Shown here: one piece after another, positions 1 to 11,386 of the stretch
Layout: each line of letters opens with the position of its first letter
Numbering within the stretch: position 1 is the first letter of the stretch
Source of the DNA: a phage
Reading direction: 5' to 3' (one strand)
Sequence record: PZ049719.1
DNA: 11,386 bases
Made by a program: the position numbers and the translations under genes
The notes under the pieces: generated by a model
What the model was told of the DNA's origin: nothing
The model's input: the letters and a program-made list of their open reading frames with translations, nothing else
Database searches by the model: none

Positions 1-1094
1 ATGAAACCACGTGTGGCCGCTTCCACGGTTCGCTGTCCTGCCGGCAGTATCCGGTTGCGTATTTCCTCGACGTCTGCACGTGCGGTACGCCAGTCGCGAA
101 GGGCCTGTTGGATCTCCGCACGAACACGCAGCTCTGCCGCATTACGAAGATCACGCGCCTGTTCCGCCCGCCGTGCGGCCGCCAGAACATTGCCTTGGTT
201 ACGATCAAACAAAGGCAGCGGAACAGAGAGGCCGACGAGGTTGACGCGCTCACGCTCGATTTCGTCGTACTGGCTACCGATACTGACGCTTATGTCCGGG
301 TAGCGCTGGCTTCGCTGAAGCCCCAGCTCGGCTTCACTCAAGGCCACTTGGCGCAGAGCCCTACGCATATCGGCACTCTCACGCACGCGCGCCAATAATG
401 CAGATTCGCTAGGCACCTCTGGCAGGTGTTCGAAACTGCCCAGCAAACTGCCAAACTCCGGTGCGTCGGTCCCGAGCAGGCGCGCTAGCATCTGTCGAGC
501 GTTGTCCCATTCCTGGCGTGCTCGCCGCAGGTCCAGTTGTACGGTCGCCAGTTGCATATCGGCGCGCGTCGCCTCCACTGGCGAAACTTTTCCGGCATCG
601 ACCTGTGCGTCGGCGACCTTAGCAGCCCGTTCGGCCAATGACAGAGAGGCCTCGGCCAGTCGCATGCCCTCTTGGGCACGCAAGGCGGCGAAGAAAGCCT
701 GGATCACATCTGCACGCAACCCCTGGCGTCGAAAGTCAAGGTCGGCATCCACCATCGAGCGATTGGCGTCCGCCACACCGATTCGAGCGCCGCGCTTGCC
801 GCCCAACTCGATCGGCTGAGTGATTGTGATTGAGCGAGTCTGGCGATCGGACTGAGTGTCTTCCACCTCGAATCCTAATTCCGGATTTGGAATAACCCCA
901 GCTTGGCGGCGCAGACCGCTCGCGATACCTATCTCCGACCGCGCGGCGGAGAATTCTGGGTTGCGTTCATACGCAAGGGACACGGCTCGCTCCAGTGTCA
1001 GACCTTCTTGCGCGCCCACCTCGAGCGACATCAGTGCCAGCCCGAGCCCAAGCAGGCCGCTGGCAAGCAGATACAAGCGTTTCTTTTGGTACAT
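1..1094 (-). CDS. czcC: Outer membrane efflux protein (OMF/TolC family), CzcC-like component of a heavy-metal RND efflux system; partial, C-terminus lies beyond the window start
   Basis: Minus-strand ATG at 1094..1092 opens a frame with no stop down to base 1; it is absent from the ORF track, presumably because no stop falls inside the window. Translation begins MYQKKRLYLLASGLLGLGLALMSLEVGAQEGLTLERAVSLAYERNPEF..., a signal peptide without a lipobox Cys followed by OMF-like sequence. Divergent from a CzcRS-like two-component system, as in known czcCBA/czcRS loci. The plus-strand ORFs listed over this region are Arg/Ala/Ser-rich antisense artefacts. The czcC symbol rests on context, not a search. 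Confidence 0.65.
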   Translation of the reverse strand, partial: MYQKKRLYLLASGLLGLGLALMSLEVGAQEGLTLERAVSLAYERNPEFSAARSEIGIASGLRRQAGVIPNPELGFEVEDTQSDRQTRSITITQPIELGGKRGARIGVADANRSMVDADLDFRRQGLRADVIQAFFAALRAQEGMRLAEASLSLAERAAKVADAQVDAGKVSPVEATRADMQLATVQLDLRRARQEWDNARQMLARLLGTDAPEFGSLLGSFEHLPEVPSESALLARVRESADMRRALRQVALSEAELGLQRSQRYPDISVSIGSQYDEIERERVNLVGLSVPLPLFDRNQGNVLAAARRAEQARDLRNAAELRVRAEIQQALRDWRTARADVEEIRNRILPAGQRTVEAATRGF

Positions 1095-1225
1095 ACGCAA
1101 CACTGCCGGGCAGTGCCCCCTTCATGTCGATCGCGTTTCTCCAGCCGCGCTAAACCGGCCAGATAGCTGATGGGTAAACGGCGGTGACTTTATATAAGGG
1201 CGGATATCGACCGGGTGACCACAAC

Positions 1226-1241
1226 ATTACGAATTTGTAAT
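1226..1241. promoter_or_regulatory. Palindromic box ATTACGAATTTGTAAT (ATTAC-N6-GTAAT) in the czcC/porin divergent intergenic region; candidate response-regulator operator
   Basis: Read directly from the sequence; half-sites are reverse complements. It lies 132 bp upstream of the czcC-like start and 159 bp upstream of the porin ATG. The GTAAT half-site resembles boxes reported for CopR/CusR-type OmpR-family regulators, but that comparison is from memory. Confidence 0.4.
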
Positions 1242-1272
1242 CCACGGAATACTTGCGGTTGCGTCGCTACAG

Positions 1273-1288
1273 ATTACGAGATCGTCAT
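1273..1288. promoter_or_regulatory. Second related box ATTACGAGATCGTCAT (ATTAC-N6-GTCAT) upstream of the porin gene
   Basis: Same half-site spacing as the 1226..1241 box, with one mismatch in the right arm; 112 bp upstream of the porin ATG. Confidence 0.3.
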
Positions 1289-1399
1289 TTGCCGCTAATC
1301 CTGCGGTCATTTGTAGGGGGAGATCATGGCCAGGCGCTAAAACAAAAAGGCAAGAGACGTCATTCGAACGCTGACATGCCGTATATCAGGAGCATCATC

Positions 1400-2722
1400 A
1401 TGAGCAAAAAGGCCGCCCTTTCACTGACAGCTCTTTCATTGGCACTGGGCGGCGCCTCGGTCTTTGCCCAGTCGGAAACAGCAGCGGAGGGCTTCATCGA
1501 AGGCAGCACGCTATCGCTGATCAATCGCAACTTTTATTTCAATCGAGATTTCCGCGACGGTGAGAACGCAACCGGCAATGGCTACTCTGAGGAATGGGCT
1601 CAAGGGCTGATGGCCTTCTTCGAGTCCGGATATACCCAAGGCTCGGTGGGGATCGGCGTCGACGCCTTCGCCATGCTCGGCCTCAAGCTCGATTCTGGAT
1701 CAGGACGTTCCGGTGCTGGCGGAACCGTCGATCTTCTCCCCTACAATAGCGCCGGCGATGCCGAGGATGACTTTTCTCGAGTAGGGGGGGCCGTGAAAGC
1801 ACGGTTCTTGGGCACCGAGATCAAGGCAGGCGATGTATTTCCCGCTACTCCTGTCGTGCACTTTGGTGACGCACGGCTGCTGCCGGAGTCTTTCAAGGGT
1901 GTCACCGTTGTGAACAACTCGCTGGACGACCTCACCCTCCAGGGCGGCCGCCTGCACGCGATGAGCCAGCCCAATACCAGCAACACGAACGATGACTTCG
2001 TCACGTTTTATGGCGGCGGCGTCGACTCGCCTTGGCTCGGCTACGCAGGCGGCGACTATAGCGTGAACGAAAACCTCAGTCTTAGCCTGTATACCAGCCG
2101 GCTGAAGGATGCCTGGGATCAACATTATTTCGGTGTCTCGGCCACCTATCCACTTTCCGATGCCGTCGTGCTGCTGGGCAGCTTCAACTACTACAAGGCA
2201 ACCGACGAAGGTCGGAAATTGCTGGGCGAGTTTAACAACAGCATCTGGAGTTCCAGTCTGGGTGTCGCCTTCGGCGCGCACACCGTCACGGCGTCGTATC
2301 AGCGAAACAACGGTAACAACGACTTTGACTACTTGCGCCAAGCGGACTCGATCTACCTGAATAACTCCATCCAGTACAGTGATTTCAACTCACCTAAAGA
2401 GCAGTCCTGGATGCTGCGTTATGACCTGAACATGGCGGGTTACGGCATACCTGGGCTTACGTTCATGACTCGCTACGCCCGCGGCTGGGGCGCCGATTAC
2501 AGCAACGCAAATGAGGTATATATGCGCCAAGACGATAACGGCGCGCCTCTGTCCGGACAGAAGCGCTGGGAACGCGACGTCGAAGCACGCTACGTTGTAC
2601 AGACAGGCTCGTTCAAGGACCTCTCTCTGCGGGTGCGCCAGGCTACAACACGGGCGACTGCTTTCGAGTCCGACCTCAATGAGGTTCGATTCATCGCCGA
2701 GTACCCGCTCTCGATCCTGTGA
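1400..2722 (+). CDS. OprD-family (Occ) outer membrane porin
   Basis: The ORF track extends to a TTG at 1253, but the likely start is the ATG at 1400, preceded by AGGAG at 1388..1392. Product begins MSKKAALSLTALSLALGGASVFA (signal peptide) then EGFIEGSTLSLINRNFYFNRDFRDG..., the characteristic N-terminal signature of OprD/Occ porins. Length about 440 aa fits the family. Confidence 0.85.
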   Translation: MSKKAALSLTALSLALGGASVFAQSETAAEGFIEGSTLSLINRNFYFNRDFRDGENATGNGYSEEWAQGLMAFFESGYTQGSVGIGVDAFAMLGLKLDSGSGRSGAGGTVDLLPYNSAGDAEDDFSRVGGAVKARFLGTEIKAGDVFPATPVVHFGDARLLPESFKGVTVVNNSLDDLTLQGGRLHAMSQPNTSNTNDDFVTFYGGGVDSPWLGYAGGDYSVNENLSLSLYTSRLKDAWDQHYFGVSATYPLSDAVVLLGSFNYYKATDEGRKLLGEFNNSIWSSSLGVAFGAHTVTASYQRNNGNNDFDYLRQADSIYLNNSIQYSDFNSPKEQSWMLRYDLNMAGYGIPGLTFMTRYARGWGADYSNANEVYMRQDDNGAPLSGQKRWERDVEARYVVQTGSFKDLSLRVRQATTRATAFESDLNEVRFIAEYPLSIL

Positions 2723-2781
2723 AGCACTACGAGCAACACCACATCTTCTTTTTGTGCTCCCTTGGTTTGAAGATGTGTTTC

Positions 2782-2807
2782 AGGCGCCCGTAGGGCGCCT
2801 TTTTTTG
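2782..2807 (+). terminator. Rho-independent terminator downstream of the porin gene
   Basis: AGGCGCCC-GTAG-GGGCGCCT forms a perfect 8-bp GC-rich stem with a 4-nt loop, immediately followed by a run of seven T, about 60 bp after the porin stop. Confidence 0.75.
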
Positions 2808-2853
2808 CTTAAGTGCACCTCCTTGCGCTGCGGGCCAACCAAATGACAGGTAG

Positions 2854-2869
2854 ATTACAAATTTGCAAG
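2854..2869. promoter_or_regulatory. Related box ATTACAAATTTGCAAG upstream of the response-regulator gene; candidate autoregulatory operator
   Basis: Left half-site ATTAC and the AAATTTG core match the 1226 box; the right half-site is degenerate (GCAAG versus GTAAT). Sits between the porin terminator and the regulator start. Confidence 0.3.
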
Positions 2870-3038
2870 ACAGCCCCGCAGGACTTTTACCGCGTTAAAG
2901 TGCTTCCCGCTTCCCTAGGCTGATCTTTACGGCCAGCCTTCCATGCTGGGCAAGCCGCGTTAGTCTTGGCCTAGTTGCTACATGAATAATTTTTTGGTTC
3001 CGCTTACCGCGCACCTCATTGCTGAGTCATCTGAAAAC

Positions 3039-3713
3039 ATGCGCATTCTGGTTGTAGAAGACGAGATTAAAGCTGCGGAATACCTGCAGCAGGGTCTCAT
3101 CGAGTGTGGTTACACGGTCGATTGCGTAAGTGATGGGCTCGATGGATTCCACCTGGCACTGCAGAACGACTATGACATCGTGCTGCTAGACGTGAATCTG
3201 CCAACCATGGACGGGTGGGAGGTGCTCGAACTCATCAGGCGACGTAAGCAGACACGCGTCATCATGCTGACGGCCAATGGCCGCTTAGAGCAAAAGGTCC
3301 GCGGCCTGGAGTCGGGCGCCGACGACTATATGGTCAAGCCGTTCCAGTTCCCCGAGCTGCTCGCTCGTATCCGAACATTGTTGCGGCGAGGCGAGGCGGT
3401 CGCACTCCCGAGCAACCTGCGTGTAGCCGACCTCGAACTCGACCCGGGCCGGCATCGGGCCTACAGGAGCGGTCAGCGTATTGATCTCACCAGCAAAGAA
3501 TTTGCGTTACTGCATCTGCTCATGCGCCGGACTGGCGAGGTTCTGACGCGCACCGAAATAACCGCCCTGGTGTGGGACATCAACTTCGACTGCGATACCA
3601 ATGTGGTGGATGTTGCAATCCGTCGCCTACGGATGAAGGTGGACGAACCCTTTGGCGATCGCCTGATACACACCATTCGCGGTGTCGGCTACGTGCTGGA
3701 GGCGCGGCCTTGA
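3039..3713 (+). CDS. czcR: OmpR/PhoB-family two-component response regulator, heavy-metal type (CzcR/CopR/CusR-like)
   Basis: Translation MRILVVEDEIKAAEYLQQGLIECGYTVDCVSDGLDGFHLALQNDYDIVLLDVNLPTMDGWEVLELIRRRK... contains the receiver domain with the phospho-acceptor Asp in LLDVNLP, followed by a winged-helix output domain (...IRGVGYVLEARP). The ORF track begins at ATG 2982; I prefer ATG 3039 because this family typically starts MRILVVEDE, though neither start has a strong Shine-Dalgarno. The czcR symbol is by context (czcC-like OMF, porin, overlapping kinase). Confidence 0.8.
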   Translation: MRILVVEDEIKAAEYLQQGLIECGYTVDCVSDGLDGFHLALQNDYDIVLLDVNLPTMDGWEVLELIRRRKQTRVIMLTANGRLEQKVRGLESGADDYMVKPFQFPELLARIRTLLRRGEAVALPSNLRVADLELDPGRHRAYRSGQRIDLTSKEFALLHLLMRRTGEVLTRTEITALVWDINFDCDTNVVDVAIRRLRMKVDEPFGDRLIHTIRGVGYVLEARP

Positions 3714-5083
3714 AGCCACTCAGCCTCGCATCGCGTCTCGCGCTTCAAATCACATTGACCGGCGCCGTCTTGGTCGCGCTGTTGATTGCACTGAGCTACT
3801 GGGTACTTGTGCGCCAACTGGAACTGCGCGCCCAGGAGGAAGTGACGGCCAAGCTCTCGCAGATCGATCATGGACTCCTAGAAGACACCAAAGCCCGTAT
3901 GGGCCGCTCCTGGCAACACGCACTGAGCGATACGGTACTCGGCCATGACAACCTTTCGATTACCGTCATCGGCGATAGAGCCAAATCCCCCATTTTTAGT
4001 ATCGGCCGGTTCGCCCATGCGCCGCAGCAGATGGATCTTGTGAACAGAGACGGTGAATACCTAGGCTGGACCACGGAAGACGGCGTGCAGATGCTAACCG
4101 GGCGCAAGCAAATACAGGTCCCGGGACTGGCTCCAATGACGCTTTTACTTACGCAAGATCGCAGTGCCGATCAACTGCTAGTGGCTGCATTCCTGCGCTC
4201 GGCCTTAGTGACTGTGCCGATGCTGCTGATGTTGATCGGGTTGGCTGGATGGCTAGTTGCTAACAACGGTTTGCGACCGCTTCGCAAGTTTCGGGCCTTG
4301 GCGACAAAGGTATCGACGCAGGATCTGTCACCCCGAATCCGCAGCGATCAGCTTCCACTAGAGCTTCAGGAATTGGCGCACAGCCTCAACGTAATGCTTC
4401 ATCGACTCGATGACGGAGTTCAGCAACTGTCACAATTCTCGGACGATGTGGCCCATGAGTTGAAGACTCCCCTAAATAACCTGATAGGCAAGGCGCAGGT
4501 GACATTGGTGCGTGAGCGAAGCAAGGAGCAATATAGGGAAGTGCTCGAATCGTCGGTCGAAGAGCTCGAACGCATGGATCGAATCGTGTCAGACATGCTG
4601 TTTCTCGCCCAGGCCAGCCACGCCAGCCCAGCACTGAAACTCGAACAACTATCCCTGGGAAGTGAGGCGAATCGCGTCTGTGAATACCTCGAAGTCCTCG
4701 CCGAAGAAGCCGGAGTCGCAACGACGGTAACGGGCGATGCCATAGTTCTAGGAAATCGGCTTATGGTCCAACGGGCCATTTCCAACCTGCTATCCAACGC
4801 GTTGCGGCATTCGAATACTGGCAGCACGGTCGAAATTAAGATACTTGAGAAGGACATAGACATCGTCTCGCTGGCTGTCACCAATCATGGCGCGACTATC
4901 GAATCGGATCATCTCCCGCACCTGTTCGACCGCTTTTACCGCGTTAACGGCATACAACCTCGTGGGGCAGGATTGGGGCTAGCTATTGTCCGTTCAGTGA
5001 TGAACCTCCACAAAGGCCACGTGGCCGTCGCCAGCAAAGACGGTCGGACCACATTCGAACTCACCTTTCCTCGGCACGCCTGA
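3710..5083 (+). CDS. czcS: Heavy-metal sensor histidine kinase (CzcS/CusS/CopS-like)
   Basis: Two predicted transmembrane segments flank a periplasmic region. H-box FSDDVAHELKTPLNNL with the His codon at 4454..4456; N-box LLSNALRHS; DRFYRV; G-box GAGLGLAIVRSVMNLHKGHV. The only plausible start is TTG 3710..3712, overlapping the regulator stop (TGA 3711..3713) and preceded by GGAGG at 3698..3702; the first in-frame ATG lies far downstream and would delete the first transmembrane segment. Confidence 0.8.
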   Translation: MKPLSLASRLALQITLTGAVLVALLIALSYWVLVRQLELRAQEEVTAKLSQIDHGLLEDTKARMGRSWQHALSDTVLGHDNLSITVIGDRAKSPIFSIGRFAHAPQQMDLVNRDGEYLGWTTEDGVQMLTGRKQIQVPGLAPMTLLLTQDRSADQLLVAAFLRSALVTVPMLLMLIGLAGWLVANNGLRPLRKFRALATKVSTQDLSPRIRSDQLPLELQELAHSLNVMLHRLDDGVQQLSQFSDDVAHELKTPLNNLIGKAQVTLVRERSKEQYREVLESSVEELERMDRIVSDMLFLAQASHASPALKLEQLSLGSEANRVCEYLEVLAEEAGVATTVTGDAIVLGNRLMVQRAISNLLSNALRHSNTGSTVEIKILEKDIDIVSLAVTNHGATIESDHLPHLFDRFYRVNGIQPRGAGLGLAIVRSVMNLHKGHVAVASKDGRTTFELTFPRHA

Positions 5084-5231
5084 TTCAAAGTGATACGGCT
5101 TGGTACCCACTCCCCATCAGACCAACGCCATACATTAATCTCATAATGCATGCATGGCCTAATCGAGCGTGGGATGGTCTACAAAAACGATGAGTTTAAA
5201 ACAGAGCCGAATCGGCAGAAAGCGATGGTTA

Positions 5232-5247
5232 ATTACTGCTTTGTAAT
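5232..5247. promoter_or_regulatory. Box ATTACTGCTTTGTAAT (perfect ATTAC-N6-GTAAT half-sites) upstream of the small secreted-protein gene
   Basis: Same architecture as the 1226..1241 box; 71 bp upstream of the ATG at 5318. A 6-bp-stem hairpin (5266..5281, TAAGGG-TCAA-CCCTTA) lies between the box and the start codon. Confidence 0.4.
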
Positions 5248-5317
5248 GCGAAGAACATCTTCTGGTAAGGGTCAACCCTTTAATCTAAAGGTATCTACTA
5301 ACCCAAGAGGGTAACAA

Positions 5318-5635
5318 ATGAACCGCCCTGCTAAAGTAATCCTGCCGTTCTTTCTGGCCGCTGCTTCTTCGCTCGCTATGGCTGAAGACGGAGGGGAACT
5401 AACAATGCAGCGCCTTGAGAGTGCGTCAGTAACAAATCCCACCCTTAAAATACTTGTTAAAGAAGGTAAAGTGCTGAGCATAGCACCTGCAGGGACGACC
5501 GGTACGACCGGAATGATTCAGAGTTATAGAACTAACGGCAAAGTTCAAACGTACGAGATGAAGGTTAAGACCCCTGATGGGAAGATCCATACGGTTGAGT
5601 TTTTGAGCGCCCCGGTTGGTATAAACAACGGCTAA
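5318..5635 (+). CDS. Small secreted/periplasmic protein of unknown function (105 aa, signal peptide plus beta-rich mature domain)
   Basis: ATG 5318 preceded by AGAGGG. N-terminus MNRPAKVILPFFLAAASSLAMA is a typical Sec signal peptide with an A-x-A cleavage site. The mature part (...GKVQTYEMKVKTPDGKIHTVEFLSAPVG) is Thr/Gly/Lys-rich, looks beta-stranded and has no Cys/His metal motif. It sits in a visibly A+T-rich segment between the kinase and the MerR gene. Family not recognised; PepSY-like or DUF2790-like are only guesses. Confidence 0.6.
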   Translation: MNRPAKVILPFFLAAASSLAMAEDGGELTMQRLESASVTNPTLKILVKEGKVLSIAPAGTTGTTGMIQSYRTNGKVQTYEMKVKTPDGKIHTVEFLSAPVGINNG

Positions 5636-6064
5636 CAGGCCAGTAAGCCCCAACGCCATTAATTTAATGCACGCGTCCTCGCTAATGCCAGCGAGAATTC
5701 CACAAGCCTCAACTTCCCGCCCATCACTGCAATTAGCCCGCAGTGATACGAGTTGTCGTTCGAGTGACTGCAGAGCGGTTATCTGCGACTTGACTTGAGA
5801 AATGTGTTCATCGAGCAAGGCATTAACGGCCGTACAAGGCTGGCGAGGGTCATCCTGGTAGCGTTGGAGTGCGTGAATCTCTGGAAGTGACAGATTCAGG
5901 ATTCGGCAGCTCCGGATGAAGGCTAGCCGCTCGCCATGCTTCTCGGTGTAGACACGATAGCCGTTCGCCTGGCGATCAGGCGGTGGCAGCAAGCCCTGCT
6001 GCTCATAGAAGCGGATCGTCTGTGTATCAATCCCTATTAGCCTTGCTAATTGACCAATGCGCAT
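5426..6064 (-). CDS. MerR-family metal-responsive transcriptional regulator (CadR/ZntR/PbrR-like) with an aberrant 3' extension
   Basis: N-terminus MRIGQLARLIGIDTQTIRFYEQQGLLPPPDRQANGYRVYT is the MerR helix-turn-helix; a dimerisation helix follows, with Cys at residues 77, 112 and 121 in the pattern of the CadR/PbrR/ZntR metal site. The ORF has no stop until 5426, giving 212 aa against roughly 135-150 aa typical of this group. The last 65-80 codons lie antisense to the small-protein gene and look non-native (...FTFFNKYFKGGICY). The coordinates are those of the open frame; the true functional 3' end is uncertain. Confidence 0.7.
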   Translation of the reverse strand: MRIGQLARLIGIDTQTIRFYEQQGLLPPPDRQANGYRVYTEKHGERLAFIRSCRILNLSLPEIHALQRYQDDPRQPCTAVNALLDEHISQVKSQITALQSLERQLVSLRANCSDGREVEACGILAGISEDACIKLMALGLTGLLAVVYTNRGAQKLNRMDLPIRGLNLHLVRLNFAVSSITLNHSGRTGRPCRCYAQHFTFFNKYFKGGICY

Positions 6065-6092
6065 CGTGTGAATCCTTATCGGCTCTGCATTA

Positions 6093-6123
6093 TTGACCTT
6101 GTAGTAGCTATAGGGCTTTTAAT
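6093..6123 (+). promoter_or_regulatory. MerR-type promoter/operator: -35 TTGACC, 19-bp spacer with imperfect dyad, -10 TTTAAT
   Basis: TTGACC (6093..6098), then the 19-bp spacer TTGTAGTAGCTATAGGGCT, then TTTAAT (6118..6123). An overlong 19-20 bp spacer carrying a dyad is the hallmark of MerR-family activated promoters, and the arms ACCTTGTAG / CTATAGGGC resemble CadR/PbrR-type operators as I recall them. It lies in the divergent region between the MerR gene (start 6064) and the transporter gene (start 6157). Confidence 0.7.
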
Positions 6124-6156
6124 GACCCCATCTTCGATTTCAAGTGGAGCCGTATC

Positions 6157-7047
6157 ATGAGCAAGTCCGATGGTCCCTGCGGCTGCGATGCGACACCAGC
6201 CGCCGATGCCGGTGTGCAAAATCATTCCGATACGACGGGGCAATGGGTCAGTGTTTACGCCGTGCCCAAGATGGATTGTCCATCAGAAGAGCGAATGATC
6301 CGCTTGGCGCTGAATAGTTTGGACGGAATTCGGAAACTGACTTTTGATTTATCGGACCGTCGATTAGACGTCATGCATGACGGGGCCGTTGAGCCCATAA
6401 CTACAAAGCTGGCGGCGTTAGGGCTAGGCGCCACACTTCAGAAAACCGTCACTGCAGACCCGGAGATGATTAAAGCCGTCGAGAATTCGGCGGAATCTAC
6501 ACAGGAGTCCCGTTCCCTACGTTTACTGTTAGGCATCAACGCCTTCATGTTCGTGGTAGAGATGACTGCTGGTCTGGTCGCCAGGTCCGCGGGTCTGATT
6601 GCCGACTCGCTCGACATGTTCGCTGACGCGGCAGTGTACGGCCTAGCCCTTTATGCGGTGGGGCGTAGCGTCAGCCTGCAGGTGCGTGCTGCACACCTTG
6701 CTGGTGTGCTCCAGCTGATTTTGGCTCTCGGCGTGCTCGTAGAGGTATTTAGACGCTTTGTATTCGGCAGCGAGCCCGAGTCGCTGATAATGATGGCCGT
6801 CGCATTCCTGGCATTGCTCGCCAACATGGGTTGTTTGCTGCTGATTTCCAAACACAGGGAAGGCGGGGCCCACATGAAAGCGAGCTGGATATTTTCCGCC
6901 AATGATGTGGTCATCAACGTGGGCGTCATAGTCGCCGGAGCGCTCGTCGCTTGGAGTGGATCCAACTACCCAGACCTGATTATCGGTACTGTTGTGGGAT
7001 TCATCGTTCTCAACGGCGCTCGGCGTATTCTGGCGCTCAAGAGCTGA
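6157..7047 (+). CDS. CDF-like cation efflux membrane protein with N-terminal metal-binding domain; likely target of the adjacent MerR-family regulator
   Basis: ATG 6157 with GGAG 7 nt upstream. The N-terminal ~100 aa are soluble and carry a CGC motif (DGPCGCDATP) and an HMA-like loop VPKMDCPSEERMIRL. Six hydrophobic segments follow, including a CDF-like acidic motif in TM2 (IADSLDMFADAAVYG). The protein ends right after TM6, so it lacks the usual cytoplasmic C-terminal CDF domain. Confidence 0.75.
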   Translation: MSKSDGPCGCDATPAADAGVQNHSDTTGQWVSVYAVPKMDCPSEERMIRLALNSLDGIRKLTFDLSDRRLDVMHDGAVEPITTKLAALGLGATLQKTVTADPEMIKAVENSAESTQESRSLRLLLGINAFMFVVEMTAGLVARSAGLIADSLDMFADAAVYGLALYAVGRSVSLQVRAAHLAGVLQLILALGVLVEVFRRFVFGSEPESLIMMAVAFLALLANMGCLLLISKHREGGAHMKASWIFSANDVVINVGVIVAGALVAWSGSNYPDLIIGTVVGFIVLNGARRILALKS

Positions 7048-7133
7048 AGGAGCTCCCGTTACAGAAAAAGGGTGTCGTCATGCCTGTAAGCCATCCGGGT
7101 CTAGCGGCGACAGCTAGAACTGGCGACGCAGCT

Positions 7134-7766
7134 TTAGCCATTAACGGATGGTGGGTATTGCAGAACGTGGGCTGCAAAGTCCATCAGCGAGACGAAGCCG
7201 CACTGATCGGCTTTTCCTTCACGCTGTAGGTGGTAGCCACGCATGCCTTGCCCAATTGGACCAAGCATATCGGCTTGCAACGTGTCACCGATCATTGCGA
7301 TGGCGGAGGCTTCGCAGCCAAGCTGTTCGATCATCTGACGATAGATTGCAGGCTCAGGCTTTATTGCCCCAACCTCAAAGCTCCATCCGTAAACATCGAA
7401 CGACGGCAGTAACAGTTTGGCTGGAATCGCATATGGGGCTGCGAGATTGGAGCACAACGCGAGCTTCAGGCCGGCGTTCTTTAGCTGATTTAGCGACTCC
7501 AACGCATCATCGAAAAGGCGAACGCTGGCCAGCTCGGTGAAAAGGTCGCTTTCAAGGCTAGCTAACTCAGAGTTGCTCAACTGCGCACCGAAATAATCGG
7601 CAGCTCCAGCCAAACCCAGATTTCGAGTCATCAGAGTCCGTGCGTCATCCGGCCTTGGTGTTCTGCCCTGAAGCCGCAGGTGCTGCATCAGTTGGCGGAA
7701 AGGATGGCGACGCTCATCTATCTGGAGAAGCGTGCCAAACACATCGAAAACTACTGCTTGTATCAT
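7134..7766 (-). CDS. HAD-superfamily hydrolase, haloacid dehalogenase-like subfamily
   Basis: N-terminus MIQAVVFDVFGTLL carries HAD motif I with the nucleophilic Asp but Phe in place of the second Asp, the pattern seen in L-2-haloacid dehalogenase-type members rather than phosphatases. Later motifs (LALCSN, MIGDTLQADM) fit the fold. It lies 55 bp downstream of the SRAP gene on the same strand. Confidence 0.7.
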   Translation of the reverse strand: MIQAVVFDVFGTLLQIDERRHPFRQLMQHLRLQGRTPRPDDARTLMTRNLGLAGAADYFGAQLSNSELASLESDLFTELASVRLFDDALESLNQLKNAGLKLALCSNLAAPYAIPAKLLLPSFDVYGWSFEVGAIKPEPAIYRQMIEQLGCEASAIAMIGDTLQADMLGPIGQGMRGYHLQREGKADQCGFVSLMDFAAHVLQYPPSVNG

Positions 7767-7821
7767 GCCAGTACCACTACCGTTGGAGGCGAACCGACCA
7801 CCCGAAGAGCGATGCCGCCCC

Positions 7822-8478
7822 TCAGTTTTCTGAACTGGATTTCTTCAGAGGTGGCACGAAGAAGATGCGTCTTTGCGGGGGCGCTATCAGGATATCTGTC
7901 GACTTGATGCTTGTGCCTTTTCGACGCCTTGTTTTGCCGTTCTTGTCGACCGCCAGCAGATCACCGGTCGCGACAGCAATGTCGAGTGCCTGCTTTACGC
8001 GAAGCTCGTCAGCCATGGTGTAGTTGGTCAATCCGCTCATCAGACCCAAAAAAGGTTGCCGTTCTACCTCCCATAGGCCCGCTATCCCTAGCAGCCGCCC
8101 ATCGGCACGGGAAATTCGAGTAGGAATAGCCTTGCCTGTTCGCCAGTCGGGCTCATAGATCGCCACCGCAGGGATGATGCAGTGCTGTGCCTTCTTCCAT
8201 GCCTCCCTGAATGACCGCTTGACCGAGGCCGTCTCAGAACGGGCGTTGTAGGTGGACCGTGCCAGCTTTTTGTCGGCCCAGAAGGGCAGGAGCCCAAACA
8301 CTCCCACCTCAGCTTCAAATGGCAACACGGCGTCATCGTACGGGTCGACATTGCGAGGCTTGCGCAGGAACGGCCCGGCATAACCTGGCCACAATTCGAG
8401 CTTCTCCTGAGCGTCGAACTCGACACCAAACTCTTCTTGGAGACGCTCTGGGGTAGGGGCTTCGTAACGACTGCACAT
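7822..8478 (-). CDS. SOS response-associated peptidase (SRAP / YedK / DUF159 family; abasic-site processing protein)
   Basis: Start reassigned to the minus-strand ATG at 8478 (ORF track: 8526) so that the protein begins MCSRYE, placing the family's catalytic Cys at position 2. A GAGAGGTG Shine-Dalgarno lies just upstream. Further family-like motifs are YNARSETA and SFREAWKKAQHCIIPA. Confidence 0.75.
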   Translation of the reverse strand: MCSRYEAPTPERLQEEFGVEFDAQEKLELWPGYAGPFLRKPRNVDPYDDAVLPFEAEVGVFGLLPFWADKKLARSTYNARSETASVKRSFREAWKKAQHCIIPAVAIYEPDWRTGKAIPTRISRADGRLLGIAGLWEVERQPFLGLMSGLTNYTMADELRVKQALDIAVATGDLLAVDKNGKTRRRKGTSIKSTDILIAPPQRRIFFVPPLKKSSSEN

Positions 8479-8628
8479 AACACACCTCTCATTCGTCACT
8501 GTGCTGCTCGGTGTTGCGGCCCGCAACGCCTTGGCGAGTGGGATCTATGATTAGGACAATCTCTCGCGGCACCCCGCTTACTGAGTACATCCTTATACTG
8601 AACGCCTGCCTCCGACGATGGTGAATGC

Positions 8629-9585
8629 ATGTCGATAGATCAGCCCCTCCCTTTCTGGCGCAGAGCAGGAACATTTCTATGGGACTCAGTGCGTGAGGAC
8701 TGTGGGTATCCTGCAACGCTCATGAAGCTGATTAAGAGCCCAGTCAAACTTAATTCGCCCATCCAGGAAACAGCAAAAGGTATTGGCGCAGGAGCGGTTG
8801 TTAGGTGGCACGACTTCGGATCTCTTATTTATGAGCGCGGGATATATCGCGACAAGCTGAATGGATGGACCCACTGCCGCACCTATGGTCGGTATGGCTC
8901 GACTAGCATCGAATGCGCCCCACTATTGCGCGTTGGCAGCGAGATGCAGATCCAACGGTGGCGGTGCGATATCCAACAGGTAGATGGCTTCTCCGCGTCG
9001 AAATCCGAACTCAAGGAGTTCGCCACCATGGATGACATGGTGGTAAGGAACTCACCCGAGATGATCGACGAGATATCTCCGGCGAAGCTGGCGAAGAATC
9101 TGGCCTGGGATGAAATTCGGATCATCAGCCACGTCGATCACGATTATTTCGCCACTTGGGCTTGGGACGGACGCGTCTTTCTGATGAACTCCGGCGGTTC
9201 GCATCACTTCGCAGCTGCCAAGTACATCGCGGCGCGGCTTGAACAGCCGGTTGAGCTGACCGGAACCTATAAGATCTACGGGTTATGTGAGCAGGCTATA
9301 ACAGAACTCAGGCGTGAATACGGCATGTTCGTGTTGTCGCATGAGCCTGATGCTTGGTTGGGGTTCAACGAAGCTATGGCTCGCTTCAAGGCAACGTATT
9401 ATTGGAAGACATTGCCCCGCCCGCACAACCACCAGCGTTGCGCAATTTTTTTACCGCTAAAGGAGAAGCGCTCTGCCATGGTTGCGAGGATTCTCAAGGA
9501 AAACAATTTCCAGGACCTAGGCGCTTACTTGGCTGGCCTAGCTGCCCAGTCACAAGCGGTCATCAACAAAGTCAATCCGCCATAA
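8629..9585 (+). CDS. Hypothetical protein, 318 aa, no family assignable by inspection
   Basis: Long open frame with non-repetitive composition, divergent from the SRAP gene and convergent with the relaxase-like ORF. Contains a His/Asp-rich stretch (IISHVDHDYFATWAWDGRVFLMNSGGSHHF) that could be a metal or catalytic site. The start is uncertain: ATG 8629 has a weak GGTGA upstream, and an alternative ATG lies at 8722. Located in the more A+T-rich islet. Confidence 0.55.
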   Translation: MSIDQPLPFWRRAGTFLWDSVREDCGYPATLMKLIKSPVKLNSPIQETAKGIGAGAVVRWHDFGSLIYERGIYRDKLNGWTHCRTYGRYGSTSIECAPLLRVGSEMQIQRWRCDIQQVDGFSASKSELKEFATMDDMVVRNSPEMIDEISPAKLAKNLAWDEIRIISHVDHDYFATWAWDGRVFLMNSGGSHHFAAAKYIAARLEQPVELTGTYKIYGLCEQAITELRREYGMFVLSHEPDAWLGFNEAMARFKATYYWKTLPRPHNHQRCAIFLPLKEKRSAMVARILKENNFQDLGAYLAGLAAQSQAVINKVNPP

Positions 9586-9625
9586 TTAGGGTAGTCCAGA
9601 CCTCAGCGCAACTATCCAATGATAG

Positions 9626-10870
9626 CTAGTGATCATCCTGACTCTCACAAAGTTTGAGATTGGGATTATCCAGCATCTCAGTTGTGAATACGTCGCCGGG
9701 TTTTTTGAGCATATAACCCTTCAGTGTTTTCGTTTTACGAGGTCCAAAGACTTCGCACGTCCAGATGTTATGTCCGTTGCTCTTCTTAACGTGAAGCTTC
9801 AGCTTTTCGAACGACTTTTGGACCTGCAGCCATGGCTGTCCTTCGCCAGCCCTCGCTGAGAAGAGGGTCGGATGCTCTTGGGCATACCTTCTGAATATTT
9901 CAGGAGTCACCAGAAAAGCCGTGCCGTTGACGGTGTGAACCTTGGCTTTTGCATCATTGATAATGATCTTGTGGGTTCCTACACCCACTTTTAGCCAGTG
10001 CATGAAAAGGTGACCTAGCGTGTCGCCGATCGGGCCAGCGATGGTAGCGGTCGCGGCAGTGTCTGACTGAGCTTCGACCTCGGACGCCGCCGGCATCGCC
10101 GGGGCGGGTACCGAATTGGTCGGCGCGTCACGCATATCCATCAGATCCAGAAGGTAGTCCGTATCATCTACCTCATCGGGTTGCGGTCCATGGTCACTTG
10201 CGGGTTCGTCCCCTTGAGGCTCTGCCGCAACGGCATCGCCGCCCCCGGCAGTAAGGCTGGGCTTTTCCTCCTGCGCTTCGGAAGCTGCGGCAGGGGCTGC
10301 TTCTTCGTTGAGGACTTGCACCGAGCCGCCAAAAGGCTCCGGGCGGTCTTCGCCAGCTGCCCATATGAGTGAAGGTGAAACTCTCAAGAACGTGAATGCG
10401 TTCTTCCATCCCGTAGGGCTCAGGATTTCGGCATCCCAAATAGCTTTGCCAGCAGGATTCGCAACAATCAGGCCGTTATCCTGAAAGACATTGAAGAGAG
10501 TGGAGTTGCGGTCCGGAACACCCTCAATCCCTTGGCTGAGGAGGTGAGCACGCAGCCGATCCGAAACGGTCTTGCTGACCAGCCAGATCGCATCGGCCGT
10601 GATCCAGCCATCGGAAGCGTCTGGCTGATTCAACTTGAGCTCGTTCTTCACCAGGTAGCGCAGCCCATCGAGGAGCTGACGCTGAAGAGTGTTACGCGGT
10701 GCTGCCACAGCTCTGTCTGGATTGCCGCCAAGCTCATGGGCGACCGACGCCTGGTCAGACCTTACAACGATGTCCCCAAGAACCCCAGCGTGCTCAAACT
10801 GGCCAGCCAGTACGTACAGCAAAGCACCCCAGAGCTCTGGATTGGATGAGATCCATCCGATACCATTCAA
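9626..10870 (-). CDS. Hypothetical protein with a long acidic Ala/Pro-rich linker; possibly a 5'-truncated remnant of an ICE-type relaxase (TraI_2_C-like C-terminal region)
   Basis: The frame opens with TTG directly after an in-frame stop at 10871..10873, and the first internal ATG is about 245 codons in, so an intact N-terminus is doubtful. The upstream sequence in the same frame translates to non-protein-like text. A low-complexity segment (about 10000..10300) separates an N-terminal region from a basic C-terminal domain (...WTCEVFGPRKTKTLKGYMLKKPGDVF...). The resemblance to conjugative relaxase C-termini is a recollection, not a search result. Confidence 0.4.
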   Translation of the reverse strand: MNGIGWISSNPELWGALLYVLAGQFEHAGVLGDIVVRSDQASVAHELGGNPDRAVAAPRNTLQRQLLDGLRYLVKNELKLNQPDASDGWITADAIWLVSKTVSDRLRAHLLSQGIEGVPDRNSTLFNVFQDNGLIVANPAGKAIWDAEILSPTGWKNAFTFLRVSPSLIWAAGEDRPEPFGGSVQVLNEEAAPAAASEAQEEKPSLTAGGGDAVAAEPQGDEPASDHGPQPDEVDDTDYLLDLMDMRDAPTNSVPAPAMPAASEVEAQSDTAATATIAGPIGDTLGHLFMHWLKVGVGTHKIIINDAKAKVHTVNGTAFLVTPEIFRRYAQEHPTLFSARAGEGQPWLQVQKSFEKLKLHVKKSNGHNIWTCEVFGPRKTKTLKGYMLKKPGDVFTTEMLDNPNLKLCESQDDH

Positions 10871-11042
10871 TCAATGTACCCATAGAACGCATACGCGGAA
10901 TTCGTGTGTGCGTTGATTCGTGAGCGGCAGAGAGAGGGCATTCATTGGTGAAGCAGCGCTGCGGGGTTTAAGAGTGCTCAGCGAGCCTGCTCGAAGAGCC
11001 GGCGCCGTGCTGAAGCACGTGAACCGAAACGCCGCTCTGGCC

Positions 11043-11101
11043 CGGTAGCTGCCAGTCGTCACCGGCGGCAATCGGCCAAATGCTGCCTCCGGCAGCTACC
11101 G
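11043..11101. repeat. Perfect 11-bp inverted repeat (CGGTAGCTGCC / GGCAGCTACCG) separated by a 37-nt spacer
   Basis: Arms at 11043..11053 and 11091..11101 are exact reverse complements. It sits between the EamA gene stop (11134) and the relaxase-like ORF start (10870), at the edge of the lower-GC islet. No T/U run follows on either strand, so it is not a canonical intrinsic terminator. Confidence 0.5.
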
Positions 11102-11133
11102 ACCAAAGCCTCCACAGAATTCCATCCAAATAC

Positions 11134-11386
11134 TCATTGGCGCCTAGCCCACGGGGCAAACAGGGCGCGCAGCAGGCGGGATAAGAACTTGGGTACATCA
11201 ATCTCGGCGATCAGCAGAGCTGAAAAGATGAGAGCTGCACCGGCCAGGGTTCTTCCATCCAAGGTTTCGCCAAGGAGCATCGCTCCCGCGAATGCTGCGA
11301 AGATGGGCTCGAACAGGTAGGTCAGGGCTACTTTTTCTTCTTCGAGATACTTCTGCGCAGCACTCTGAACCGCGTACATGAAGGCT
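11134..11386 (-). CDS. EamA/DMT-family transporter, C-terminal part only; N-terminus beyond the window end
   Basis: The minus-strand frame is open from the window end to the stop at 11134..11136. Translation ...LTYLFEPIFAAFAGAMLLGETLDGRTLAGAALIFSALLIAEI... is the characteristic last transmembrane region of EamA/DMT proteins. The Met at 11379 used by the ORF track is internal. Confidence 0.65.
   Translation of the reverse strand, partial: AFMYAVQSAAQKYLEEEKVALTYLFEPIFAAFAGAMLLGETLDGRTLAGAALIFSALLIAEIDVPKFLSRLLRALFAPWARRQ

Follow-up and report, generated by a model that had tools for sequence, protein, structure and literature searches.

Conserved ATTAC-N6-GTAAT repeats as predicted CzcR operators at the czcC-like, porin and PtrA-like promoters of a Stutzerimonas czc cassette

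Genes of the cassette

The window (the whole stretch of 11,386 nucleotides analyzed here, record PZ049719.1) begins within a gene for a czcC-like outer-membrane factor, which is encoded on the minus strand (1–1094) and runs off the left end; it matched the Pfam family OEP (E 4e-43) and an NCBIfam model of the IhpA/TolC type. On the plus strand, an OprD-family porin of the OccD subgroup follows (1400–2722, 440 amino acids; Pfam PF03573, E 5.6e-150). The best solved relatives of this porin are OpdC and OprD, and 57 orthologous loci were found at 61% identity or higher.

A heavy-metal response regulator (TIGR01387 family) and a sensor kinase occupy positions 3039–5083, beside the repeats described below. 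The first is a CzcR-like response regulator of the OmpR/PhoB family (3039–3713, plus strand, 224 amino acids), which scored 339.8 bits with TIGR01387 (cut-off 279) and whose exact sequence is present on 332 public contigs. The second is a CzcS-like sensor kinase (3710–5083, plus strand, 457 amino acids; TIGR01386, 436.7 bits). For kinase residues 30–167 the sole PDB match was 5GPO, the sensor domain of P. aeruginosa CzcS (E 1.9e-7), and no detectable likeness to the CusS sensor was found. His54 and Asp59 align with His55 and Asp60, which act as zinc ligands in CzcS (PMC5540610), and Glu58 aligns with Asp59. Judged by this alignment, the kinase is a predicted zinc sensor of the CzcS type in which both ligands are kept.

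Downstream of the kinase lies an ORF for a PtrA-like secreted protein (5318–5635, plus strand, 105 amino acids), which matched the PtrA N-terminal domain (NCBIfam NF041599) with 47.1 bits against a cut-off of 31. Its hydrophobic, signal-peptide-like N-terminus ends in AMA-ED, and no family match was obtained for the C-terminal 60 residues. Small ORFs 3' of the porin in distant loci resemble it, but reached only 18.6–28 bits against the same cut-off of 31, and were not counted as members.

Four boxes and the chance background

A preliminary description of this DNA had reported three related 16-bp sites, at 1226, 1273 and 2854, located 5' of the czcC-like gene, the OprD-family porin and the regulator/kinase operon. 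Both sequences and positions proved exact on re-reading, and the gene calls agreed with our profile searches; overlooked at that time was a fourth, perfect site at 5232–5247. Box 1 (ATTACGAATTTGTAAT, 1226–1241) lies in the divergent region between czcC and the porin, 132–147 bp 5' of the czcC-like ATG (1094, minus strand), and is the perfect inverted repeat ATTAC-GAATTT-GTAAT. Box 2 (ATTACGAGATCGTCAT, 1273–1288) has one arm mismatch and lies 112–127 bp 5' of the porin ATG (1400). Box 3 (ATTACAAATTTGCAAG, 2854–2869) has two arm mismatches and is found directly past the porin terminator, 170–185 bp 5' of the regulator ATG (3039). Box 4 (ATTACTGCTTTGTAAT, 5232–5247) has perfect arms and lies 71–86 bp 5' of the PtrA-like ORF. 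The spacers are A/T-rich for the most part (GAATTT, GAGATC, AAATTT and TGCTTT in boxes 1 to 4).

A search with the consensus of the preliminary description gave 6 matches in place of 0.47 expected. With up to two mismatches allowed, ATTAC-N6-GTAAT occurred 9 times in the window (2.3 expected), a count reached by none of 200 shuffles. As chance background, 259 kb of related Pseudomonas DNA surrounding paralogous porins was used. At up to one mismatch there were three matches in the 11.4-kb window, compared to one in the 259 kb (equal to 0.04 per 11.4 kb). At up to two mismatches the background was 1.4 per 11.4 kb, so that the pattern match of box 3 alone is not significant, and this box therefore rests on conservation and published precedent. 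A further match at 878–893 (ATTCCGGATTTGGAAT, within czcC) was attributed to chance, as its scores (13.9 bits with a 16-bp matrix and -3 with the 38-bp matrix described below) were within the shuffle range.

Oriented 38-bp arrays with constant spacing to a putative -10 hexamer

Boxes 1, 2 and 4 each open a 38-bp array of four half-sites that are 11 bp apart, with the consensus ATTAC, GTAAT, [C/G]TCA[C/T] and G[T/A]TA[T/G] in that order. Array 1 (1204–1241, minus strand; ATTAC-N6-GTAAT-N6-GTCAC-N6-GATAT) is directed toward czcC, array 2 (1273–1310, plus strand; ATTAC-N6-GTCAT-N6-CTAAT-N6-GTCAT) toward the porin, and array 4 (5232–5269, plus strand; ATTAC-N6-GTAAT-N6-AACAT-N6-GTAAG) toward the PtrA-like gene. 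A 38-bp matrix, trained solely on porin promoters of orthologues with at most 72% identity, had its top scores in the window at 1241 on the minus strand (32.3 bits) and at 1273 and 5232 on the plus strand (32.1 and 22.5 bits). The maximum score in 200 shuffles averaged 3.8 bits and peaked at 18.7 bits, and there were no matches of 14 bits or more in the 259 kb of paralogue loci. Because two of the three top matches are promoters of non-porin genes, the matrix is independently validated.

The extension (positions 17–38) is significant in its own right. That of array 1 had p ~1.7e-5 against the 259-kb background, that of box 2 outscored all 516,760 background positions, and that of box 4 had p ~1.2e-4. 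In the opposite orientation the extension was not significant, and the signal was found solely toward the downstream gene. The conserved sequence thus points to a functional unit at boxes 1, 2 and 4 that is larger than the 16-bp palindrome.

A putative -10 hexamer follows exactly 11 nt past the end of each of these three arrays, at an offset of 49 from the start of the array: TAAAGT for the czcC-like operon (1187–1192, minus strand), GATCAT for the porin (1322–1327, plus strand) and TAATCT for the PtrA-like gene (5281–5286, plus strand). Over 88 distinct arrays, offsets 49–54 read T, A (95%), n, n, A (64%), T (85%), a general TAnnAT rule in columns outside the matrix. TAAAGT and TAATCT agree with this rule; TAAAGT is conserved in alignment A1, and TAATCT or TAATAT in alignment A3. 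The porin column is NANNAT in distant orthologues and reads TATAAT without a mismatch in L031, the most diverged locus. A consensus promoter scan detected no standard sigma-70 promoter at the boxes, which is uninformative since this is expected for activator-dependent promoters.

Conservation across relatives

Boxes 1, 2 and 4 are kept in orthologous promoters and are rare elsewhere; for box 3 this is true in part. The arms of box 1 were invariant in nine aligned Stutzerimonas/Halopseudomonas loci, even where another czcC (40% identity), preceded by a czcI-like ORF, takes the upstream position. Box 2 and its extension were invariant in alignment A1, and the placement of box 2 matches that of a single box at -118 to -156 in the majority of distant porin orthologues. 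Across many Pseudomonas lineages the boxes of porin orthologues have a constant upstream position, and none was found in 24 paralogues. Loci L002 and L019 retain the arms of box 4, half-sites 3 and 4 and the -10 hexamer, and the spacer changes (TGCTTT, GCCTTT or AACTTT in alignment A3).

The czc cassette, with its own regulator beside czcCBA, moves between genera. Compared with the common chromosomal cassette, that of the window has another czcC allele (40% identity), no czcI, and a PtrA-like gene after the kinase. A plasmid search with positions 1–6100 returned solely a cadR fragment and a 49-bp match.

Box 3 and the control of czcRS

Box 3 is the weakest of the four, with 20.6 bits from the 16-bp matrix (minus strand) and just 13.6 bits from the 38-bp matrix. 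It fits best on the minus strand as CTTGC-N6-GTAAT-N6-GTCAT, where a phased ATGAC (2843–2847) extends it to three half-sites (2843–2869). The extension was not significant in either orientation, and no -10 element was found at the standard offset in either register. In 8 of 10 comparisons its conservation exceeded that of the intergenic DNA around it (82% vs 50% in L006), and it is specifically diverged in L047, an otherwise near-identical relative. A 'terminator' that the scan placed at 2864–2880 (minus strand), overlapping box 3, has a weak 7-pair stem and was treated as chance.

In P. putida KT2440, CzcR3 binds its own promoter (three motifs, 36-bp footprint) without measurable effect (PMC8469834), and the pentamers ATAAC, ATTAC and GTTAT of that promoter resemble ATGAC, ATTAC and GCAAG of the window. 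Box 3 probably binds the regulator, as an atypical site of opposite orientation whose regulatory effect is uncertain. Only a little short of an even chance is the possibility that box 3 is non-functional or vestigial, in which case czcRS would lack autoregulation and depend on a proximal promoter, perhaps one controlled by CadR. Its degenerate right arm varies among relatives (GCAAG, GAAAG, GTAAG, GAAGG and GCTGG), and the absent oriented extension and the divergence in L047 point the same way. Self-binding of CzcR3 is ineffective in KT2440, where CadR drives czcRS3 (PMC8469834), and a promoter-like TTGACC/TTGGCC element with a CadR-like dyad in several relatives lies about 70 bp 5' of the regulator ATG. 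However, the box is conserved above its surroundings in most of the comparisons, its minus-strand reading equals the genuine porin boxes of L032 and L035 (CTTGCAAAATTGTAAT), and a conserved TAAAGT lies 26 nt downstream.

A structured RNA 3' of the porin

The 3'UTR of the porin contains a conserved RNA element (2739–2806, plus strand) made up of a hairpin (stem CACAUCUUC/GAAGAUGUG, loop ending GCUCCCUUGG), a U-rich linker and a GC-rich intrinsic terminator. Its fold had a z-score of -3.6. With a covariance model the window scored 44.2 bits (E 8e-11), and one match each was obtained in 56 of 78 sources, namely the window and 55 further loci, every one with an orthologue of the porin; 20 paralogue loci gave no match. 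Covariation extends to each of the 10 stem pairs (90 double-change cells, compared to 25.8 in shuffles), and in 70-nt segments the stem arms paired to 100% within sequences and to 52% across sequences. Misaligned stems in the MAFFT alignment A4 kept RNAalifold from finding a structure there, which was then resolved by single-sequence folds and the covariance-model alignment. No Rfam family reached the gathering threshold in the window or in eight related loci, and the best sub-threshold match was MicA (26.6 and 19.2 bits, threshold 41).

The element occurs in three contexts: as a stand-alone unit of ~85–120 nt that lacks an ORF and has a four-half-site array to itself (L040, L057, L023, L034, L067 and L022-type loci), in the 3'UTR of a PtrA-like gene (L030, L032, L035, L039 and L018) and, in the window, in the 3'UTR of the OprD-family porin. 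It always lies 3' of an orthologue of the window's porin, and is always under a four-half-site array.

The invariant loop, GCUCC[U/C]UUGG, is complementary to a Shine-Dalgarno sequence, and the ribosome-binding site of the porin is conserved as GGAGC. Pairing of the loop with the porin leader (CCAA...AGGAGC) is found in several lineages, but not in the window type. Since only the GCUCC:GGAGC pairing is general, no RNA target is claimed.

The element is a candidate metal-regulated small RNA. We tentatively suggest, as a reading that falls well short of probable, that it belongs to the Zn/Cu (CzcR/CopR) regulon of Pseudomonas as a small RNA of the Hfq type not described so far, with the loop as seed. 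It could be the metal-regulated riboregulator that was postulated for the Hfq-dependent repression of OprD in P. aeruginosa; alternatively, it could act as a feedback brake on the porin. In a related reading, the porin and the PtrA-like protein would form a co-regulated outer-membrane permeability module.

Proposed mechanism of regulation

We consider the boxes to be operators of the local CzcR-type regulator, and give this reading, together with the mechanism that follows, a probability of about 85%. The CzcS-like kinase would sense periplasmic Zn/Cd, and the phosphorylated regulator would bind the ATTAC-N6-GTAAT inverted repeat, which at boxes 1, 2 and 4 would be the distal end of the oriented 38-bp array of four half-sites. 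The array would replace the -35 element and end 11 nt ahead of the -10 element. With this spacing its limits would be near -61 and -24, much as PhoB is placed at pho-box promoters. RNA polymerase would thereby be recruited, and three units would be turned on together: czcCBA efflux (box 1, leftwards), the porin with the structured RNA of its 3'UTR (box 2, rightwards) and the periplasmic PtrA-like protein (box 4). The proposal builds on the observed sequences, significance, conservation, orientation and fixed -10 spacing of the boxes and takes physical binding and metal induction, by analogy, from the literature on relatives. Inferred are the filling of half-sites 3 and 4, a positive and not a repressive effect at every promoter, and the sites of transcription start, which are predicted near 1180 (minus strand), 1334 and 5293, and for czcR either at about 2908 or past 2969.

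PhoB of E. coli uses tandem half-sites with an 11-bp period; they stand in for the -35 element, and their end lies about 10 bp ahead of the -10 element. Its half-site, TGTCAT, resembles the TGT[A/C]AT of the arrays in the window. Pho boxes consist of direct repeats only, whereas the arrays of the window have an inverted distal half-site, which gives a palindromic core. The likeness to PhoB is one of mechanism by analogy, and not of membership.

Comparison with known systems

The form of the box and the metal control of the porin are already known from publications on close relatives. DNase I footprints of P. putida KT2440 CzcR3 at the czcC1 and czcC2 promoters cover the inverted repeat aTTAC-N6-GTAAT, whose spacer is A/T-rich (Liu et al. 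2021, PMC8469834). This is the same consensus as in the window and agrees with the earlier proposal that OmpR-family heavy-metal regulators bind boxes of this shape. By locus-tag numbering the gene order is also the same (czcA1-B1-C1, porin PP_0046, czcR3), and the czcC1 footprint at -120 to -144 compares with box 1 at -132 to -147. The KT2440 footprints at czcC are only ~25 bp, compared to 38 bp of conservation (at the sequence level) in the window; half-sites 3 and 4 may therefore lack occupancy by the regulator alone. The KT2440 study covered no porin or ptrA site, and the window holds a Stutzerimonas cassette, of a different genus-level lineage.

The same inverted-repeat feature was noted for P. 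stutzeri CzcR by the authors of PMC8469834. P. stutzeri RCH2, for which CzcR, CopR1 and CopR2 regulons were obtained by DAP-seq (Garber et al. 2018), belongs to the same species group as the cassette of the window; its CzcR sites, as described in citing papers, may be the same as those of the window. According to these papers RCH2 has czcI, as do L008-type loci, unlike the cassette of the window.

In P. aeruginosa the motifs are GAAAC-N6-GTAAT for CzcR and CTGACA-N5-GTAAT for CopR, and CusR has a palindrome. These regulators and CusR of P. paraeruginosa (ATTCATnnATGTAAT) are of the same family, and share with the window the GTAAT right half-site and the 11-bp phasing; their targets overlap as well (czcCBA, ptrA and OprD-family porins, opdT among them). 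The left half-site is unlike the ATTAC of the window, and P. aeruginosa CzcR represses oprD, whereas the porin family of the window appears to be activated.

That the porin would be metal-regulated, as proposed in the preliminary description, is supported by the conserved boxes of its orthologues and by two relatives. In KT2440, porin PP_0046, listed between czcC1 and czcR3, was induced 30–97-fold by zinc, and was the most zinc-sensitive induced gene in a listing of envelope genes (PMC6066579). For P. stutzeri RCH2, activation of the OprD porin by CzcR is reported in a review (PMC10393844, citing Garber 2018). The same review states that P. stutzeri CzcR, CopR1 and CopR2 have nearly the same sites and targets. 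The earlier idea that one regulator ties three units together is thus an oversimplification; paralogous CopR-type regulators are probably also able to read the boxes.

Alternative explanations

It is unlikely, though by no means negligible, that the boxes are read mainly by copper-responsive CopR/CusR-type paralogues, with the porin and the PtrA-like gene chiefly copper-regulated and the local system minor. Where porin orthologues lack a neighboring two-component system, their boxes are of the CopR type; an example is CTGACAGATTTGTCAT, which fits the P. aeruginosa CopR consensus CTGACA-N5-GTAAT. Moreover, ptrA is a core CopR target (it is induced via both CopRS and CzcRS in P. aeruginosa), OpdT is up 18–25-fold with copper in PAO1, and the almost identical targets reported for P. 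stutzeri CzcR, CopR1 and CopR2 agree with such a role. However, the local kinase has a CzcS-type sensor domain that keeps both zinc ligands and is without detectable likeness to that of CusS, the boxes have the exact form footprinted for CzcR3, and the cassette brings its own regulator beside czcCBA, the two being transferred together between genera. Copper-responsive and local control are compatible, and cross-regulation is documented.

Control by the local regulator could also take the form of repression at box 2, so that metal excess would shut the porin down. In P. aeruginosa, oprD is repressed in this way by CzcR, which binds its promoter, and by CopR, and porins are a plausible entry route for metal. 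Such a role is improbable, since box 2 shares with the czcC and ptrA-like promoters the oriented array and the 11 nt to the -10 element, and has no -35 element, which is the geometry of an activator site; furthermore, CzcR is reported to activate the RCH2 porin, and the KT2440 porin in the same position is zinc-induced (PMC6066579). Least credible of all is that the boxes are A/T-rich promoter sequence arising by chance, for instance UP elements to which no specific factor binds. All the sites are intergenic and rich in A/T, and the two-mismatch pattern is common (1.4 per 11.4 kb), but the boxes are enriched, are conserved across lineages despite changing spacers, have orientation-specific extensions and a fixed spacing to the -10 motif, and are the same as footprinted operators. 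For boxes 1, 2 and 4 the chance explanation is refuted. The ATTAC-N6-GTAAT repeats are confirmed as real, conserved boxes, and are predicted to be CzcR operators.

Significance

As a finding on czc regulation the boxes are a correct re-discovery, with no new biology as first stated, and demonstrate that a real operator can be recovered by reading the raw sequence. The oriented 38-bp array, with its constant spacing to the -10 hexamer, is a sharper search model than the 16-bp palindrome, and its orientation explains how the sites work directionally within the divergent region. The predicted regulon of this widely transferred cassette also takes in the PtrA-like gene. Of the four sites, that of the regulator itself is the exception, which fits the missing autoregulation in P. 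putida.

The reason for the control of an OprD-type porin by CzcR is still called a mystery (PMC10393844). A covarying RNA that is tied to the porin and to the same arrays is a testable lead on this question, and is also relevant to the resistance of P. aeruginosa to carbapenems that metals induce and that depends on Hfq.

Probable operator boxes in the window

The preliminary description had placed three ATTAC-N6-GTAAT-type palindromes upstream of the czcC-like gene, the porin gene and the regulator/kinase operon, and a re-reading of the sequence showed all three positions to be exact (box 1, 1226-1241, ATTACGAATTTGTAAT; box 2, 1273-1288, ATTACGAGATCGTCAT; box 3, 2854-2869, ATTACAAATTTGCAAG). 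A pattern search extended this observation by a fourth, overlooked site with perfect arms, box 4 (5232-5247, ATTACTGCTTTGTAAT), which opens an array at 5232-5269 upstream of the gene for a 105-aa secreted PtrA-type protein. With up to two mismatches the window contained nine matches against 2.3 expected, a number reached in 0 of 200 shuffles, and the narrower consensus proposed earlier gave six against 0.47 expected. As biological background, 259 kb flanking paralogous porins in other Pseudomonas genomes was used. Matches with at most one mismatch were commoner in the 11.4-kb window (three) than in this DNA (one). Matches with two mismatches occurred in the background at a rate of 1.4 per 11.4 kb, so box 3 is not supported by the pattern match alone.

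Gene content

The czcC-like outer-membrane factor is encoded on the minus strand from a start codon at 1094 and runs beyond the left end of the window. It is followed on the plus strand by the OprD-family porin (1400-2722; nearest solved structures OpdC/OprD), a heavy-metal response regulator (3039-3713) and a sensor kinase (3710-5083). Since the sole solved structure matched by the periplasmic domain of the kinase was the zinc-sensor domain of P. aeruginosa CzcS, with His54 and Asp59 aligned to the CzcS zinc ligands His55 and Asp60, the two-component system is CzcRS-like, not CusRS-like.

The 105-aa secreted protein (5318-5635, +) has a PtrA N-terminal domain scoring above the NCBI cut-off, and its C-terminal 60 residues matched no family. 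A CadR/PbrR-type MerR regulator (6064-5426, -) and an HMA-CDF exporter (6157-7047, +) follow. The cadR ORF (212 aa) overlaps the convergent PtrA-like ORF by 210 bp (5426-5635). CadR homology stops near residue 130-144, likewise in relatives without the ptrA-like gene, and the remaining tail looks non-coding; acquisition of the ptrA-like gene seems to have replaced the original cadR 3' end. Between cadR and the exporter gene lies a classic MerR-family promoter (6093-6123; TTGACC, 19-bp spacer, TTTAAT) with the dyad CCTTGTAG-TAG-CTATAGGG, which a terminator scan had marked as a hairpin; it is the likely CadR operator. The right-hand part (7134-10870) encodes a HAD hydrolase, an SRAP (SOS-response-associated peptidase) protein, a DUF6685 protein and an unannotated 414-aa ORF, and looks like accessory or island DNA.

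Relatives of the cassette and conservation of the boxes

A porin scan with one genome per species yielded 77 loci, and 24 paralogue loci (porin identity <=47%) served as controls. The locus of Stutzerimonas stutzeri 24a75 (L001) was almost identical to the window. S. frequens, Halopseudomonas aestusnigri and Ectopseudomonas oleovorans carry the same cassette, with proteins 96-100% identical, and 332 public contigs carry the exact regulator sequence. Most Stutzerimonas chromosomes have the same porin-czcRS block, but a czcC only 40% identical, which in this common variant is preceded by a His-rich czcI-like ORF. In about 25 more loci, from other Pseudomonas lineages, the porin orthologue is 61-72% identical, and most of these loci have no two-component system adjoining it.

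In the S. frequens locus L005, czcC and czcRS-ptrA-cadR-CDF are 99-100% identical to the window, the porin only 92%, and near-identical copies are carried by Halopseudomonas and Ectopseudomonas; the cassette is mosaic and has passed between genera (L001, L005, L050, L019 and L002 compared with the window). The czcI-like ORF, predicted to be secreted, lies between box 1 and czcC (locus L008, 5220-5601, -, and equivalents) and is missing from the window cassette; box 1 and its extension are kept in both forms.

An alignment of nine loci from Stutzerimonas and Halopseudomonas showed invariant arms at both box 1 and box 2, and an intervening stretch of 30 bp that varied in sequence and length (box-to-box distance 43 to 49 bp). 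This variable spacing argues for two independent sites serving divergent promoters. In most of the 61-72% orthologues a box equivalent to box 2 lies within about 120-170 bp ahead of the porin start codon. It consists of ATTAC, CTGAC or ATGAC, a 6-nt spacer and GTAAT or GTCAT, and was found in 0 of the 24 paralogues. The arms of box 4 were kept in L002 and L019 though its spacer differs.

Extended array and promoter geometry

In distant orthologues, two further pentamers recurrently follow the porin boxes at 11-bp intervals. A 38-bp weight matrix was built from 14 distant porin promoters, excluding Stutzerimonas cassette sequence, and the window was scanned. It matched box 1 towards czcC (start 1241, -, 32.3 bits), box 2 towards the porin (1273, +, 32.1 bits), box 4 towards the ptrA-like gene (5232, +, 22.5 bits) and box 3 pointing away from czcR (2869, -, 13.6 bits). 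The maximum score in 200 shuffles averaged 3.8 and peaked at 18.7, and the 259 kb of paralogue loci had no match of at least 14 bits. Scored on matrix positions 17-38 alone, box 1 had a p value of about 1.7e-5 on the minus strand, and boxes 2 and 4 had values of <2e-6 and about 1.2e-4, respectively, on the plus strand; these boxes were not significant when read the other way, nor was box 3 in either orientation. The predicted functional unit at boxes 1, 2 and 4 exceeds the 16-bp palindrome.

Across 88 distinct arrays (>=20 bits), offsets 49-54, outside the matrix, read T, A (95%), n, n, A (64%), T (85%), a predicted -10 hexamer exactly 11 nt past the fourth half-site. The corresponding hexamers are TAAAGT (1192-1187, -) for the czcC-directed array, GATCAT (1322-1327, +; TATAAT in locus L031) for the porin array and TAATCT (5281-5286, +) for the ptrA-like array. 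A -35 hexamer was absent at these three promoters. From the fixed distance, the array would cover about -61 to -24 of the promoter. PhoB is arranged in the same way on pho-box promoters. A CzcR-type regulator would activate from the oriented four-half-site array, which is probably common to CopR paralogues.

In some lineages, secreted proteins of about 109-131 aa were also seen behind CzcR/CopR-type arrays adjoining the porin (L023 2202-2531, L037 5466-5795, L033 7687-8082 (-)). They share the C-terminal motif Y-R-Y-[DG]-M-x-L-D-[IV]-A-K ... C, and matched none of the NCBIfam models.

Box 3 and the czcR promoter

Box 3 and an ATGAC at 2843-2847 form three phased half-sites. L032 and L035 have genuine porin boxes identical to its minus strand, CTTGCAAATTTGTAAT, which scores 20.6 bits with the 16-bp matrix. 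Of 10 comparisons, 8 showed box 3 to be more conserved than the remaining intergenic region (e.g. L006, 82% vs 50%); in L047 it has specifically diverged, though the region is otherwise 93% identical, and its right arm is variable among relatives. Box 3 is a probable binding site of uncertain effect.

A proximal czcR promoter-like element (2964-2990) reads TTGGCC in the window. In the same columns of one alignment, several relatives (L002, L050, L015, L031) show TTGACC, then a 19-bp spacer and TATTTT, together with an imperfect CadR-like dyad, CCTTATAG-TTA-CTACATGG, of which 3 bp are missing in the window form. The relatives' dyad resembles the situation in P. putida KT2440, where CadR directly controls czcRS3.

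Comparison with known CzcR and CopR operators

In KT2440, CzcR3, a relative of the local regulator, protects aTTAC-N6-GTAAT with an A/T-rich spacer at czcC1 (-120 to -144) and czcC2; at its own promoter it covers 36 bp with three motifs, where binding has no regulatory effect, czcRS3 being driven by CadR (PMC8469834). That paper ascribes the same feature to P. stutzeri CzcR. A review, citing Garber et al. 2018, states that CzcR activates the OprD porin in P. stutzeri RCH2 and that "the biological reason ... remains a mystery" (PMC10393844). In KT2440, zinc induces PP_0046 30-97-fold, a gene whose listed place is between czcC1 and czcR3 (PMC6066579). The P. aeruginosa motif for CzcR is GAAAC-N6-GTAAT, and that for CopR is CTGACA-N5-GTAAT; CzcR ChIP peaks include oprD, opdT and ptrA-copR, and ptrA induction runs through both CopRS and CzcRS. 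The published CzcR3 box, together with the conservation and the CzcRS-like genes, supports the earlier interpretation of the boxes as operators of a heavy-metal regulator. Given that box, the RCH2 porin activation and the PP_0046 induction, this interpretation is correct and already published in substance, and the finding as first stated is already known.

An RNA element linked to the array

Directly 3' of the porin stop lies a hairpin (stem CACAUCUUC/GAAGAUGUG, 20-nt loop ending in GCUCCCUUGG), with a U-rich linker and then a GC-rich terminator behind it (whole element 2739-2806, +; fold z-score -3.6). This element forms the porin 3'UTR in the window and is near-invariant even where the remaining intergenic region diverges; other porin-orthologue loci have the same architecture with other stems and an invariant loop motif, GCUCC[U/C]UUGG (L040 7376-7452, L023 2121-2190, L034 7518-7590, L032 7734-7810 and others). 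It was found consistently downstream of this porin family, under a CzcR/CopR-type array. Some loci carry it as a stand-alone unit of ~85-120 nt that lacks an ORF and has a four-half-site array of its own just after the porin stop; elsewhere it is the 3'UTR of a PtrA-like ORF (62-73 aa) bearing the array.

A covariance model built from nine sequences was run against 78 sources, of which 56 (the window and 55 loci) gave one match each; every one of these is a porin-orthologue locus with the match on the porin strand, and 20 paralogue loci gave none. In the alignment, which was fitted to the model, 91.7% of cells pair, all 10 pairs change on both sides, double-change cells number 90 (shuffles, 25.8 +/- 4.1, with 0 of 500 at 90 or above), and a covariation score of 0.73 compares with 0.08-0.18 in slid controls. 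No Rfam family matched at threshold, the best sub-threshold shape match being MicA. The loop GCUCC is complementary to the conserved GGAGC ribosome-binding site of the porin; no target is named, because this complementarity is too short. For P. aeruginosa, an RNA that is regulated by zinc, depends on Hfq and acts on oprD had been postulated and, as of 2016, not identified (PMC5083921). The element is a candidate metal-regulated small RNA; its novelty is uncertain, the later literature having been covered only in part. The points that merit follow-up are the extended array geometry, the atypical site at the regulator gene and, above all, this array-linked RNA element.

Follow-up and report, generated by a model that had tools for sequence, protein, structure and literature searches.

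The junction between the response regulator and sensor kinase genes described here most probably (we put the figure at about 0.75) belongs to a two-component operon in which the kinase is translated from TTG 3710..3712, a codon that overlaps the TGA stop of the regulator and is positioned by a GGAGG motif, with most initiation occurring through termination-reinitiation. According to this reading, the TTG would be read as formyl-Met, and the GGAGG carried by the Leu-Glu-Ala codons of the regulator, 7 nt upstream, would position the ribosome. Most of the kinase would probably come from ribosomes that, on completing the regulator, step back one base and start again on that mRNA, a termination-reinitiation aided by Shine-Dalgarno contact. 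TTG being a weaker start codon, less kinase than regulator would be made. The features concerned are the following, with coordinates given in the window, i.e. the whole stretch of DNA that was analysed (11,386 nt):

3039..3713, + strand: response regulator gene, 224 aa, OmpR-type, heavy-metal subfamily (Response_reg and Trans_reg_C domains, TIGR01387)
3698..3702, + strand: GGAGG, Shine-Dalgarno-like, within the Leu-Glu-Ala codons of the regulator (CTG GAG GCG), 7 nt before the kinase TTG
3710..3712, + strand: TTG taken as the kinase start codon, whose T is the third base of the final sense codon of the regulator, CCT (Pro)
3711..3713, + strand: TGA stop codon of the regulator, whose TG is common to the kinase start (TTGA, '-4' spacing)
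3710..5083, + strand: heavy-metal sensor histidine kinase gene, 457 aa, with HAMP, HisKA and HATPase_c domains (Pfam, TIGR01386)

The operon and its regulator-kinase junction

The regulator harbors Pfam Response_reg and Trans_reg_C domains and scores 339.8 bits against NCBIfam TIGR01387 (cut-off 279.2), position 1 of the profile corresponding to residue 3 when residues are counted from ATG 3039 (MRILVVEDE), which we take as its start. The start of the longest open reading frame, ATG 2982, was rejected, as the relatives present substitutions and frame-breaking indels between 2982 and 3039. The kinase scores 436.7 bits against TIGR01386 (cztS_silS_copS; cut-off 292.55), its residues 3-454 covering profile positions 1-457 of 457, and contains the Pfam domains HAMP (182-234), HisKA (240-302) and HATPase_c (350-455). 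Over residues 39-155 it matches the periplasmic CzcS sensor domain from P. aeruginosa (5gpo, E = 1.8e-6), and hydrophobic stretches are present on both sides of this region, as read from the translation by eye. The full-length profile match, the expected modules and the adjoining TIGR01387 regulator upstream on the same strand all fit the heavy-metal sensor histidine kinase family, and close relatives are named CzcS or CusS in their sources. To judge from the sequence, the junction is internal to a two-gene heavy-metal two-component operon, in which an OmpR-type regulator is followed by a membrane kinase of the CzcS/CusS/CopS type. The neighboring genes code for an OprD-family porin upstream and for a CadR-type regulator and a CDF transporter downstream. 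A relaxase remnant is also present within the window. A Pfam search of the small open reading frames at the window ends and of the czcS-cadR spacer gave no match besides an EamA fragment (11134-11379), and a megablast of the operon against the plasmid records of PLSDB gave none.

Positions 3696..3715 of the window read CTGGAGGCGCGGCCTTGAAG. The regulator frame (...GYVLEARP*) is closed by TGA 3711..3713, while a 457-codon open reading frame in frame with TTG 3710 ends at 5083 and has AAG (Lys) as its second codon, so that the two genes overlap by 4 nt. A sequence-only reading of this DNA had placed the GGAGG, the TTG and the TGA exactly where a direct reading of the window finds them. The combined 16-nt motif GGAGGN7TTGA occurs once in the window, whereas 0.13 occurrences are expected from shuffled sequences; because 23 of 200 shuffles also contain at least one match, the motif alone is not beyond chance, and its weight comes from its position and conservation.

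This conservation was assessed by comparing the DNA of related loci (80 from genomes and 47 from metagenomes), in each of which the regulator stop and the kinase start were located. Wherever the junction is readable (117 loci), the kinase start and the regulator stop overlap as NTGA, namely TTGA in 68, ATGA in 48 and GTGA in one. The 68 TTGA loci make up the entire clade at 78% kinase identity or more, with members in Stutzerimonas, Halopseudomonas, Ectopseudomonas, Pseudomonas and metagenomes, and the ATGA and GTGA loci correspond to relatives at 47-57%. In two ATGA loci (L068 and L079), the overlap is shifted 9 codons upstream together with an extended kinase N-terminus. The TTG start, its overlap with the regulator stop as TTGA and the GGAGG inside the regulator coding sequence, all proposed earlier from the window alone, are conserved in relatives, and the comparison argues that the NTGA overlap is a conserved feature of homologous pairs and not an accident. 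CCT-TGA/TTGA is found again in a second and unrelated lineage (P0099; 47% identity), and since its nearest relatives in the set (L062, L063 and L065) have CAA-TGA/ATGA, the switch to TTG must, on this sampling, have occurred at least twice in the family.

Among 57 distinct junction sequences, GGAGG is present at 7 nt in 42, a shorter Shine-Dalgarno-like core lies at 5-8 nt in 11, and four have neither. As the motif could merely follow from the conserved LEA residues, synonymous codon usage was compared. In 63 of 65 distinct regulator genes, the Glu of the motif is specified by GAG, a codon that accounts for 42% (312/741) of their other Glu codons (binomial p about 1e-21, in a test that ignores shared ancestry among the sequences). 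Given this large enrichment over the background, the silent site appears to be selected to preserve GGAGG.

The start codon of the kinase

Downstream of a stop at 3482, the frame of the kinase is open and includes seven other potential starts: GTG 3572 upstream of the junction, and TTG 3755, TTG 3770, TTG 3782, GTG 3809, GTG 3842 and ATG 3899 downstream. As a statement about the window, the original claim of this TTG as the sole possible start was therefore too strong, the alternatives being ruled out by comparison with relatives. A Shine-Dalgarno motif at the proper distance is found only at 3710; GTG 3842 has an AGGAGG just 2 nt away, and the other six have none at a usable distance.

Counted from the TTG, the kinase begins (M)KPLSLASRL, and nearly all of the best 120 homologues start with M-[KR]-x-x-S-L-x-x-R-L, an MKPxSLxxRL N-terminus being common to relatives down to 47% identity. 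TTG 3710 is the codon that aligns with the starts of the homologous proteins, and no better in-frame start was found. The alignment of the kinase N-terminus with orthologues, which had been suggested as a check, agrees with TTG 3710, and instead of favoring another start, which would have spoken against the proposal, the orthologues back this one. In the TTGA clade, the variable sites in kinase codons 2-21 are distributed as 6/1/13 over codon positions 1/2/3, with synonymous-only change in 11 codons and a residue change in three, which carries the signature of a translated frame beginning directly after the TTG.

An initiation elsewhere in the frame, either at GTG 3572 or at one of the six downstream codons, is very improbable. 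Such codons do occur, a JGI gene call in a 91% relative uses a TTG 20 codons downstream, and a 394-aa call from ATG 3899 is on record. However, GTG 3572 is excluded because an in-frame start upstream of the junction NTG is absent, the GTG or its open frame being missing, in 38 of 62 distinct relatives; eight of these belong to the TTGA clade, one of them having a kinase 99.8% identical to that of the window. Starting downstream would remove the conserved MKPxSLxxRL stub and would truncate or eliminate the first hydrophobic segment, which is under amino-acid constraint, and apart from GTG 3842 with its AGGAGG 2 nt away these codons lack a usable Shine-Dalgarno motif. The TIGR01386 profile itself starts at residue 3 counted from the TTG. 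TTG 3710 as the kinase start is thus well supported by the profile start, the homologue N-termini and the conservation of the junction.

Under the name 'heavy metal sensor histidine kinase', the exact 457-aa protein is found in NCBI, UniRef, ENA and Logan, on 893 contigs, whereas versions of this sequence with 503, 442, 437 and 433 aa are absent from a collection of 15 billion proteins. The two 394-aa database proteins (P0010 and P0011) were discarded as evidence of miscalling, the contig of P0010 beginning inside the gene. One real miscall was found, namely the JGI gene mentioned above (P0009, locus L129), whose TTGA junction is intact. The idea that annotation pipelines often misplace this start is not borne out by these records, in which the 457-aa call is the standard one. 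They also bear on an error of sequencing or assembly near 3705..3715 that would have created a false frame or overlap, a possibility raised with the original observation; nothing was found in its favor, and it is extremely improbable because the same junction is present in 68 independently assembled loci and the exact protein on so many contigs. The main value of the analysis lies in annotation, where it confirms the 457-aa model of the kinase, starting at TTG, and shows the shorter calls to be wrong.

Possible translational coupling and the choice of TTG

Among co-oriented genes of bacteria and archaea, no spacing is commoner than NTGA, or '-4', which supports coupling experimentally; the two mechanisms proposed are that an inhibitory structure is unfolded and that the terminating ribosome reinitiates (PMC12548453). 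Coupling is a plausible fit to the anatomy of the junction. The minimum-energy fold in the window pairs 3699-3707 with 3731-3739, but its local stability is not greater than that of shuffled sequences (z = -0.93), and 20 diverse relatives have next to no consensus structure in common (-3.6 kcal/mol, with one covarying pair). On these grounds we rejected a hairpin that would mask the Shine-Dalgarno motif and so favor coupling through its unfolding, other members of the clade being moreover predicted to fold differently. Because no convincing inhibitory structure was found, reinitiation aided by contact with GGAGG would be the more likely route, if coupling exists.

The TTG start and the overlap could also be real with no functional coupling, ribosomes binding GGAGG de novo and the 4-nt overlap being simply the most easily evolved compact spacing. 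We consider this the minority possibility, although a serious one. A good Shine-Dalgarno motif at near-ideal spacing, apparently under selection, would also permit independent initiation, the start site is not occluded by a conserved or unusually stable structure, and the abundance of -4 spacing may largely reflect its ease of origin (PMC12548453). Nevertheless, NTGA is kept in every readable junction (117/117) across deep divergence, even where the kinase is extended by 9 codons, and an overlap of stop and start, of another length, is kept in the E. coli relatives too (11 nt in cusRS, 1 nt in hprRS). Efficient coupling at -4 spacing has been reported in experiments summarised in PMC12548453, and the start site would be physically covered by a ribosome terminating at 3713. 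Termination-reinitiation remains our preferred reading.

In E. coli, about 3% of genes begin with TTG, compared with about 4% in a survey of 79 genome and plasmid sequences, and initiation at TTG and GUG in this species reaches 10-100% of that at AUG (bioRxiv 10.1101/063800). The use of TTG here would be expected to lower the synthesis of the kinase relative to that of the regulator. This would agree with the excess of regulator over kinase that is usual in two-component systems such as EnvZ/OmpR.

The final sense codon of the regulator is GAA, GGA, CAA, AAA, CCA, ACA, AAG, CCT or CAT across the family. The last residue therefore differs among relatives (E, G, Q, K, P, T or H), but the third base always completes an ATG, GTG or TTG. 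In the window, a silent change of CCT to CCA or CCG would convert the TTG to ATG or GTG. Because the kinase start opens on a synonymous third position in the last codon of the regulator, the choice of kinase start codon would be free to evolve without altering the regulator protein. Throughout the TTGA clade, represented by 22 distinct regulator sequences at 82-100% nucleotide identity, the junction T is invariant, even in a lineage where the adjacent base has changed (CCT to CAT). Since these sequences show no variation at 16 of 79 comparable four-fold sites (20%) either, the retention of T is weak evidence of selection for TTG as such, and we do not use it as proof.

There is a little under an even chance that the TTG has no regulatory meaning and is a neutral or slightly deleterious variant of an ancestral ATGA, fixed once in the ancestor of the clade and spread along with it. 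All the 47-57% relatives except one have ATGA, and the TTGA clade is close (median 91% nucleotide identity in the regulator), a fifth of its four-fold sites being invariant regardless. Its members also lie in mobile-looking contexts, as indicated by the relaxase remnant and by the occurrence of the same kinase in several genera. On the other hand, TTG is kept in sequences as distant as 78% identity in the kinase and 88% in the regulator, among them the CCT to CAT lineage that retains the T, and the second lineage acquired the same CCT-TGA/TTGA; no reversion to A or G was seen among the clade sequences, though both would be silent in the regulator. More tentatively, the TTG may be held by selection as a fixed low kinase:regulator setting, coded in the silent third base of the last codon of the regulator and switchable between ATG, GTG and TTG with both proteins unchanged. 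Such a setting would have been adopted at least twice and kept through a clade apparently moving between genera with metal-resistance islands.

Beyond annotation, the junction offers a small, clean example of how synonymous-codon selection inside an upstream gene may maintain a ribosome-binding site, as suggested by the GAG bias, and a second one of how a silent change in an upstream gene can alter the strength of the start codon downstream. Neither point is new in principle.

Comparison with known systems

The arrangement is ordinary, already annotated, and within known kinds. It resembles the NTGA overlaps of co-oriented genes (PMC12548453), in which two bases belong to both the start and the upstream TGA, so that an A is imposed at the head of the second codon, and the Shine-Dalgarno motif lies inside the upstream gene; it differs in that N is T, which gives the rarest in use among the canonical three start codons. 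In E. coli, CusRS and HprRS are the closest characterised enterobacterial homologues, and they also have a regulator followed by a kinase with overlapping stop and start codons. The catalytic core of the window kinase matches HprS (9epn, E = 1.5e-44). However, the annotated overlaps are of 11 nt for cusR/cusS, with an ATG start, and of 1 nt for hprR/hprS, compared with 4 nt here. The arrangement also resembles the CzcRS/CopRS-type heavy-metal systems of Pseudomonas (TIGR01387 and TIGR01386), which share the domain architecture, the MKPxSLxxRL start of the kinase, the GYVLEAR-x C-terminus of the regulator, the 4-nt overlap and the embedded GGAGG. The 47-57% relatives have ATGA (48 loci) or GTGA (one locus), whereas the clade of the window has TTGA, and in this comparison the sole particular feature is the use of TTG by that clade where its relatives use ATG.

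Genes and signals upstream of the regulator-kinase pair

Directly 5' of the two-component genes, and on the same strand, lies an OprD-family porin gene, followed by two elements that separate it from the regulator gene:

1253..2722, same strand as the two-component genes: OprD-family porin ORF (Pfam OprD, E=8e-150)
2782..2800: strong hairpin resembling a terminator, 3' of the porin gene, with the sequence AGGCGCCC-GTA-GGGCGCCT and a T run after it
about 2845..2870: partly conserved ATGACAGGTAGATTACAAATTTGCAA segment, downstream of the hairpin and 5' of the regulator gene

The longest porin ORF opens at TTG 1253, and because the OprD profile match begins only at its residue 79, the true start is probably located further downstream. 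The longest regulator ORF opens at ATG 2982; the stretch 2982..3039 is not conserved and carries frame-breaking indels in the relatives, and the conserved start is ATG 3039 (MRILVVEDE), which is not preceded by any obvious Shine-Dalgarno motif. The ATGACAGGTAGATTACAAATTTGCAA segment could represent a binding box for the regulator itself.

The cadR gene and its surroundings

Beyond the kinase, three further features were identified:

5318..5635, plus strand: ORF encoding 105 aa, its N-terminus (MNRPAKVILPFFLAAASSLAMA) resembling a signal peptide, in the spacer between the kinase gene and cadR
6064 (start) to 5426 (ORF end), minus strand: CadR-type regulator gene cadR, with a lost stop codon at 5660..5662
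6157..7047, divergent from cadR: cation-diffusion-facilitator (CDF) transporter whose N-terminus carries a heavy-metal-associated (HMA) domain

Comparison with two related loci, L129 (a 91% relative) and L006, shows that the cadR stop codon has been lost in the window: the protein of these relatives ends in ...EDACIK followed by TGA, whereas the window has TTA at this position (minus strand). The reading frame therefore stays open through a further 77 codons, unrelated in sequence, giving a product of 212 aa versus roughly 134-139 aa in the relatives. An identical 212-aa call is present on a metagenome contig (L128), whose kinase segment is also identical to that of the window. The kinase stop and the cadR 3' end are separated in the window by about 0.5 kb (about 5101..5626) missing in L129 and L006, where the spacer measures only about 90 nt; a Pfam search with the 105-aa ORF in this spacer gave no match. 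The transporter scores under the NCBIfam CDF cut-off (67.9 bits versus 82.35).

A relaxase ORF, and a second TTGA junction

A further ORF was recognized by profile matches:

9626..10870, minus strand: MobH/TraI_2-type relaxase ORF

The N-terminal profile is matched in its last part only (TraI_2 positions 184-324 of 324, MobH 181-340 of 340), and the C-terminal domain is also matched. The ORF thus looks N-terminally truncated, which suggests that the remnant of an integrative conjugative element adjoins the metal-resistance genes.

The TTGA overlap itself occurs independently a second time, on another branch of this family: a metagenome locus (L132, 47% kinase identity) has a CCT-TGA/TTGA junction at its own positions 1196..1204, preceded by a weaker motif (GGAAG), with genes for an OprD-family porin and an outer-membrane efflux (OEP) protein nearby.

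Follow-up and report, generated by a model that had tools for sequence, protein, structure and literature searches.

A plausible metal-resistance helper with a weakly PtrA-like front end, encoded between a heavy-metal two-component system and a cadR–CDF module

Introduction

What role can be assigned to a small gene for a putatively exported protein that stands between two sets of metal-regulator genes? The question is raised by positions 5084–5680 of a stretch of 11,386 nucleotides, referred to here as the window, from a phage sequence record (PZ049719.1). Metal regulons contain small periplasmic proteins, such as PtrA, for which strong induction has been observed repeatedly but whose mechanism is obscure. 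For PtrA, connections have been drawn to tolerance of copper and zinc, to type III secretion and to resistance against carbapenems. A preliminary description of the locus, based on the letters of the sequence, took the product for a possible accessory factor in metal homeostasis and could not place it in a known family. The analysis presented below makes the small protein a plausible metal-resistance helper, belonging to a narrow and uncharacterized family, whose front end appears to resemble PtrA weakly.

Base composition and layout of the locus

The A+T-richness noticed by eye in the preliminary description is borne out by calculation, as 5084–5680 has a GC content of 0.469 compared to 0.557 for the whole window and falls in the 0.2nd percentile among all 597-bp segments. 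The segment of this length with the lowest GC content (0.467) begins at 5075. The intergenic part has a GC content of 0.432 and the small ORF one of 0.487, and the GC3 of the small gene is 0.49 compared to 0.56–0.69 in the adjoining genes. The described position between a two-component system and a MerR/CDF module likewise stands, since profile searches match the flanking genes: a heavy-metal response regulator and histidine kinase on the 5′ side (TIGR01387, 339 bits, and TIGR01386, 436 bits) and a CadR/PbrR-type MerR regulator with an HMA-CDF transporter on the 3′ side. An OprD-family porin gene, with a probable start at MSKKAALSL..., is the first of a porin–regulator–kinase gene row. The 5′ end of czcC lies upstream of it on the minus strand, from about position 1092, and czcCBA is divergent in a 95%-identical locus (L008/L080). 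The coordinates of these features and of those discussed below are collected in Table 1.

Table 1. Features of the window that bear on the small gene and its surroundings
Feature	Position	Strand	Basis or remark
Second perfect ATTAC-N6-GTAAT box	1226–1241	+	Divergent czcC/oprD-family intergenic region
Box copy with one mismatch	1273–1288		czcC/oprD-family intergenic region
OprD-family porin gene	1400–2722	+	PF03573, E 8e-150
Heavy-metal two-component system	3039–5083	+	Response regulator ~3039–3713, histidine kinase ~3710–5083
Short direct repeat of cadR 3′-end sequence	5122–5136	+	Partner at 5650–5664, one on each side of the cassette
Response-regulator box ATTACTGCTTTGTAAT (ATTAC-N6-GTAAT), predicted	5232–5247	+	Exact match, 86 nt 5′ of the ATG
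GTAAG	5265–5269	+	17 nt 3′ of the box
−10-like TTTAAT	5279–5284	+	TATAAT in orthologue L005; A/T-rich block kept upstream of subfamily A genes
Shine-Dalgarno AGAGGG	5306–5311	+	6 nt ahead of the ATG; GAGG core kept in upstream alignment
Small ORF, 105 aa	5318–5635	+	ORF list
Sec signal peptide, residues 1–22, predicted	5318–5383	+	Sequence; cleavage between AMA and ED
Flexible mature N-terminal segment, residues 23–43, EDGGELTMQRLESASVTNPTL	5384–5446	+	NF041599 score; pLDDT <50
C-terminal alpha/beta domain, residues 44–105, plus stop codon, predicted	5447–5635	+	AF2, family alignment
MerR ORF, 212 aa	5426–6064	−	Extends over the 3′ two-thirds of the small ORF
cadR stop-loss site, TTA (Leu) for TGA of orthologues	5660–5662	−	Orthologue comparison
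Native cadR, 134 codons	5663–6064	−	TIGR02047; convergent with the small gene

The small gene and the overlapping MerR reading frame

Conservation of the ORF, on which the preliminary description had made its proposal depend, is evident from a dN/dS of 0.08–0.33 in the plus frame, from 37–70 protein homologues and 79 genomic loci, and from the presence of the identical protein on 252 contigs. Judged by its relatives, the 105-residue gene is real and conserved. The preliminary description did not mention that it overlaps an ORF of 212 codons with a MerR/CadR N-terminus. That the small ORF is spurious and this opposite-strand ORF the true gene is hardly conceivable: although the MerR-family frame covers part of the small ORF, the CadR-PbrR model TIGR02047 (192.8 bits over residues 1–127) stops at residue 127, and the cadR orthologues end at codon 135. 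Three of these (L004, L006 and L008) read ...AC(T/I)K followed by a stop at this site, whereas the window carries a single-base TGA to TTA change, and TTA is also found in L001, L002, L003 and L042. The resulting 78-codon extension to position 5426 has a dN/dS of 0.9–1.6, far from the values of the small gene, and is thus unconstrained; its frame is interrupted by stops in two of seven orthologues. That the extension is open at all is accounted for by the shared codon register and by the lack of TTA, CTA and TCA in the sense gene between 5429 and 5635. By comparison with the orthologues, the 212-residue ORF is a read-through artefact of the stop-loss in cadR.

Promoter and response-regulator box

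The operator-like box reported upstream of the small gene proves to be a perfect ATTAC-N6-GTAAT, for which the window holds three matches with at most one mismatch compared to 0.09 expected. Nearly every orthologue and the majority of paralogues have the box at −83 to −86, and this position is kept where the proteins are as little as 35% identical. Published sites are GAAAC-N6-GTAAT for CzcR and ATTCATnnATGTAAT for CusR/CopR/CzcR (PMC13209446, PMC11195947). The GTAAT half-site and the 5-N6-5 geometry are common to these sites and to ATTACTGCTTTGTAAT, which also lies 5′ of the promoter as in the CopR/CusR/CzcR regulon, and the box is therefore predicted to be an operator of this class. The regulator acting on it is presumed to be the adjoining two-component system.

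In all 14 aligned upstream regions, taken from genes whose proteins are 100% to 35% identical, the GTAAG downstream of the box is unchanged; it may belong to the promoter or form a third half-site. TTTAAT stays below the pass mark of a strict sigma-70 scan, as is expected of an activator-dependent promoter.

Protein architecture

The sequence features given in the preliminary description agree with what is found in the protein. The signal peptide is clean: in the N-terminus, MNRPAKVILPFFLAAASSLAMA followed by ED, a positively charged n-region is joined by a hydrophobic core of 16 residues and an AxA cleavage site, and a lipobox Cys is absent; A20 and A22 are invariant across the family. The statement that Cys/His motifs are lacking is correct for the 105-residue protein, as it contains no Cys and a single His (H91), which is near-invariant in the family. 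The mature domain was called beta-rich, and the AF2 model, with one helix (43–49) and three strands (51–57, 77–84 and 90–97) ahead of the C-terminus PVGINNG, agrees at low overall confidence (pLDDT 75–86 in the core, with an overall mean of only 59–61).

The invariant or near-invariant residues of the family are L46, G50, V52, Y79, E80, P86, D87, G88, H91, V93 and P99. In the predicted hairpin register of these low-confidence models, H91 would share the more hydrophobic face with Y79, M81, V93 and F95, with E80 and E94 on the opposite one, so that no obvious metal site is formed.

Family placement

The statement that the protein could not be placed in a known family holds for the C-terminal domain, for which no Pfam, PDB or fold match was found, but not for the N-terminus. 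Residues 1–43 align with positions 1–42 of NF041599, the model of the PtrA/PA2808 N-terminal domain, with 47.1 bits (E 1.6e-12) for the full precursor compared to a curated cutoff of 31 bits, and relatives of the protein score 48–50 bits. Roughly half of this score comes from the signal peptide, which on its own gives 21.2 bits. The mature part alone reaches 16.4 bits (E 0.007, model positions 21–42), a weak likeness below the cutoff, compared to 35.1 bits for the mature part of DUF2790-type proteins and 31.7 bits for that of the 119-residue type. The motif reads AEDGGELTMQRL where the consensus is AEGGSERTLxRL, and residues 23–43 are best described as a putative degenerate PtrA-type AEGGSxRTLxRL module. 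Under the NF041599 rule, NCBI already calls close relatives 'co-regulatory protein PtrA N-terminal domain-containing protein'. For annotation it matters that in the subfamily the signal peptide is the main basis of this name, as does the read-through origin of the 212-residue MerR ORF.

The C-terminal alpha/beta domain appears to be restricted to a narrow Stutzerimonas/Pseudomonas family, and none of the three placements suggested for it in the preliminary description is upheld. For DUF2790 (PF10976), none of 26 members matches the Pfam HMM, even at E ≤10, and hhalign with the C-terminal domain only gives a probability of 5% (P 0.0075), confined to the last hairpin. For PepSY (PF03413), there is no match to Pfam or NCBIfam HMMs and no similarity to solved PepSY structures. 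An OB-fold of the CusF type finds no CusF_Ec HMM or structural match, and the predicted topology is one helix with three strands.

Comparison with PtrA and proteins sharing its N-terminal module

PtrA is a protein of about 63 residues. It lacks the roughly 60-residue C-terminal alpha/beta domain that is conserved in the 105-residue protein, whose length is not that expected of a PtrA orthologue. The likeness to PtrA of Pseudomonas aeruginosa (PA2808) lies in a small Sec-exported protein encoded beside a heavy-metal two-component system and behind a CopR/CzcR-type box, and was judged through NF041599, with the signal peptide and the following segment scoring above the cutoff (PMC8531726, PMC13209446). 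The ptrA gene is induced by Cu and Zn via CopRS and CzcRS and its promoter is bound by CzcR (PMC8531726, PMC13209446). It forms one transcript with czcE (PA2807) and queF beside copRS (PMC8531726), whereas the window has porin, response regulator and histidine kinase genes on the 5′ side, cadR and the CDF gene on the 3′ side, and neither a cupredoxin gene nor queF.

Two further types of protein carry the N-terminal module in metal islands. Proteins joining it to DUF2790 (for example WP_248492810.1 of Pseudomonas knackmussii; locus L090, 13982–14299) are also 105 residues long and share the layout of signal peptide, AEGGxDR module and small beta-rich C-terminal domain. Their genes occupy the same copper/metal islands, where 10 of the 12 subfamily C genes have one within 6 kb. 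Over the full length hhalign gives a probability of 89%; however, as described above, the C-terminal domains have no demonstrable homology. Proteins of 119 residues (for example WP_248492807.1) begin with this module as well and are likewise encoded in metal islands, in several cases at a distance of a few kb from a gene of subfamily A. They differ in a His/Met-rich helical C-terminal region that is unrelated to the alpha/beta domain and is clearly a candidate metal binder.

Genomic neighbourhood of the family

The neighbourhood comparison proposed in the preliminary description was carried out within 6 kb of the genes of subfamilies A (n = 38), B (n = 17) and C (n = 12). A heavy-metal histidine kinase gene accompanies 95% of the subfamily A and 94% of the subfamily B genes, and efflux or copper-resistance genes adjoin: MFP (87%), CusF (84%) and RND pump (74%) genes in subfamily A, a P1B-ATPase gene in subfamily B (76%) and PcoA/PcoB genes in all subfamily C loci. 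Most subfamily A genes directly follow cusF in cusCBA-cusF loci. These neighbours, the conserved box and the NF041599 match of the N-terminus together strengthen the idea of an accessory role in metal homeostasis.

Proposed function and alternatives

The small protein probably acts in the periplasm as an accessory to the adjacent CzcRS-like system and the czc efflux genes, induced by metal (Zn/Cd, possibly Cu), and it is more likely to bind a partner than to chelate metal. Positions 5084–5680 would form a self-contained module of promoter and gene, in which the CopR/CusR/CzcR-class box and a weak activator-dependent promoter drive the 105-residue precursor, with induction presumably passing through the neighbouring response regulator. 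The precursor would be exported by Sec and cut after A22, yielding a soluble protein of about 83 residues, probably located in the periplasm, that consists of the disordered, degenerate PtrA-type segment and the small alpha/beta domain. Its partner may be the periplasmic domain of the sensor kinase, an efflux component or a porin. Fold neighbours lend no support to a mechanism at the confidence of the present models. CpxP, ZraP and Spy are small stress-induced periplasmic proteins encoded beside, and controlled by, a system that they possibly modulate in feedback; the resemblance is one of analogy only, as neither sequence nor fold is similar and Pfam gives no match to the LTXXQ family.

A periplasmic metal-binding or buffering protein, comparable to metallochaperones such as CusF and CopC or to PtrA as reviewed, which would sequester Zn/Cd/Cu or feed CzcCBA/CusCBA, is a possible but unlikely alternative. 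The copper-locus paralogues have a strongly conserved M[RK]HDHTxGDGH where the 105-residue protein has TMQRLESASVTN, PtrA is reported to be a periplasmic copper-binding, copper-tolerance protein (PMC7922089), and the products of subfamily A genes, which usually lie directly 3′ of cusF, would resemble CusF and CzcE in being small periplasmic proteins of cus/czc regulons. Furthermore, the acidic residues of the N-terminal segment (E23, D24, E27 and E34) and the conserved E80, D87, H91 and E94 could bind Zn/Cd. However, the subfamily has no Cys and has lost the His/Met/Asp cluster that the copper-locus paralogues keep, which favours partner binding over bulk metal chelation. In addition, H91 and E80/E94 are predicted to face opposite sides, and the protein resembles neither CusF nor other known metal-binding folds: it matches neither CusF_Ec nor cupredoxin, and a Met/His/Trp metal site is absent.

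Partner binding could also take the form of a post-translational gate, in which the protein binds the OprD-family porin of the same locus and lowers outer-membrane permeability under metal stress. The porin gene is the first of the row that also contains the two-component system and has the same box on its 5′ side, the P. aeruginosa promoters of oprD and ptrA are both bound by CzcR (PMC13209446), and the abstract of a 2026 preprint describes regulation of OprD-dependent carbapenem permeability by PtrA at unchanged OprD abundance. Nevertheless, an OprD-family gene lies within 6 kb in just 6 of the 38 subfamily A loci and in none of subfamily B or C, and the PtrA-type segment is degenerate, which makes this reading rather improbable. 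A wider version, in our view quite doubtful, regards the signal peptide with AEGGSxRTL as a portable periplasmic interaction module and the protein as a PtrA-like post-translational regulator of envelope permeability or sensing in a mobile and self-contained 'adaptive impermeability' unit. Metal islands would join this module to the alpha/beta domain, to DUF2790, to the His/Met-rich helical domain or, as in PtrA, to nothing. The gene of the protein would be carried on an integrative element together with an OprD-family porin and a CzcRS system of its own, and the shared box would place them under common regulation.

Variants and mobility

The family is a natural variant set: promoter architecture and C-terminal domain stay the same, while the N-terminal segment is His-rich or of the PtrA type, split by locus between copper and czc/cus. 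This makes it tractable for asking what the PtrA-type segment does and whether metal islands carry modulators of permeability or of sensors.

Several paralogues are found per island, on mobile elements spreading between Stutzerimonas and Pseudomonas species. At the locus itself, the upstream copy of the direct repeat of cadR 3′-end sequence is longer in one relative (L004), where it extends over about 55–70 bp in three collinear segments and exceeds all 200 shuffles.

Genomic setting of the small gene

The 105-aa ORF (the small gene) lies in the order czcC <- -> porin-RR-HK, small gene -> <- cadR -> CDF. As the preliminary description proposed, it is situated between a heavy-metal two-component system, consisting of a response regulator (RR) and histidine kinase (HK), and a MerR/CDF module, in which a CadR/PbrR-type MerR regulator gene is divergent from an HMA-CDF transporter gene. 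The A+T richness noted for 5084-5680 is borne out by computation, the GC content being 0.469 compared to 0.557 for the window (0.2nd percentile among all 597-bp windows). The GC3 of the ORF is 0.49 compared to 0.56-0.69 in the adjoining genes, and low GC is typical of the whole family (gene mean 0.48-0.50 compared to 0.565 for the loci). The precursor carries, as claimed, a clean Sec-type signal peptide (MNRPAK, then VILPFFLAAASSLAMA, with cleavage between AMA and ED) and no Cys/His motifs, containing no Cys and a single His. The mechanically called starts of RR (ATG 2982) and HK (GTG 3572) probably lie too far upstream: MRILVVEDE, at about 3039, opens the RR domain, and the most likely HK start is the RR stop at about 3710, as in locus L080 with its 4-nt overlap of RR and HK.

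Coordinates of features in the window and in related loci
Feature	Position	Strand	Remarks
Perfect box	5232-5247		ATTAC-N6-GTAAT
Second perfect box	1226-1241		between divergent czcC (-, from about 1092) and OprD-family porin gene (ATG about 1400)
1-mismatch box	1273-1288		same intergenic region
Heavy-metal RR	about 3039-3713		TIGR01387, 339 bits
Heavy-metal HK	about 3710 to 5083		TIGR01386, 436 bits
Small gene	5318..5635	+	105-aa ORF
ORF with CadR N-terminus	5426..6064	-	212 aa, overlaps small gene
czc/two-component block	ends 5103
Small-gene block	about 5156-5705
cadR-CDF block	starts about 5679
cadR 3'-end direct duplication	5122-5136 vs 5650-5664; L004 7566-7664 vs 8330-8400		brackets small-gene cassette
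TraI_2 relaxase fragment	9626-10870	-	414-aa ORF; TraI_2 model positions 184-324 only, plus C-terminal domain
PtrA-N + DUF2790 proteins, 105 aa	L090 13982-14299	-	NF041599 + PF10976
Same	L065-L072 about 9821-10135; L060-L064		NF041599 + PF10976
PtrA-N + His/Met-rich proteins, 119 aa	L090 10947-11306	+	also L009, L012, L030, L035, L039, L044
Same	L085 4736-5095	-

The antisense cadR frame

The match of the 212-aa antisense ORF to the CadR model stops at residue 127. The orthologous cadR genes of L004, L006 and L008 end with ...AC(T/I)K-TGA inside the 24-bp spacer 3' of the small gene, and the window codon at this position is TTA (+ strand 5660-5662 = TAA), which extends a 134-aa regulator to 212 aa. 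The TGA to TTA change is common to four 97-99% identical islands (L001, L002, L003 and L042), from S. frequens DNSP21, S. nitrititolerans GL14, a Pseudomonadaceae MAG and S. stutzeri 24a75. The extension is open because both frames share the same codon register and TTA, CTA and TCA codons are absent from the small gene between 5429 and 5635. In comparisons with seven orthologues, the plus frame of the small gene shows a dN/dS of 0.08-0.33, compared to 0.9-1.6 for the antisense frame, which is interrupted by stops in two of the seven. Given the end of the model match, the orthologue stops and the antisense dN/dS, the 212-aa MerR ORF is rejected as a true gene; the small gene is real, and the 212-aa ORF represents a stop-loss read-through. 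As a predicted product only, a tailed 212-aa CadR is encoded in four near-identical islands of different Stutzerimonas genomes.

Family and domain organization

Conservation of the ORF is also seen in homology searches, which return 37-70 proteins, nearly all of them 97-111 aa long, encoded in genomes of Stutzerimonas, Pseudomonas, Halomonas and Marinobacter and in metagenomes. An identical protein, named 'hypothetical/uncharacterized' (A0A165PF98_STUST), occurs on 252 contigs. An exhaustive HMMER search across 1.84 billion representatives gives no more than 23 hits at E<=0.001, with about five real full-length clusters among them, and the family is very narrow. A reference-genome scan finds 79 loci, and an island often holds several paralogues, such as four inside 85 kb in S. 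frequens DNSP21. Three subfamilies differ in identity to the window protein and in their N-terminal mature segment: A (at least 60%, 104-105 aa; AEGGSERTLxRL type), B (43-48%; M[QR]HDY) and C (at most 38%; M[RK]HDHT[VI]GDGH). They have a common C-terminal domain, with L46, G50, V52, Y79, E80, P86, D87, G88, H91, V93 and P99 invariant or near-invariant, and PVG(I/V)NNG is the C-terminus of most members.

The preliminary description assigned the protein to no known family. This stands for the C-terminal domain, which appears to belong to no described family, Pfam leaving all 26 of the members scanned without a match up to E<=10, but not for the N-terminus. Residues 1-43 score 47.1 bits (cutoff 31 bits) with the NCBIfam model NF041599, titled 'co-regulatory protein PtrA N-terminal domain' after PA2808. 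Subfamily A relatives score 48-50 bits, and subfamilies B and C match in the signal peptide only, or not at all. The signal peptide by itself scores 21.2 bits compared to 16.4 bits (E 0.007, model positions 21-42) for the mature part, so the PtrA link, drawn via this model rather than PA2808, is real by NCBI's rule but weak outside the signal peptide. The window protein is partly alike in build to PtrA-class periplasmic metal-stress proteins and presumably alike in working, but it is not an orthologue of PtrA, from which it differs by an additional domain and by its operon.

The PtrA-N module stands out far more clearly in another two types of small protein from these metal islands. The 105-aa PtrA-N + DUF2790 protein scores 64 bits with NF041599 (mature part 35 bits) and 75 bits with PF10976; in pcoAB copper loci, its gene lies no more than 6 kb from 10 of the 12 subfamily C genes, and DUF2790 appears tied to copper islands. 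The secreted 119-aa protein combines a AEGGSDRTLERL module (mature part 32 bits) with a His/Met-rich helical region (…HMKEHMGMLEEMMSQLHKDHP…HLAWMEKHDK…); these proteins, likely metal binders, are encoded a few kb away from genes of subfamily A. P0094, a small secreted metagenomic protein of 74 aa, contains two copies of the AEGGSxR(T/L)L motif (LAEGGSQRTLEQ and VAEGGSDRLLAW), which suggests that this motif functions as a unit in its own right, apart from the site of signal-peptide cleavage.

AF2 models from two alignments agree on a disordered segment (13-39) followed by a helix (43-49) and three strands (51-57, 77-84, 90-97), and the model is weak (pLDDT 75-86 in the core, whole-protein mean 59-61). 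A DUF2790 relationship, raised earlier for checking, is not supported by sequence: PF10976 is not matched at E<=10, and the hhalign value against a DUF2790 protein falls from 89% at full length to 5% with C-domains only. The DUF2790 structure 4f98 turns up in each of the two structure searches, at noise level.

Promoter and regulator box

The operator-like box described upstream of the gene is a perfect ATTAC-N6-GTAAT. Two exact copies occur in the window, or three at up to 1 mismatch, compared to a chance expectation of 0.09, and with the second exact copy and the 1-mismatch copy the porin and/or czcCBA probably share the small gene's regulon. Relative to the ATG, the box occupies -83 to -86 in essentially every subfamily A locus and in the majority of B and C loci. 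Across 14 aligned upstream regions, GTAAG is invariant 17 nt 3' of the box (5265-5269), followed by a -10-like TTTAAT (5279-5284; TATAAT in L005) and a conserved Shine-Dalgarno GAGG. Published Pseudomonas metal-regulator sites, GAAAC-N6-GTAAT for CzcR and ATTCATnnATGTAAT bound by CusR/CopR/CzcR, have the half-site GTAAT in common (PMC13209446, PMC11195947). Induction of ptrA in P. aeruginosa runs via CopRS for Cu and via CzcRS for Zn, and the gene has a CzcR ChIP peak (PMC8531726, PMC13209446). We infer that the adjacent CzcRS-like system would induce the small gene on metal.

Gene neighbourhoods and proposed function

Neighbours were counted up to 6 kb away, using loci flanked by at least 4 kb on both sides. 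Subfamily A genes (n=38) are accompanied by heavy-metal HK (95%), MFP (87%), CusF (84%), RND (74%), OMF (71%) and OprD-family porin (16%) genes, subfamily B genes (n=17) by HK (94%), P1B-ATPase (76%) and RR (71%) genes, and subfamily C genes (n=12) by PcoA and PcoB (100%) and PtrA-N + DUF2790 (83%) genes. The window represents the czc-type, minority arrangement of subfamily A, the majority arrangement being cusCBA-cusF-small gene-(two small ORFs)-HK. In these cus-type loci (L083-L085 8347-8858; L092 9349-9800), one of the small ORFs is 85 aa long (DUF2933 in a plasmid record) and the other 56-76 aa, and the heavy-metal sensor kinase that follows is apparently an orphan.

The small gene is a real gene: its product carries an export signal, its regulator box is conserved, and it is closely tied to metal sensor and efflux loci. 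Its product would reside in the periplasm, and we favour a metal-induced accessory protein acting through partner binding, because the PtrA-type segment of subfamily A replaces the near-perfectly conserved His/Met/Asp cluster of subfamily C, and because the sole His, H91, lies in the predicted register on the more hydrophobic hairpin face. Direct metal buffering or chaperoning is a plausible but less likely alternative; in its favour are the acidity of the N-segment, conservation of E80, D87, H91 and E94, and the position next to cusF. Porin gating, a more specific partner-binding model suggested by a 2026 preprint on PtrA and OprD, is attractive for the window, where the porin gene has the same box, but the porin arrangement is not family-wide, and this form is unlikely. 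Partner binding in general remains our preferred reading.

Cassette borders and mobile setting

Module borders were read from pairwise comparisons (Table). The cadR-CDF segment 5679-6194 is about 78% identical to a module in 414 plasmid records from Enterobacterales, Ralstonia, Acinetobacter, Vibrio and Halomonas, and the pair is a widely spread Cd/Zn resistance unit. In L004, a partial copy of 55-70 bp of the cadR 3' end precedes the small-gene block (above 200 of 200 shuffles); the window remnant is only 10-15 nt (CCAACGCCAT... at 5122 vs 5650). This duplication is compatible with, and could be, the footprint of an insertion at the convergent kinase/cadR junction; an empty insertion site was not found. 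The L004 cadR is itself broken by a ~1.2-kb insertion (about 8510-9702), and in E. oleovorans (L008/L080 8451-9596) an IS3-family element lies directly 3' of the small gene, and after this element come lspA, DUF3703 and a second MerR-CDF pair.

The whole region is part of an integrative element. Its TraI_2 relaxase may be N-terminally truncated, full-length relatives having 581-606 aa. Homology to the S. frequens island (L001) stops at window position 11078, while the match to S. stutzeri 24a75 (L042) continues up to the end of the window, which suggests an island boundary or variable junction at about 11078.

Follow-up and report, generated by a model that had tools for sequence, protein, structure and literature searches.

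Putative heavy-metal regulator box and promoter predicted to travel with a PtrA-like gene in Stutzerimonas and Pseudomonas metal islands

Upstream of a small gene for a secreted protein of 105 amino acids, in a stretch of 11,386 bases (referred to here as the window, i.e. the whole of the DNA that was analysed), we identified the palindromic box ATTAC-TGCTTT-GTAAT (ATTACTGCTTTGTAAT) at positions 5232-5247. Judging from its sequence, rarity and conservation, it very likely serves CopR/CusR/CzcR-class heavy-metal response regulators as a binding site. Together with a degenerate proximal site and a conserved -10-like hexamer, the box quite probably constitutes an activator-dependent promoter that serves the downstream PtrA-like gene and is driven by a heavy-metal regulator.

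The box is situated in the non-coding spacer of 234 nt between czcS and the small gene; an Rfam search of the window found no known RNA element in this spacer. It is separated by 70 nt from the ATG (5318-5320) of the 105-codon reading frame, in agreement with the distance of 71 bp (5318 minus 5247) given in the preliminary description, which had placed the box upstream of a small secreted-protein gene and had described its half-sites as perfect and identical to those of a box in the czc region. Both sites (1226-1241 and 5232-5247) are indeed perfect, with TTTGTAAT common to both, and they are the two exact matches to ATTAC-N6-GTAAT in 11,386 bases, compared with a mean of 0.00 in 200 dinucleotide-preserving shuffles of the window. 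This rules out a chance palindrome at 5232-5247. Allowing one mismatch, three sites were found in the window versus 0.09 expected, the third being located at 1273-1288; allowing two, the numbers are nine versus 2.3, including ATTACAAATTTGCAAG at 2854-2869. The sites with zero or one mismatch and the one at 2854 are all intergenic. The box at 5232-5247 also fits the geometry of its proposed class, with 16 nt arranged as 5-N6-5, nnnAC on the left and GTAAT on the right.

A scan of 185,579 species genomes yielded 51 loci in which a relative of the small protein is encoded, and the box starts 83-86 nt before the ATG in all of them, with at most one mismatch in 50 loci and two mismatches in one. 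The 50 loci read ATTAC-N6-GTAA[T/C/G] or CTTAC-N6-GTAAT, starting 84-86 nt before the ATG; the 51st, with a protein identity of 31%, has CTTACTCATTTGTAAG at -83. Among the loci with a box are paralogues of 31-47% protein identity and lineages with dS values of 1.8-2.5. The preliminary description had made its proposal depend on the presence of the box in orthologous promoters, where it proved to be a regular constituent. Between them, the 51 loci have 30 different upstream sequences and represent about six genomic contexts. In the group of the window the module is located behind czcS, and in the majority of loci, including a mobilizable plasmid, behind cusA-cusF and followed by a DUF2933 gene and a sensor kinase gene. 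Elsewhere it follows a TonB-dependent receptor gene and precedes an HK-RR pair, or, in the case of paralogues, is divergent from a copper P-type ATPase gene. In the paralogues the half-sites are retained around another spacer, GAAGTT.

In most cusF-linked loci (e.g. L010 4351-6326 and L052 6349-8333), the small gene is followed by genes for the DUF2933 membrane protein and the heavy-metal sensor kinase. Within 4 kb of this kinase we found no response regulator in the cusF-linked loci, the next gene encoding an ATP-grasp-like protein of 561 amino acids; the kinase, apparently an orphan, may be on a common transcript that starts at the box promoter. In L033 (3013-3405; also in L034-L039), a paralogue of the small gene with 45% identity and its own box at -84 lies just upstream of cusF, such that cusF would be bracketed by two box-driven small genes.

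Conservation also outlines the remainder of the predicted promoter. In an alignment of 12 lineages, the mean pairwise identity is 0.33 in the 14 nt before the box, 0.90 and 0.88 in its two half-sites and 0.31 in the 6 nt between the distal and the proximal box, and then rises to 0.82 for AACAT (5254-5258), 0.97 for GTAAG (5265-5269) and 0.78 for TAATCT (5281-5286). Since the same lineages have diverged to saturation at synonymous sites, this footprint points to selection rather than to shared descent alone. The spacer nGCTTT is fairly conserved among orthologues as well, and part of this conservation may be due to shared descent. The proximal degenerate box, AACAT-CTTCTG-GTAAG (5254-5269, + strand), begins 22 bp (two helical turns) after the start of the distal box and overlaps the -35 position; A5254, C5256, A5257, C5259, G5265, T5266, A5268 and G5269 are invariant in the 12 lineages. 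We predict it to be a regulator site of lower affinity, although its left half-site, AACAT, is poor and could represent a promoter element of another kind instead. The hexamer TAATCT (5281-5286, + strand) carries the TAnnnT signature of a -10 element and lies 33 nt downstream of the box, with T5281, A5283 and T5286 invariant and A5282 at least 90% conserved in the same alignment. Transcription is predicted to start at about 5292-5295. A Shine-Dalgarno sequence, GAGG (5307-5310, + strand), is found 7 nt before the ATG, in a purine-rich stretch that is present, though varying, across the alignments. A consensus scan, which is uninformative for activator-dependent promoters, detected no sigma-70 promoter and no good -35 element at 5000-5750, and the -10 element and the start site were therefore placed by conservation only. 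No + strand terminator was detected between czcS (stop at 5083) and the small gene, so that read-through could add expression independently of the box.

The four half-sites follow each other with a period of 11 bp (5232, 5243, 5254 and 5265). Relative to the predicted start, the distal pair is centred at about -53 and the proximal pair at about -31. In PhoB-type promoters, tandem pho boxes replace the -35 element and are located about 10 bp upstream of the -10 element. The promoter proposed here resembles this type in its 11-bp period, in a proximal pair that ends 11 nt before the -10 element and in the lack of a recognisable -35 element, but its distal pair is an inverted and not a direct repeat, and its layout was deduced from conservation only. 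This arrangement of half-sites, as in PhoB/OmpR-type activated promoters, led us to propose activation by a phosphorylated regulator. By analogy, metal in the periplasm would shift the kinase/phosphatase balance of the sensor, a dimer of the phosphorylated regulator would occupy the strong distal site at about -53, and a second dimer would be helped onto the weak proximal site, where it would stand in for the -35 element; RNA polymerase would then be recruited. That the regulator binds here and activates rather than represses, and which metal is sensed, is what we infer from related systems.

The small gene (5318-5635, + strand) is real and under purifying selection: dN/dS in its sense frame amounts to 0.07-0.33, with dS values of up to 2.5. 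Its 37 full-length homologues, at 56-97% identity, occur in Stutzerimonas, Pseudomonas, Halomonas and Marinobacter, and the gene is also present on plasmids. The signal peptide assigned in the preliminary description looks Sec-type by inspection of the N-terminus (MNRPAKVILPFFLAAASSLAMA/ED), and likewise by inspection a basic N-region, a hydrophobic core and LAMA/E are conserved in 35 homologues. Residues 1-43 match the NCBIfam model NF041599, "co-regulatory protein PtrA N-terminal domain", with 47.1 bits (cut-off 31), and NCBI names the homologues likewise; the paralogues reach 16-27 bits, below the cut-off. For a periplasmic protein introduced as uncharacterised this means that the term can be kept in part only: the protein is not wholly uncharacterised, as it has a PtrA N-terminal domain, and ptrA is a known target of CopR and CzcR. 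NF041599 comprises 46 positions, mostly signal peptide, and a profile of 35 homologues retrieved 105-aa relatives only and not PA2808. For the C-terminal half, which is conserved, there was no match in Pfam. In an AF2 model with a mean pLDDT of 56, a helix (residues 43-48) is followed by strands at 54-57, 77-84 and 90-97, suggesting a beta-rich C-terminal domain of about 60 amino acids; with this low-confidence model, Foldseek retrieved nothing from the PDB at E < 0.3. Some homologues carry the JGI name PepSY/YkoI, an identity that we rejected, as neither Pfam nor Foldseek against the PDB with the low-confidence model gave a match.

On the opposite strand, the MerR family gene cadR (5426-6064, - strand) is convergent with the small gene and overlaps it by 210 nt. 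Its reading frame encodes 212 amino acids, of which residues 1-127 are CadR-like (TIGR02047), and the remaining tail of about 85 amino acids runs antisense through the small gene. With a dN/dS of 0.95-1.6, versus 0.07-0.33 for the sense frame, the tail is without coding constraint, and we rejected it as a true coding frame. It looks like an accidental extension that arose when the native stop codon of cadR was lost at the cassette junction. The antisense frame is open elsewhere too, e.g. in L033 (4061-4348).

In the window the box at 5232-5247 is accompanied by a set of metal-response genes. A gene for a CzcC-type outer-membrane efflux protein (3-1094, - strand; PF02321, best NCBIfam match divalent metal exporter subunit IhpA) extends beyond the left end of the window and is divergent from a gene for an OprD-family porin (1400-2722, + strand; PF03573, 500 bits), the probable first gene of a porin-RR-HK unit. 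The control region between them contains the second perfect box, ATTACGAATTTGTAAT (1226-1241), and the one-mismatch box ATTACGAGATCGTCAT (1273-1288), the latter 112 nt before the porin start and kept as ATTACAAGATCGTCAT in L056, a locus with a porin of 85% identity. The weak box ATTACAAATTTGCAAG, with two mismatches, is found in the 316-nt spacer between the porin and regulator genes and may mark an internal autoregulatory promoter for czcRS, a weak indication if taken alone, given the 2.3 sites with two mismatches that are expected. Downstream, a CzcR-like heavy-metal response regulator (3039-3713, + strand; TIGR01387, 339.8 bits, cut-off 279) and a CzcS-like heavy-metal sensor histidine kinase (3710-5083, + strand; TIGR01386, 436.7 bits, above cut-off) are encoded. 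The DNA-binding domain of the regulator matches PcoR (2jzy), and residues 39-155 of the kinase, predicted as periplasmic, match the CzcS sensor (5gpo, E 1.8e-6); a CusS sensor structure was absent from the structure match list for this sensor domain. The two genes were assigned to the CzcRS type by both TIGR models, by the CzcS-like sensor and by their czc linkage, with a full czcCBA in L056. Beyond cadR, the window encodes an HMA-CDF exporter, a HAD hydrolase, an SRAP protein and a DUF6685 protein. A truncated TraI_2 relaxase/helicase (C-terminal part of PF07514, plus PF07515; 9626-10870, - strand) and the DUF6685 protein (8629-9585) indicate the backbone of an ICE or genomic island, and a fragment of an EamA-like transporter gene runs off the right end of the window. 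The nearest genomes are those of S. stutzeri 24a75 and S. frequens DNSP21, with about 99-100% identity across the locus.

Outside the window the motif also keeps to metal genes. In the loci fetched for comparison (8-12 kb) it was found almost only in metal-gene promoters, namely those of the small gene, its paralogue, a DUF326 copper-binding protein, a P-type ATPase, a response-regulator operon, DUF2790 and an OprD-type porin. Porin orthologues with 66-85% identity in four other metal islands all have a box 147-175 nt upstream of the start, and one P. aeruginosa porin copy reads CTGACAGAAAAGTAAT, the CopR consensus. Taken together, these occurrences suggest that the motif marks a regulon. OprD-type porins of this subfamily (L053-L056) are always located in metal islands, and genes for small periplasmic DUF2790 proteins have the same box at -81 and -87 (L053 5332 and L054 2884).

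The box also corresponds to published sites of this regulator class. CzcR of P. aeruginosa recognises GAAAC-N6-GTAAT, with GAAABCTWHGVGYAAY as ChIP-seq motif, and its targets include ptrA, oprD and opdT (PMC13209446); the CopR consensus, CTGACA-N5-GTAAT, has the same 16-nt frame (PMC11195947). In P. paraeruginosa IHMA87, a single palindrome between cusR and pcoA2 is bound by CusR, CopR and CzcR, and its mutation abolished both copper and zinc induction (PMC11195947). That paper prints the CusR palindrome as ATTCATnnATGTAAT, which has 15 nt and is not palindromic, and its mutant as ATTACATnnATAGCCT; the wild-type site has probably lost an "A" in print. As the authors call the palindrome perfect, we infer that the site reads ATTACATnnATGTAAT, i.e. 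ATTAC-N6-GTAAT. In IHMA87 as in the window, the 16-nt palindrome ends in GTAAT; the IHMA87 site is located on an acquired metal island and is common to accessory and core regulators. It differs from the one in the window by its spacer (ATnnAT instead of TGCTTT) and by serving two divergent operons.

The closest known counterpart of the small gene is ptrA (PA2808) of P. aeruginosa, which is directly targeted by CopR and CzcR, is copper- and zinc-inducible through them (PMC7763554, PMC8531726) and coincides with a CzcR ChIP-seq peak (PMC13209446). Like the gene in the window, ptrA encodes a small secreted protein with the PtrA N-terminal domain, adjoins a heavy-metal two-component system and has a GTAAT-type site upstream. 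Unlike it, ptrA leads a divergent ptrA-PA2807(czcE-like)-queF operon next to copRS, whereas the gene in the window stands alone downstream of the kinase gene, encodes 105 amino acids with an extra conserved, probably beta-rich C-terminal domain outside the 46-position model and is preceded by a perfect palindrome. For P. stutzeri RCH2, a passage in PMC10393844 that cites Garber 2018 describes nearly identical sites and targets for CzcR, CopR1 and CopR2, which activate an OprD porin; passages in PMC8531726 and PMC7318608 also cite the overlapping RCH2 regulons (Garber et al. 2018, Mol Microbiol 107:704). As far as these passages go, RCH2 provides a parallel within the same genus, with an OprD-type porin under CzcR there and a porin with a box here.

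The small gene apparently reached its present position together with the box. BLASTN of the window against cusF-linked loci showed homology over exactly 5232-5635, beginning at the box's first base and ending with the stop codon of the small gene, so that box, promoter and gene make up a single portable module. Immediately before the box, a cusF remnant is clear in L004 (E 6e-13; pseudogene remnant at 3709-4017) and L008 (E 2e-10; about 3690-3900); in the window it is reduced to a vestige of 12 residues, SVGWSTKTMSLK (5166-5201, + strand), which has an E-value of 0.064 alone and is colinear with L004, DNA homology to the latter spanning 5156-5826. The decayed cusF remnants point to an origin of the module from a cusF-[box]-gene arrangement in a cusCBAF-linked Cu/Ag island. 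According to our analysis it was inserted between czcS and cadR in this Stutzerimonas lineage. L056 comprises czcCBA divergent from porin-RR-HK, with two boxes as in the window and without the small gene, which argues for the cassette being an insertion in the lineage of the window. The proposal that the small gene sits in a compositionally distinct cassette is borne out by a GC content of 0.47-0.49 over 5200-5800 versus 0.55-0.61 in the czc genes. The cassette is bordered at 5122-5144 and 5650-5668 by an imperfect direct repeat (CCAACGCCAT..TTAAT..TAATGCA), which arose by duplication of part of the cadR 3' end and is restricted to the group of the window, L004 and L008. Relatives of the repeat region are found in L004 (3566-3664) and, in L008, after the HK gene. 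In L004, an IS5-like element also splits cadR, at a position equivalent to about 5823 of the window. In terms of regulation, the box is best regarded as an ancestral part of the cusF-linked cassette and not as an acquisition for joining the czc regulon, and owing to the origin of the cassette in a Cu/Ag island, its principal input, or a further one, may come from a copper-type regulator.

The exact start of homology at the first base of the box, together with the flanking direct repeat, might suggest that the palindrome is an att- or dif-like recombination site at the cassette boundary instead of an operator. We consider this extremely unlikely and rejected it: the 3' end of the module lacks a partner site and the loci have a single site with at most one mismatch, while the motif is widespread, preceding many metal genes outside the cassette at promoter distances. 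Moreover, the palindrome has just 5 nt per arm, the direct repeat derives from cadR and is confined to the group of the window, L004 and L008, and selection on the box, amid neutral sequence that has diverged to saturation, accounts better for the abrupt start of homology. Alternatively, the box could be a carried-over relic, with the small gene mainly expressed by read-through from the porin-czcR-czcS transcript. The gap of just 234 nt and the failure to find a + strand terminator or a consensus promoter would be in line with such read-through, but box, proximal site and -10 element are intact in the window and its closest relatives despite decayed flanks, with cusF reduced to its 12-aa vestige, and the module keeps its promoter behind unrelated genes in other contexts. 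Read-through as the main source of expression is thus very improbable.

As to which regulator uses the box at 5232-5247, the preliminary description had assigned the small gene to the same metal-responsive regulon as the czc region. In silico this assignment is supported by the conserved box, the published half-sites and the adjacent TIGR01387 regulator with a perfect box. The adjacent regulator (3039-3713) is the obvious candidate, since its own control region, which includes the boxes at 1226 and 1273 and the weak one at 2854, has identical half-sites and since its recognition helix, DTNVVDVAIRRLRMK, is nearly identical to DTNVIEVAIRRLRAK of the copper-island regulators near the small gene. 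On balance, we expect it to be one user of the box. Copper-type regulators probably act too, because the module was imported and because these regulators cross-react; by analogy, a response also to copper-type paralogues elsewhere on the island is very probable. The cognate regulator may even be copper-type rather than the neighbour, as the box came with the cassette. If the box answered only to a CusR/CopR-like regulator elsewhere on the island, the small gene would be copper-regulated and stand outside the czc regulon. The derivation of the cassette from a cusF-[box]-small gene arrangement is compatible with this, and so is the identity of just 51-56% between the regulator of the window and those near the small gene in L040, L044 and L051. 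In S. frequens DNSP21 a second small gene with cusF and a sensor kinase is found about 22 kb away on the same contig (L001, L037), and in IHMA87 the outcome of binding at one and the same palindrome differs between regulators (PMC11195947). On the other hand, identical perfect half-sites are present in the czcC-porin region beside the local regulator and kept in L056, the recognition helices hardly differ, and CzcR, CopR and CusR share sites in published work (PMC11195947 and, in the passage mentioned, PMC10393844). Exclusive control by a copper-type regulator therefore appears improbable, and we favour a box used by the neighbouring regulator together with copper-type ones.

None of these results overturns current understanding. 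A CopR/CusR/CzcR box predicted to drive a PtrA-like gene is, as a well-supported reading, a fairly ordinary extension of the known copper and zinc regulation in Pseudomonas; what is added is that box, promoter and gene appear to move together as a unit. With its own predicted regulator site and activator-dependent promoter, a horizontally moving gene would stay regulated, and the module would work wherever it lands because the metal regulators of this class cross-react and all recognise its site. A more speculative reading, which we regard as rather doubtful, is that the module represents a self-contained "plug-in" linking a periplasmic modulator to any resident heavy-metal two-component system. 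The 105-aa protein might then act on the OprD-type porin that is induced with it, or on the sensor kinase to which it is usually linked; a 2026 preprint reports that PtrA acts on OprD in P. aeruginosa. Should this reading hold, the same box would co-induce the porin (1400-2722) and its gate, resulting in metal-controlled outer-membrane permeability on a mobile island. For the widespread, unstudied family of 105-aa PtrA-like proteins in Stutzerimonas and Pseudomonas metal islands, our analysis provides a promoter map and a strong regulatory prediction. It also connects the family to OprD-type porins with the same box, which is of interest since in P. aeruginosa the control of porins by metals influences how carbapenems enter the cell.

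Follow-up and report, generated by a model that had tools for sequence, protein, structure and literature searches.

Stop loss in a CadR/PbrR-type regulator gene of Stutzerimonas and its read-through into a convergent PtrA-like gene

The cadR locus and its neighbours

The window analysed here is the whole stretch of 11,386 nucleotides of sequence record PZ049719.1. It contains a regulator gene of the MerR family, cadR, which stands divergent to a gene for a metal efflux protein and convergent with a gene for a small PtrA-like protein. The features on which the following discussion draws are listed with their coordinates in the window.

2982..5083, + strand: CopRS/CusRS-type two-component system (response regulator 2982..3713, histidine kinase about 3710..5083)
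5100..5628: 529-bp segment holding nearly the whole PtrA-like gene; its counterpart in the nearest cadR relatives (L006-L026) measures 74 bp
5122..5153, - strand: second cadR 3' end in decayed form, a relic found by repeat analysis (families D2, D4, D6)
5318..5635, + strand: gene for a PtrA-like small secreted protein of 105 aa, convergent with cadR, with a match to NF041599
5426..6064, - strand: cadR open reading frame, 212 aa, CadR/PbrR-type MerR regulator (ORF list, profile matches)
5426..5659, - strand: read-through extension, made up of codons 136-212 (5429-5659) and a new TGA stop (5426-5428)
5636..5659: spacer of 24 nt separating the former stop of cadR from that of the PtrA-like gene, at present read as cadR codons 136-143
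5660..5662, - strand: former stop codon of cadR, now Leu135 (TTA), from DNA alignments with relatives
5663..6064, - strand: cadR core, codons 1-134, with winged helix-turn-helix, dimerisation helix, Cys77/Cys112/Cys121 and the native tail ...EDACIK
6093..6123, + strand: predicted MerR-type promoter/operator of the CDF gene, from sequence inspection
6157..7047, + strand: CDF-family metal efflux gene with an N-terminal HMA domain (Pfam Cation_efflux, HMA)

On the kinase side of cadR, the gene order is OprD porin gene, two-component system and then the PtrA-like gene. Pfam assigns Response_reg and Trans_reg_C to the regulator of this system and HAMP, HisKA and HATPase_c to its kinase, which also shows a weak match to CusS. 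The PtrA-like protein has a signal-peptide-like N-terminus, and its residues 1-43 match the PtrA N-terminal domain of NCBIfam (NF041599) with 47.1 bits at a cut-off of 31. PtrA (PA2808) of Pseudomonas aeruginosa is a small copper-induced periplasmic protein that belongs to the CopRS regulon. The two proteins share the N-terminal domain, the signal-peptide-like start and the proximity of a CopRS-type system and an OprD-family porin. In contrast to PtrA, the window protein, known here from sequence, matches over the N-terminal 43 residues only, is 105 aa long and is encoded downstream of the kinase, in another arrangement. Its homologues form 37 clusters, nearly all of 104-105 aa. Both of the closest homologues examined (P0137 and P0140, at the nine loci L081-L089) sit downstream of an OprD-regulator-kinase module, and a more distant one, P0165, is found in a cusA/cusF/cusS-type locus (L090-L093). 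The association with a copper-type two-component system is thus seen in the window as well as at L081-L089.

On the other side of cadR, ahead of the CDF gene at 6157, the hexamers TTGACC (6093-6098) and TTTAAT (6118-6123) are separated by a 19-nt spacer. A palindrome, CCTTGTAG-TAG-CTATAGGG, lies at 6097-6115 within the spacer region and was also picked up as a stem-loop. Promoter spacing of 19 nt is named as a hallmark of the MerR family in PMC1526738 and PMC10393844. The CDF efflux gene is the presumed regulatory target of CadR, whereas known CadR systems control the P-type ATPase CadA. The divergent cadR-CDF pair also occurs at L029, L039 and L085-L089, and a plasmid collection returned one distant match only, with 77.6% identity over cadR-CDF, on a plasmid of S. 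zhaodongensis. The window further contains a truncated TraI_2 relaxase gene, which therefore points to a genomic-island context.

The CadR core itself is that of a regular family member. The sequence-only reading of this DNA had described the helix-turn-helix, the dimerisation helix and the three cysteines of the metal site as intact, and this is borne out by profile matches, structural alignment and modelling. The Pfam domains MerR_1, MerR-DNA-bind and MerR (PF13411, PF00376, PF09278) fall within residues 1-108, and residues 1-127 align with positions 1-127 of the 127-residue CadR-PbrR equivalog model TIGR02047 of NCBIfam, scoring 192.8 bits at an equivalog cut-off of 151.45 bits. P. putida CadR (PDB 6jgv) aligns with residues 1-131, placing C77, C112 and C121 opposite its C77, C112 and C119, and these cysteines are invariant or nearly so in 54 homologues. 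An AlphaFold2 model places helices at residues 3-10, 14-22, 41-55, 60-71 and 77-111, all with pLDDT above 82; confidence is 82-95 for residues 1-110 and 54-68 for residues 111-150. With its full model coverage, aligned cysteines and a divergent efflux gene behind a palindrome-bearing promoter with 19-nt spacer (the latter recognised by sequence inspection only), the part up to residue 134 is a complete member of the CadR/PbrR type described by TIGR02047. The protein as a whole departs from this type in its length, which is 212 aa in a subfamily of about 130-150 aa. This excess is a secondary mutation within a CadR/PbrR member and no reason to exclude the protein from the family.

One trait of a well-studied relative is absent. 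The 'ultraspecific' CadR sensor of P. putida owes its additional selectivity for cadmium to a flexible tail rich in His, which contributes His140/His145 to site II (PMC6789929). The window protein, like its 134-aa relatives, has no such tail: the 6jgv alignment stops at residue 131 and the native end ...EDACIK contains no His. The read-through tail does bring three His, yet shows no similarity to the tail of P. putida CadR.

A one-base change at the stop codon of cadR

The native tail of CadR, ...GILAGISEDACIK, is complete through K134, and the window protein then continues as ...GILAGISEDACIK-LMALGL.... A search space of 5.8 billion proteins yielded 1086 homologues; the query's own cluster apart, the matches listed cover at most about 68% of the query and are mostly 133-136 aa long. 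The query's 90% cluster mixes 212-aa forms with 134-aa forms of 96% identity whose last residues are ...GILAGISEDACIK, and more generally the 134-aa proteins with 88-96% identity to the window CadR terminate in ...EDACIK. Compared with the 134-aa CadR of Stutzerimonas/Pseudomonadaceae (P0122, AGA85209.1, strain RCH2), to which it is 96% identical, the window form adds a tail of 78 aa. Among 80 species-representative loci, the cadR reading frame encodes 135 aa in 50 cases, 134 aa in 25, 132 aa in one and 212 aa in four. The suspicion that 212 aa is unusual was thus well founded, with 76 of the 80 loci in the range of 132-135 aa. The statement that similarity ends near residue 130 needs an adjustment: similarity runs on to residue 134, the complete native end, and beyond it there is none.

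At the DNA level the difference comes down to the stop codon. All 24 close relatives (L005-L028), whose proteins end in EDAC[IV]K, have TGA at this place; on the cadR strand their sequence is GCA TGC ATT AAA TGA ATG/ACG GCG TTG GGG, against GCG TGC ATT AAA TTA ATG GCG TTG GGG in the window and L001-L004. The changed base is position 5661 on the + strand of the window, A here and C in the relatives, which corresponds to G-to-T on the coding strand. Homology with the relatives extends about 30 nt beyond codon 135, so this codon is no breakpoint. Since the native C-terminus is fully present, nothing has been replaced, and the earlier claim that cadR had lost its native 3' end does not hold; only the stop codon differs. 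As shown by these comparisons of related sequences, TGA is the ancestral and TTA the derived state, a point mutation in one lineage, and this is also the case at the junction of ptrA and cadR.

The allele is widespread. Assemblies from NCBI, JGI, ENA and Logan contain the exact 212-aa protein on 841 contigs, that of S. stutzeri A1501 (ABP81045.1) included; it is known from S. frequens, S. nitrititolerans, S. stutzeri and metagenomes. In the four species-representative genomes that carry it, divergence from the window stays within 0.3% over the stretch from histidine kinase through ptrA, cadR and CDF to HAD, while the OprD/response-regulator part is mosaic among them, with up to 10% divergence. 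By this sequence comparison, the allele is young and shared within a recently exchanged or inherited segment in Stutzerimonas. Orthologues with the same long C-terminus thus do exist, as had been considered at the outset, but they represent this one young allele and hence provide no evidence for a conserved long C-terminus.

Did the junction with the PtrA-like gene cause the extension? The spacer and the 3' end of cadR follow ptrA in two diverged lineages, one comprising L081-84/L096-98 (about 88% identity) and the other L085-89/L101-102 (about 80%). Both retain TGA, and in both cadR is truncated by an IS further upstream. The 24-nt spacer is homologous in L081, L085 and L006/L007, and the 3' end of ptrA is homologous in the two diverged lineages as well. 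As a junction of this kind with TGA exists in two diverged lineages, the juxtaposition of ptrA and cadR predates the stop loss and is not its cause. A scan of metagenomes, using the junction pattern with the critical base left free, gave 13 loci, eight with TTA and five with TGA. The eight TTA loci carry full-length cadR, identical to the window over the recovered part in seven cases and with one core substitution in the eighth (L105). The combination of full-length cadR, TGA and adjacent ptrA was found neither in the 80 genome loci nor by the metagenome pattern scan. The immediate ancestor therefore has to be reconstructed from the two IS-truncated lineages and the cassette-less relatives, which is a point against the stop-loss account.

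The region has nonetheless been rearranged. Positions 1180-5099 and 5629-8070 of the window are collinear in blastn with L007-type loci (L006-L026), and the interval between them spans 529 bp in the window versus 74 bp there. The former stop is 31 nt upstream of the boundary, which falls at about 5628/5629. Within the interval, the relic at 5122-5153, broken by a 7-nt insertion at 5137-5143, is a direct repeat of the cadR 3' end at 5650-5674. Longer relics of about 75-90 nt occupy the same place between the kinase and PtrA-like genes in L081 (2591-2665; alignment score 62, shuffle maximum 28) and L085 (2552-2617; 41, shuffle maximum 24), the window copy being collinear with that of L081. In L004 and L094 the relic is the 25-mer CCAACGCCATACATTTAATGCATGC, 24/25 identical to the cadR end of L006. 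Relic and true cadR end form direct repeats that flank the PtrA-like segment, which indicates that the region was rearranged once. For the cassette-less L006 type two origins are conceivable, as the state before insertion or as the product of a deletion between the direct repeats; in any case the rearrangement is older than the stop loss and separate from it.

Two other accounts of how the extension arose can be weighed against this record. The sequence-only reading favoured an insertion or recombination that placed the cassette with the small gene at cadR and thereby replaced the native C-terminal tail and its stop. The comparison with cassette-less relatives that it called for does reveal the 529 bp versus 74 bp just downstream of cadR, and the decayed second cadR end speaks for a past rearrangement. 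The boundary is nevertheless off the codon, being the nearest indel at 31 nt past the former stop, the native tail is intact to K134 with a single base altered at the stop, and two diverged lineages keep TGA at the same junction of ptrA, spacer and cadR. We consider this origin highly improbable. A sequencing or assembly error, the true stop lying at 5660-5662, was the other case considered at the outset, and a difference of one base could stem from an error. Against it stand the 841 contigs, the four species-representative genomes and eight independent metagenome contigs; with so many independent assemblies sharing the allele, an error is excluded in practice and its probability is next to nil.

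The 78 appended residues

The extension comprises 78 codons: Leu135 occupies 5660-5662 and codons 136-212 follow at 5429-5659, ahead of the stop at 5426-5428. It crosses the 24-nt spacer and then runs codon on codon antisense to codons 105 to 37 of the PtrA-like gene, so that the cadR extension and ptrA form a 210-nt overlap coding on both strands. The original estimate of some 80 codons read antisense into the convergent small gene was therefore close, the count being 78 with the spacer included, down to 5426. The new cadR stop is the antisense of TCA codon 37 of the PtrA-like gene and the first antisense stop encountered. In this register, antisense stops can arise only from TTA, CTA and TCA codons, and with 2 of these among the 105 codons of the PtrA-like gene an open run of 78 codons is unremarkable. 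Among ptrA homologues, the positions of in-frame antisense stops vary.

Selection within the overlap acts on one of the two frames. Compared with L081, L085 and L090, dN/dS in the PtrA frame is 0.27, 0.16 and 0.06, versus 1.09, 1.61 and 2.10 in the extension frame, which thus shows neither the purifying selection nor the conservation of a genuine antisense coding overlap. The single substitution within the overlap among 212-aa copies (position 5524, in L002) is synonymous in ptrA and replaces Thr by Ala within the extension.

The tail has a pI of 10.4, contains three Cys as well as three His and opens with the hydrophobic stretch LMALGLTGLLAVVY, for which the maximum Kyte-Doolittle value is 2.13. 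Its pLDDT in the AlphaFold2 model is below 50 from residue 150, low values being expected anyway where there is no alignment coverage. No family in Pfam or NCBIfam covers residues 135-212, the matches ending by residue 132, and in the search of 5.8 billion proteins the tail was covered by the 212-aa cluster alone. The impression of a non-native tail is confirmed by this lack of family and homologue as well as by the 134-aa orthologues, which end at K134. The extension appears to be passenger sequence that is basic and for the most part disordered and begins with a hydrophobic stretch.

Several tblastn matches in other genera, at L029, L039 and further loci, reached residues 180-196 and seemed to offer a wider pairing of ptrA and cadR. 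They proved to be spurious alignment extensions: by ORF inspection and blastn, loci of the L029/L039 type have no PtrA-like gene, a normal CadR of 135 aa and no DNA similarity beyond cadR. Reading frames of 140 aa at these loci start from an upstream TTG.

A search for terminators between the convergent genes gave no motif in a consensus scan of 5560 to 5700. One minus-strand terminator-like motif is located inside the extension at 5488-5469, at chance level (2 found, 1.1 expected), and folds were no better than those of shuffled sequences for either strand of 5590-5700 (z -1.3 and -0.5) or for 5440-5520 (z -0.08).

Consequences for the regulator and its annotation

The explanation that fits these observations best is a simple one. 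An ordinary sensor of the CadR/PbrR type had its TGA at codon 135 turned into TTA (Leu) by a single G-to-T change; translation would now pass through the spacer and continue antisense through ptrA codons 105 to 37, so that 78 residues would be appended to a complete 134-aa protein. We are highly confident that the genetic cause is a point stop loss with a passenger tail. Stop-loss alleles in general (PMC4494051) share the single substitution in the stop codon and the recruitment of unselected sequence up to the next in-frame stop. Unlike in these, the recruited sequence here is mostly the antisense of a functional convergent gene and not a non-coding 3' UTR.

What the tail does to the protein is a separate question. 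Because the DNA- and metal-binding core, the operator and the target gene are intact, we judge retained function to be the most likely outcome, somewhat better than an even chance: the extended CadR would continue to repress or activate the CDF gene in response to metal, perhaps at reduced stability or with a changed response. The core dN/dS relative to L007 is 0.09, similar to that of other pairs, and reflects divergence that is mostly older than the stop mutation. With differences of no more than 0.3% among the 212-aa copies, it is silent on the period after the stop loss; the allele is too young to show selection on the core, and retained function is therefore something that we infer rather than observe. 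The native form of this CadR type is devoid of a site II tail, and its domain arrangement might thus nevertheless be upset by a long appendage.

The same genetic event may instead have weakened or inactivated CadR and left the CDF gene mis-regulated, a serious possibility that we nonetheless place clearly below even chances. The tail could cause misfolding, aggregation or proteolysis, and its hydrophobic start LMALGLTGLLAVVY, its high pI of 10.4 and its three extra Cys are compatible with this. Alternatively, the transcript could end ahead of the new stop, with stalled ribosomes and tmRNA tagging of the product as the result; the terminator-like motif inside the extension, a weak one, would suit this, against which stand its chance-level occurrence and the fold z of -0.08. 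All ptrA-adjacent copies of cadR found are altered: here the stop is lost, and in the lineages of L081 and L085 an IS has truncated the gene. This fits a dispensable gene copy. On the other hand, none of the 12 copies examined carries a second disabling mutation, even if the allele is young. C-terminal tags are in routine use for purifying MerR-family proteins, which stay active with them, and we count this too against inactivation. Far less probable than either outcome is a selected neomorph, in which the basic tail with its Cys and His would alter the metal response, stability or localisation of CadR as a new C-terminal module, or in which the antisense overlap would couple cadR and ptrA expression, convergent interference linking the Cd/Zn/Pb circuit (CadR-CDF) to the copper circuit (CopRS-PtrA-OprD). 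The wide occurrence of the allele in Stutzerimonas, the three Cys and three His of the tail and the precedent of P. putida CadR, where a flexible C-terminal tail tunes the metal response (PMC6789929), are in its favour. If it were true, either effect would help account for the spread of the allele through Stutzerimonas. That spread is however accounted for by one recently shared segment with differences of no more than 0.3%; moreover, the extension-frame dN/dS of 1.1-2.1, the antisense stops that are not conserved among ptrA homologues, the lack of any homologue or family for the tail and its low AlphaFold2 confidence all argue against adaptive gain, and we regard it as unlikely.

A literature search for the 212-aa allele or for CadR in S. 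stutzeri found no paper. This is a known kind of regulator with a simple stop-loss mutation, and no long-standing question hinges on the answer. It does have a bearing on annotation: what many Stutzerimonas genomes, that of A1501 included, list as a "Cd(II)/Pb(II)-responsive transcriptional regulator" of 212 aa corresponds to a 134-aa CadR plus a read-through tail. No domain should accordingly be read into residues 135-212, and the apparent overlap of cadR with ptrA should be seen as a by-product. The TTA and TGA forms, which are 96% identical, constitute a natural experiment on how well a MerR-type sensor tolerates a long C-terminal appendage. Comparing the two would also tell whether the allele underlies differences in metal resistance between Stutzerimonas strains.

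Altered cadR copies next to PtrA-like genes

Every cadR copy found beside a PtrA-like gene is altered, be it in the lineage of the window or in two diverged junction lineages, the L081 type (L081-L084 and L096-L098) and the L085 type (L085-L089 and L101-L102). While the alteration is a stop loss in the window lineage, the other two have a cadR truncated by an insertion sequence (IS), at about codon 80 (L081 type) or about codon 120 (L085 type). In loci of the L085 type, the IS is followed by a second, intact MerR gene (135 aa) accompanied by lspA, DUF3703 and a CDF gene. As all copies found in this position are changed, cadR may be dispensable there, or the position may be an insertion hotspot.

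Sporadic C-terminally extended ORFs also occur in CadR lineages of the 135-aa ...EGSMHQQ type, with unrelated tails, and were retrieved in the protein search:

P0018, 158 aa
P0047, 179 aa
P0075, 174 aa
P0119, 158 aa

The 3' end of cadR is thus a place where stop loss or frameshift recurs in databases, be it as real alleles or as assembly errors.

A second cadR 3' end and its surroundings

Between the kinase gene and the PtrA-like gene, the window also contains what remains of a second cadR 3' end. This decayed relic and the true end of cadR are direct repeats:

5122-5153, relic of the cadR 3' end
5650-5674, real cadR end

Counterparts of the relic are found at 2591-2665 in L081 and 2552-2617 in L085, and also in the loci L004 and L094. 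This relic is a hotspot of small indels. The window carries a 7-nt insertion at 5137-5143; L001 and L002 show a tandem duplication of 13 nt (TAATGCATGCATG x2), and L004 and L094 have neither.

The spacer at 5084-5317 has 43% G+C and the PtrA-like gene at 5318-5635 has 49% (GC3 0.49), while the flanking kinase and CDF genes are clearly richer, with 56% and a GC3 of 0.62-0.63. This difference is consistent with a separate origin of the segment 5084-5635.

Mosaic divergence and island remnants

Compared with L001-L004, genomes with the 212-aa allele, window positions 1434-3713 show mosaic divergence. The OprD gene diverges by 1.6-10% and the response-regulator gene by up to 7.5% between genomes that share at least 99.7% identity over the HK-ptrA-cadR-CDF-HAD segment, a contrast that indicates recombination breakpoints inside or beside the porin and regulator genes.

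Remnants of a genomic island or ICE occupy 7822-10870:

7822-8526 (-), SRAP (SOS-response-associated peptidase) gene
8629-9585 (+), DUF6685 gene
9626-10870 (-), TraI_2-type relaxase/helicase ORF

The TraI_2 ORF appears N-terminally truncated, since its profile match comprises only positions 184-324 and the C-terminal domain.

The porin-regulator-kinase-PtrA module

Positions 1253-5635 hold a module of an OprD-family porin, a CopR/CusR-like regulator, a CopS/CusS-like kinase and a PtrA-like small protein, which is kept in the related loci L081-L089. Where the response-regulator gene (2982-3713) starts is ambiguous: read from the ATG at 2982, its longest ORF encodes 243 aa with the receiver domain beginning at residue 22, and the gene calls in homologous loci give 224, 239 or 243 aa. 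PtrA of P. aeruginosa is reported to control OprD-dependent carbapenem permeability (bioRxiv 2026, 10.64898/2026.08.14.744805). That oprD and a ptrA-like gene are physically linked in the window may be relevant.

Follow-up and report, generated by a model that had tools for sequence, protein, structure and literature searches.

The window, the whole 11.4-kb stretch of DNA that was analyzed, contains a divergent CadR/PbrR-type MerR gene (6064 to 5426) and a 296-aa ORF (6157–7047) that flank a promoter at 6093–6123. The distance from the cadR start at 6064 to the ATG of the ORF, which encodes a transporter, is 92 bp. The features of the locus are as follows:

5426..5662, minus strand: 78-codon read-through tail of cadR, from stop-codon loss, overlapping a PtrA-like ORF on the other strand
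5663..6064, minus strand: conserved 134-codon part of cadR, of the Cd(II)/Pb(II)-responsive MerR-family type (TIGR02047, Pfam)
6093..6098, plus strand: -35 hexamer TTGACC (read from the sequence; TTGAC(C/A/T) kept in related loci)
6096..6116, no strand assigned: putative CadR operator, imperfect dyad ACCTTGTAG-TAG-CTATAGGGC, inside and overlapping the 19-bp spacer
6099–6117: 19-bp spacer (read from the sequence)
6118..6123, plus strand: -10 hexamer TTTAAT (read from the sequence; T(T/A)(A/T)AAT kept in related loci)
6146..6149, plus strand: ribosome-binding site GGAG, 7 nt 5' of the ATG (read directly from the sequence)
6157..7047, plus strand: coding sequence of the 296-aa HMA-CDF transporter, stop codon included (ORF call, Pfam)
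6178..6186, plus strand: Cys-Gly-Cys, residues 8–10, in a low-confidence, probably flexible leader
6244..6453, plus strand: HMA-fold (ferredoxin-like) cytoplasmic domain, residues 30–99 (Pfam, profile, model, Foldseek)
6271–6291, plus strand: metal loop M39-D40-C41-P-S-E44-E45 in the HMA domain
6490..7041, plus strand: six-helix CDF membrane domain, residues 112–295 (Pfam, Foldseek, profile alignment)
6604–6627, plus strand: D150, D153, and D157 of TM2 in the membrane domain
6892–6918, plus strand: F246, N249, D250, and N254 of TM5 in the membrane domain

A HAD hydrolase gene lies downstream of the transporter gene on the opposite strand, and an Rfam scan of the window returned zero RNA families. 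Also beside the transporter gene is a Zn/Cu-responsive cluster made up of an OprD-family porin, a CzcRS-type two-component system, and a PtrA-like gene. The exact transporter protein is already present in the catalogues (ABP81044.1 and others), on at least 1000 contigs, under names such as 'cation transporter', 'sodium:proton antiporter', and 'cation transport ATPase'. These public annotations are inconsistent, and one start codon removes the invariant metal loop; they could be corrected.

The two hexamers are separated by 19 bp, which is within the MerR-type range of 19–20 bp. A standard sigma-70 scan that allowed spacers of 16–18 bp did not list the promoter at 6093–6123 because its spacer exceeds that length. 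In the window, TTGAC-N20-TWWAAT is matched once (0.01 expected from shuffles), as is the dyad ACCTTGTAG-TAG-CTATAGGGC (0.00 expected). The same 19-bp-spacer promoter was found in ~73 of 80 related loci, at a fixed distance of 34 nt from the ATG in most of them; the spacer length and the dyad arms are kept, and the central 3 bp are free (TAG, CTA, CGA, TGG, TGA, CCT). The arms of the dyad are Watson-Crick complementary at 6 of 9 positions, compared with 8 of 9 in the related locus L001, and the terminator scan scored the dyad as 8 pairs with G-T allowed. The operator differs from that of L001 by two additional asymmetric substitutions, and variants such as TTGTAG or CAGGG are present at other related loci. 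Alignment showed that the block TTCAAGTGGAG(C/T)CGTATCATG around the ribosome-binding site is kept in pWW0 and L001. The locus thus has the MerR-type layout of a dyad operator in the spacer next to a divergent MerR-family gene, and the promoter geometry proposed in the first-pass annotation (TTGACC, a 19-bp dyad spacer, and TTTAAT) was confirmed, with the dyad being imperfect.

The adjacent regulator, which had been assigned only to the MerR family, is of the CadR type. NCBIfam TIGR02047 (CadR-PbrR) matched its residues 1–127 with 192.8 bits against a cut-off of 151.45, the protein scored far under the ZntR models of NCBIfam, and Pfam returned MerR_1, MerR-DNA-bind, and MerR. It has Cys77, Cys112, and Cys121, which we take to be the metal ligands of the CadR/PbrR type. 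The gene is 96% identical to that of the 134-aa CadR of L001 and L002, and in the alignment with L001 the stop codon TGA of close relatives is changed by one base to TTA. Because of this stop loss, the ORF extends to 212 aa, which is beyond the normal length of CadR (about 130–150 aa); among 67 related loci, 66 encode proteins of 127–144 aa, and L079 has a 19-aa pseudogene. Pfam and NCBIfam gave zero family matches for the 78-aa tail, and five independent assemblies carry the stop-loss allele. Either the read-through tail or the operator substitutions could alter regulation.

For the transporter, both domains named in the first-pass annotation, which had suggested a Pfam/HMM search and a structure prediction as checks, scored above their Pfam cut-offs: Cation_efflux (PF01545) with 54.1 bits against 26.6 for residues 123–292, and HMA (PF00403) with 25.5 bits against 24.8 for residues 33–79. 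TIGR01297 (CDF) scored 67.9, below its cut-off of 82.35, because this model spans a C-terminal domain that is absent here. The AlphaFold2 model (pLDDT 88.4, pTM 0.75) comprises an HMA fold at residues 30–99 and six long helices (112–142, 145–167, 172–203, 209–231, 238–267, and 271–295). The chain ends at residue 296, one residue past TM6, and is therefore without a cytoplasmic C-terminal domain in both the sequence and the model. The six CDF-type transmembrane segments, their acidic motif, and the missing C-terminal domain had all been described from the sequence beforehand, and each was borne out.

A single-sequence search of PDB chains with the transporter gave zero matches, and a family profile was needed. 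By Foldseek, the membrane domain superposed on YiiP (8f6h/8f6k) with an rmsd of 2.3–2.4 Å over 180–198 columns and also matched ZnT1/3/7/8 and SLC30A10. In the profile alignment with ZnT8, D153 and D157 fall on the TM2 H-x3-D motif, and F246 and D250 on the TM5 H-x3-D motif. The domain thus resembles YiiP/FieF, CzcD, ZitB, and the ZnT/SLC30 proteins in its six-helix fold and its TM2 D-x3-D and TM5 x-x3-D positions, and differs from these canonical CDFs in lacking the C-terminal domain, in carrying an extra N-terminal HMA domain, and in having Phe for His/Asp in TM5. D153-x3-D157 and D250 are invariant in 57 diverse relatives, as are many polar intramembrane residues. The first TM5 position of site A, which is His or Asp in characterized CDFs, is F246 here and Phe or Cys across the family; with Phe246 at TM5, the transport site is expected to be unlike that of every solved CDF, so its substrate and stoichiometry are not readable by analogy. 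Compared with pWW0, the membrane region has 76 synonymous and 30 non-synonymous codon differences, and the domain is under purifying selection.

The N-terminal domain was modeled as beta-alpha-beta-beta-alpha-beta (pLDDT 88–97), with strands at 30–35, 58–64, 69–74, and 93–99 and helices at 42–52 and 79–87. The family profile matched the HMA repeats of ATP7A/B with E = 1e-15, and Foldseek returned CCS, MerP, and the Zn-binding domain of HMA4 (2kkh), in agreement with the HMA-like fold recognized earlier. Its loop, KMDCPSEE (residues 38–45), has one Cys, and Glu replaces the second Cys, so the domain does not have the canonical two-Cys GMxCxxC loop. It had been called atypical on this account, a description that does not hold for the family: D40, C41, and E44 are invariant across the 57 diverse relatives, and the MDCxxEE loop also occurs in CadR-linked P-type ATPases. 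PbrA probably carries CPTEE-type motifs. A literature search on the loop motif strings (CPTEE, MDCPSEE, and similar) yielded nothing relevant. The CGC motif reported at first pass is present at residues 8–10, within a leader (residues 1–29) modeled with a pLDDT of ~50. It is not a family-wide feature, being found in only ~10 of 70 family representatives; it also starts many membrane-domain-only relatives and the P-type ATPase of pENH91.

The first-pass annotation had treated a MerR-family gene paired with a CDF transporter, and the domain layout of the latter, as unusual. Its structural reading stood on every point, and rarity as a ground for interest did not. A divergent cadR lies ~96 bp upstream in 67 of the 80 related loci, and the pairing is the rule for the HMA-CDF family, frequent and not universal. 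P0386, one of the relatives, lacks a MerR gene in the 3 kb upstream and also within ~0.8 kb, with a mer-operon MerR ~1.7 kb downstream at one of its four places, and L079 has retained the transporter and lost cadR. CadR sites upstream of the CDF genes of pWW0 and pKLH202 were predicted in 2006 (PMC1526738), and MerR-type regulation of a CDF has been shown experimentally for CzcE (bioRxiv 2020.10.20.348086) and CdfX (PMC11580412). The family comprises more than 5,000 proteins (187 clusters at 50% identity, E < 1e-30), and near full-length copies are found in 393 plasmid records. The order MerR / HMA-CDF / lspA recurs on Acinetobacter plasmids and in a relative from the betaproteobacteria (54% identity with the A. 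johnsonii query homologue). The module is thus already catalogued, and its pairing and layout are already known.

Among the closest described systems is that of pWW0, where ISPpu12 carries the passenger set cadR, CDF ('cation transporter'/czcD/cadA), lspA, and tnpA, and a related four-gene cluster is duplicated in the Acinetobacter AbaR1 island (PMC1326220, PMC3735179). The cadR-CDF pairs are homologous, and the pWW0 transporter is 78% identical to that of the window over its full length, with the same architecture of a Cys leader, an MDCPSEE HMA domain, six TM helices, and no C-terminal domain. Its promoter, TTGACC-19bp-T(T/A)AAAT, is of the same kind. The two differ in the leader (CGC in the window, C-x3-C in pWW0) and in TM2 (DSLDM and ESLDN, respectively), and the lspA and ISL3 transposase genes of ISPpu12 are absent downstream in the window. 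The locus was also considered as a copy of ISPpu12 or of Tn6018, presumably the four-gene cluster of AbaR1 (cadR-CDF-lspA-tnpA with 24-bp inverted repeats). This was rejected, as lspA and tnpA are absent and the similarity to pWW0 is confined to the two genes; the cadR-CDF pair of the window represents cargo homologous to that of the element rather than the element itself.

CdfX (Rmet_2299) of Cupriavidus metallidurans, encoded in a genomic island, lacks the C-terminal domain, is induced by Zn/Cd in a ZntR-dependent manner, and mediates Zn efflux (PMC11580412). It resembles the transporter of the window as a CDF without a C-terminal domain under a MerR-type regulator, and primer comparison suggests that the two are related. 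One published cdfX primer (EEPVGP) matches the orthologous position in the 'cation transporter' of pENH91 with two mismatches, and this pENH91 protein is 44% identical to the membrane domain of the window. The cdfX start-codon primer and one lacZ-fusion primer had no match in pENH91, and none of the family representatives begins with MAEKPQ. Judging from the primers, CdfX is apparently ~215 aa long without an HMA domain, and, in contrast to the window gene, it has no divergent regulator gene beside it, as ZntR is encoded elsewhere. The P-type ATPase of pENH91 (Cupriavidus necator), an example of the CadA/PbrA-type P1B ATPases under CadR/PbrR, shares with the window the regulator family, the divergent layout, a promoter (TTGACT-19bp-TTCAAT) with a related dyad, the CGC leader, and MDC(R/P)(N/S/T)EE HMA domains. 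It differs in having four HMA copies instead of one and in its transport engine, a P-type pump driven by ATP where the window has a proton-coupled CDF.

In A. baumannii, CzcE/CadR (ABUW_2851/ABUW_2852) showed a 480-fold, CadR-dependent induction by Cd, and the czcE mutant was Cd-hypersensitive and over-accumulated Cd (bioRxiv 2020.10.20.348086). As in the window, the CDF gene is divergent from a CadR-type MerR gene; CzcE is a possible member of the HMA-CDF clade that lacks the C-terminal domain. Of the A. baumannii HMA-CDF proteins that a second protein search returned, the one examined (P0297) is a 434-aa protein with several HMA domains, encoded in a copper-resistance island adjoining feoAB. 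It was considered as CzcE and set aside, since its position beside feoAB in the copper island fits the description of the accessory gene A1S_2929 instead. We think that P0297 is A1S_2929, and P0297 and CzcE are probably different genes.

Taken as a whole, the locus is read as an ordinary two-gene metal-resistance divergon of cadR and a CDF-family exporter with a putative CadR-controlled promoter between them (probability of roughly 0.8). Its most likely function would be to export Cd(II)/Zn(II)/Pb(II) under activation by CadR. A CadR dimer would sit on the dyad within the over-long 19-bp spacer and, when metal is absent, would keep the promoter in a poor conformation. Binding of Cd(II), Pb(II), or Zn(II) at Cys77/Cys112/Cys121 would lead CadR to under-twist the spacer, allowing RNA polymerase to use the -35 and -10 hexamers; spacer under-twisting is the established mechanism of the MerR family and would apply at this locus by extension. 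The 296-aa inner-membrane protein would then most likely move these divalent ions out of the cytoplasm into the periplasm in exchange for protons, with D153 and D157 of TM2 and D250 of TM5, and possibly N249 or N254, making up the transport site. The N-terminal HMA domain stands in a protein where the usual cytoplasmic C-terminal domain is missing, and its MDCPSEE loop, with Asp, Cys, and Glu as candidate ligands, probably captures or senses metal, a role for which loops of this type are also positioned at the N-termini of CadR-linked P-type ATPases. It is possible, as a tentative extension, that HMA-CDFs without a C-terminal domain form a mechanistically distinct CDF class, in which an all-oxygen site (D153, D157, D250, and Asn, with no TM5 His/Asp) is tuned to large soft or borderline ions such as Cd(II) and Pb(II), and the HMA domain replaces C-terminal sensing and dimerization.

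The same module could instead handle mainly Zn(II), in which case the transporter would serve as a reserve zinc exporter, in the manner of CdfX, and not as a pump for Cd/Pb resistance. We consider this rather unlikely, though it is the alternative that survives best. CdfX, likewise without a C-terminal domain, exports Zn (PMC11580412) and by primer match is close to the pENH91 protein described above, the CadR of P. aeruginosa responds to Zn (PMC10393844), and the neighboring porin, two-component system, and PtrA-like gene are of a Zn/Cu-responsive kind. However, the regulator matches the Cd/Pb equivalog and not ZntR, and the sole tested CadR-CDF pair, CzcE, is Cd-specific (bioRxiv 2020.10.20.348086). 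Transcription of A1S_2929, the CDF gene of the A. baumannii Cu island, was unchanged by Zn or Cu alone, and an all-oxygen site of Asp/Asp/Asp and Asn without His would not obviously favor Zn over Cd/Pb.

It is less probable still that regulation has decayed in this Stutzerimonas lineage, leaving the transporter uninducible or constitutive and the MerR-type promoter a relic. The TGA-to-TTA change that gave a 212-aa CadR, a tail that runs antisense through another ORF without a domain match, the dyad with fewer complementary positions than in L001, and the loss of cadR in L079 would fit such a history. Against it, the DNA-binding domain, the dimerization helix, and the three Cys of CadR are intact, as are the -35 hexamer, the spacer length, and the -10 hexamer; the C-terminal tails of the MerR family are naturally variable (127–144 aa), the stop-loss allele is fixed and very widespread, and operator variants occur at other loci. 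That the protein is a membrane-anchored metal sensor, chaperone, or importer is very improbable, for although the missing C-terminal domain, the replacement of one canonical site-A ligand by F246, and the low TIGR01297 score point that way, the membrane domain superposes on YiiP, keeps three site-A aspartates invariant along with many polar residues within the membrane, and is under purifying selection, the relative CdfX mediates efflux without a C-terminal domain (PMC11580412), and control by a metal-excess activator suits export, not import.

As a genome feature, a putatively CadR-controlled exporter module of this kind is of little weight. The accessible literature contained no experimental work on this transporter or relatives above ~45% identity, no P. 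stutzeri-specific work on its gene, and no structural or biochemical study of members of the HMA-CDF clade. The family is large, yet in this literature no HMA-bearing member appears to be biochemically characterized, which makes it of interest to CDF specialists. The module occurs very commonly on plasmids as well as on insertion sequences and integrative elements; the plasmids include clinical ones from Klebsiella, Enterobacter, and Acinetobacter, where it may add to metal co-selection.

The transporter gene at 6157-7047 and its divergent cadR gene form a known, widely spread CadR-CDF module. The minus-strand ORF starting at 6064 scored 192.8 bits against the CadR-PbrR equivalog TIGR02047 (cut-off 151.45) and well below the respective cut-offs against the MerR, ZntR, and CueR models; MerR_1, MerR-DNA-bind, and MerR were assigned to its product by Pfam. 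The MerR-family regulator that the first-pass annotation had placed beside the promoter was thus identified as a CadR/PbrR type. The divergent intergenic region (92 bp, within 6060-6160) and the transporter start comprise the following elements, of which the hexamers, GGAG, and ATG were read in the sequence.

6093-6098, plus strand: -35 hexamer TTGACC
6096-6116: dyad ACCTTGTAG-TAG-CTATAGGGC (one occurrence in the window, 0.00 expected)
6099-6117, plus strand: 19-bp spacer between the hexamers
6118-6123, plus strand: -10 hexamer TTTAAT
6146-6149, plus strand: GGAG
6157, plus strand: transporter ATG

These elements agree with the MerR-type geometry proposed earlier, and a single match to TTGAC-N20-TWWAAT was present in the window (0.01 expected). 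The dyad is imperfect: Watson-Crick pairs form at 6 of 9 positions, and a terminator scan that permits G-T pairing flagged it as a stem of 8 pairs. The promoter at 6093-6123 was not listed by a generic sigma-70 scan because only spacers of 16-18 bp were accepted, which is expected for a MerR-type promoter.

One genome per species was scanned, giving at least 584 loci with a relative of the transporter, and 80 were retained. A promoter of the form TTGAC(C/A/T)-19 bp-T(T/A)(A/T)AAT was found in approximately 73 of these, mostly 34 nt from the start codon. The dyad arms were kept across related loci and the central three bases were free to vary, a pattern that reads as the signature of a protein-binding operator. 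Compared with the related locus L001, the window operator has two extra asymmetric substitutions. The pairing of this promoter with a CDF had been regarded as unusual; however, a divergent cadR homologue was located ~96 bp upstream of the transporter in 67 of the 80 loci, and a CadR-CDF pair had been predicted in 2006 (PMC1526738). In a betaproteobacterial relative (54% identity to the query, an A. johnsonii homologue), MerR, HMA-CDF, and lspA occurred together, and forms bearing two or three HMA domains were present on Acinetobacter plasmids. The pairing is frequent and not obligatory, as one relative had no MerR gene less than 3 kb upstream nor within ~0.8 kb; at one of its four places, a mer-operon MerR was found ~1.7 kb downstream.

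CDF genes under MerR-type control have been described. Permina et al. (2006) reported that the divergent partner of cadR on pWW0 and pKLH202 is a CDF, not CadA, predicted a CadR site upstream of those CDFs, and proposed cadmium as the cargo (PMC1526738). In A. baumannii, the CDF gene czcE is transcribed divergently from cadR, Cd raises its expression 480-fold in a response that requires CadR, and cells with czcE inactivated are Cd-hypersensitive and contain 8-fold more Cd (bioRxiv 2020.10.20.348086). CdfX of C. metallidurans is a Zn exporter whose expression is switched on by Zn and Cd via the MerR-type regulator ZntR (PMC11580412). From the published cdfX primers, we infer a MAEKPQ start and a gene of roughly 650 bp. 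The primer encoding EEPVGP aligns, with two mismatches, to the equivalent site in the gene for a 211-aa 'cation transporter' of C. necator plasmid pENH91. This protein is 44% identical (ungapped) to the membrane domain of the window protein; thus, CdfX is probably an HMA-less member of the same clade. On pENH91 (locus L083, 646-7132), this membrane-domain-only CDF lies in one block with a sterol-desaturase-like gene, cadR, a four-HMA P-type ATPase, a PAP2 phosphatase, and lspA, a layout that parallels the cadA-cadR...cdfX region of C. metallidurans CMGI-1. An A. baumannii HMA-CDF (P0297) adjoins a MerR gene, feoAB, and copper genes, and it fits accessory A1S_2929 of PMC5346208 rather than CzcE. 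On the A. baumannii chromosome (L085, 4532-8396), the gene for this 434-aa multi-HMA protein and its MerR gene are followed directly by feoA and feoB, then by copper-resistance genes, which puts a ferrous-iron importer beside a heavy-metal exporter.

The transporter ORF encodes 296 aa, for which Pfam reported Cation_efflux (54.1 bits, residues 123-292) and HMA (25.5 bits, residues 33-79, barely over the 24.8 cut-off), in line with the CDF and HMA similarity noticed at first. An AlphaFold2 model built with 57 diverse relatives as input was confident (pLDDT 88.4, pTM 0.75) and showed three parts.

Residues 1-29: disordered leader including C8-G-C10
Residues 30-99: beta-alpha-beta-beta-alpha-beta domain, followed by a short linker helix
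Residues 112-295: six long helices

The predicted CGC motif, HMA-like fold, and six transmembrane segments were thus recovered, and the C-terminal cytoplasmic domain is absent, as the chain stops at residue 296. In Foldseek comparisons with the PDB, the membrane part superposed on YiiP (8f6h/8f6k; 180-198 columns, rmsd 2.3-2.4 A), ZnT1/3/7/8, and SLC30A10, and the N-terminal part on the HMA domains of CCS and MerP and that of plant HMA4, which binds Zn. A single-sequence search of PDB chains with the window protein gave zero matches; the family profile matched the ATP7A/B HMA repeats (E = 1e-15) and ZnT8 (E = 5e-13).

Among 57 relatives (36-93% identical to the window protein), D40, C41, E44, N128, D153, D157, V160, N223, D250, N254, P272, and D273 were invariant, and M39, R49, R68, E135, D150, Q186, H239, and F246, among others, were nearly so. 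The invariant D153, D157, and D250 bear out the CDF-like acidic motif. When the family profile is aligned to ZnT8, the H-x3-D positions of TM2 are taken by D153 and D157 and those of TM5 by F246 and D250; because F246 occupies the first TM5 position, site A would have three carboxylates versus the canonical four ligands. N249 and the invariant N254 are near D250 and F246 in sequence. The CGC motif was present in only ~10 of 70 family representatives, and it or a similar motif begins many ~200-aa relatives consisting of the membrane domain alone. Compared with the 78%-identical pWW0 copy, the membrane domain has 76 synonymous and 30 non-synonymous codon differences, which points to strong purifying selection on the transporter core, and the N-terminal 110 codons have 29 and 34, respectively.

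The KMDCPSEE loop had been considered atypical; instead, as D40, C41, and E44 are invariant in the relatives, M-D-C-x-x-E-E defines the HMA-CDF family and is no local oddity. P1B-type ATPases carry several N-terminal copies of the same variant (NMDCRNEE and NMDCPTEE in P0269), and with the window HMA domain alone as a query, hundreds of plasmids gave matches in genes annotated 'heavy metal translocating P-type ATPase'. The CadR-linked ATPase of pENH91 has a CGC-containing leader followed by NMDCRNEE, NMDCPSEE, NMDCPTEE, and KMDCPTEE domains, and its promoter (TTGACT-19 bp-TTCAAT) has a dyad related to that of the window. With the leader and loop shared, the window CDF bears the standard N-terminal equipment of CadR-regulon transporters. 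A Glu in place of the second Cys is reminiscent of the CCxxE loop in HMA2 and HMA4, the plant Zn/Cd pumps, and HMA4 domain 2kkh was among both the structural and the profile matches. Because Glu replaces the second Cys, Asp/Cys/Glu coordination of Zn, Cd, or Pb, not Cu(I), is suggested.

The cadR stop codon at 5660-5662 is TTA in the window and TGA in the related loci L001 and L002; therefore, the ORF extends to 212 aa, compared with 127-144 aa in 66 relatives.

5426-5662, minus strand: 78-aa cadR read-through tail from stop codon loss, no homology found

The same cadR allele and promoter occur in five independent Stutzerimonas-type assemblies (0-3 mismatches across 1,622 bp), from which the stop loss is a fixed feature of the lineage and a sequencing error is excluded. 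The tail is overlapped in antisense by the 3' part of a 105-aa plus-strand ORF (5318-5635), whose first 43 residues give a 47-bit match to NF041599, the N-terminal domain of PtrA; gene callers annotate this ORF in some assemblies and the 212-aa MerR ORF in others. The window and L001 become similar right at the stop codon of the PtrA-like ORF, near 5625. In the 94%-identical locus of Pseudomonas sp. NPDC047963 (L079), cadR is cut to a 19-codon ORF upstream of 3002, yet the transporter and promoter are kept, an example of regulator loss.

The locus is flanked by a czc-type cluster (OprD-family porin, heavy-metal two-component system, and PtrA-like ORF) and integrative-element remnants.

1253-5083, plus strand: OprD-family porin, then response regulator (TIGR01387) and sensor kinase (TIGR01386)
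7134-9585, 3' of the transporter: HAD-family hydrolase (minus), SRAP/YedK-like protein (minus), DUF6685 protein (plus)
9626-10870, minus strand: MobH/TraI_2 relaxase ORF, profile positions 184-324 and C-terminal domain only

The first region looks like the Zn/Cu-responsive cluster of czc type, where CzcR of P. stutzeri reportedly activates OprD. The listed starts of the regulator (2982) and kinase (3572) are probably too far upstream, as other assemblies call the two products at 224 aa and 457 aa. Related assemblies have a gene for an outer-membrane efflux protein ahead of the porin and two-component genes. The HAD, SRAP/YedK-like, and DUF6685 genes accompany the transporter in close relatives and are interrupted by insertion sequences in some assemblies. 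Given its profile coverage, the relaxase lacks its N-terminal part, and the region is a decaying integrative-element remnant. The remnant is even shorter in other assemblies (169-260 aa), and the C-terminus of an EamA/DMT-like membrane protein is encoded just upstream (10871-11386).

By word-indexed search, the relatives number more than 5,238, and an exhaustive search gave 3,635 clusters at 50% identity, 187 with E < 1e-30. Among plasmid records, 768 had a match and 393 a near full-length copy. The exact 296-aa protein was already catalogued (ABP81044.1 and others; ten Stutzerimonas taxa in UniRef) and is present on at least 1,000 contigs as 'cation transporter', 'sodium:proton antiporter', or 'cation transport ATPase', the latter two names being unfit for its domains. 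The public start of the same gene in S. stutzeri B1SMN1 (P0003, 250 aa, corresponding to 6295-7047) is at Met47 and is almost certainly mis-called, dropping the leader and the invariant MDCPSEE loop. The pWW0 copy lies in a set of cadR, cation transporter, lspA, and ISPpu12 transposase, and ISPpu12 was reported to carry a 'czcD' gene (PMC3735179). As it has neither lspA nor the transposase, the window locus was rejected as a copy of ISPpu12.

By the established MerR mechanism, CadR would bind the dyad, and metal at Cys77, Cys112, and Cys121 would remodel the 19-bp spacer and turn transcription on. By the CDF mechanism, the transporter would then act as a proton antiporter that carries Cd(II), Zn(II), or Pb(II) into the periplasm, and the HMA domain may capture or sense the ion on the cytoplasmic side. 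The residual interest lies in the clade of HMA-bearing CDFs lacking the C-terminal domain, which is so far without biochemical characterization in the accessible literature.

Follow-up and report, generated by a model that had tools for sequence, protein, structure and literature searches.

The open reading frame at positions 8629 to 9585 of the DNA analysed here (the window, 11,386 nucleotides of sequence record PZ049719.1) is an intact, genuine gene under purifying selection. Its product belongs to DUF6685, a family that is catalogued and entirely uncharacterised. Nearly all members are borne on conjugative plasmids or on integrative conjugative elements (ICEs) of Proteobacteria. We tentatively propose that the protein is a stand-alone cytoplasmic enzyme that aids the establishment or persistence of conjugative elements, a reading we consider possible rather than probable. 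Our confidence is low because the proposal has no anchor in homology or experiment, and because its two key motifs are only assumed to lie close together in space.

The preliminary description of this DNA, made from the letters alone, took the frame for a full-length ORF of 318 residues with ordinary composition, and the coordinates, the ATG, the TAA, the GC content (0.533) and the GC3 (0.624) agree with this; both composition values are close to those of the adjoining genes. The translation is 100% identical over its full 318 aa to GenBank ABP81041.1 (UniProt A4VPZ0), labelled 'conserved hypothetical protein' in Stutzerimonas stutzeri A1501. A non-conserved frame without homologues, an ORFan pseudo-ORF, had been named as an outcome that would undo this description. 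Instead a word-indexed search gave 184 homologues, an exhaustive HMM search gave 686 DUF6685 clusters at 50% identity, and dN/dS is 0.13 between the window gene and a 92%-identical copy in S. nosocomialis (locus L010).

The RefSeq/PGAP model is shorter, 287 aa with a start at Met32 (position 8722 of the window rather than 8629). The long start is the correct one because G26 and P28, both N-terminal to Met32, are invariant in 78 homologues. Judged by this alignment, the RefSeq models of this lineage are N-terminally truncated. The product is predicted to be a soluble cytoplasmic protein of roughly 36 kDa; no hydrophobic stretch was found (maximum KD19 0.84), and the family pI is about 7-8.

Table 1. 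Features of the window, with positions counted from its first nucleotide
Feature	Position	Strand	Remarks
OprD porin	1253-2722		part of the metal-resistance cluster
Czc/Cop-type two-component system	2982-5083		metal-resistance cluster with CadR and CDF
CadR-type MerR regulator ORF, 212 aa	5426-6064	-	residues 1-127 alone match the CadR/PbrR model
CDF-family cation efflux protein	6157-7047	+	N-terminal heavy-metal-associated (HMA) domain
SRAP gene, truncated, chimeric	7822-8526	-	MCSRY start at codon 17; domain ends after about residue 157
Divergent intergenic region, SRAP remnant / DUF6685 gene	8527-8628	.	presumed promoter region
DUF6685-family CDS, complete	8629-9585	+	ATG start, TAA stop, 318 aa; from ORF list and translation
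N-terminal region, residues 1-107	8629-8949	+	outside the Pfam model, more variable; helices and three-stranded beta-meander predicted
DUF6685 domain proper, residues 108-313	8950-9567	+	hmmscan envelope
Motif 1, S124-K125-S126	8998-9006	+	translation; conservation in the 78-sequence and broad alignments
Motif 2, N187-S-G-G-S191-H192-H193-F-A-A-A-K-Y-I-A201	9187-9231	+	strand-to-helix turn; putative active or ligand-binding site (proposed); translation, conservation, AF2 model
MobH (TraI_2) relaxase remnant, 5'-truncated	9626-10870	-	convergent with the DUF6685 gene
EamA-type transporter fragment	11134-11379	-	beyond the MobH remnant

The preliminary description could not place the protein in any family by eye. 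A profile search does so without difficulty: hmmscan assigns it to Pfam DUF6685 (PF20390) with E = 3.6e-92 and 308.3 bits, the curated gathering cut-off being 24.6 bits, and its envelope covers profile positions 1-206 of 207. RefSeq already uses the name 'DUF6685 family protein'. This is not the match to a housekeeping family that would have settled the matter differently, for DUF6685 is a family with no assigned function. The window protein is a typical member and differs in no way from the rest in model span, in its SKS and NxGGSHH motifs, in length or in architecture. For the family as a whole there is no characterised member, no paper and no solved structure. Single-domain proteins of 300-330 aa are the rule among the lengths of 150 representatives, there are no extra Pfam domains, and the longer members carry no informative fusions. 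Other collections gave nothing further. The window protein has no match in NCBIfam or PHROGs, and no family of PADLOC-DB 2.0 (defence and PDC candidate HMMs) matched at E<=0.1. Profile and motif-core searches of the PDB sequences returned nothing. No relevant paper came up in full-text literature searches for the family or for several accession numbers, and the motif string matched only His-tag linkers. The gene had been called the least explained coding region of the window, and that is a just description of a conserved DUF6685 gene with no functional match.

What is conserved within the family is a short list of residues. We used a close alignment of 78 relatives with at least 40% identity, in which many positions are fixed, and a broad alignment that reaches as low as 22% identity by including the enterobacterial, Acinetobacter, Pasteurellaceae, Legionella-type and Pseudomonas plasmid branches. 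Across the broad alignment S124, W179, N187, G190, S191, H192, H193, A197 and A201 are invariant, and K125, S126, G189, F194, A195 and A196 nearly so. The signature of DUF6685 is therefore an S-K-S loop plus N-x-G-G-S-H-H-F-A-A-A, while the remainder of the protein diverges. The first 107 residues have only G26, P28, W60 and G79 invariant among the close relatives. S124, N187, G190, S191, H192 and H193 persist down to 22% identity as the rest diverges, a pattern like that of enzymes, and we read the second motif as a candidate catalytic or ligand-binding site.

The AlphaFold and Foldseek check that had been suggested was carried out. The AlphaFold2 model, built with the 78-sequence alignment, is very confident (mean pLDDT 94.5, pTM 0.89), but no match to a solved structure places the protein. 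The model has N-terminal helices, a three-stranded meander at 76-114, a helical segment at 134-167, and then alternating strands and helices to the C-terminus; it puts the second motif where strand 184-186 leads into helix 191-204. The best E that a Foldseek search of the PDB reached was 0.07, with no significant fold match. On the evidence of this model, DUF6685 has no detectable relative among solved structures, which falls short of a proven new fold.

Two resemblances deserve mention. Sulfiredoxin and the ParB N-terminal domain share a short motif with the window protein: after a beta-hairpin comes an Ala-rich helix, which begins with a Gly-Gly-x-His turn. One could suppose that DUF6685 is a divergent NTP-binding protein of the ParB/sulfiredoxin fold, with 'GGSHH..AAA' equivalent to the sulfiredoxin 'GGCHR..AA'. 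We find this hardly credible and regard it as effectively refuted. Alignment to human Srx with hhalign gives a probability of 1%, no ParB-type Pfam match appears in the 78 members at E<=10, the PDB hmmsearch came back empty, and the motif-bearing core shows no significant fold similarity. There is no GxxR arginine and no Cys-His-Arg, and G-G-S-H-H stands in all sequences. Sulfiredoxin has Cys-His-Arg where the window protein has Ser-His-His, and the window protein is three times larger.

The other resemblance is to the amidase-signature enzymes, whose motif GGSSGGxAAA also places a Gly-Gly-Ser turn before an Ala-rich helix. The 'GGSSGG' of GatA and FAAH is similar to the turn and helix of the window protein, and FAAH and GatA chains do occur among the weak Foldseek matches, with probabilities of 0.09 or lower and E-values of 0.6 or higher. 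We reject this candidate as well: the resemblance is confined to sub-threshold Foldseek matches, there is no Amidase Pfam match, and the amidase-signature domain is far larger than the DUF6685 domain.

The gene sits in the remains of a mobile element. The SRAP gene and relaxase-like remnant that had been described on its two sides are both recovered by the Pfam and MobH models. The SRAP copy in the window covers profile positions 1-140 of 214; the copy at locus L010 covers 1-203. By DNA similarity the chimera breakpoint is at about 8063-8067, with the canonical MCSRY ATG at 8478, and 7807-8070 matches the 3' end of genes annotated elsewhere as 'three-Cys-motif partner protein TcmP'. From its sequence the window SRAP is probably non-functional. 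The relaxase remnant matches only the C-terminal part of its models (TraI_2 positions 184-324, TraI_2_C, and MobH 181-340). An intact mobH of 1830 nt is found in plasmid NZ_CP091175.1, and similarity to the window stops at 10842. What is missing is the N-terminal roughly 190 residues, the catalytic relaxase part, and the element has lost the ability to mobilise itself. DNA comparisons with other Stutzerimonas plasmids show the block of SRAP remnant and DUF6685 gene (about 8063-9599) and that of mobH (9621-10842) apart from each other.

Some smaller points about the surroundings should be recorded. The C-terminal roughly 80 residues of the CadR-type ORF resemble read-through into unrelated sequence, which suggests a 3' rearrangement; the CadR versions at sister loci are 135 aa or 67 aa long. 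Between the SRAP remnant and the DUF6685 gene (8527-8628) we find no sigma-70-like match on the + strand, no terminator and no LexA-type CTG-N10-CAG box. At 8510-8530, where the listed SRAP ORF has its 5' edge and adjoins this intergenic region, there is a 10-nt palindrome that is nearly perfect, GGTGTTGCGG c CCGCAACGCC; it could be an operator or a hairpin. The lower-GC islet that had been described is there in part: GC does dip to 0.48, but the dip is mild and confined to 9251-10000, a stretch that spans the 3' ends of the DUF6685 ORF and of mobH.

The identical protein occurs in eight contexts that we compared (L074-L081). In all eight the left flank is constant, with OprD, the Czc-type two-component system, CadR, CDF, a HAD gene and the SRAP remnant, and the MobH remnant is constant as well. 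What varies is a hotspot bounded on one side by the MobH remnant and on the other by an integrase fragment next to pyruvate kinase. It may hold EamA alone, a UvrD helicase with an OLD-type ATPase (a Gabija-like pair), a patatin with a CD-NTase (a CBASS-like pair), a P-type metal ATPase, or UmuD/UmuC-like genes and MvaT together with a further SRAP copy. Because the flanks are constant and the adjacent slot swaps its defence cargo, we take the DUF6685 gene to be residual backbone of a decayed integrative element. The preliminary description had imagined a setting for cargo genes. It was right about the mobile-element remnant and the defence genes nearby, but the DUF6685 gene appears to go with the backbone rather than with the swappable cargo.

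By tblastn the DUF6685 family is found on 795 PLSDB plasmids, 461 of them conjugative and 107 mobilizable, with Escherichia (216), Acinetobacter (147), Pseudomonas (143), Klebsiella (96) and Salmonella (65) among the genera. The enterobacterial gene is present in 199 of 5,426 complete E. coli genomes (about 3.7%), at 259 places, all plasmid-borne and none chromosomal. Viral sequences are another matter: the 2.9 million viral contigs of IMG/VR hold no confirmed DUF6685 locus, and only 2 of 50,697 phage records carry the gene, both of them Acinetobacter 'phage' contigs.

On IncI-gamma/K1 resistance plasmids the gene has a fixed place in the backbone, in the order repA, a 71-aa ORF, DUF6685, a ProQ/FinO gene and an AAA ATPase. 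The 71-aa ORF overlaps the DUF6685 start by 4 nt (ATGA; L061, 1775-1990), an arrangement that suggests translational coupling of the two on these plasmids. The small ORF has no Pfam match and no counterpart upstream of the window gene. One IncI-gamma/K1 plasmid has its DUF6685 copy 5'-truncated by an insertion, so the gene is dispensable there. Presumably, from what is generally known of IncI plasmid maps, this place beside the replicon lies outside the classical leading region. A leading-region gene would be expected in the part transferred first, next to oriT; DUF6685 lies beside the relaxase in MobH elements, beside ssb or orphan methyltransferases in Pseudomonas plasmids and beside repA in IncI-gamma/K1.

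The survey of neighbours in homologues that had been suggested covered 59 loci in GTDB species genomes, and when 715 ORFs taken from 42 loci were clustered by BLAST, no conserved neighbour was found. No partner gene emerges from the clusters, no family recurs beyond a handful of loci, and the genes immediately upstream (by Pfam), like the small upstream ORFs, are mutually unrelated. At 39 diverse loci there are 285 neighbours no more than 3.5 kb away, and scanning these with Pfam and PADLOC shows what kinds of genes keep DUF6685 company. Mobile-element functions are represented by integrases, TraI_2 relaxases, TraG, a T4SS coupling protein, ArdC and IS transposases. Strong PADLOC matches include GajA/GajB, retron reverse transcriptases, AbiEi/AbiEii, MADS mad3/mad8, type IIG R-M, DrmMI, PARIS AriA, type IV Cas7, SoFic, PD-Lambda-5 and PDC candidates, and Pfam adds Pycsar-type TIR, DarT1-NADAR, RES and YhaV/PrlF. 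MobH relaxases adjoin the gene in Stutzerimonas and Pasteurellaceae elements, and ssb or orphan DNA methyltransferases do so in Pseudomonas plasmids. Other plasmids place it beside UvrD and strawberry-notch helicases, ParA or H-NS genes, and yet another setting has a DEAD-box helicase, RelE/ParE, DUF932 and Abi genes.

One recurrence was seen. In Pasteurellaceae ICEs and in one megaplasmid lineage of Pseudomonas (L035, L066, L052, L058), the gene repeatedly has orphan-looking DNA methyltransferases next to it, although the DUF6685 proteins at these loci are only about 30% identical. They are a 253-265-aa N6_Mtase and a 448-aa N6_N4_Mtase with Mrr_N; the small N6 methyltransferase recurs in both lineages, and a second methyltransferase lies upstream in the Pseudomonas megaplasmid lineage.

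If our proposal is right, the protein would most likely be an enzyme whose pocket is formed by the N187-x-G-G-S191-H192-H193 turn together with the S124-K125-S126 loop, which we assume to be neighbours in the folded protein. Such a pocket would be suited to a ligand with an anionic or phosphoryl group, or to hydrolysis of the Ser/His type. It is more speculative that the substrate might be a nucleotide or related to nucleic acid, in the host or the recipient cell, and equally that the role might be support for anti-defence or for DNA and plasmid maintenance and not defence against phage. Genes such as ssb, ArdC, orphan methyltransferases and DUF932, which serve conjugative elements in accessory, establishment or anti-defence roles, keep the same company as DUF6685 and share its restriction to plasmids and ICEs, but they have no homology to it. 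The supplementary tables of the survey of leading-region anti-defence genes (Samuel et al. 2024, PMC11541004) do not list DUF6685 by name. A bolder version would make DUF6685 a previously unrecognised enzyme fold and an establishment or anti-defence factor specific to conjugative elements, its Ser-His-His / Ser-Lys-Ser pocket destroying or modifying a host immune signal or a nucleic-acid intermediate. We think that version unlikely.

Three other explanations have to be weighed against an enzyme that serves the element. The protein could be a single-gene effector of defence against phages or other mobile elements, of the abortive-infection type, carried as cargo in defence islands, and we regard this as somewhat unlikely. 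The strong matches to defence genes and the toxin genes found within 3.5 kb, and the Gabija-like and CBASS-like pairs 1-3 kb away in the sister genomes, speak for such an effector, and the many chromosomal copies that lie among known defence genes fit it equally well. Yet no PADLOC model matches the protein, PDC candidates included, and it has no recognisable sensor or effector domain and no informative fusion. Prophages and satellites commonly carry defence genes, and DUF6685 is absent from IMG/VR and effectively absent from phage records. The gene also keeps its place as one set of defence cargo beside it gives way to another, and in IncI-gamma/K1 it has a fixed backbone place near the replicon. 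It is for these reasons, namely exclusive carriage on plasmids and ICEs, absence from viruses, constancy with the backbone and the replicon-proximal place, that we favour a role in the service of the element over one in defence.

The remaining two explanations concern what the invariant residues do. They might serve folding or partner binding in a non-catalytic adaptor or regulator of plasmid or ICE replication, partition or the relaxosome, and the position of the gene just downstream of repA and beside the ProQ/FinO RNA-chaperone gene in IncI-gamma/K1, or next to ParA, H-NS genes and MobH relaxases elsewhere, would suit such a role. But the invariant S, N, G, S, H and H, clustered in one turn, look catalytic or ligand-like rather than like an interface, no conserved neighbour offers itself as the partner, no DNA-binding domain is detected, and the pI is near neutral, all of which makes an adaptor distinctly unlikely in our view. 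The preliminary description pointed instead to a cluster of His and Asp residues as a possible metal-dependent catalytic centre. Such residues are present, in 'SHVDHDYF' at 167-174 and 'GGSHH' at 189-193, and a metal-dependent hydrolase can be imagined on that basis, since H192 and H193 are indeed invariant, as are D172 and D180 if only the 78 closer relatives are considered. The rest of the cluster does not hold. H168, D170 and H171 vary freely across the family, and D172 and D180 are conserved in the Pseudomonas/Burkholderiales branch only; enterobacterial, Pasteurellaceae and Acinetobacter members replace D172 with M, E, A or N and D180 with E, K, P, S or Q. No acidic residue is invariant across the family, which disfavours a classical metal-carboxylate site and a Ser-His-Asp triad alike. 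No metallo-enzyme family or fold is matched either, metallo-hydrolases included, and we consider a metal hydrolase very improbable.

It is important to realize that the gene is not novel as an object. Pfam has catalogued the family, and with the A1501 genome the identical sequence entered GenBank. We consider DUF6685 a reasonable experimental lead and not a surprising one. Its value as a lead comes from its prevalence on clinically relevant plasmids and from its having no structural relative: the gene is present on hundreds of clinically important plasmids, among them IncI-gamma/K, Klebsiella IncF, and large Acinetobacter and P. aeruginosa plasmids. Once worked out, the activity of DUF6685 could reveal a new mechanism by which plasmids establish or maintain themselves or counter defence, and perhaps a new enzyme fold as well.

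Follow-up and report, generated by a model that had tools for sequence, protein, structure and literature searches.

The 11,386-nt stretch of DNA analyzed here (hereafter, the window) carries on its minus strand a frame of 414 codons which opens with TTG directly behind a stop codon, and the question raised by this locus is whether such a frame encodes a complete protein with a genuine unusual start or represents the leftover of a longer gene. The initial annotation, made from the sequence alone, favored the second possibility: the frame was regarded as the C-terminal half of a relaxase of integrative conjugative elements (ICEs), deprived of its N-terminal catalytic domain, and as the mark of a decayed conjugative element that would explain the composition of the surrounding islet. 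Our analysis supports the core of this proposal. With a probability of about 0.93, the frame, designated below as mobH', is a non-functional 5'-truncated remnant of mobH (MOBH family; TraI_2 and TraI_2_C domains), the source of which was an ICE of the PFGI-1/ICEclc type or a plasmid of the S. stutzeri group. The features on which the analysis relies are listed in Table 1.

Table 1. Features at and around mobH' (window positions; loci used for comparison are numbered with L)
Feature	Position	Strand	Extent and evidence
tcmP 3' end, residues 354-437 of 437	7822..8076	-	tblastn, 90% identity to P. luteola TcmP
SRAP', 5' part, residues 1-153 of 229; left end of the element-derived block	8068..8526	-	100% identical to the full SRAP in L022; Pfam SRAP positions 1-140 of 214 only
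DUF6685 gene, intact, same block	8629..9585	+	Pfam PF20390, positions 1-206 of 207; adjoins full-length mobH in L009-L012
Truncated relaxase frame (mobH')	9626..10870	-	414 codons, TTG start, stop included; from the ORF listing
Part truly derived from mobH	9626..10842	-	Codons 205 (partial) to 609 of the intact gene, and stop
TraI_2_C domain, complete, basic, residues 285-406	9653..10018	-	Pfam PF07515, positions 2-125 of 126, E 1.4e-47
Acidic Ala/Pro-rich linker, residues 185-284	10019..10318	-	pI 4.05; 22 D/E versus 2 K/R; 21 Ala; 11 Pro
TraI_2 C-terminal remainder, residues 6-144	10439..10855	-	Pfam PF07514, profile positions 184-324 of 324, E 1.5e-47; HHH and HD motifs absent
Foreign leader: in-frame TGA, TTG and first 9-10 codons (MNGIGWISS-N)	10843..10873	-	Junction alignment diverges fully from L012 past 10842
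Decayed serine recombinase (resolvase) relic	~10889..10963	+	Antisense to the DNA just upstream of the TTG of mobH'
Imperfect palindrome P	11039..11078	.	Right-hand end of the DNA common to relic-carrying genomes; flank varies beyond

Start, composition and distribution of the frame

At the start of the frame the minus strand reads ...CAT TGA TTG AAT GGT..., where the in-frame TGA occupies positions 10873-10871 and the TTG positions 10870-10868, and the earliest in-frame ATG of mobH' is codon 244, in agreement with the stretch of about 245 codons free of ATG that had been described initially. The layout described at the same time (a folded part, an acidic linker of roughly 100 residues and a basic C-terminal domain) is also recognizable, the calculated pI being 5.1 for residues 1-184 and 9.55 for residues 285-414, on either side of the linker. 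Chromosomes of the Stutzerimonas stutzeri group match the window at 98.3-99.1% identity. The exact 414-aa protein was found in 185 index blocks, 24 of them with contigs longer than 1 Mb, including complete genomes of 4.5-4.8 Mb, and since the identical protein is present in many Stutzerimonas genomes, complete ones among them, the frame is not an assembly artefact.

Domain content and family assignment

Searches with the TraI_2 and TraI_2_C models revealed both relaxase domains in mobH', the former represented by the last 141 of its 324 profile positions only, the latter whole (Table 1). The TraI_2_C part of the frame matches also PDB 2IPQ, a solved TraI_2_C domain, with an E value of 3e-10. 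Among the NCBIfam models, the end of TIGR03760, which represents the relaxase class of the PFGI-1/ICEclc/PAPI-1-type elements, matches the frame, and the MobH model was matched at positions 181-340 of 340 with a score of 135.7, that is below its cutoff of 200. The homologues numbered 2214, and nearly all of the best 120 listed are 557-664 aa long, about 600-625 aa being typical of full-length relatives; mobH' displays 84% identity to a 625-aa MobH of P. aeruginosa. In an alignment of eight sequences, the homology to the relatives starts only at residue 11 of the frame.

In the relaxases of the MOBH family, a disordered stretch of 50-200 aa connects the TraI_2 relaxase domain with the TraI_2_C domain; the HD motif and the alternative 3H motif are both essential for the cleavage of oriT by a MOBH relaxase, and the isolated TraI_2_C domain does not cleave (Heilers et al., 2019, PMC6736028). 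Judged against this architecture, mobH' retains the disordered middle followed by TraI_2_C, and the homology of the retained part demonstrates its descent from mobH. The TraI_2 domain is incomplete at its N-terminus, and neither the alternative 3H motif (HHH) nor the HD phosphohydrolase motif is present, both belonging to the deleted part. Thus, mobH' is a fragment of a member of the well-characterised MOBH/MobH family, a relaxase pseudogene, and ought not to be classified as a relaxase, because the defining catalytic features of the family are missing. The relic is not new in kind; it is an ordinary pseudogene.

The point of truncation

The intact counterpart of mobH' is the 609-aa mobH of the plasmid NZ_CP091175.1 of S. 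stutzeri XX1 (locus L012; WP_236451696.1), with which the shared part is 99.9% identical, differing by 1 nt in 1217 nt and by 1 aa. This identity breaks off abruptly after position 10842, inside codon Y205, and the same end point was found in the comparisons with loci L007, L009-L011 and L013. Alignment to full-length relaxases, suggested at the outset as the way to locate the truncation, hence places it at codon 205 of 609, and what is missing from mobH' amounts to 613 nt, i.e., 204 codons and part of codon 205. Within the deleted 204 codons lies PASENHHH, which represents the alternative 3H motif and occupies residues 78-85 of intact XX1 MobH, and the LLHDIGK (HD) motif of the intact protein belongs to the deleted part as well. 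Because the deletion covers the HHH and HD motifs of the cleavage centre, any product of mobH' is predicted to be unable to nick oriT or to initiate transfer. The TTG "start" arose by accident, as did the first 10 codons: it is simply the first start-type codon past a stop in foreign DNA.

Two comparisons illustrate what was retained and what was lost. With the XX1 plasmid the window shares nearly identical codons 205-609, the downstream DUF6685 gene and the same start of the SRAP gene; unlike the plasmid, it possesses neither codons 1-204 nor the DUF3742, integrase and type IV secretion genes which flank the plasmid copy. [quoted passage not shown]

Remains of the conjugative element around mobH'

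In the intact elements of P. aeruginosa (L009-L011) and in the XX1 plasmid (L012), the genes follow the order TraC/TraU/TraG_N genes, integrase, DUF3742, mobH, DUF6685, SRAP and cargo. The backbone order mobH-DUF6685-SRAP is retained in the window in the same orientation as in these four loci, and since this order matches that of intact conjugative elements, where full-length mobH is accompanied by TraC, TraU, TraG_N and integrase genes, mobH' does mark a decayed conjugative element, as had been supposed. The element-derived DNA, as delimited by nucleotide homology to the intact elements, comprises only 2.8 kb (positions 8067-10842) and is cut inside genes at both ends. At the left end, the nucleotide homology to L010 stops at position 8067, and SRAP' is fused in frame to the last 84 residues of TcmP, forming a chimeric frame of 234 codons (7822-8526, minus strand). 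Residues 1-153 of SRAP' are 100% identical to those of the full 229-aa SRAP of S. kunmingensis, which retains the native continuation of this protein at the point where the window switches to tcmP'.

The remaining hallmarks of an ICE, for which a scan of the flanking DNA had been proposed, did not appear. No mating-pair formation or coupling genes were detected among the called genes within 10 kb on either side of the relic in six genomes, whereas they are present beside intact mobH in L010 and L012. The element integrase was absent from the window and from up to 10 kb on either side in the six genomes, no tRNA gene was recognized by ARAGORN in the window or in eight loci, and a repeat search of the window revealed no plausible att repeats, only short chance pairs. 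A 206-aa tyrosine recombinase encoded nearby was considered as a relative of the element integrase and rejected, as the two proteins share only 23% identity. Accordingly, in comparison with ICEs of the PFGI-1/ICEclc/PAPI-1 class, the intact relatives of which carry TIGR03756/TIGR03757 proteins, TraG_N, a conjugative ATPase and an integrase beside mobH, the window keeps only a 2.8-kb internal fragment free of transfer genes, element integrase and a tRNA/att site.

The suggestion that this decayed element explains the composition of the islet stands only in part. A low-GC dip does fall to the block, the GC content of which is 55.4%. However, the block is just 2.8 kb long, its neighbours range within 53.9-58.5% (53.9% in the stretch from czcS to tcmP', 57.7% in the left part), and the element-derived fragment does not include the strongest low-GC dip, which is situated at about 5000-5750.

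The junction with a resolvase relic and the proposed origin

The DNA upstream of the break, window positions 10843-11078, is common to all the genomes carrying the relic and is not mobH sequence. In tblastn, AYAEFVCALIRERQREGI from this segment aligned to the pCAR1 resolvase over residues 117-134 with an E value of 2e-8, and stop codons occur close by; it is an 18-residue core sharing 16 of 18 residues with the pCAR1 recombinase WP_011078028.1. At the nucleotide level, about 70 nt are approximately 78% identical to "recombinase family protein" genes on 34 plasmids (blastn). The search for the resolvase catalytic domain returned the 18-residue core with weak flanks only, interrupted by in-frame stops; the segment 10889-10963 is a relic and not a resolvase gene. 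An extension of the resolvase alignment into mobH' (10694-10873) was rejected upon inspection as a spurious gapped one, only ~10889-10963 being credible. The 18-residue core and the ~70 nt resemble TnpR-type serine recombinases of Pseudomonas plasmids and Tn3-family transposons; in contrast to such systems, the piece in the window is short and stop-ridden, and neither a transposase gene nor a terminal repeat was identified with it. In L009, a Tn3-type resolvase and transposase pair is located just upstream of DUF3742-mobH.

mobH was cut and joined to DNA of a resolvase-carrying element. The rearrangement removed the first 204 codons together with part of codon 205 and attached the rest of the gene to the DNA that now holds the decayed resolvase relic; presumably a transposon with a resolvase gene inserted here and adjacent DNA was then deleted, or the two parts were joined by illegitimate recombination. 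The fragment SRAP'-DUF6685-mobH' lies embedded in an almost invariant czcS-cadR-czcD haplotype of ~7.4 kb and has spread between Stutzerimonas genomes and species, and the frame is still open since the relic is young rather than because it is maintained.

The palindrome and its variable flank

The DNA common to the relic-carrying genomes ends at an imperfect palindrome, TGGCCGATTGCCGCC-GGTGACGACT-GGCAGCTACCGGGCCA, composed of 15-nt arms and a 10-nt spacer; its core is 40 nt long, and together with an outer arm it covers about 55-60 nt. Nearly the same sequence recurs in Pseudomonas genomes and plasmids that are unrelated. A better-conserved version (15-nt arms with 13 of 15 positions paired, 10-nt spacer) occurs in identical form at intergenic sites of unrelated Pseudomonas genomes. 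Beyond the exact palindrome point, at least seven different flanks were encountered: (1) the window's own, with EamA and the 206-aa tyrosine recombinase, whose gene begins 58 nt from one palindrome junction; (2) a metabolic segment of 8.1 kb, at the border of which the palindrome occurs a second time in inverted orientation; (3) a pyruvate-kinase-family (Pfam PK) gene directly; (4) a gene of the lactamase_B fold; (5) another, uncharacterised flank in S. kunmingensis (L025); (6) an integron-cassette-like array; and (7) an IS with a GGCC duplication. On plasmids, palindrome-like copies were seen at module borders: beside the accessory load of pQKH54, right after an integrase-integrase-small-ORF operon of an S. 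stutzeri plasmid, and right after toprJ1 in the tmexCD1-toprJ1 cluster.

Several identities of the palindrome were tried and discarded. It is not a REP element, as its core matches just 12 stretches in 185,579 species genomes and 356 kb of local loci contain no further copy; nor is it likely to be the oriT of the element, no similar sequence being present in the intact element segments L008-L013. As for a stable hairpin, the copy in the window folds no better than shuffled sequences (z -0.67), while that in L002 does fold better (z -4.8). Rfam gave no hits in the window at the gathering thresholds and none around the palindrome at E values up to 1, and no att sequence matching it could be found in the literature consulted on GInts and SEs.

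We regard as a minor possibility that the palindrome serves for crossover or attachment in a site-specific recombination system not described so far, which swaps gene modules beside the relic; the mobH'-resolvase-palindrome block would then be a portable junction travelling from one Stutzerimonas species to another, and the partner might be a small tyrosine recombinase or a GInt/SE/Tn554-like element. Another explanation attributes the truncation of mobH itself to recombination linked with the palindrome, either site-specific or of the hot-spot kind, so that the mobH'-resolvase-palindrome junction would be a portable one and not the product of transposon insertion and deletion. The convergence of at least seven flanks on the same palindrome base, the inverted copy bounding the 8.1-kb insert, the proximity of the tyrosine recombinase gene to one junction and the palindrome-like copies at the borders of plasmid modules speak for such recombination. 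As regards the truncation, however, the break in mobH lies 196 nt from the palindrome with the resolvase relic in between, and because of this the break and the palindrome junction are two distinct events. Palindrome-like sequences are, moreover, absent from the intact element segments L008-L013. Considering these facts, we give this explanation an outside chance and prefer the loss of the mobH 5' part upon joining to the DNA of the resolvase-carrying element. The relic itself yields no new biology, and the adjacent palindrome with its differing flanks is the only feature that might repay more work.

Age, decay and possible expression of mobH'

In five of six S. stutzeri chromosomes the block 8067-11078 is free of differences; the sixth has three, which are located in the resolvase segment. 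For S. kunmingensis and S. frequens the identity of the block is 99.9%. From czcS to position 11078 (~7.4 kb), each genome differs at about ten positions or fewer, and on the oprD/czcC side the divergence is 2-7%. As the non-coding DNA is as invariant as the coding DNA, the identity reflects recent spread rather than selection. The relic also dates and delimits a small conjugative-element scar beside czc/cad metal-resistance genes which has recently spread among Stutzerimonas species.

The substitutions accumulated by the truncated and the intact genes differ in pattern. The truncated alleles of A1501, L031 and S. kunmingensis L032 display, relative to the window, 4 nonsynonymous changes and 1 synonymous (dN/dS ~1.25), versus 2 nonsynonymous and 16 synonymous between the window and the intact relative L013 (dN/dS ~0.04); the difference is significant at p = 0.008 in the Fisher test, with small counts of 5 and 18 events. 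L97R, one of the changes in the truncated alleles, affects a position at which all eight aligned sequences agree. Other decayed alleles from the same 90% cluster measure 393 aa (its C-terminus being frameshifted), 333 aa and 231 aa, and an allele of 448 aa was truncated separately. Taken at the level of sequence, this pattern provides evidence for relaxed constraint on the truncated alleles.

As to expression, a promoter scan upstream of the TTG detected no sigma-70-like site, the counts being no higher than in shuffled sequence. The upstream EamA gene lies on the same strand as mobH', and read-through transcription from this side is possible; likewise, a 66-codon frame upstream ends one base before the TTG, from which coupled translation into mobH' might possibly occur. 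An open frame of 414 codons, an identical protein on 145 contigs and its annotation as a CDS count against the pseudogene reading. One could suppose that expression of the truncated gene yields a stand-alone protein which is retained, for instance as a decoy which binds a coupling protein or a relaxosome partner and hinders incoming related elements. The open frame, the identity of the protein on these contigs in several species, the whole TraI_2_C domain and the common strand with the EamA gene are in line with this supposition. Its chance nevertheless seems to us very slim. The identity is explained by the youth of the relic, which is 1 nt away from the intact plasmid gene and lies in a 3-kb block entirely invariant with its non-coding parts included; the excess of nonsynonymous changes, L97R among them, and the shortened alleles of 393, 333 and 231 aa point to decay; a promoter-like site is absent upstream, and the TTG stands within accidental foreign sequence. 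In addition, the best 120 of the 2214 matches listed contain no family of naturally short homologues.

Two further explanations deserve practically no credit. That the gene was split or frameshifted, with its N-terminal half surviving nearby in another frame or position, is refuted for the window and 10 kb upstream of it in L001, where tblastn with residues 1-215 of intact MobH found no match besides the frame itself (thus bearing out the view that no plausible N-terminal catalytic domain is encoded upstream), and four different upstream flanks compared with the intact elements by blastn and tblastx contained no match to the mobH 5' part, DUF3742 or the element integrase. That the frame encodes a whole protein outside the relaxases and that its TTG start is genuine and conserved is suggested by the gene callers and by NCBI, which annotate a CDS of 414 aa. 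Against it, both Pfam matches are to relaxase domains, the TraI_2 match begins at profile position 184, the first 10 codons have no homology to any relative, the 99.9% identity of the DNA with a full-length gene breaks off abruptly at 10842, and the TTG is "conserved" only since all the copies descend from one deletion event.

Annotation of the relic in public databases

The 414-aa protein is annotated in public databases as an ordinary CDS, under the names "TraI domain-containing protein" and "helicase/relaxase domain-containing protein", the latter on considerably more than 100 contigs, those of the model strain A1501 included. It should carry a relaxase-pseudogene flag, with which MOB typing and ICE finders would not count the protein as evidence of a mobilisable element. 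In one source the A1501 allele ABP81040.1 is even named "Predicted HD-superfamily hydrolase", although the HD motif belongs to the very part that is missing.

Mosaic structure of the metal-resistance side

Between czcS and the palindrome (window ~3714-11078), the sequence differed at no more than ~10 positions in 7.4 kb from six S. stutzeri chromosomes, while the oprD/czcC side (window 1-3713) was 2-7% divergent from the same chromosomes, and czcR reached ~7% divergence in two of the six. The locus is thus a mosaic, and its recombination boundary lies in or near czcR/czcS.

Genes around the relaxase relic

The truncated relaxase ORF (mobH') is closely preceded by a short remnant of a decayed resolvase (serine recombinase) gene, lying antisense to it. 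The SRAP-like ORF is an in-frame chimera, in which SRAP residues 1-153 run into the 84-residue C-terminal end of TcmP, a three-Cys-motif partner protein; at the equivalent site in S. kunmingensis the SRAP is intact (229 aa). In the intact conjugative elements, i.e., those of three P. aeruginosa contigs (L009-L011) and the S. stutzeri XX1 plasmid (L012), the DUF6685 gene consistently accompanies mobH and SRAP, and its place in the comparison locus L008 is taken by a DUF7830/DUF6035 gene.

Coordinates of features in the window and in comparison loci (L001 spans the window locus and its flanks)
Feature	Location	Strand	Remarks
SRAP-like ORF, in-frame chimera	window 7822-8526	-	
DUF6685 gene	window 8629-9585	+	
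Resolvase relic	window 10889-10963	+	
Imperfect palindrome	window 11039-11078		further copies: L002 1664-1706, L018 5762-5801, L019 4996-5035, L021 5510-5549
Small tyrosine recombinase gene, ~206 aa	L001 7847-8542		~1.5-2.2 kb past the right end of the window

The palindrome and the variable flank

The palindrome consists of 15-nt arms separated by a 10-nt spacer, occupying ~55-60 nt when the outer arm is counted, and near-identical copies occur in intergenic regions of unrelated Pseudomonas and at module borders of plasmids. It had no match in Rfam, and its assignment as a REP element was rejected.

Among Stutzerimonas genomes, the flanking DNA changes exactly at the palindrome, in at least seven different ways. 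An insertion sequence has entered at the palindrome edge in S. kunmingensis as well as in a Pseudomonas MAG (L022 4928-6530; also L026 and L032); it is bordered by a GGCC duplication and encodes a 461-aa transposase with DUF772 and DDE_Tnp_1 domains. The tyrosine recombinase gene of L001 resides, together with an EamA gene, in a 1.9-kb insert, starting 58 nt from its left junction; in the XX1 plasmid, 25 residues of a similar gene persist as a relic next to the point at which SRAP is broken (L012 11800-11874). In one S. stutzeri draft genome (L031), the variable flank on the palindrome side (~2700-2795) is a series of small ORFs on one strand, with a terminal sequence similar to an integron attC site (TAACAAG...GTTAG).
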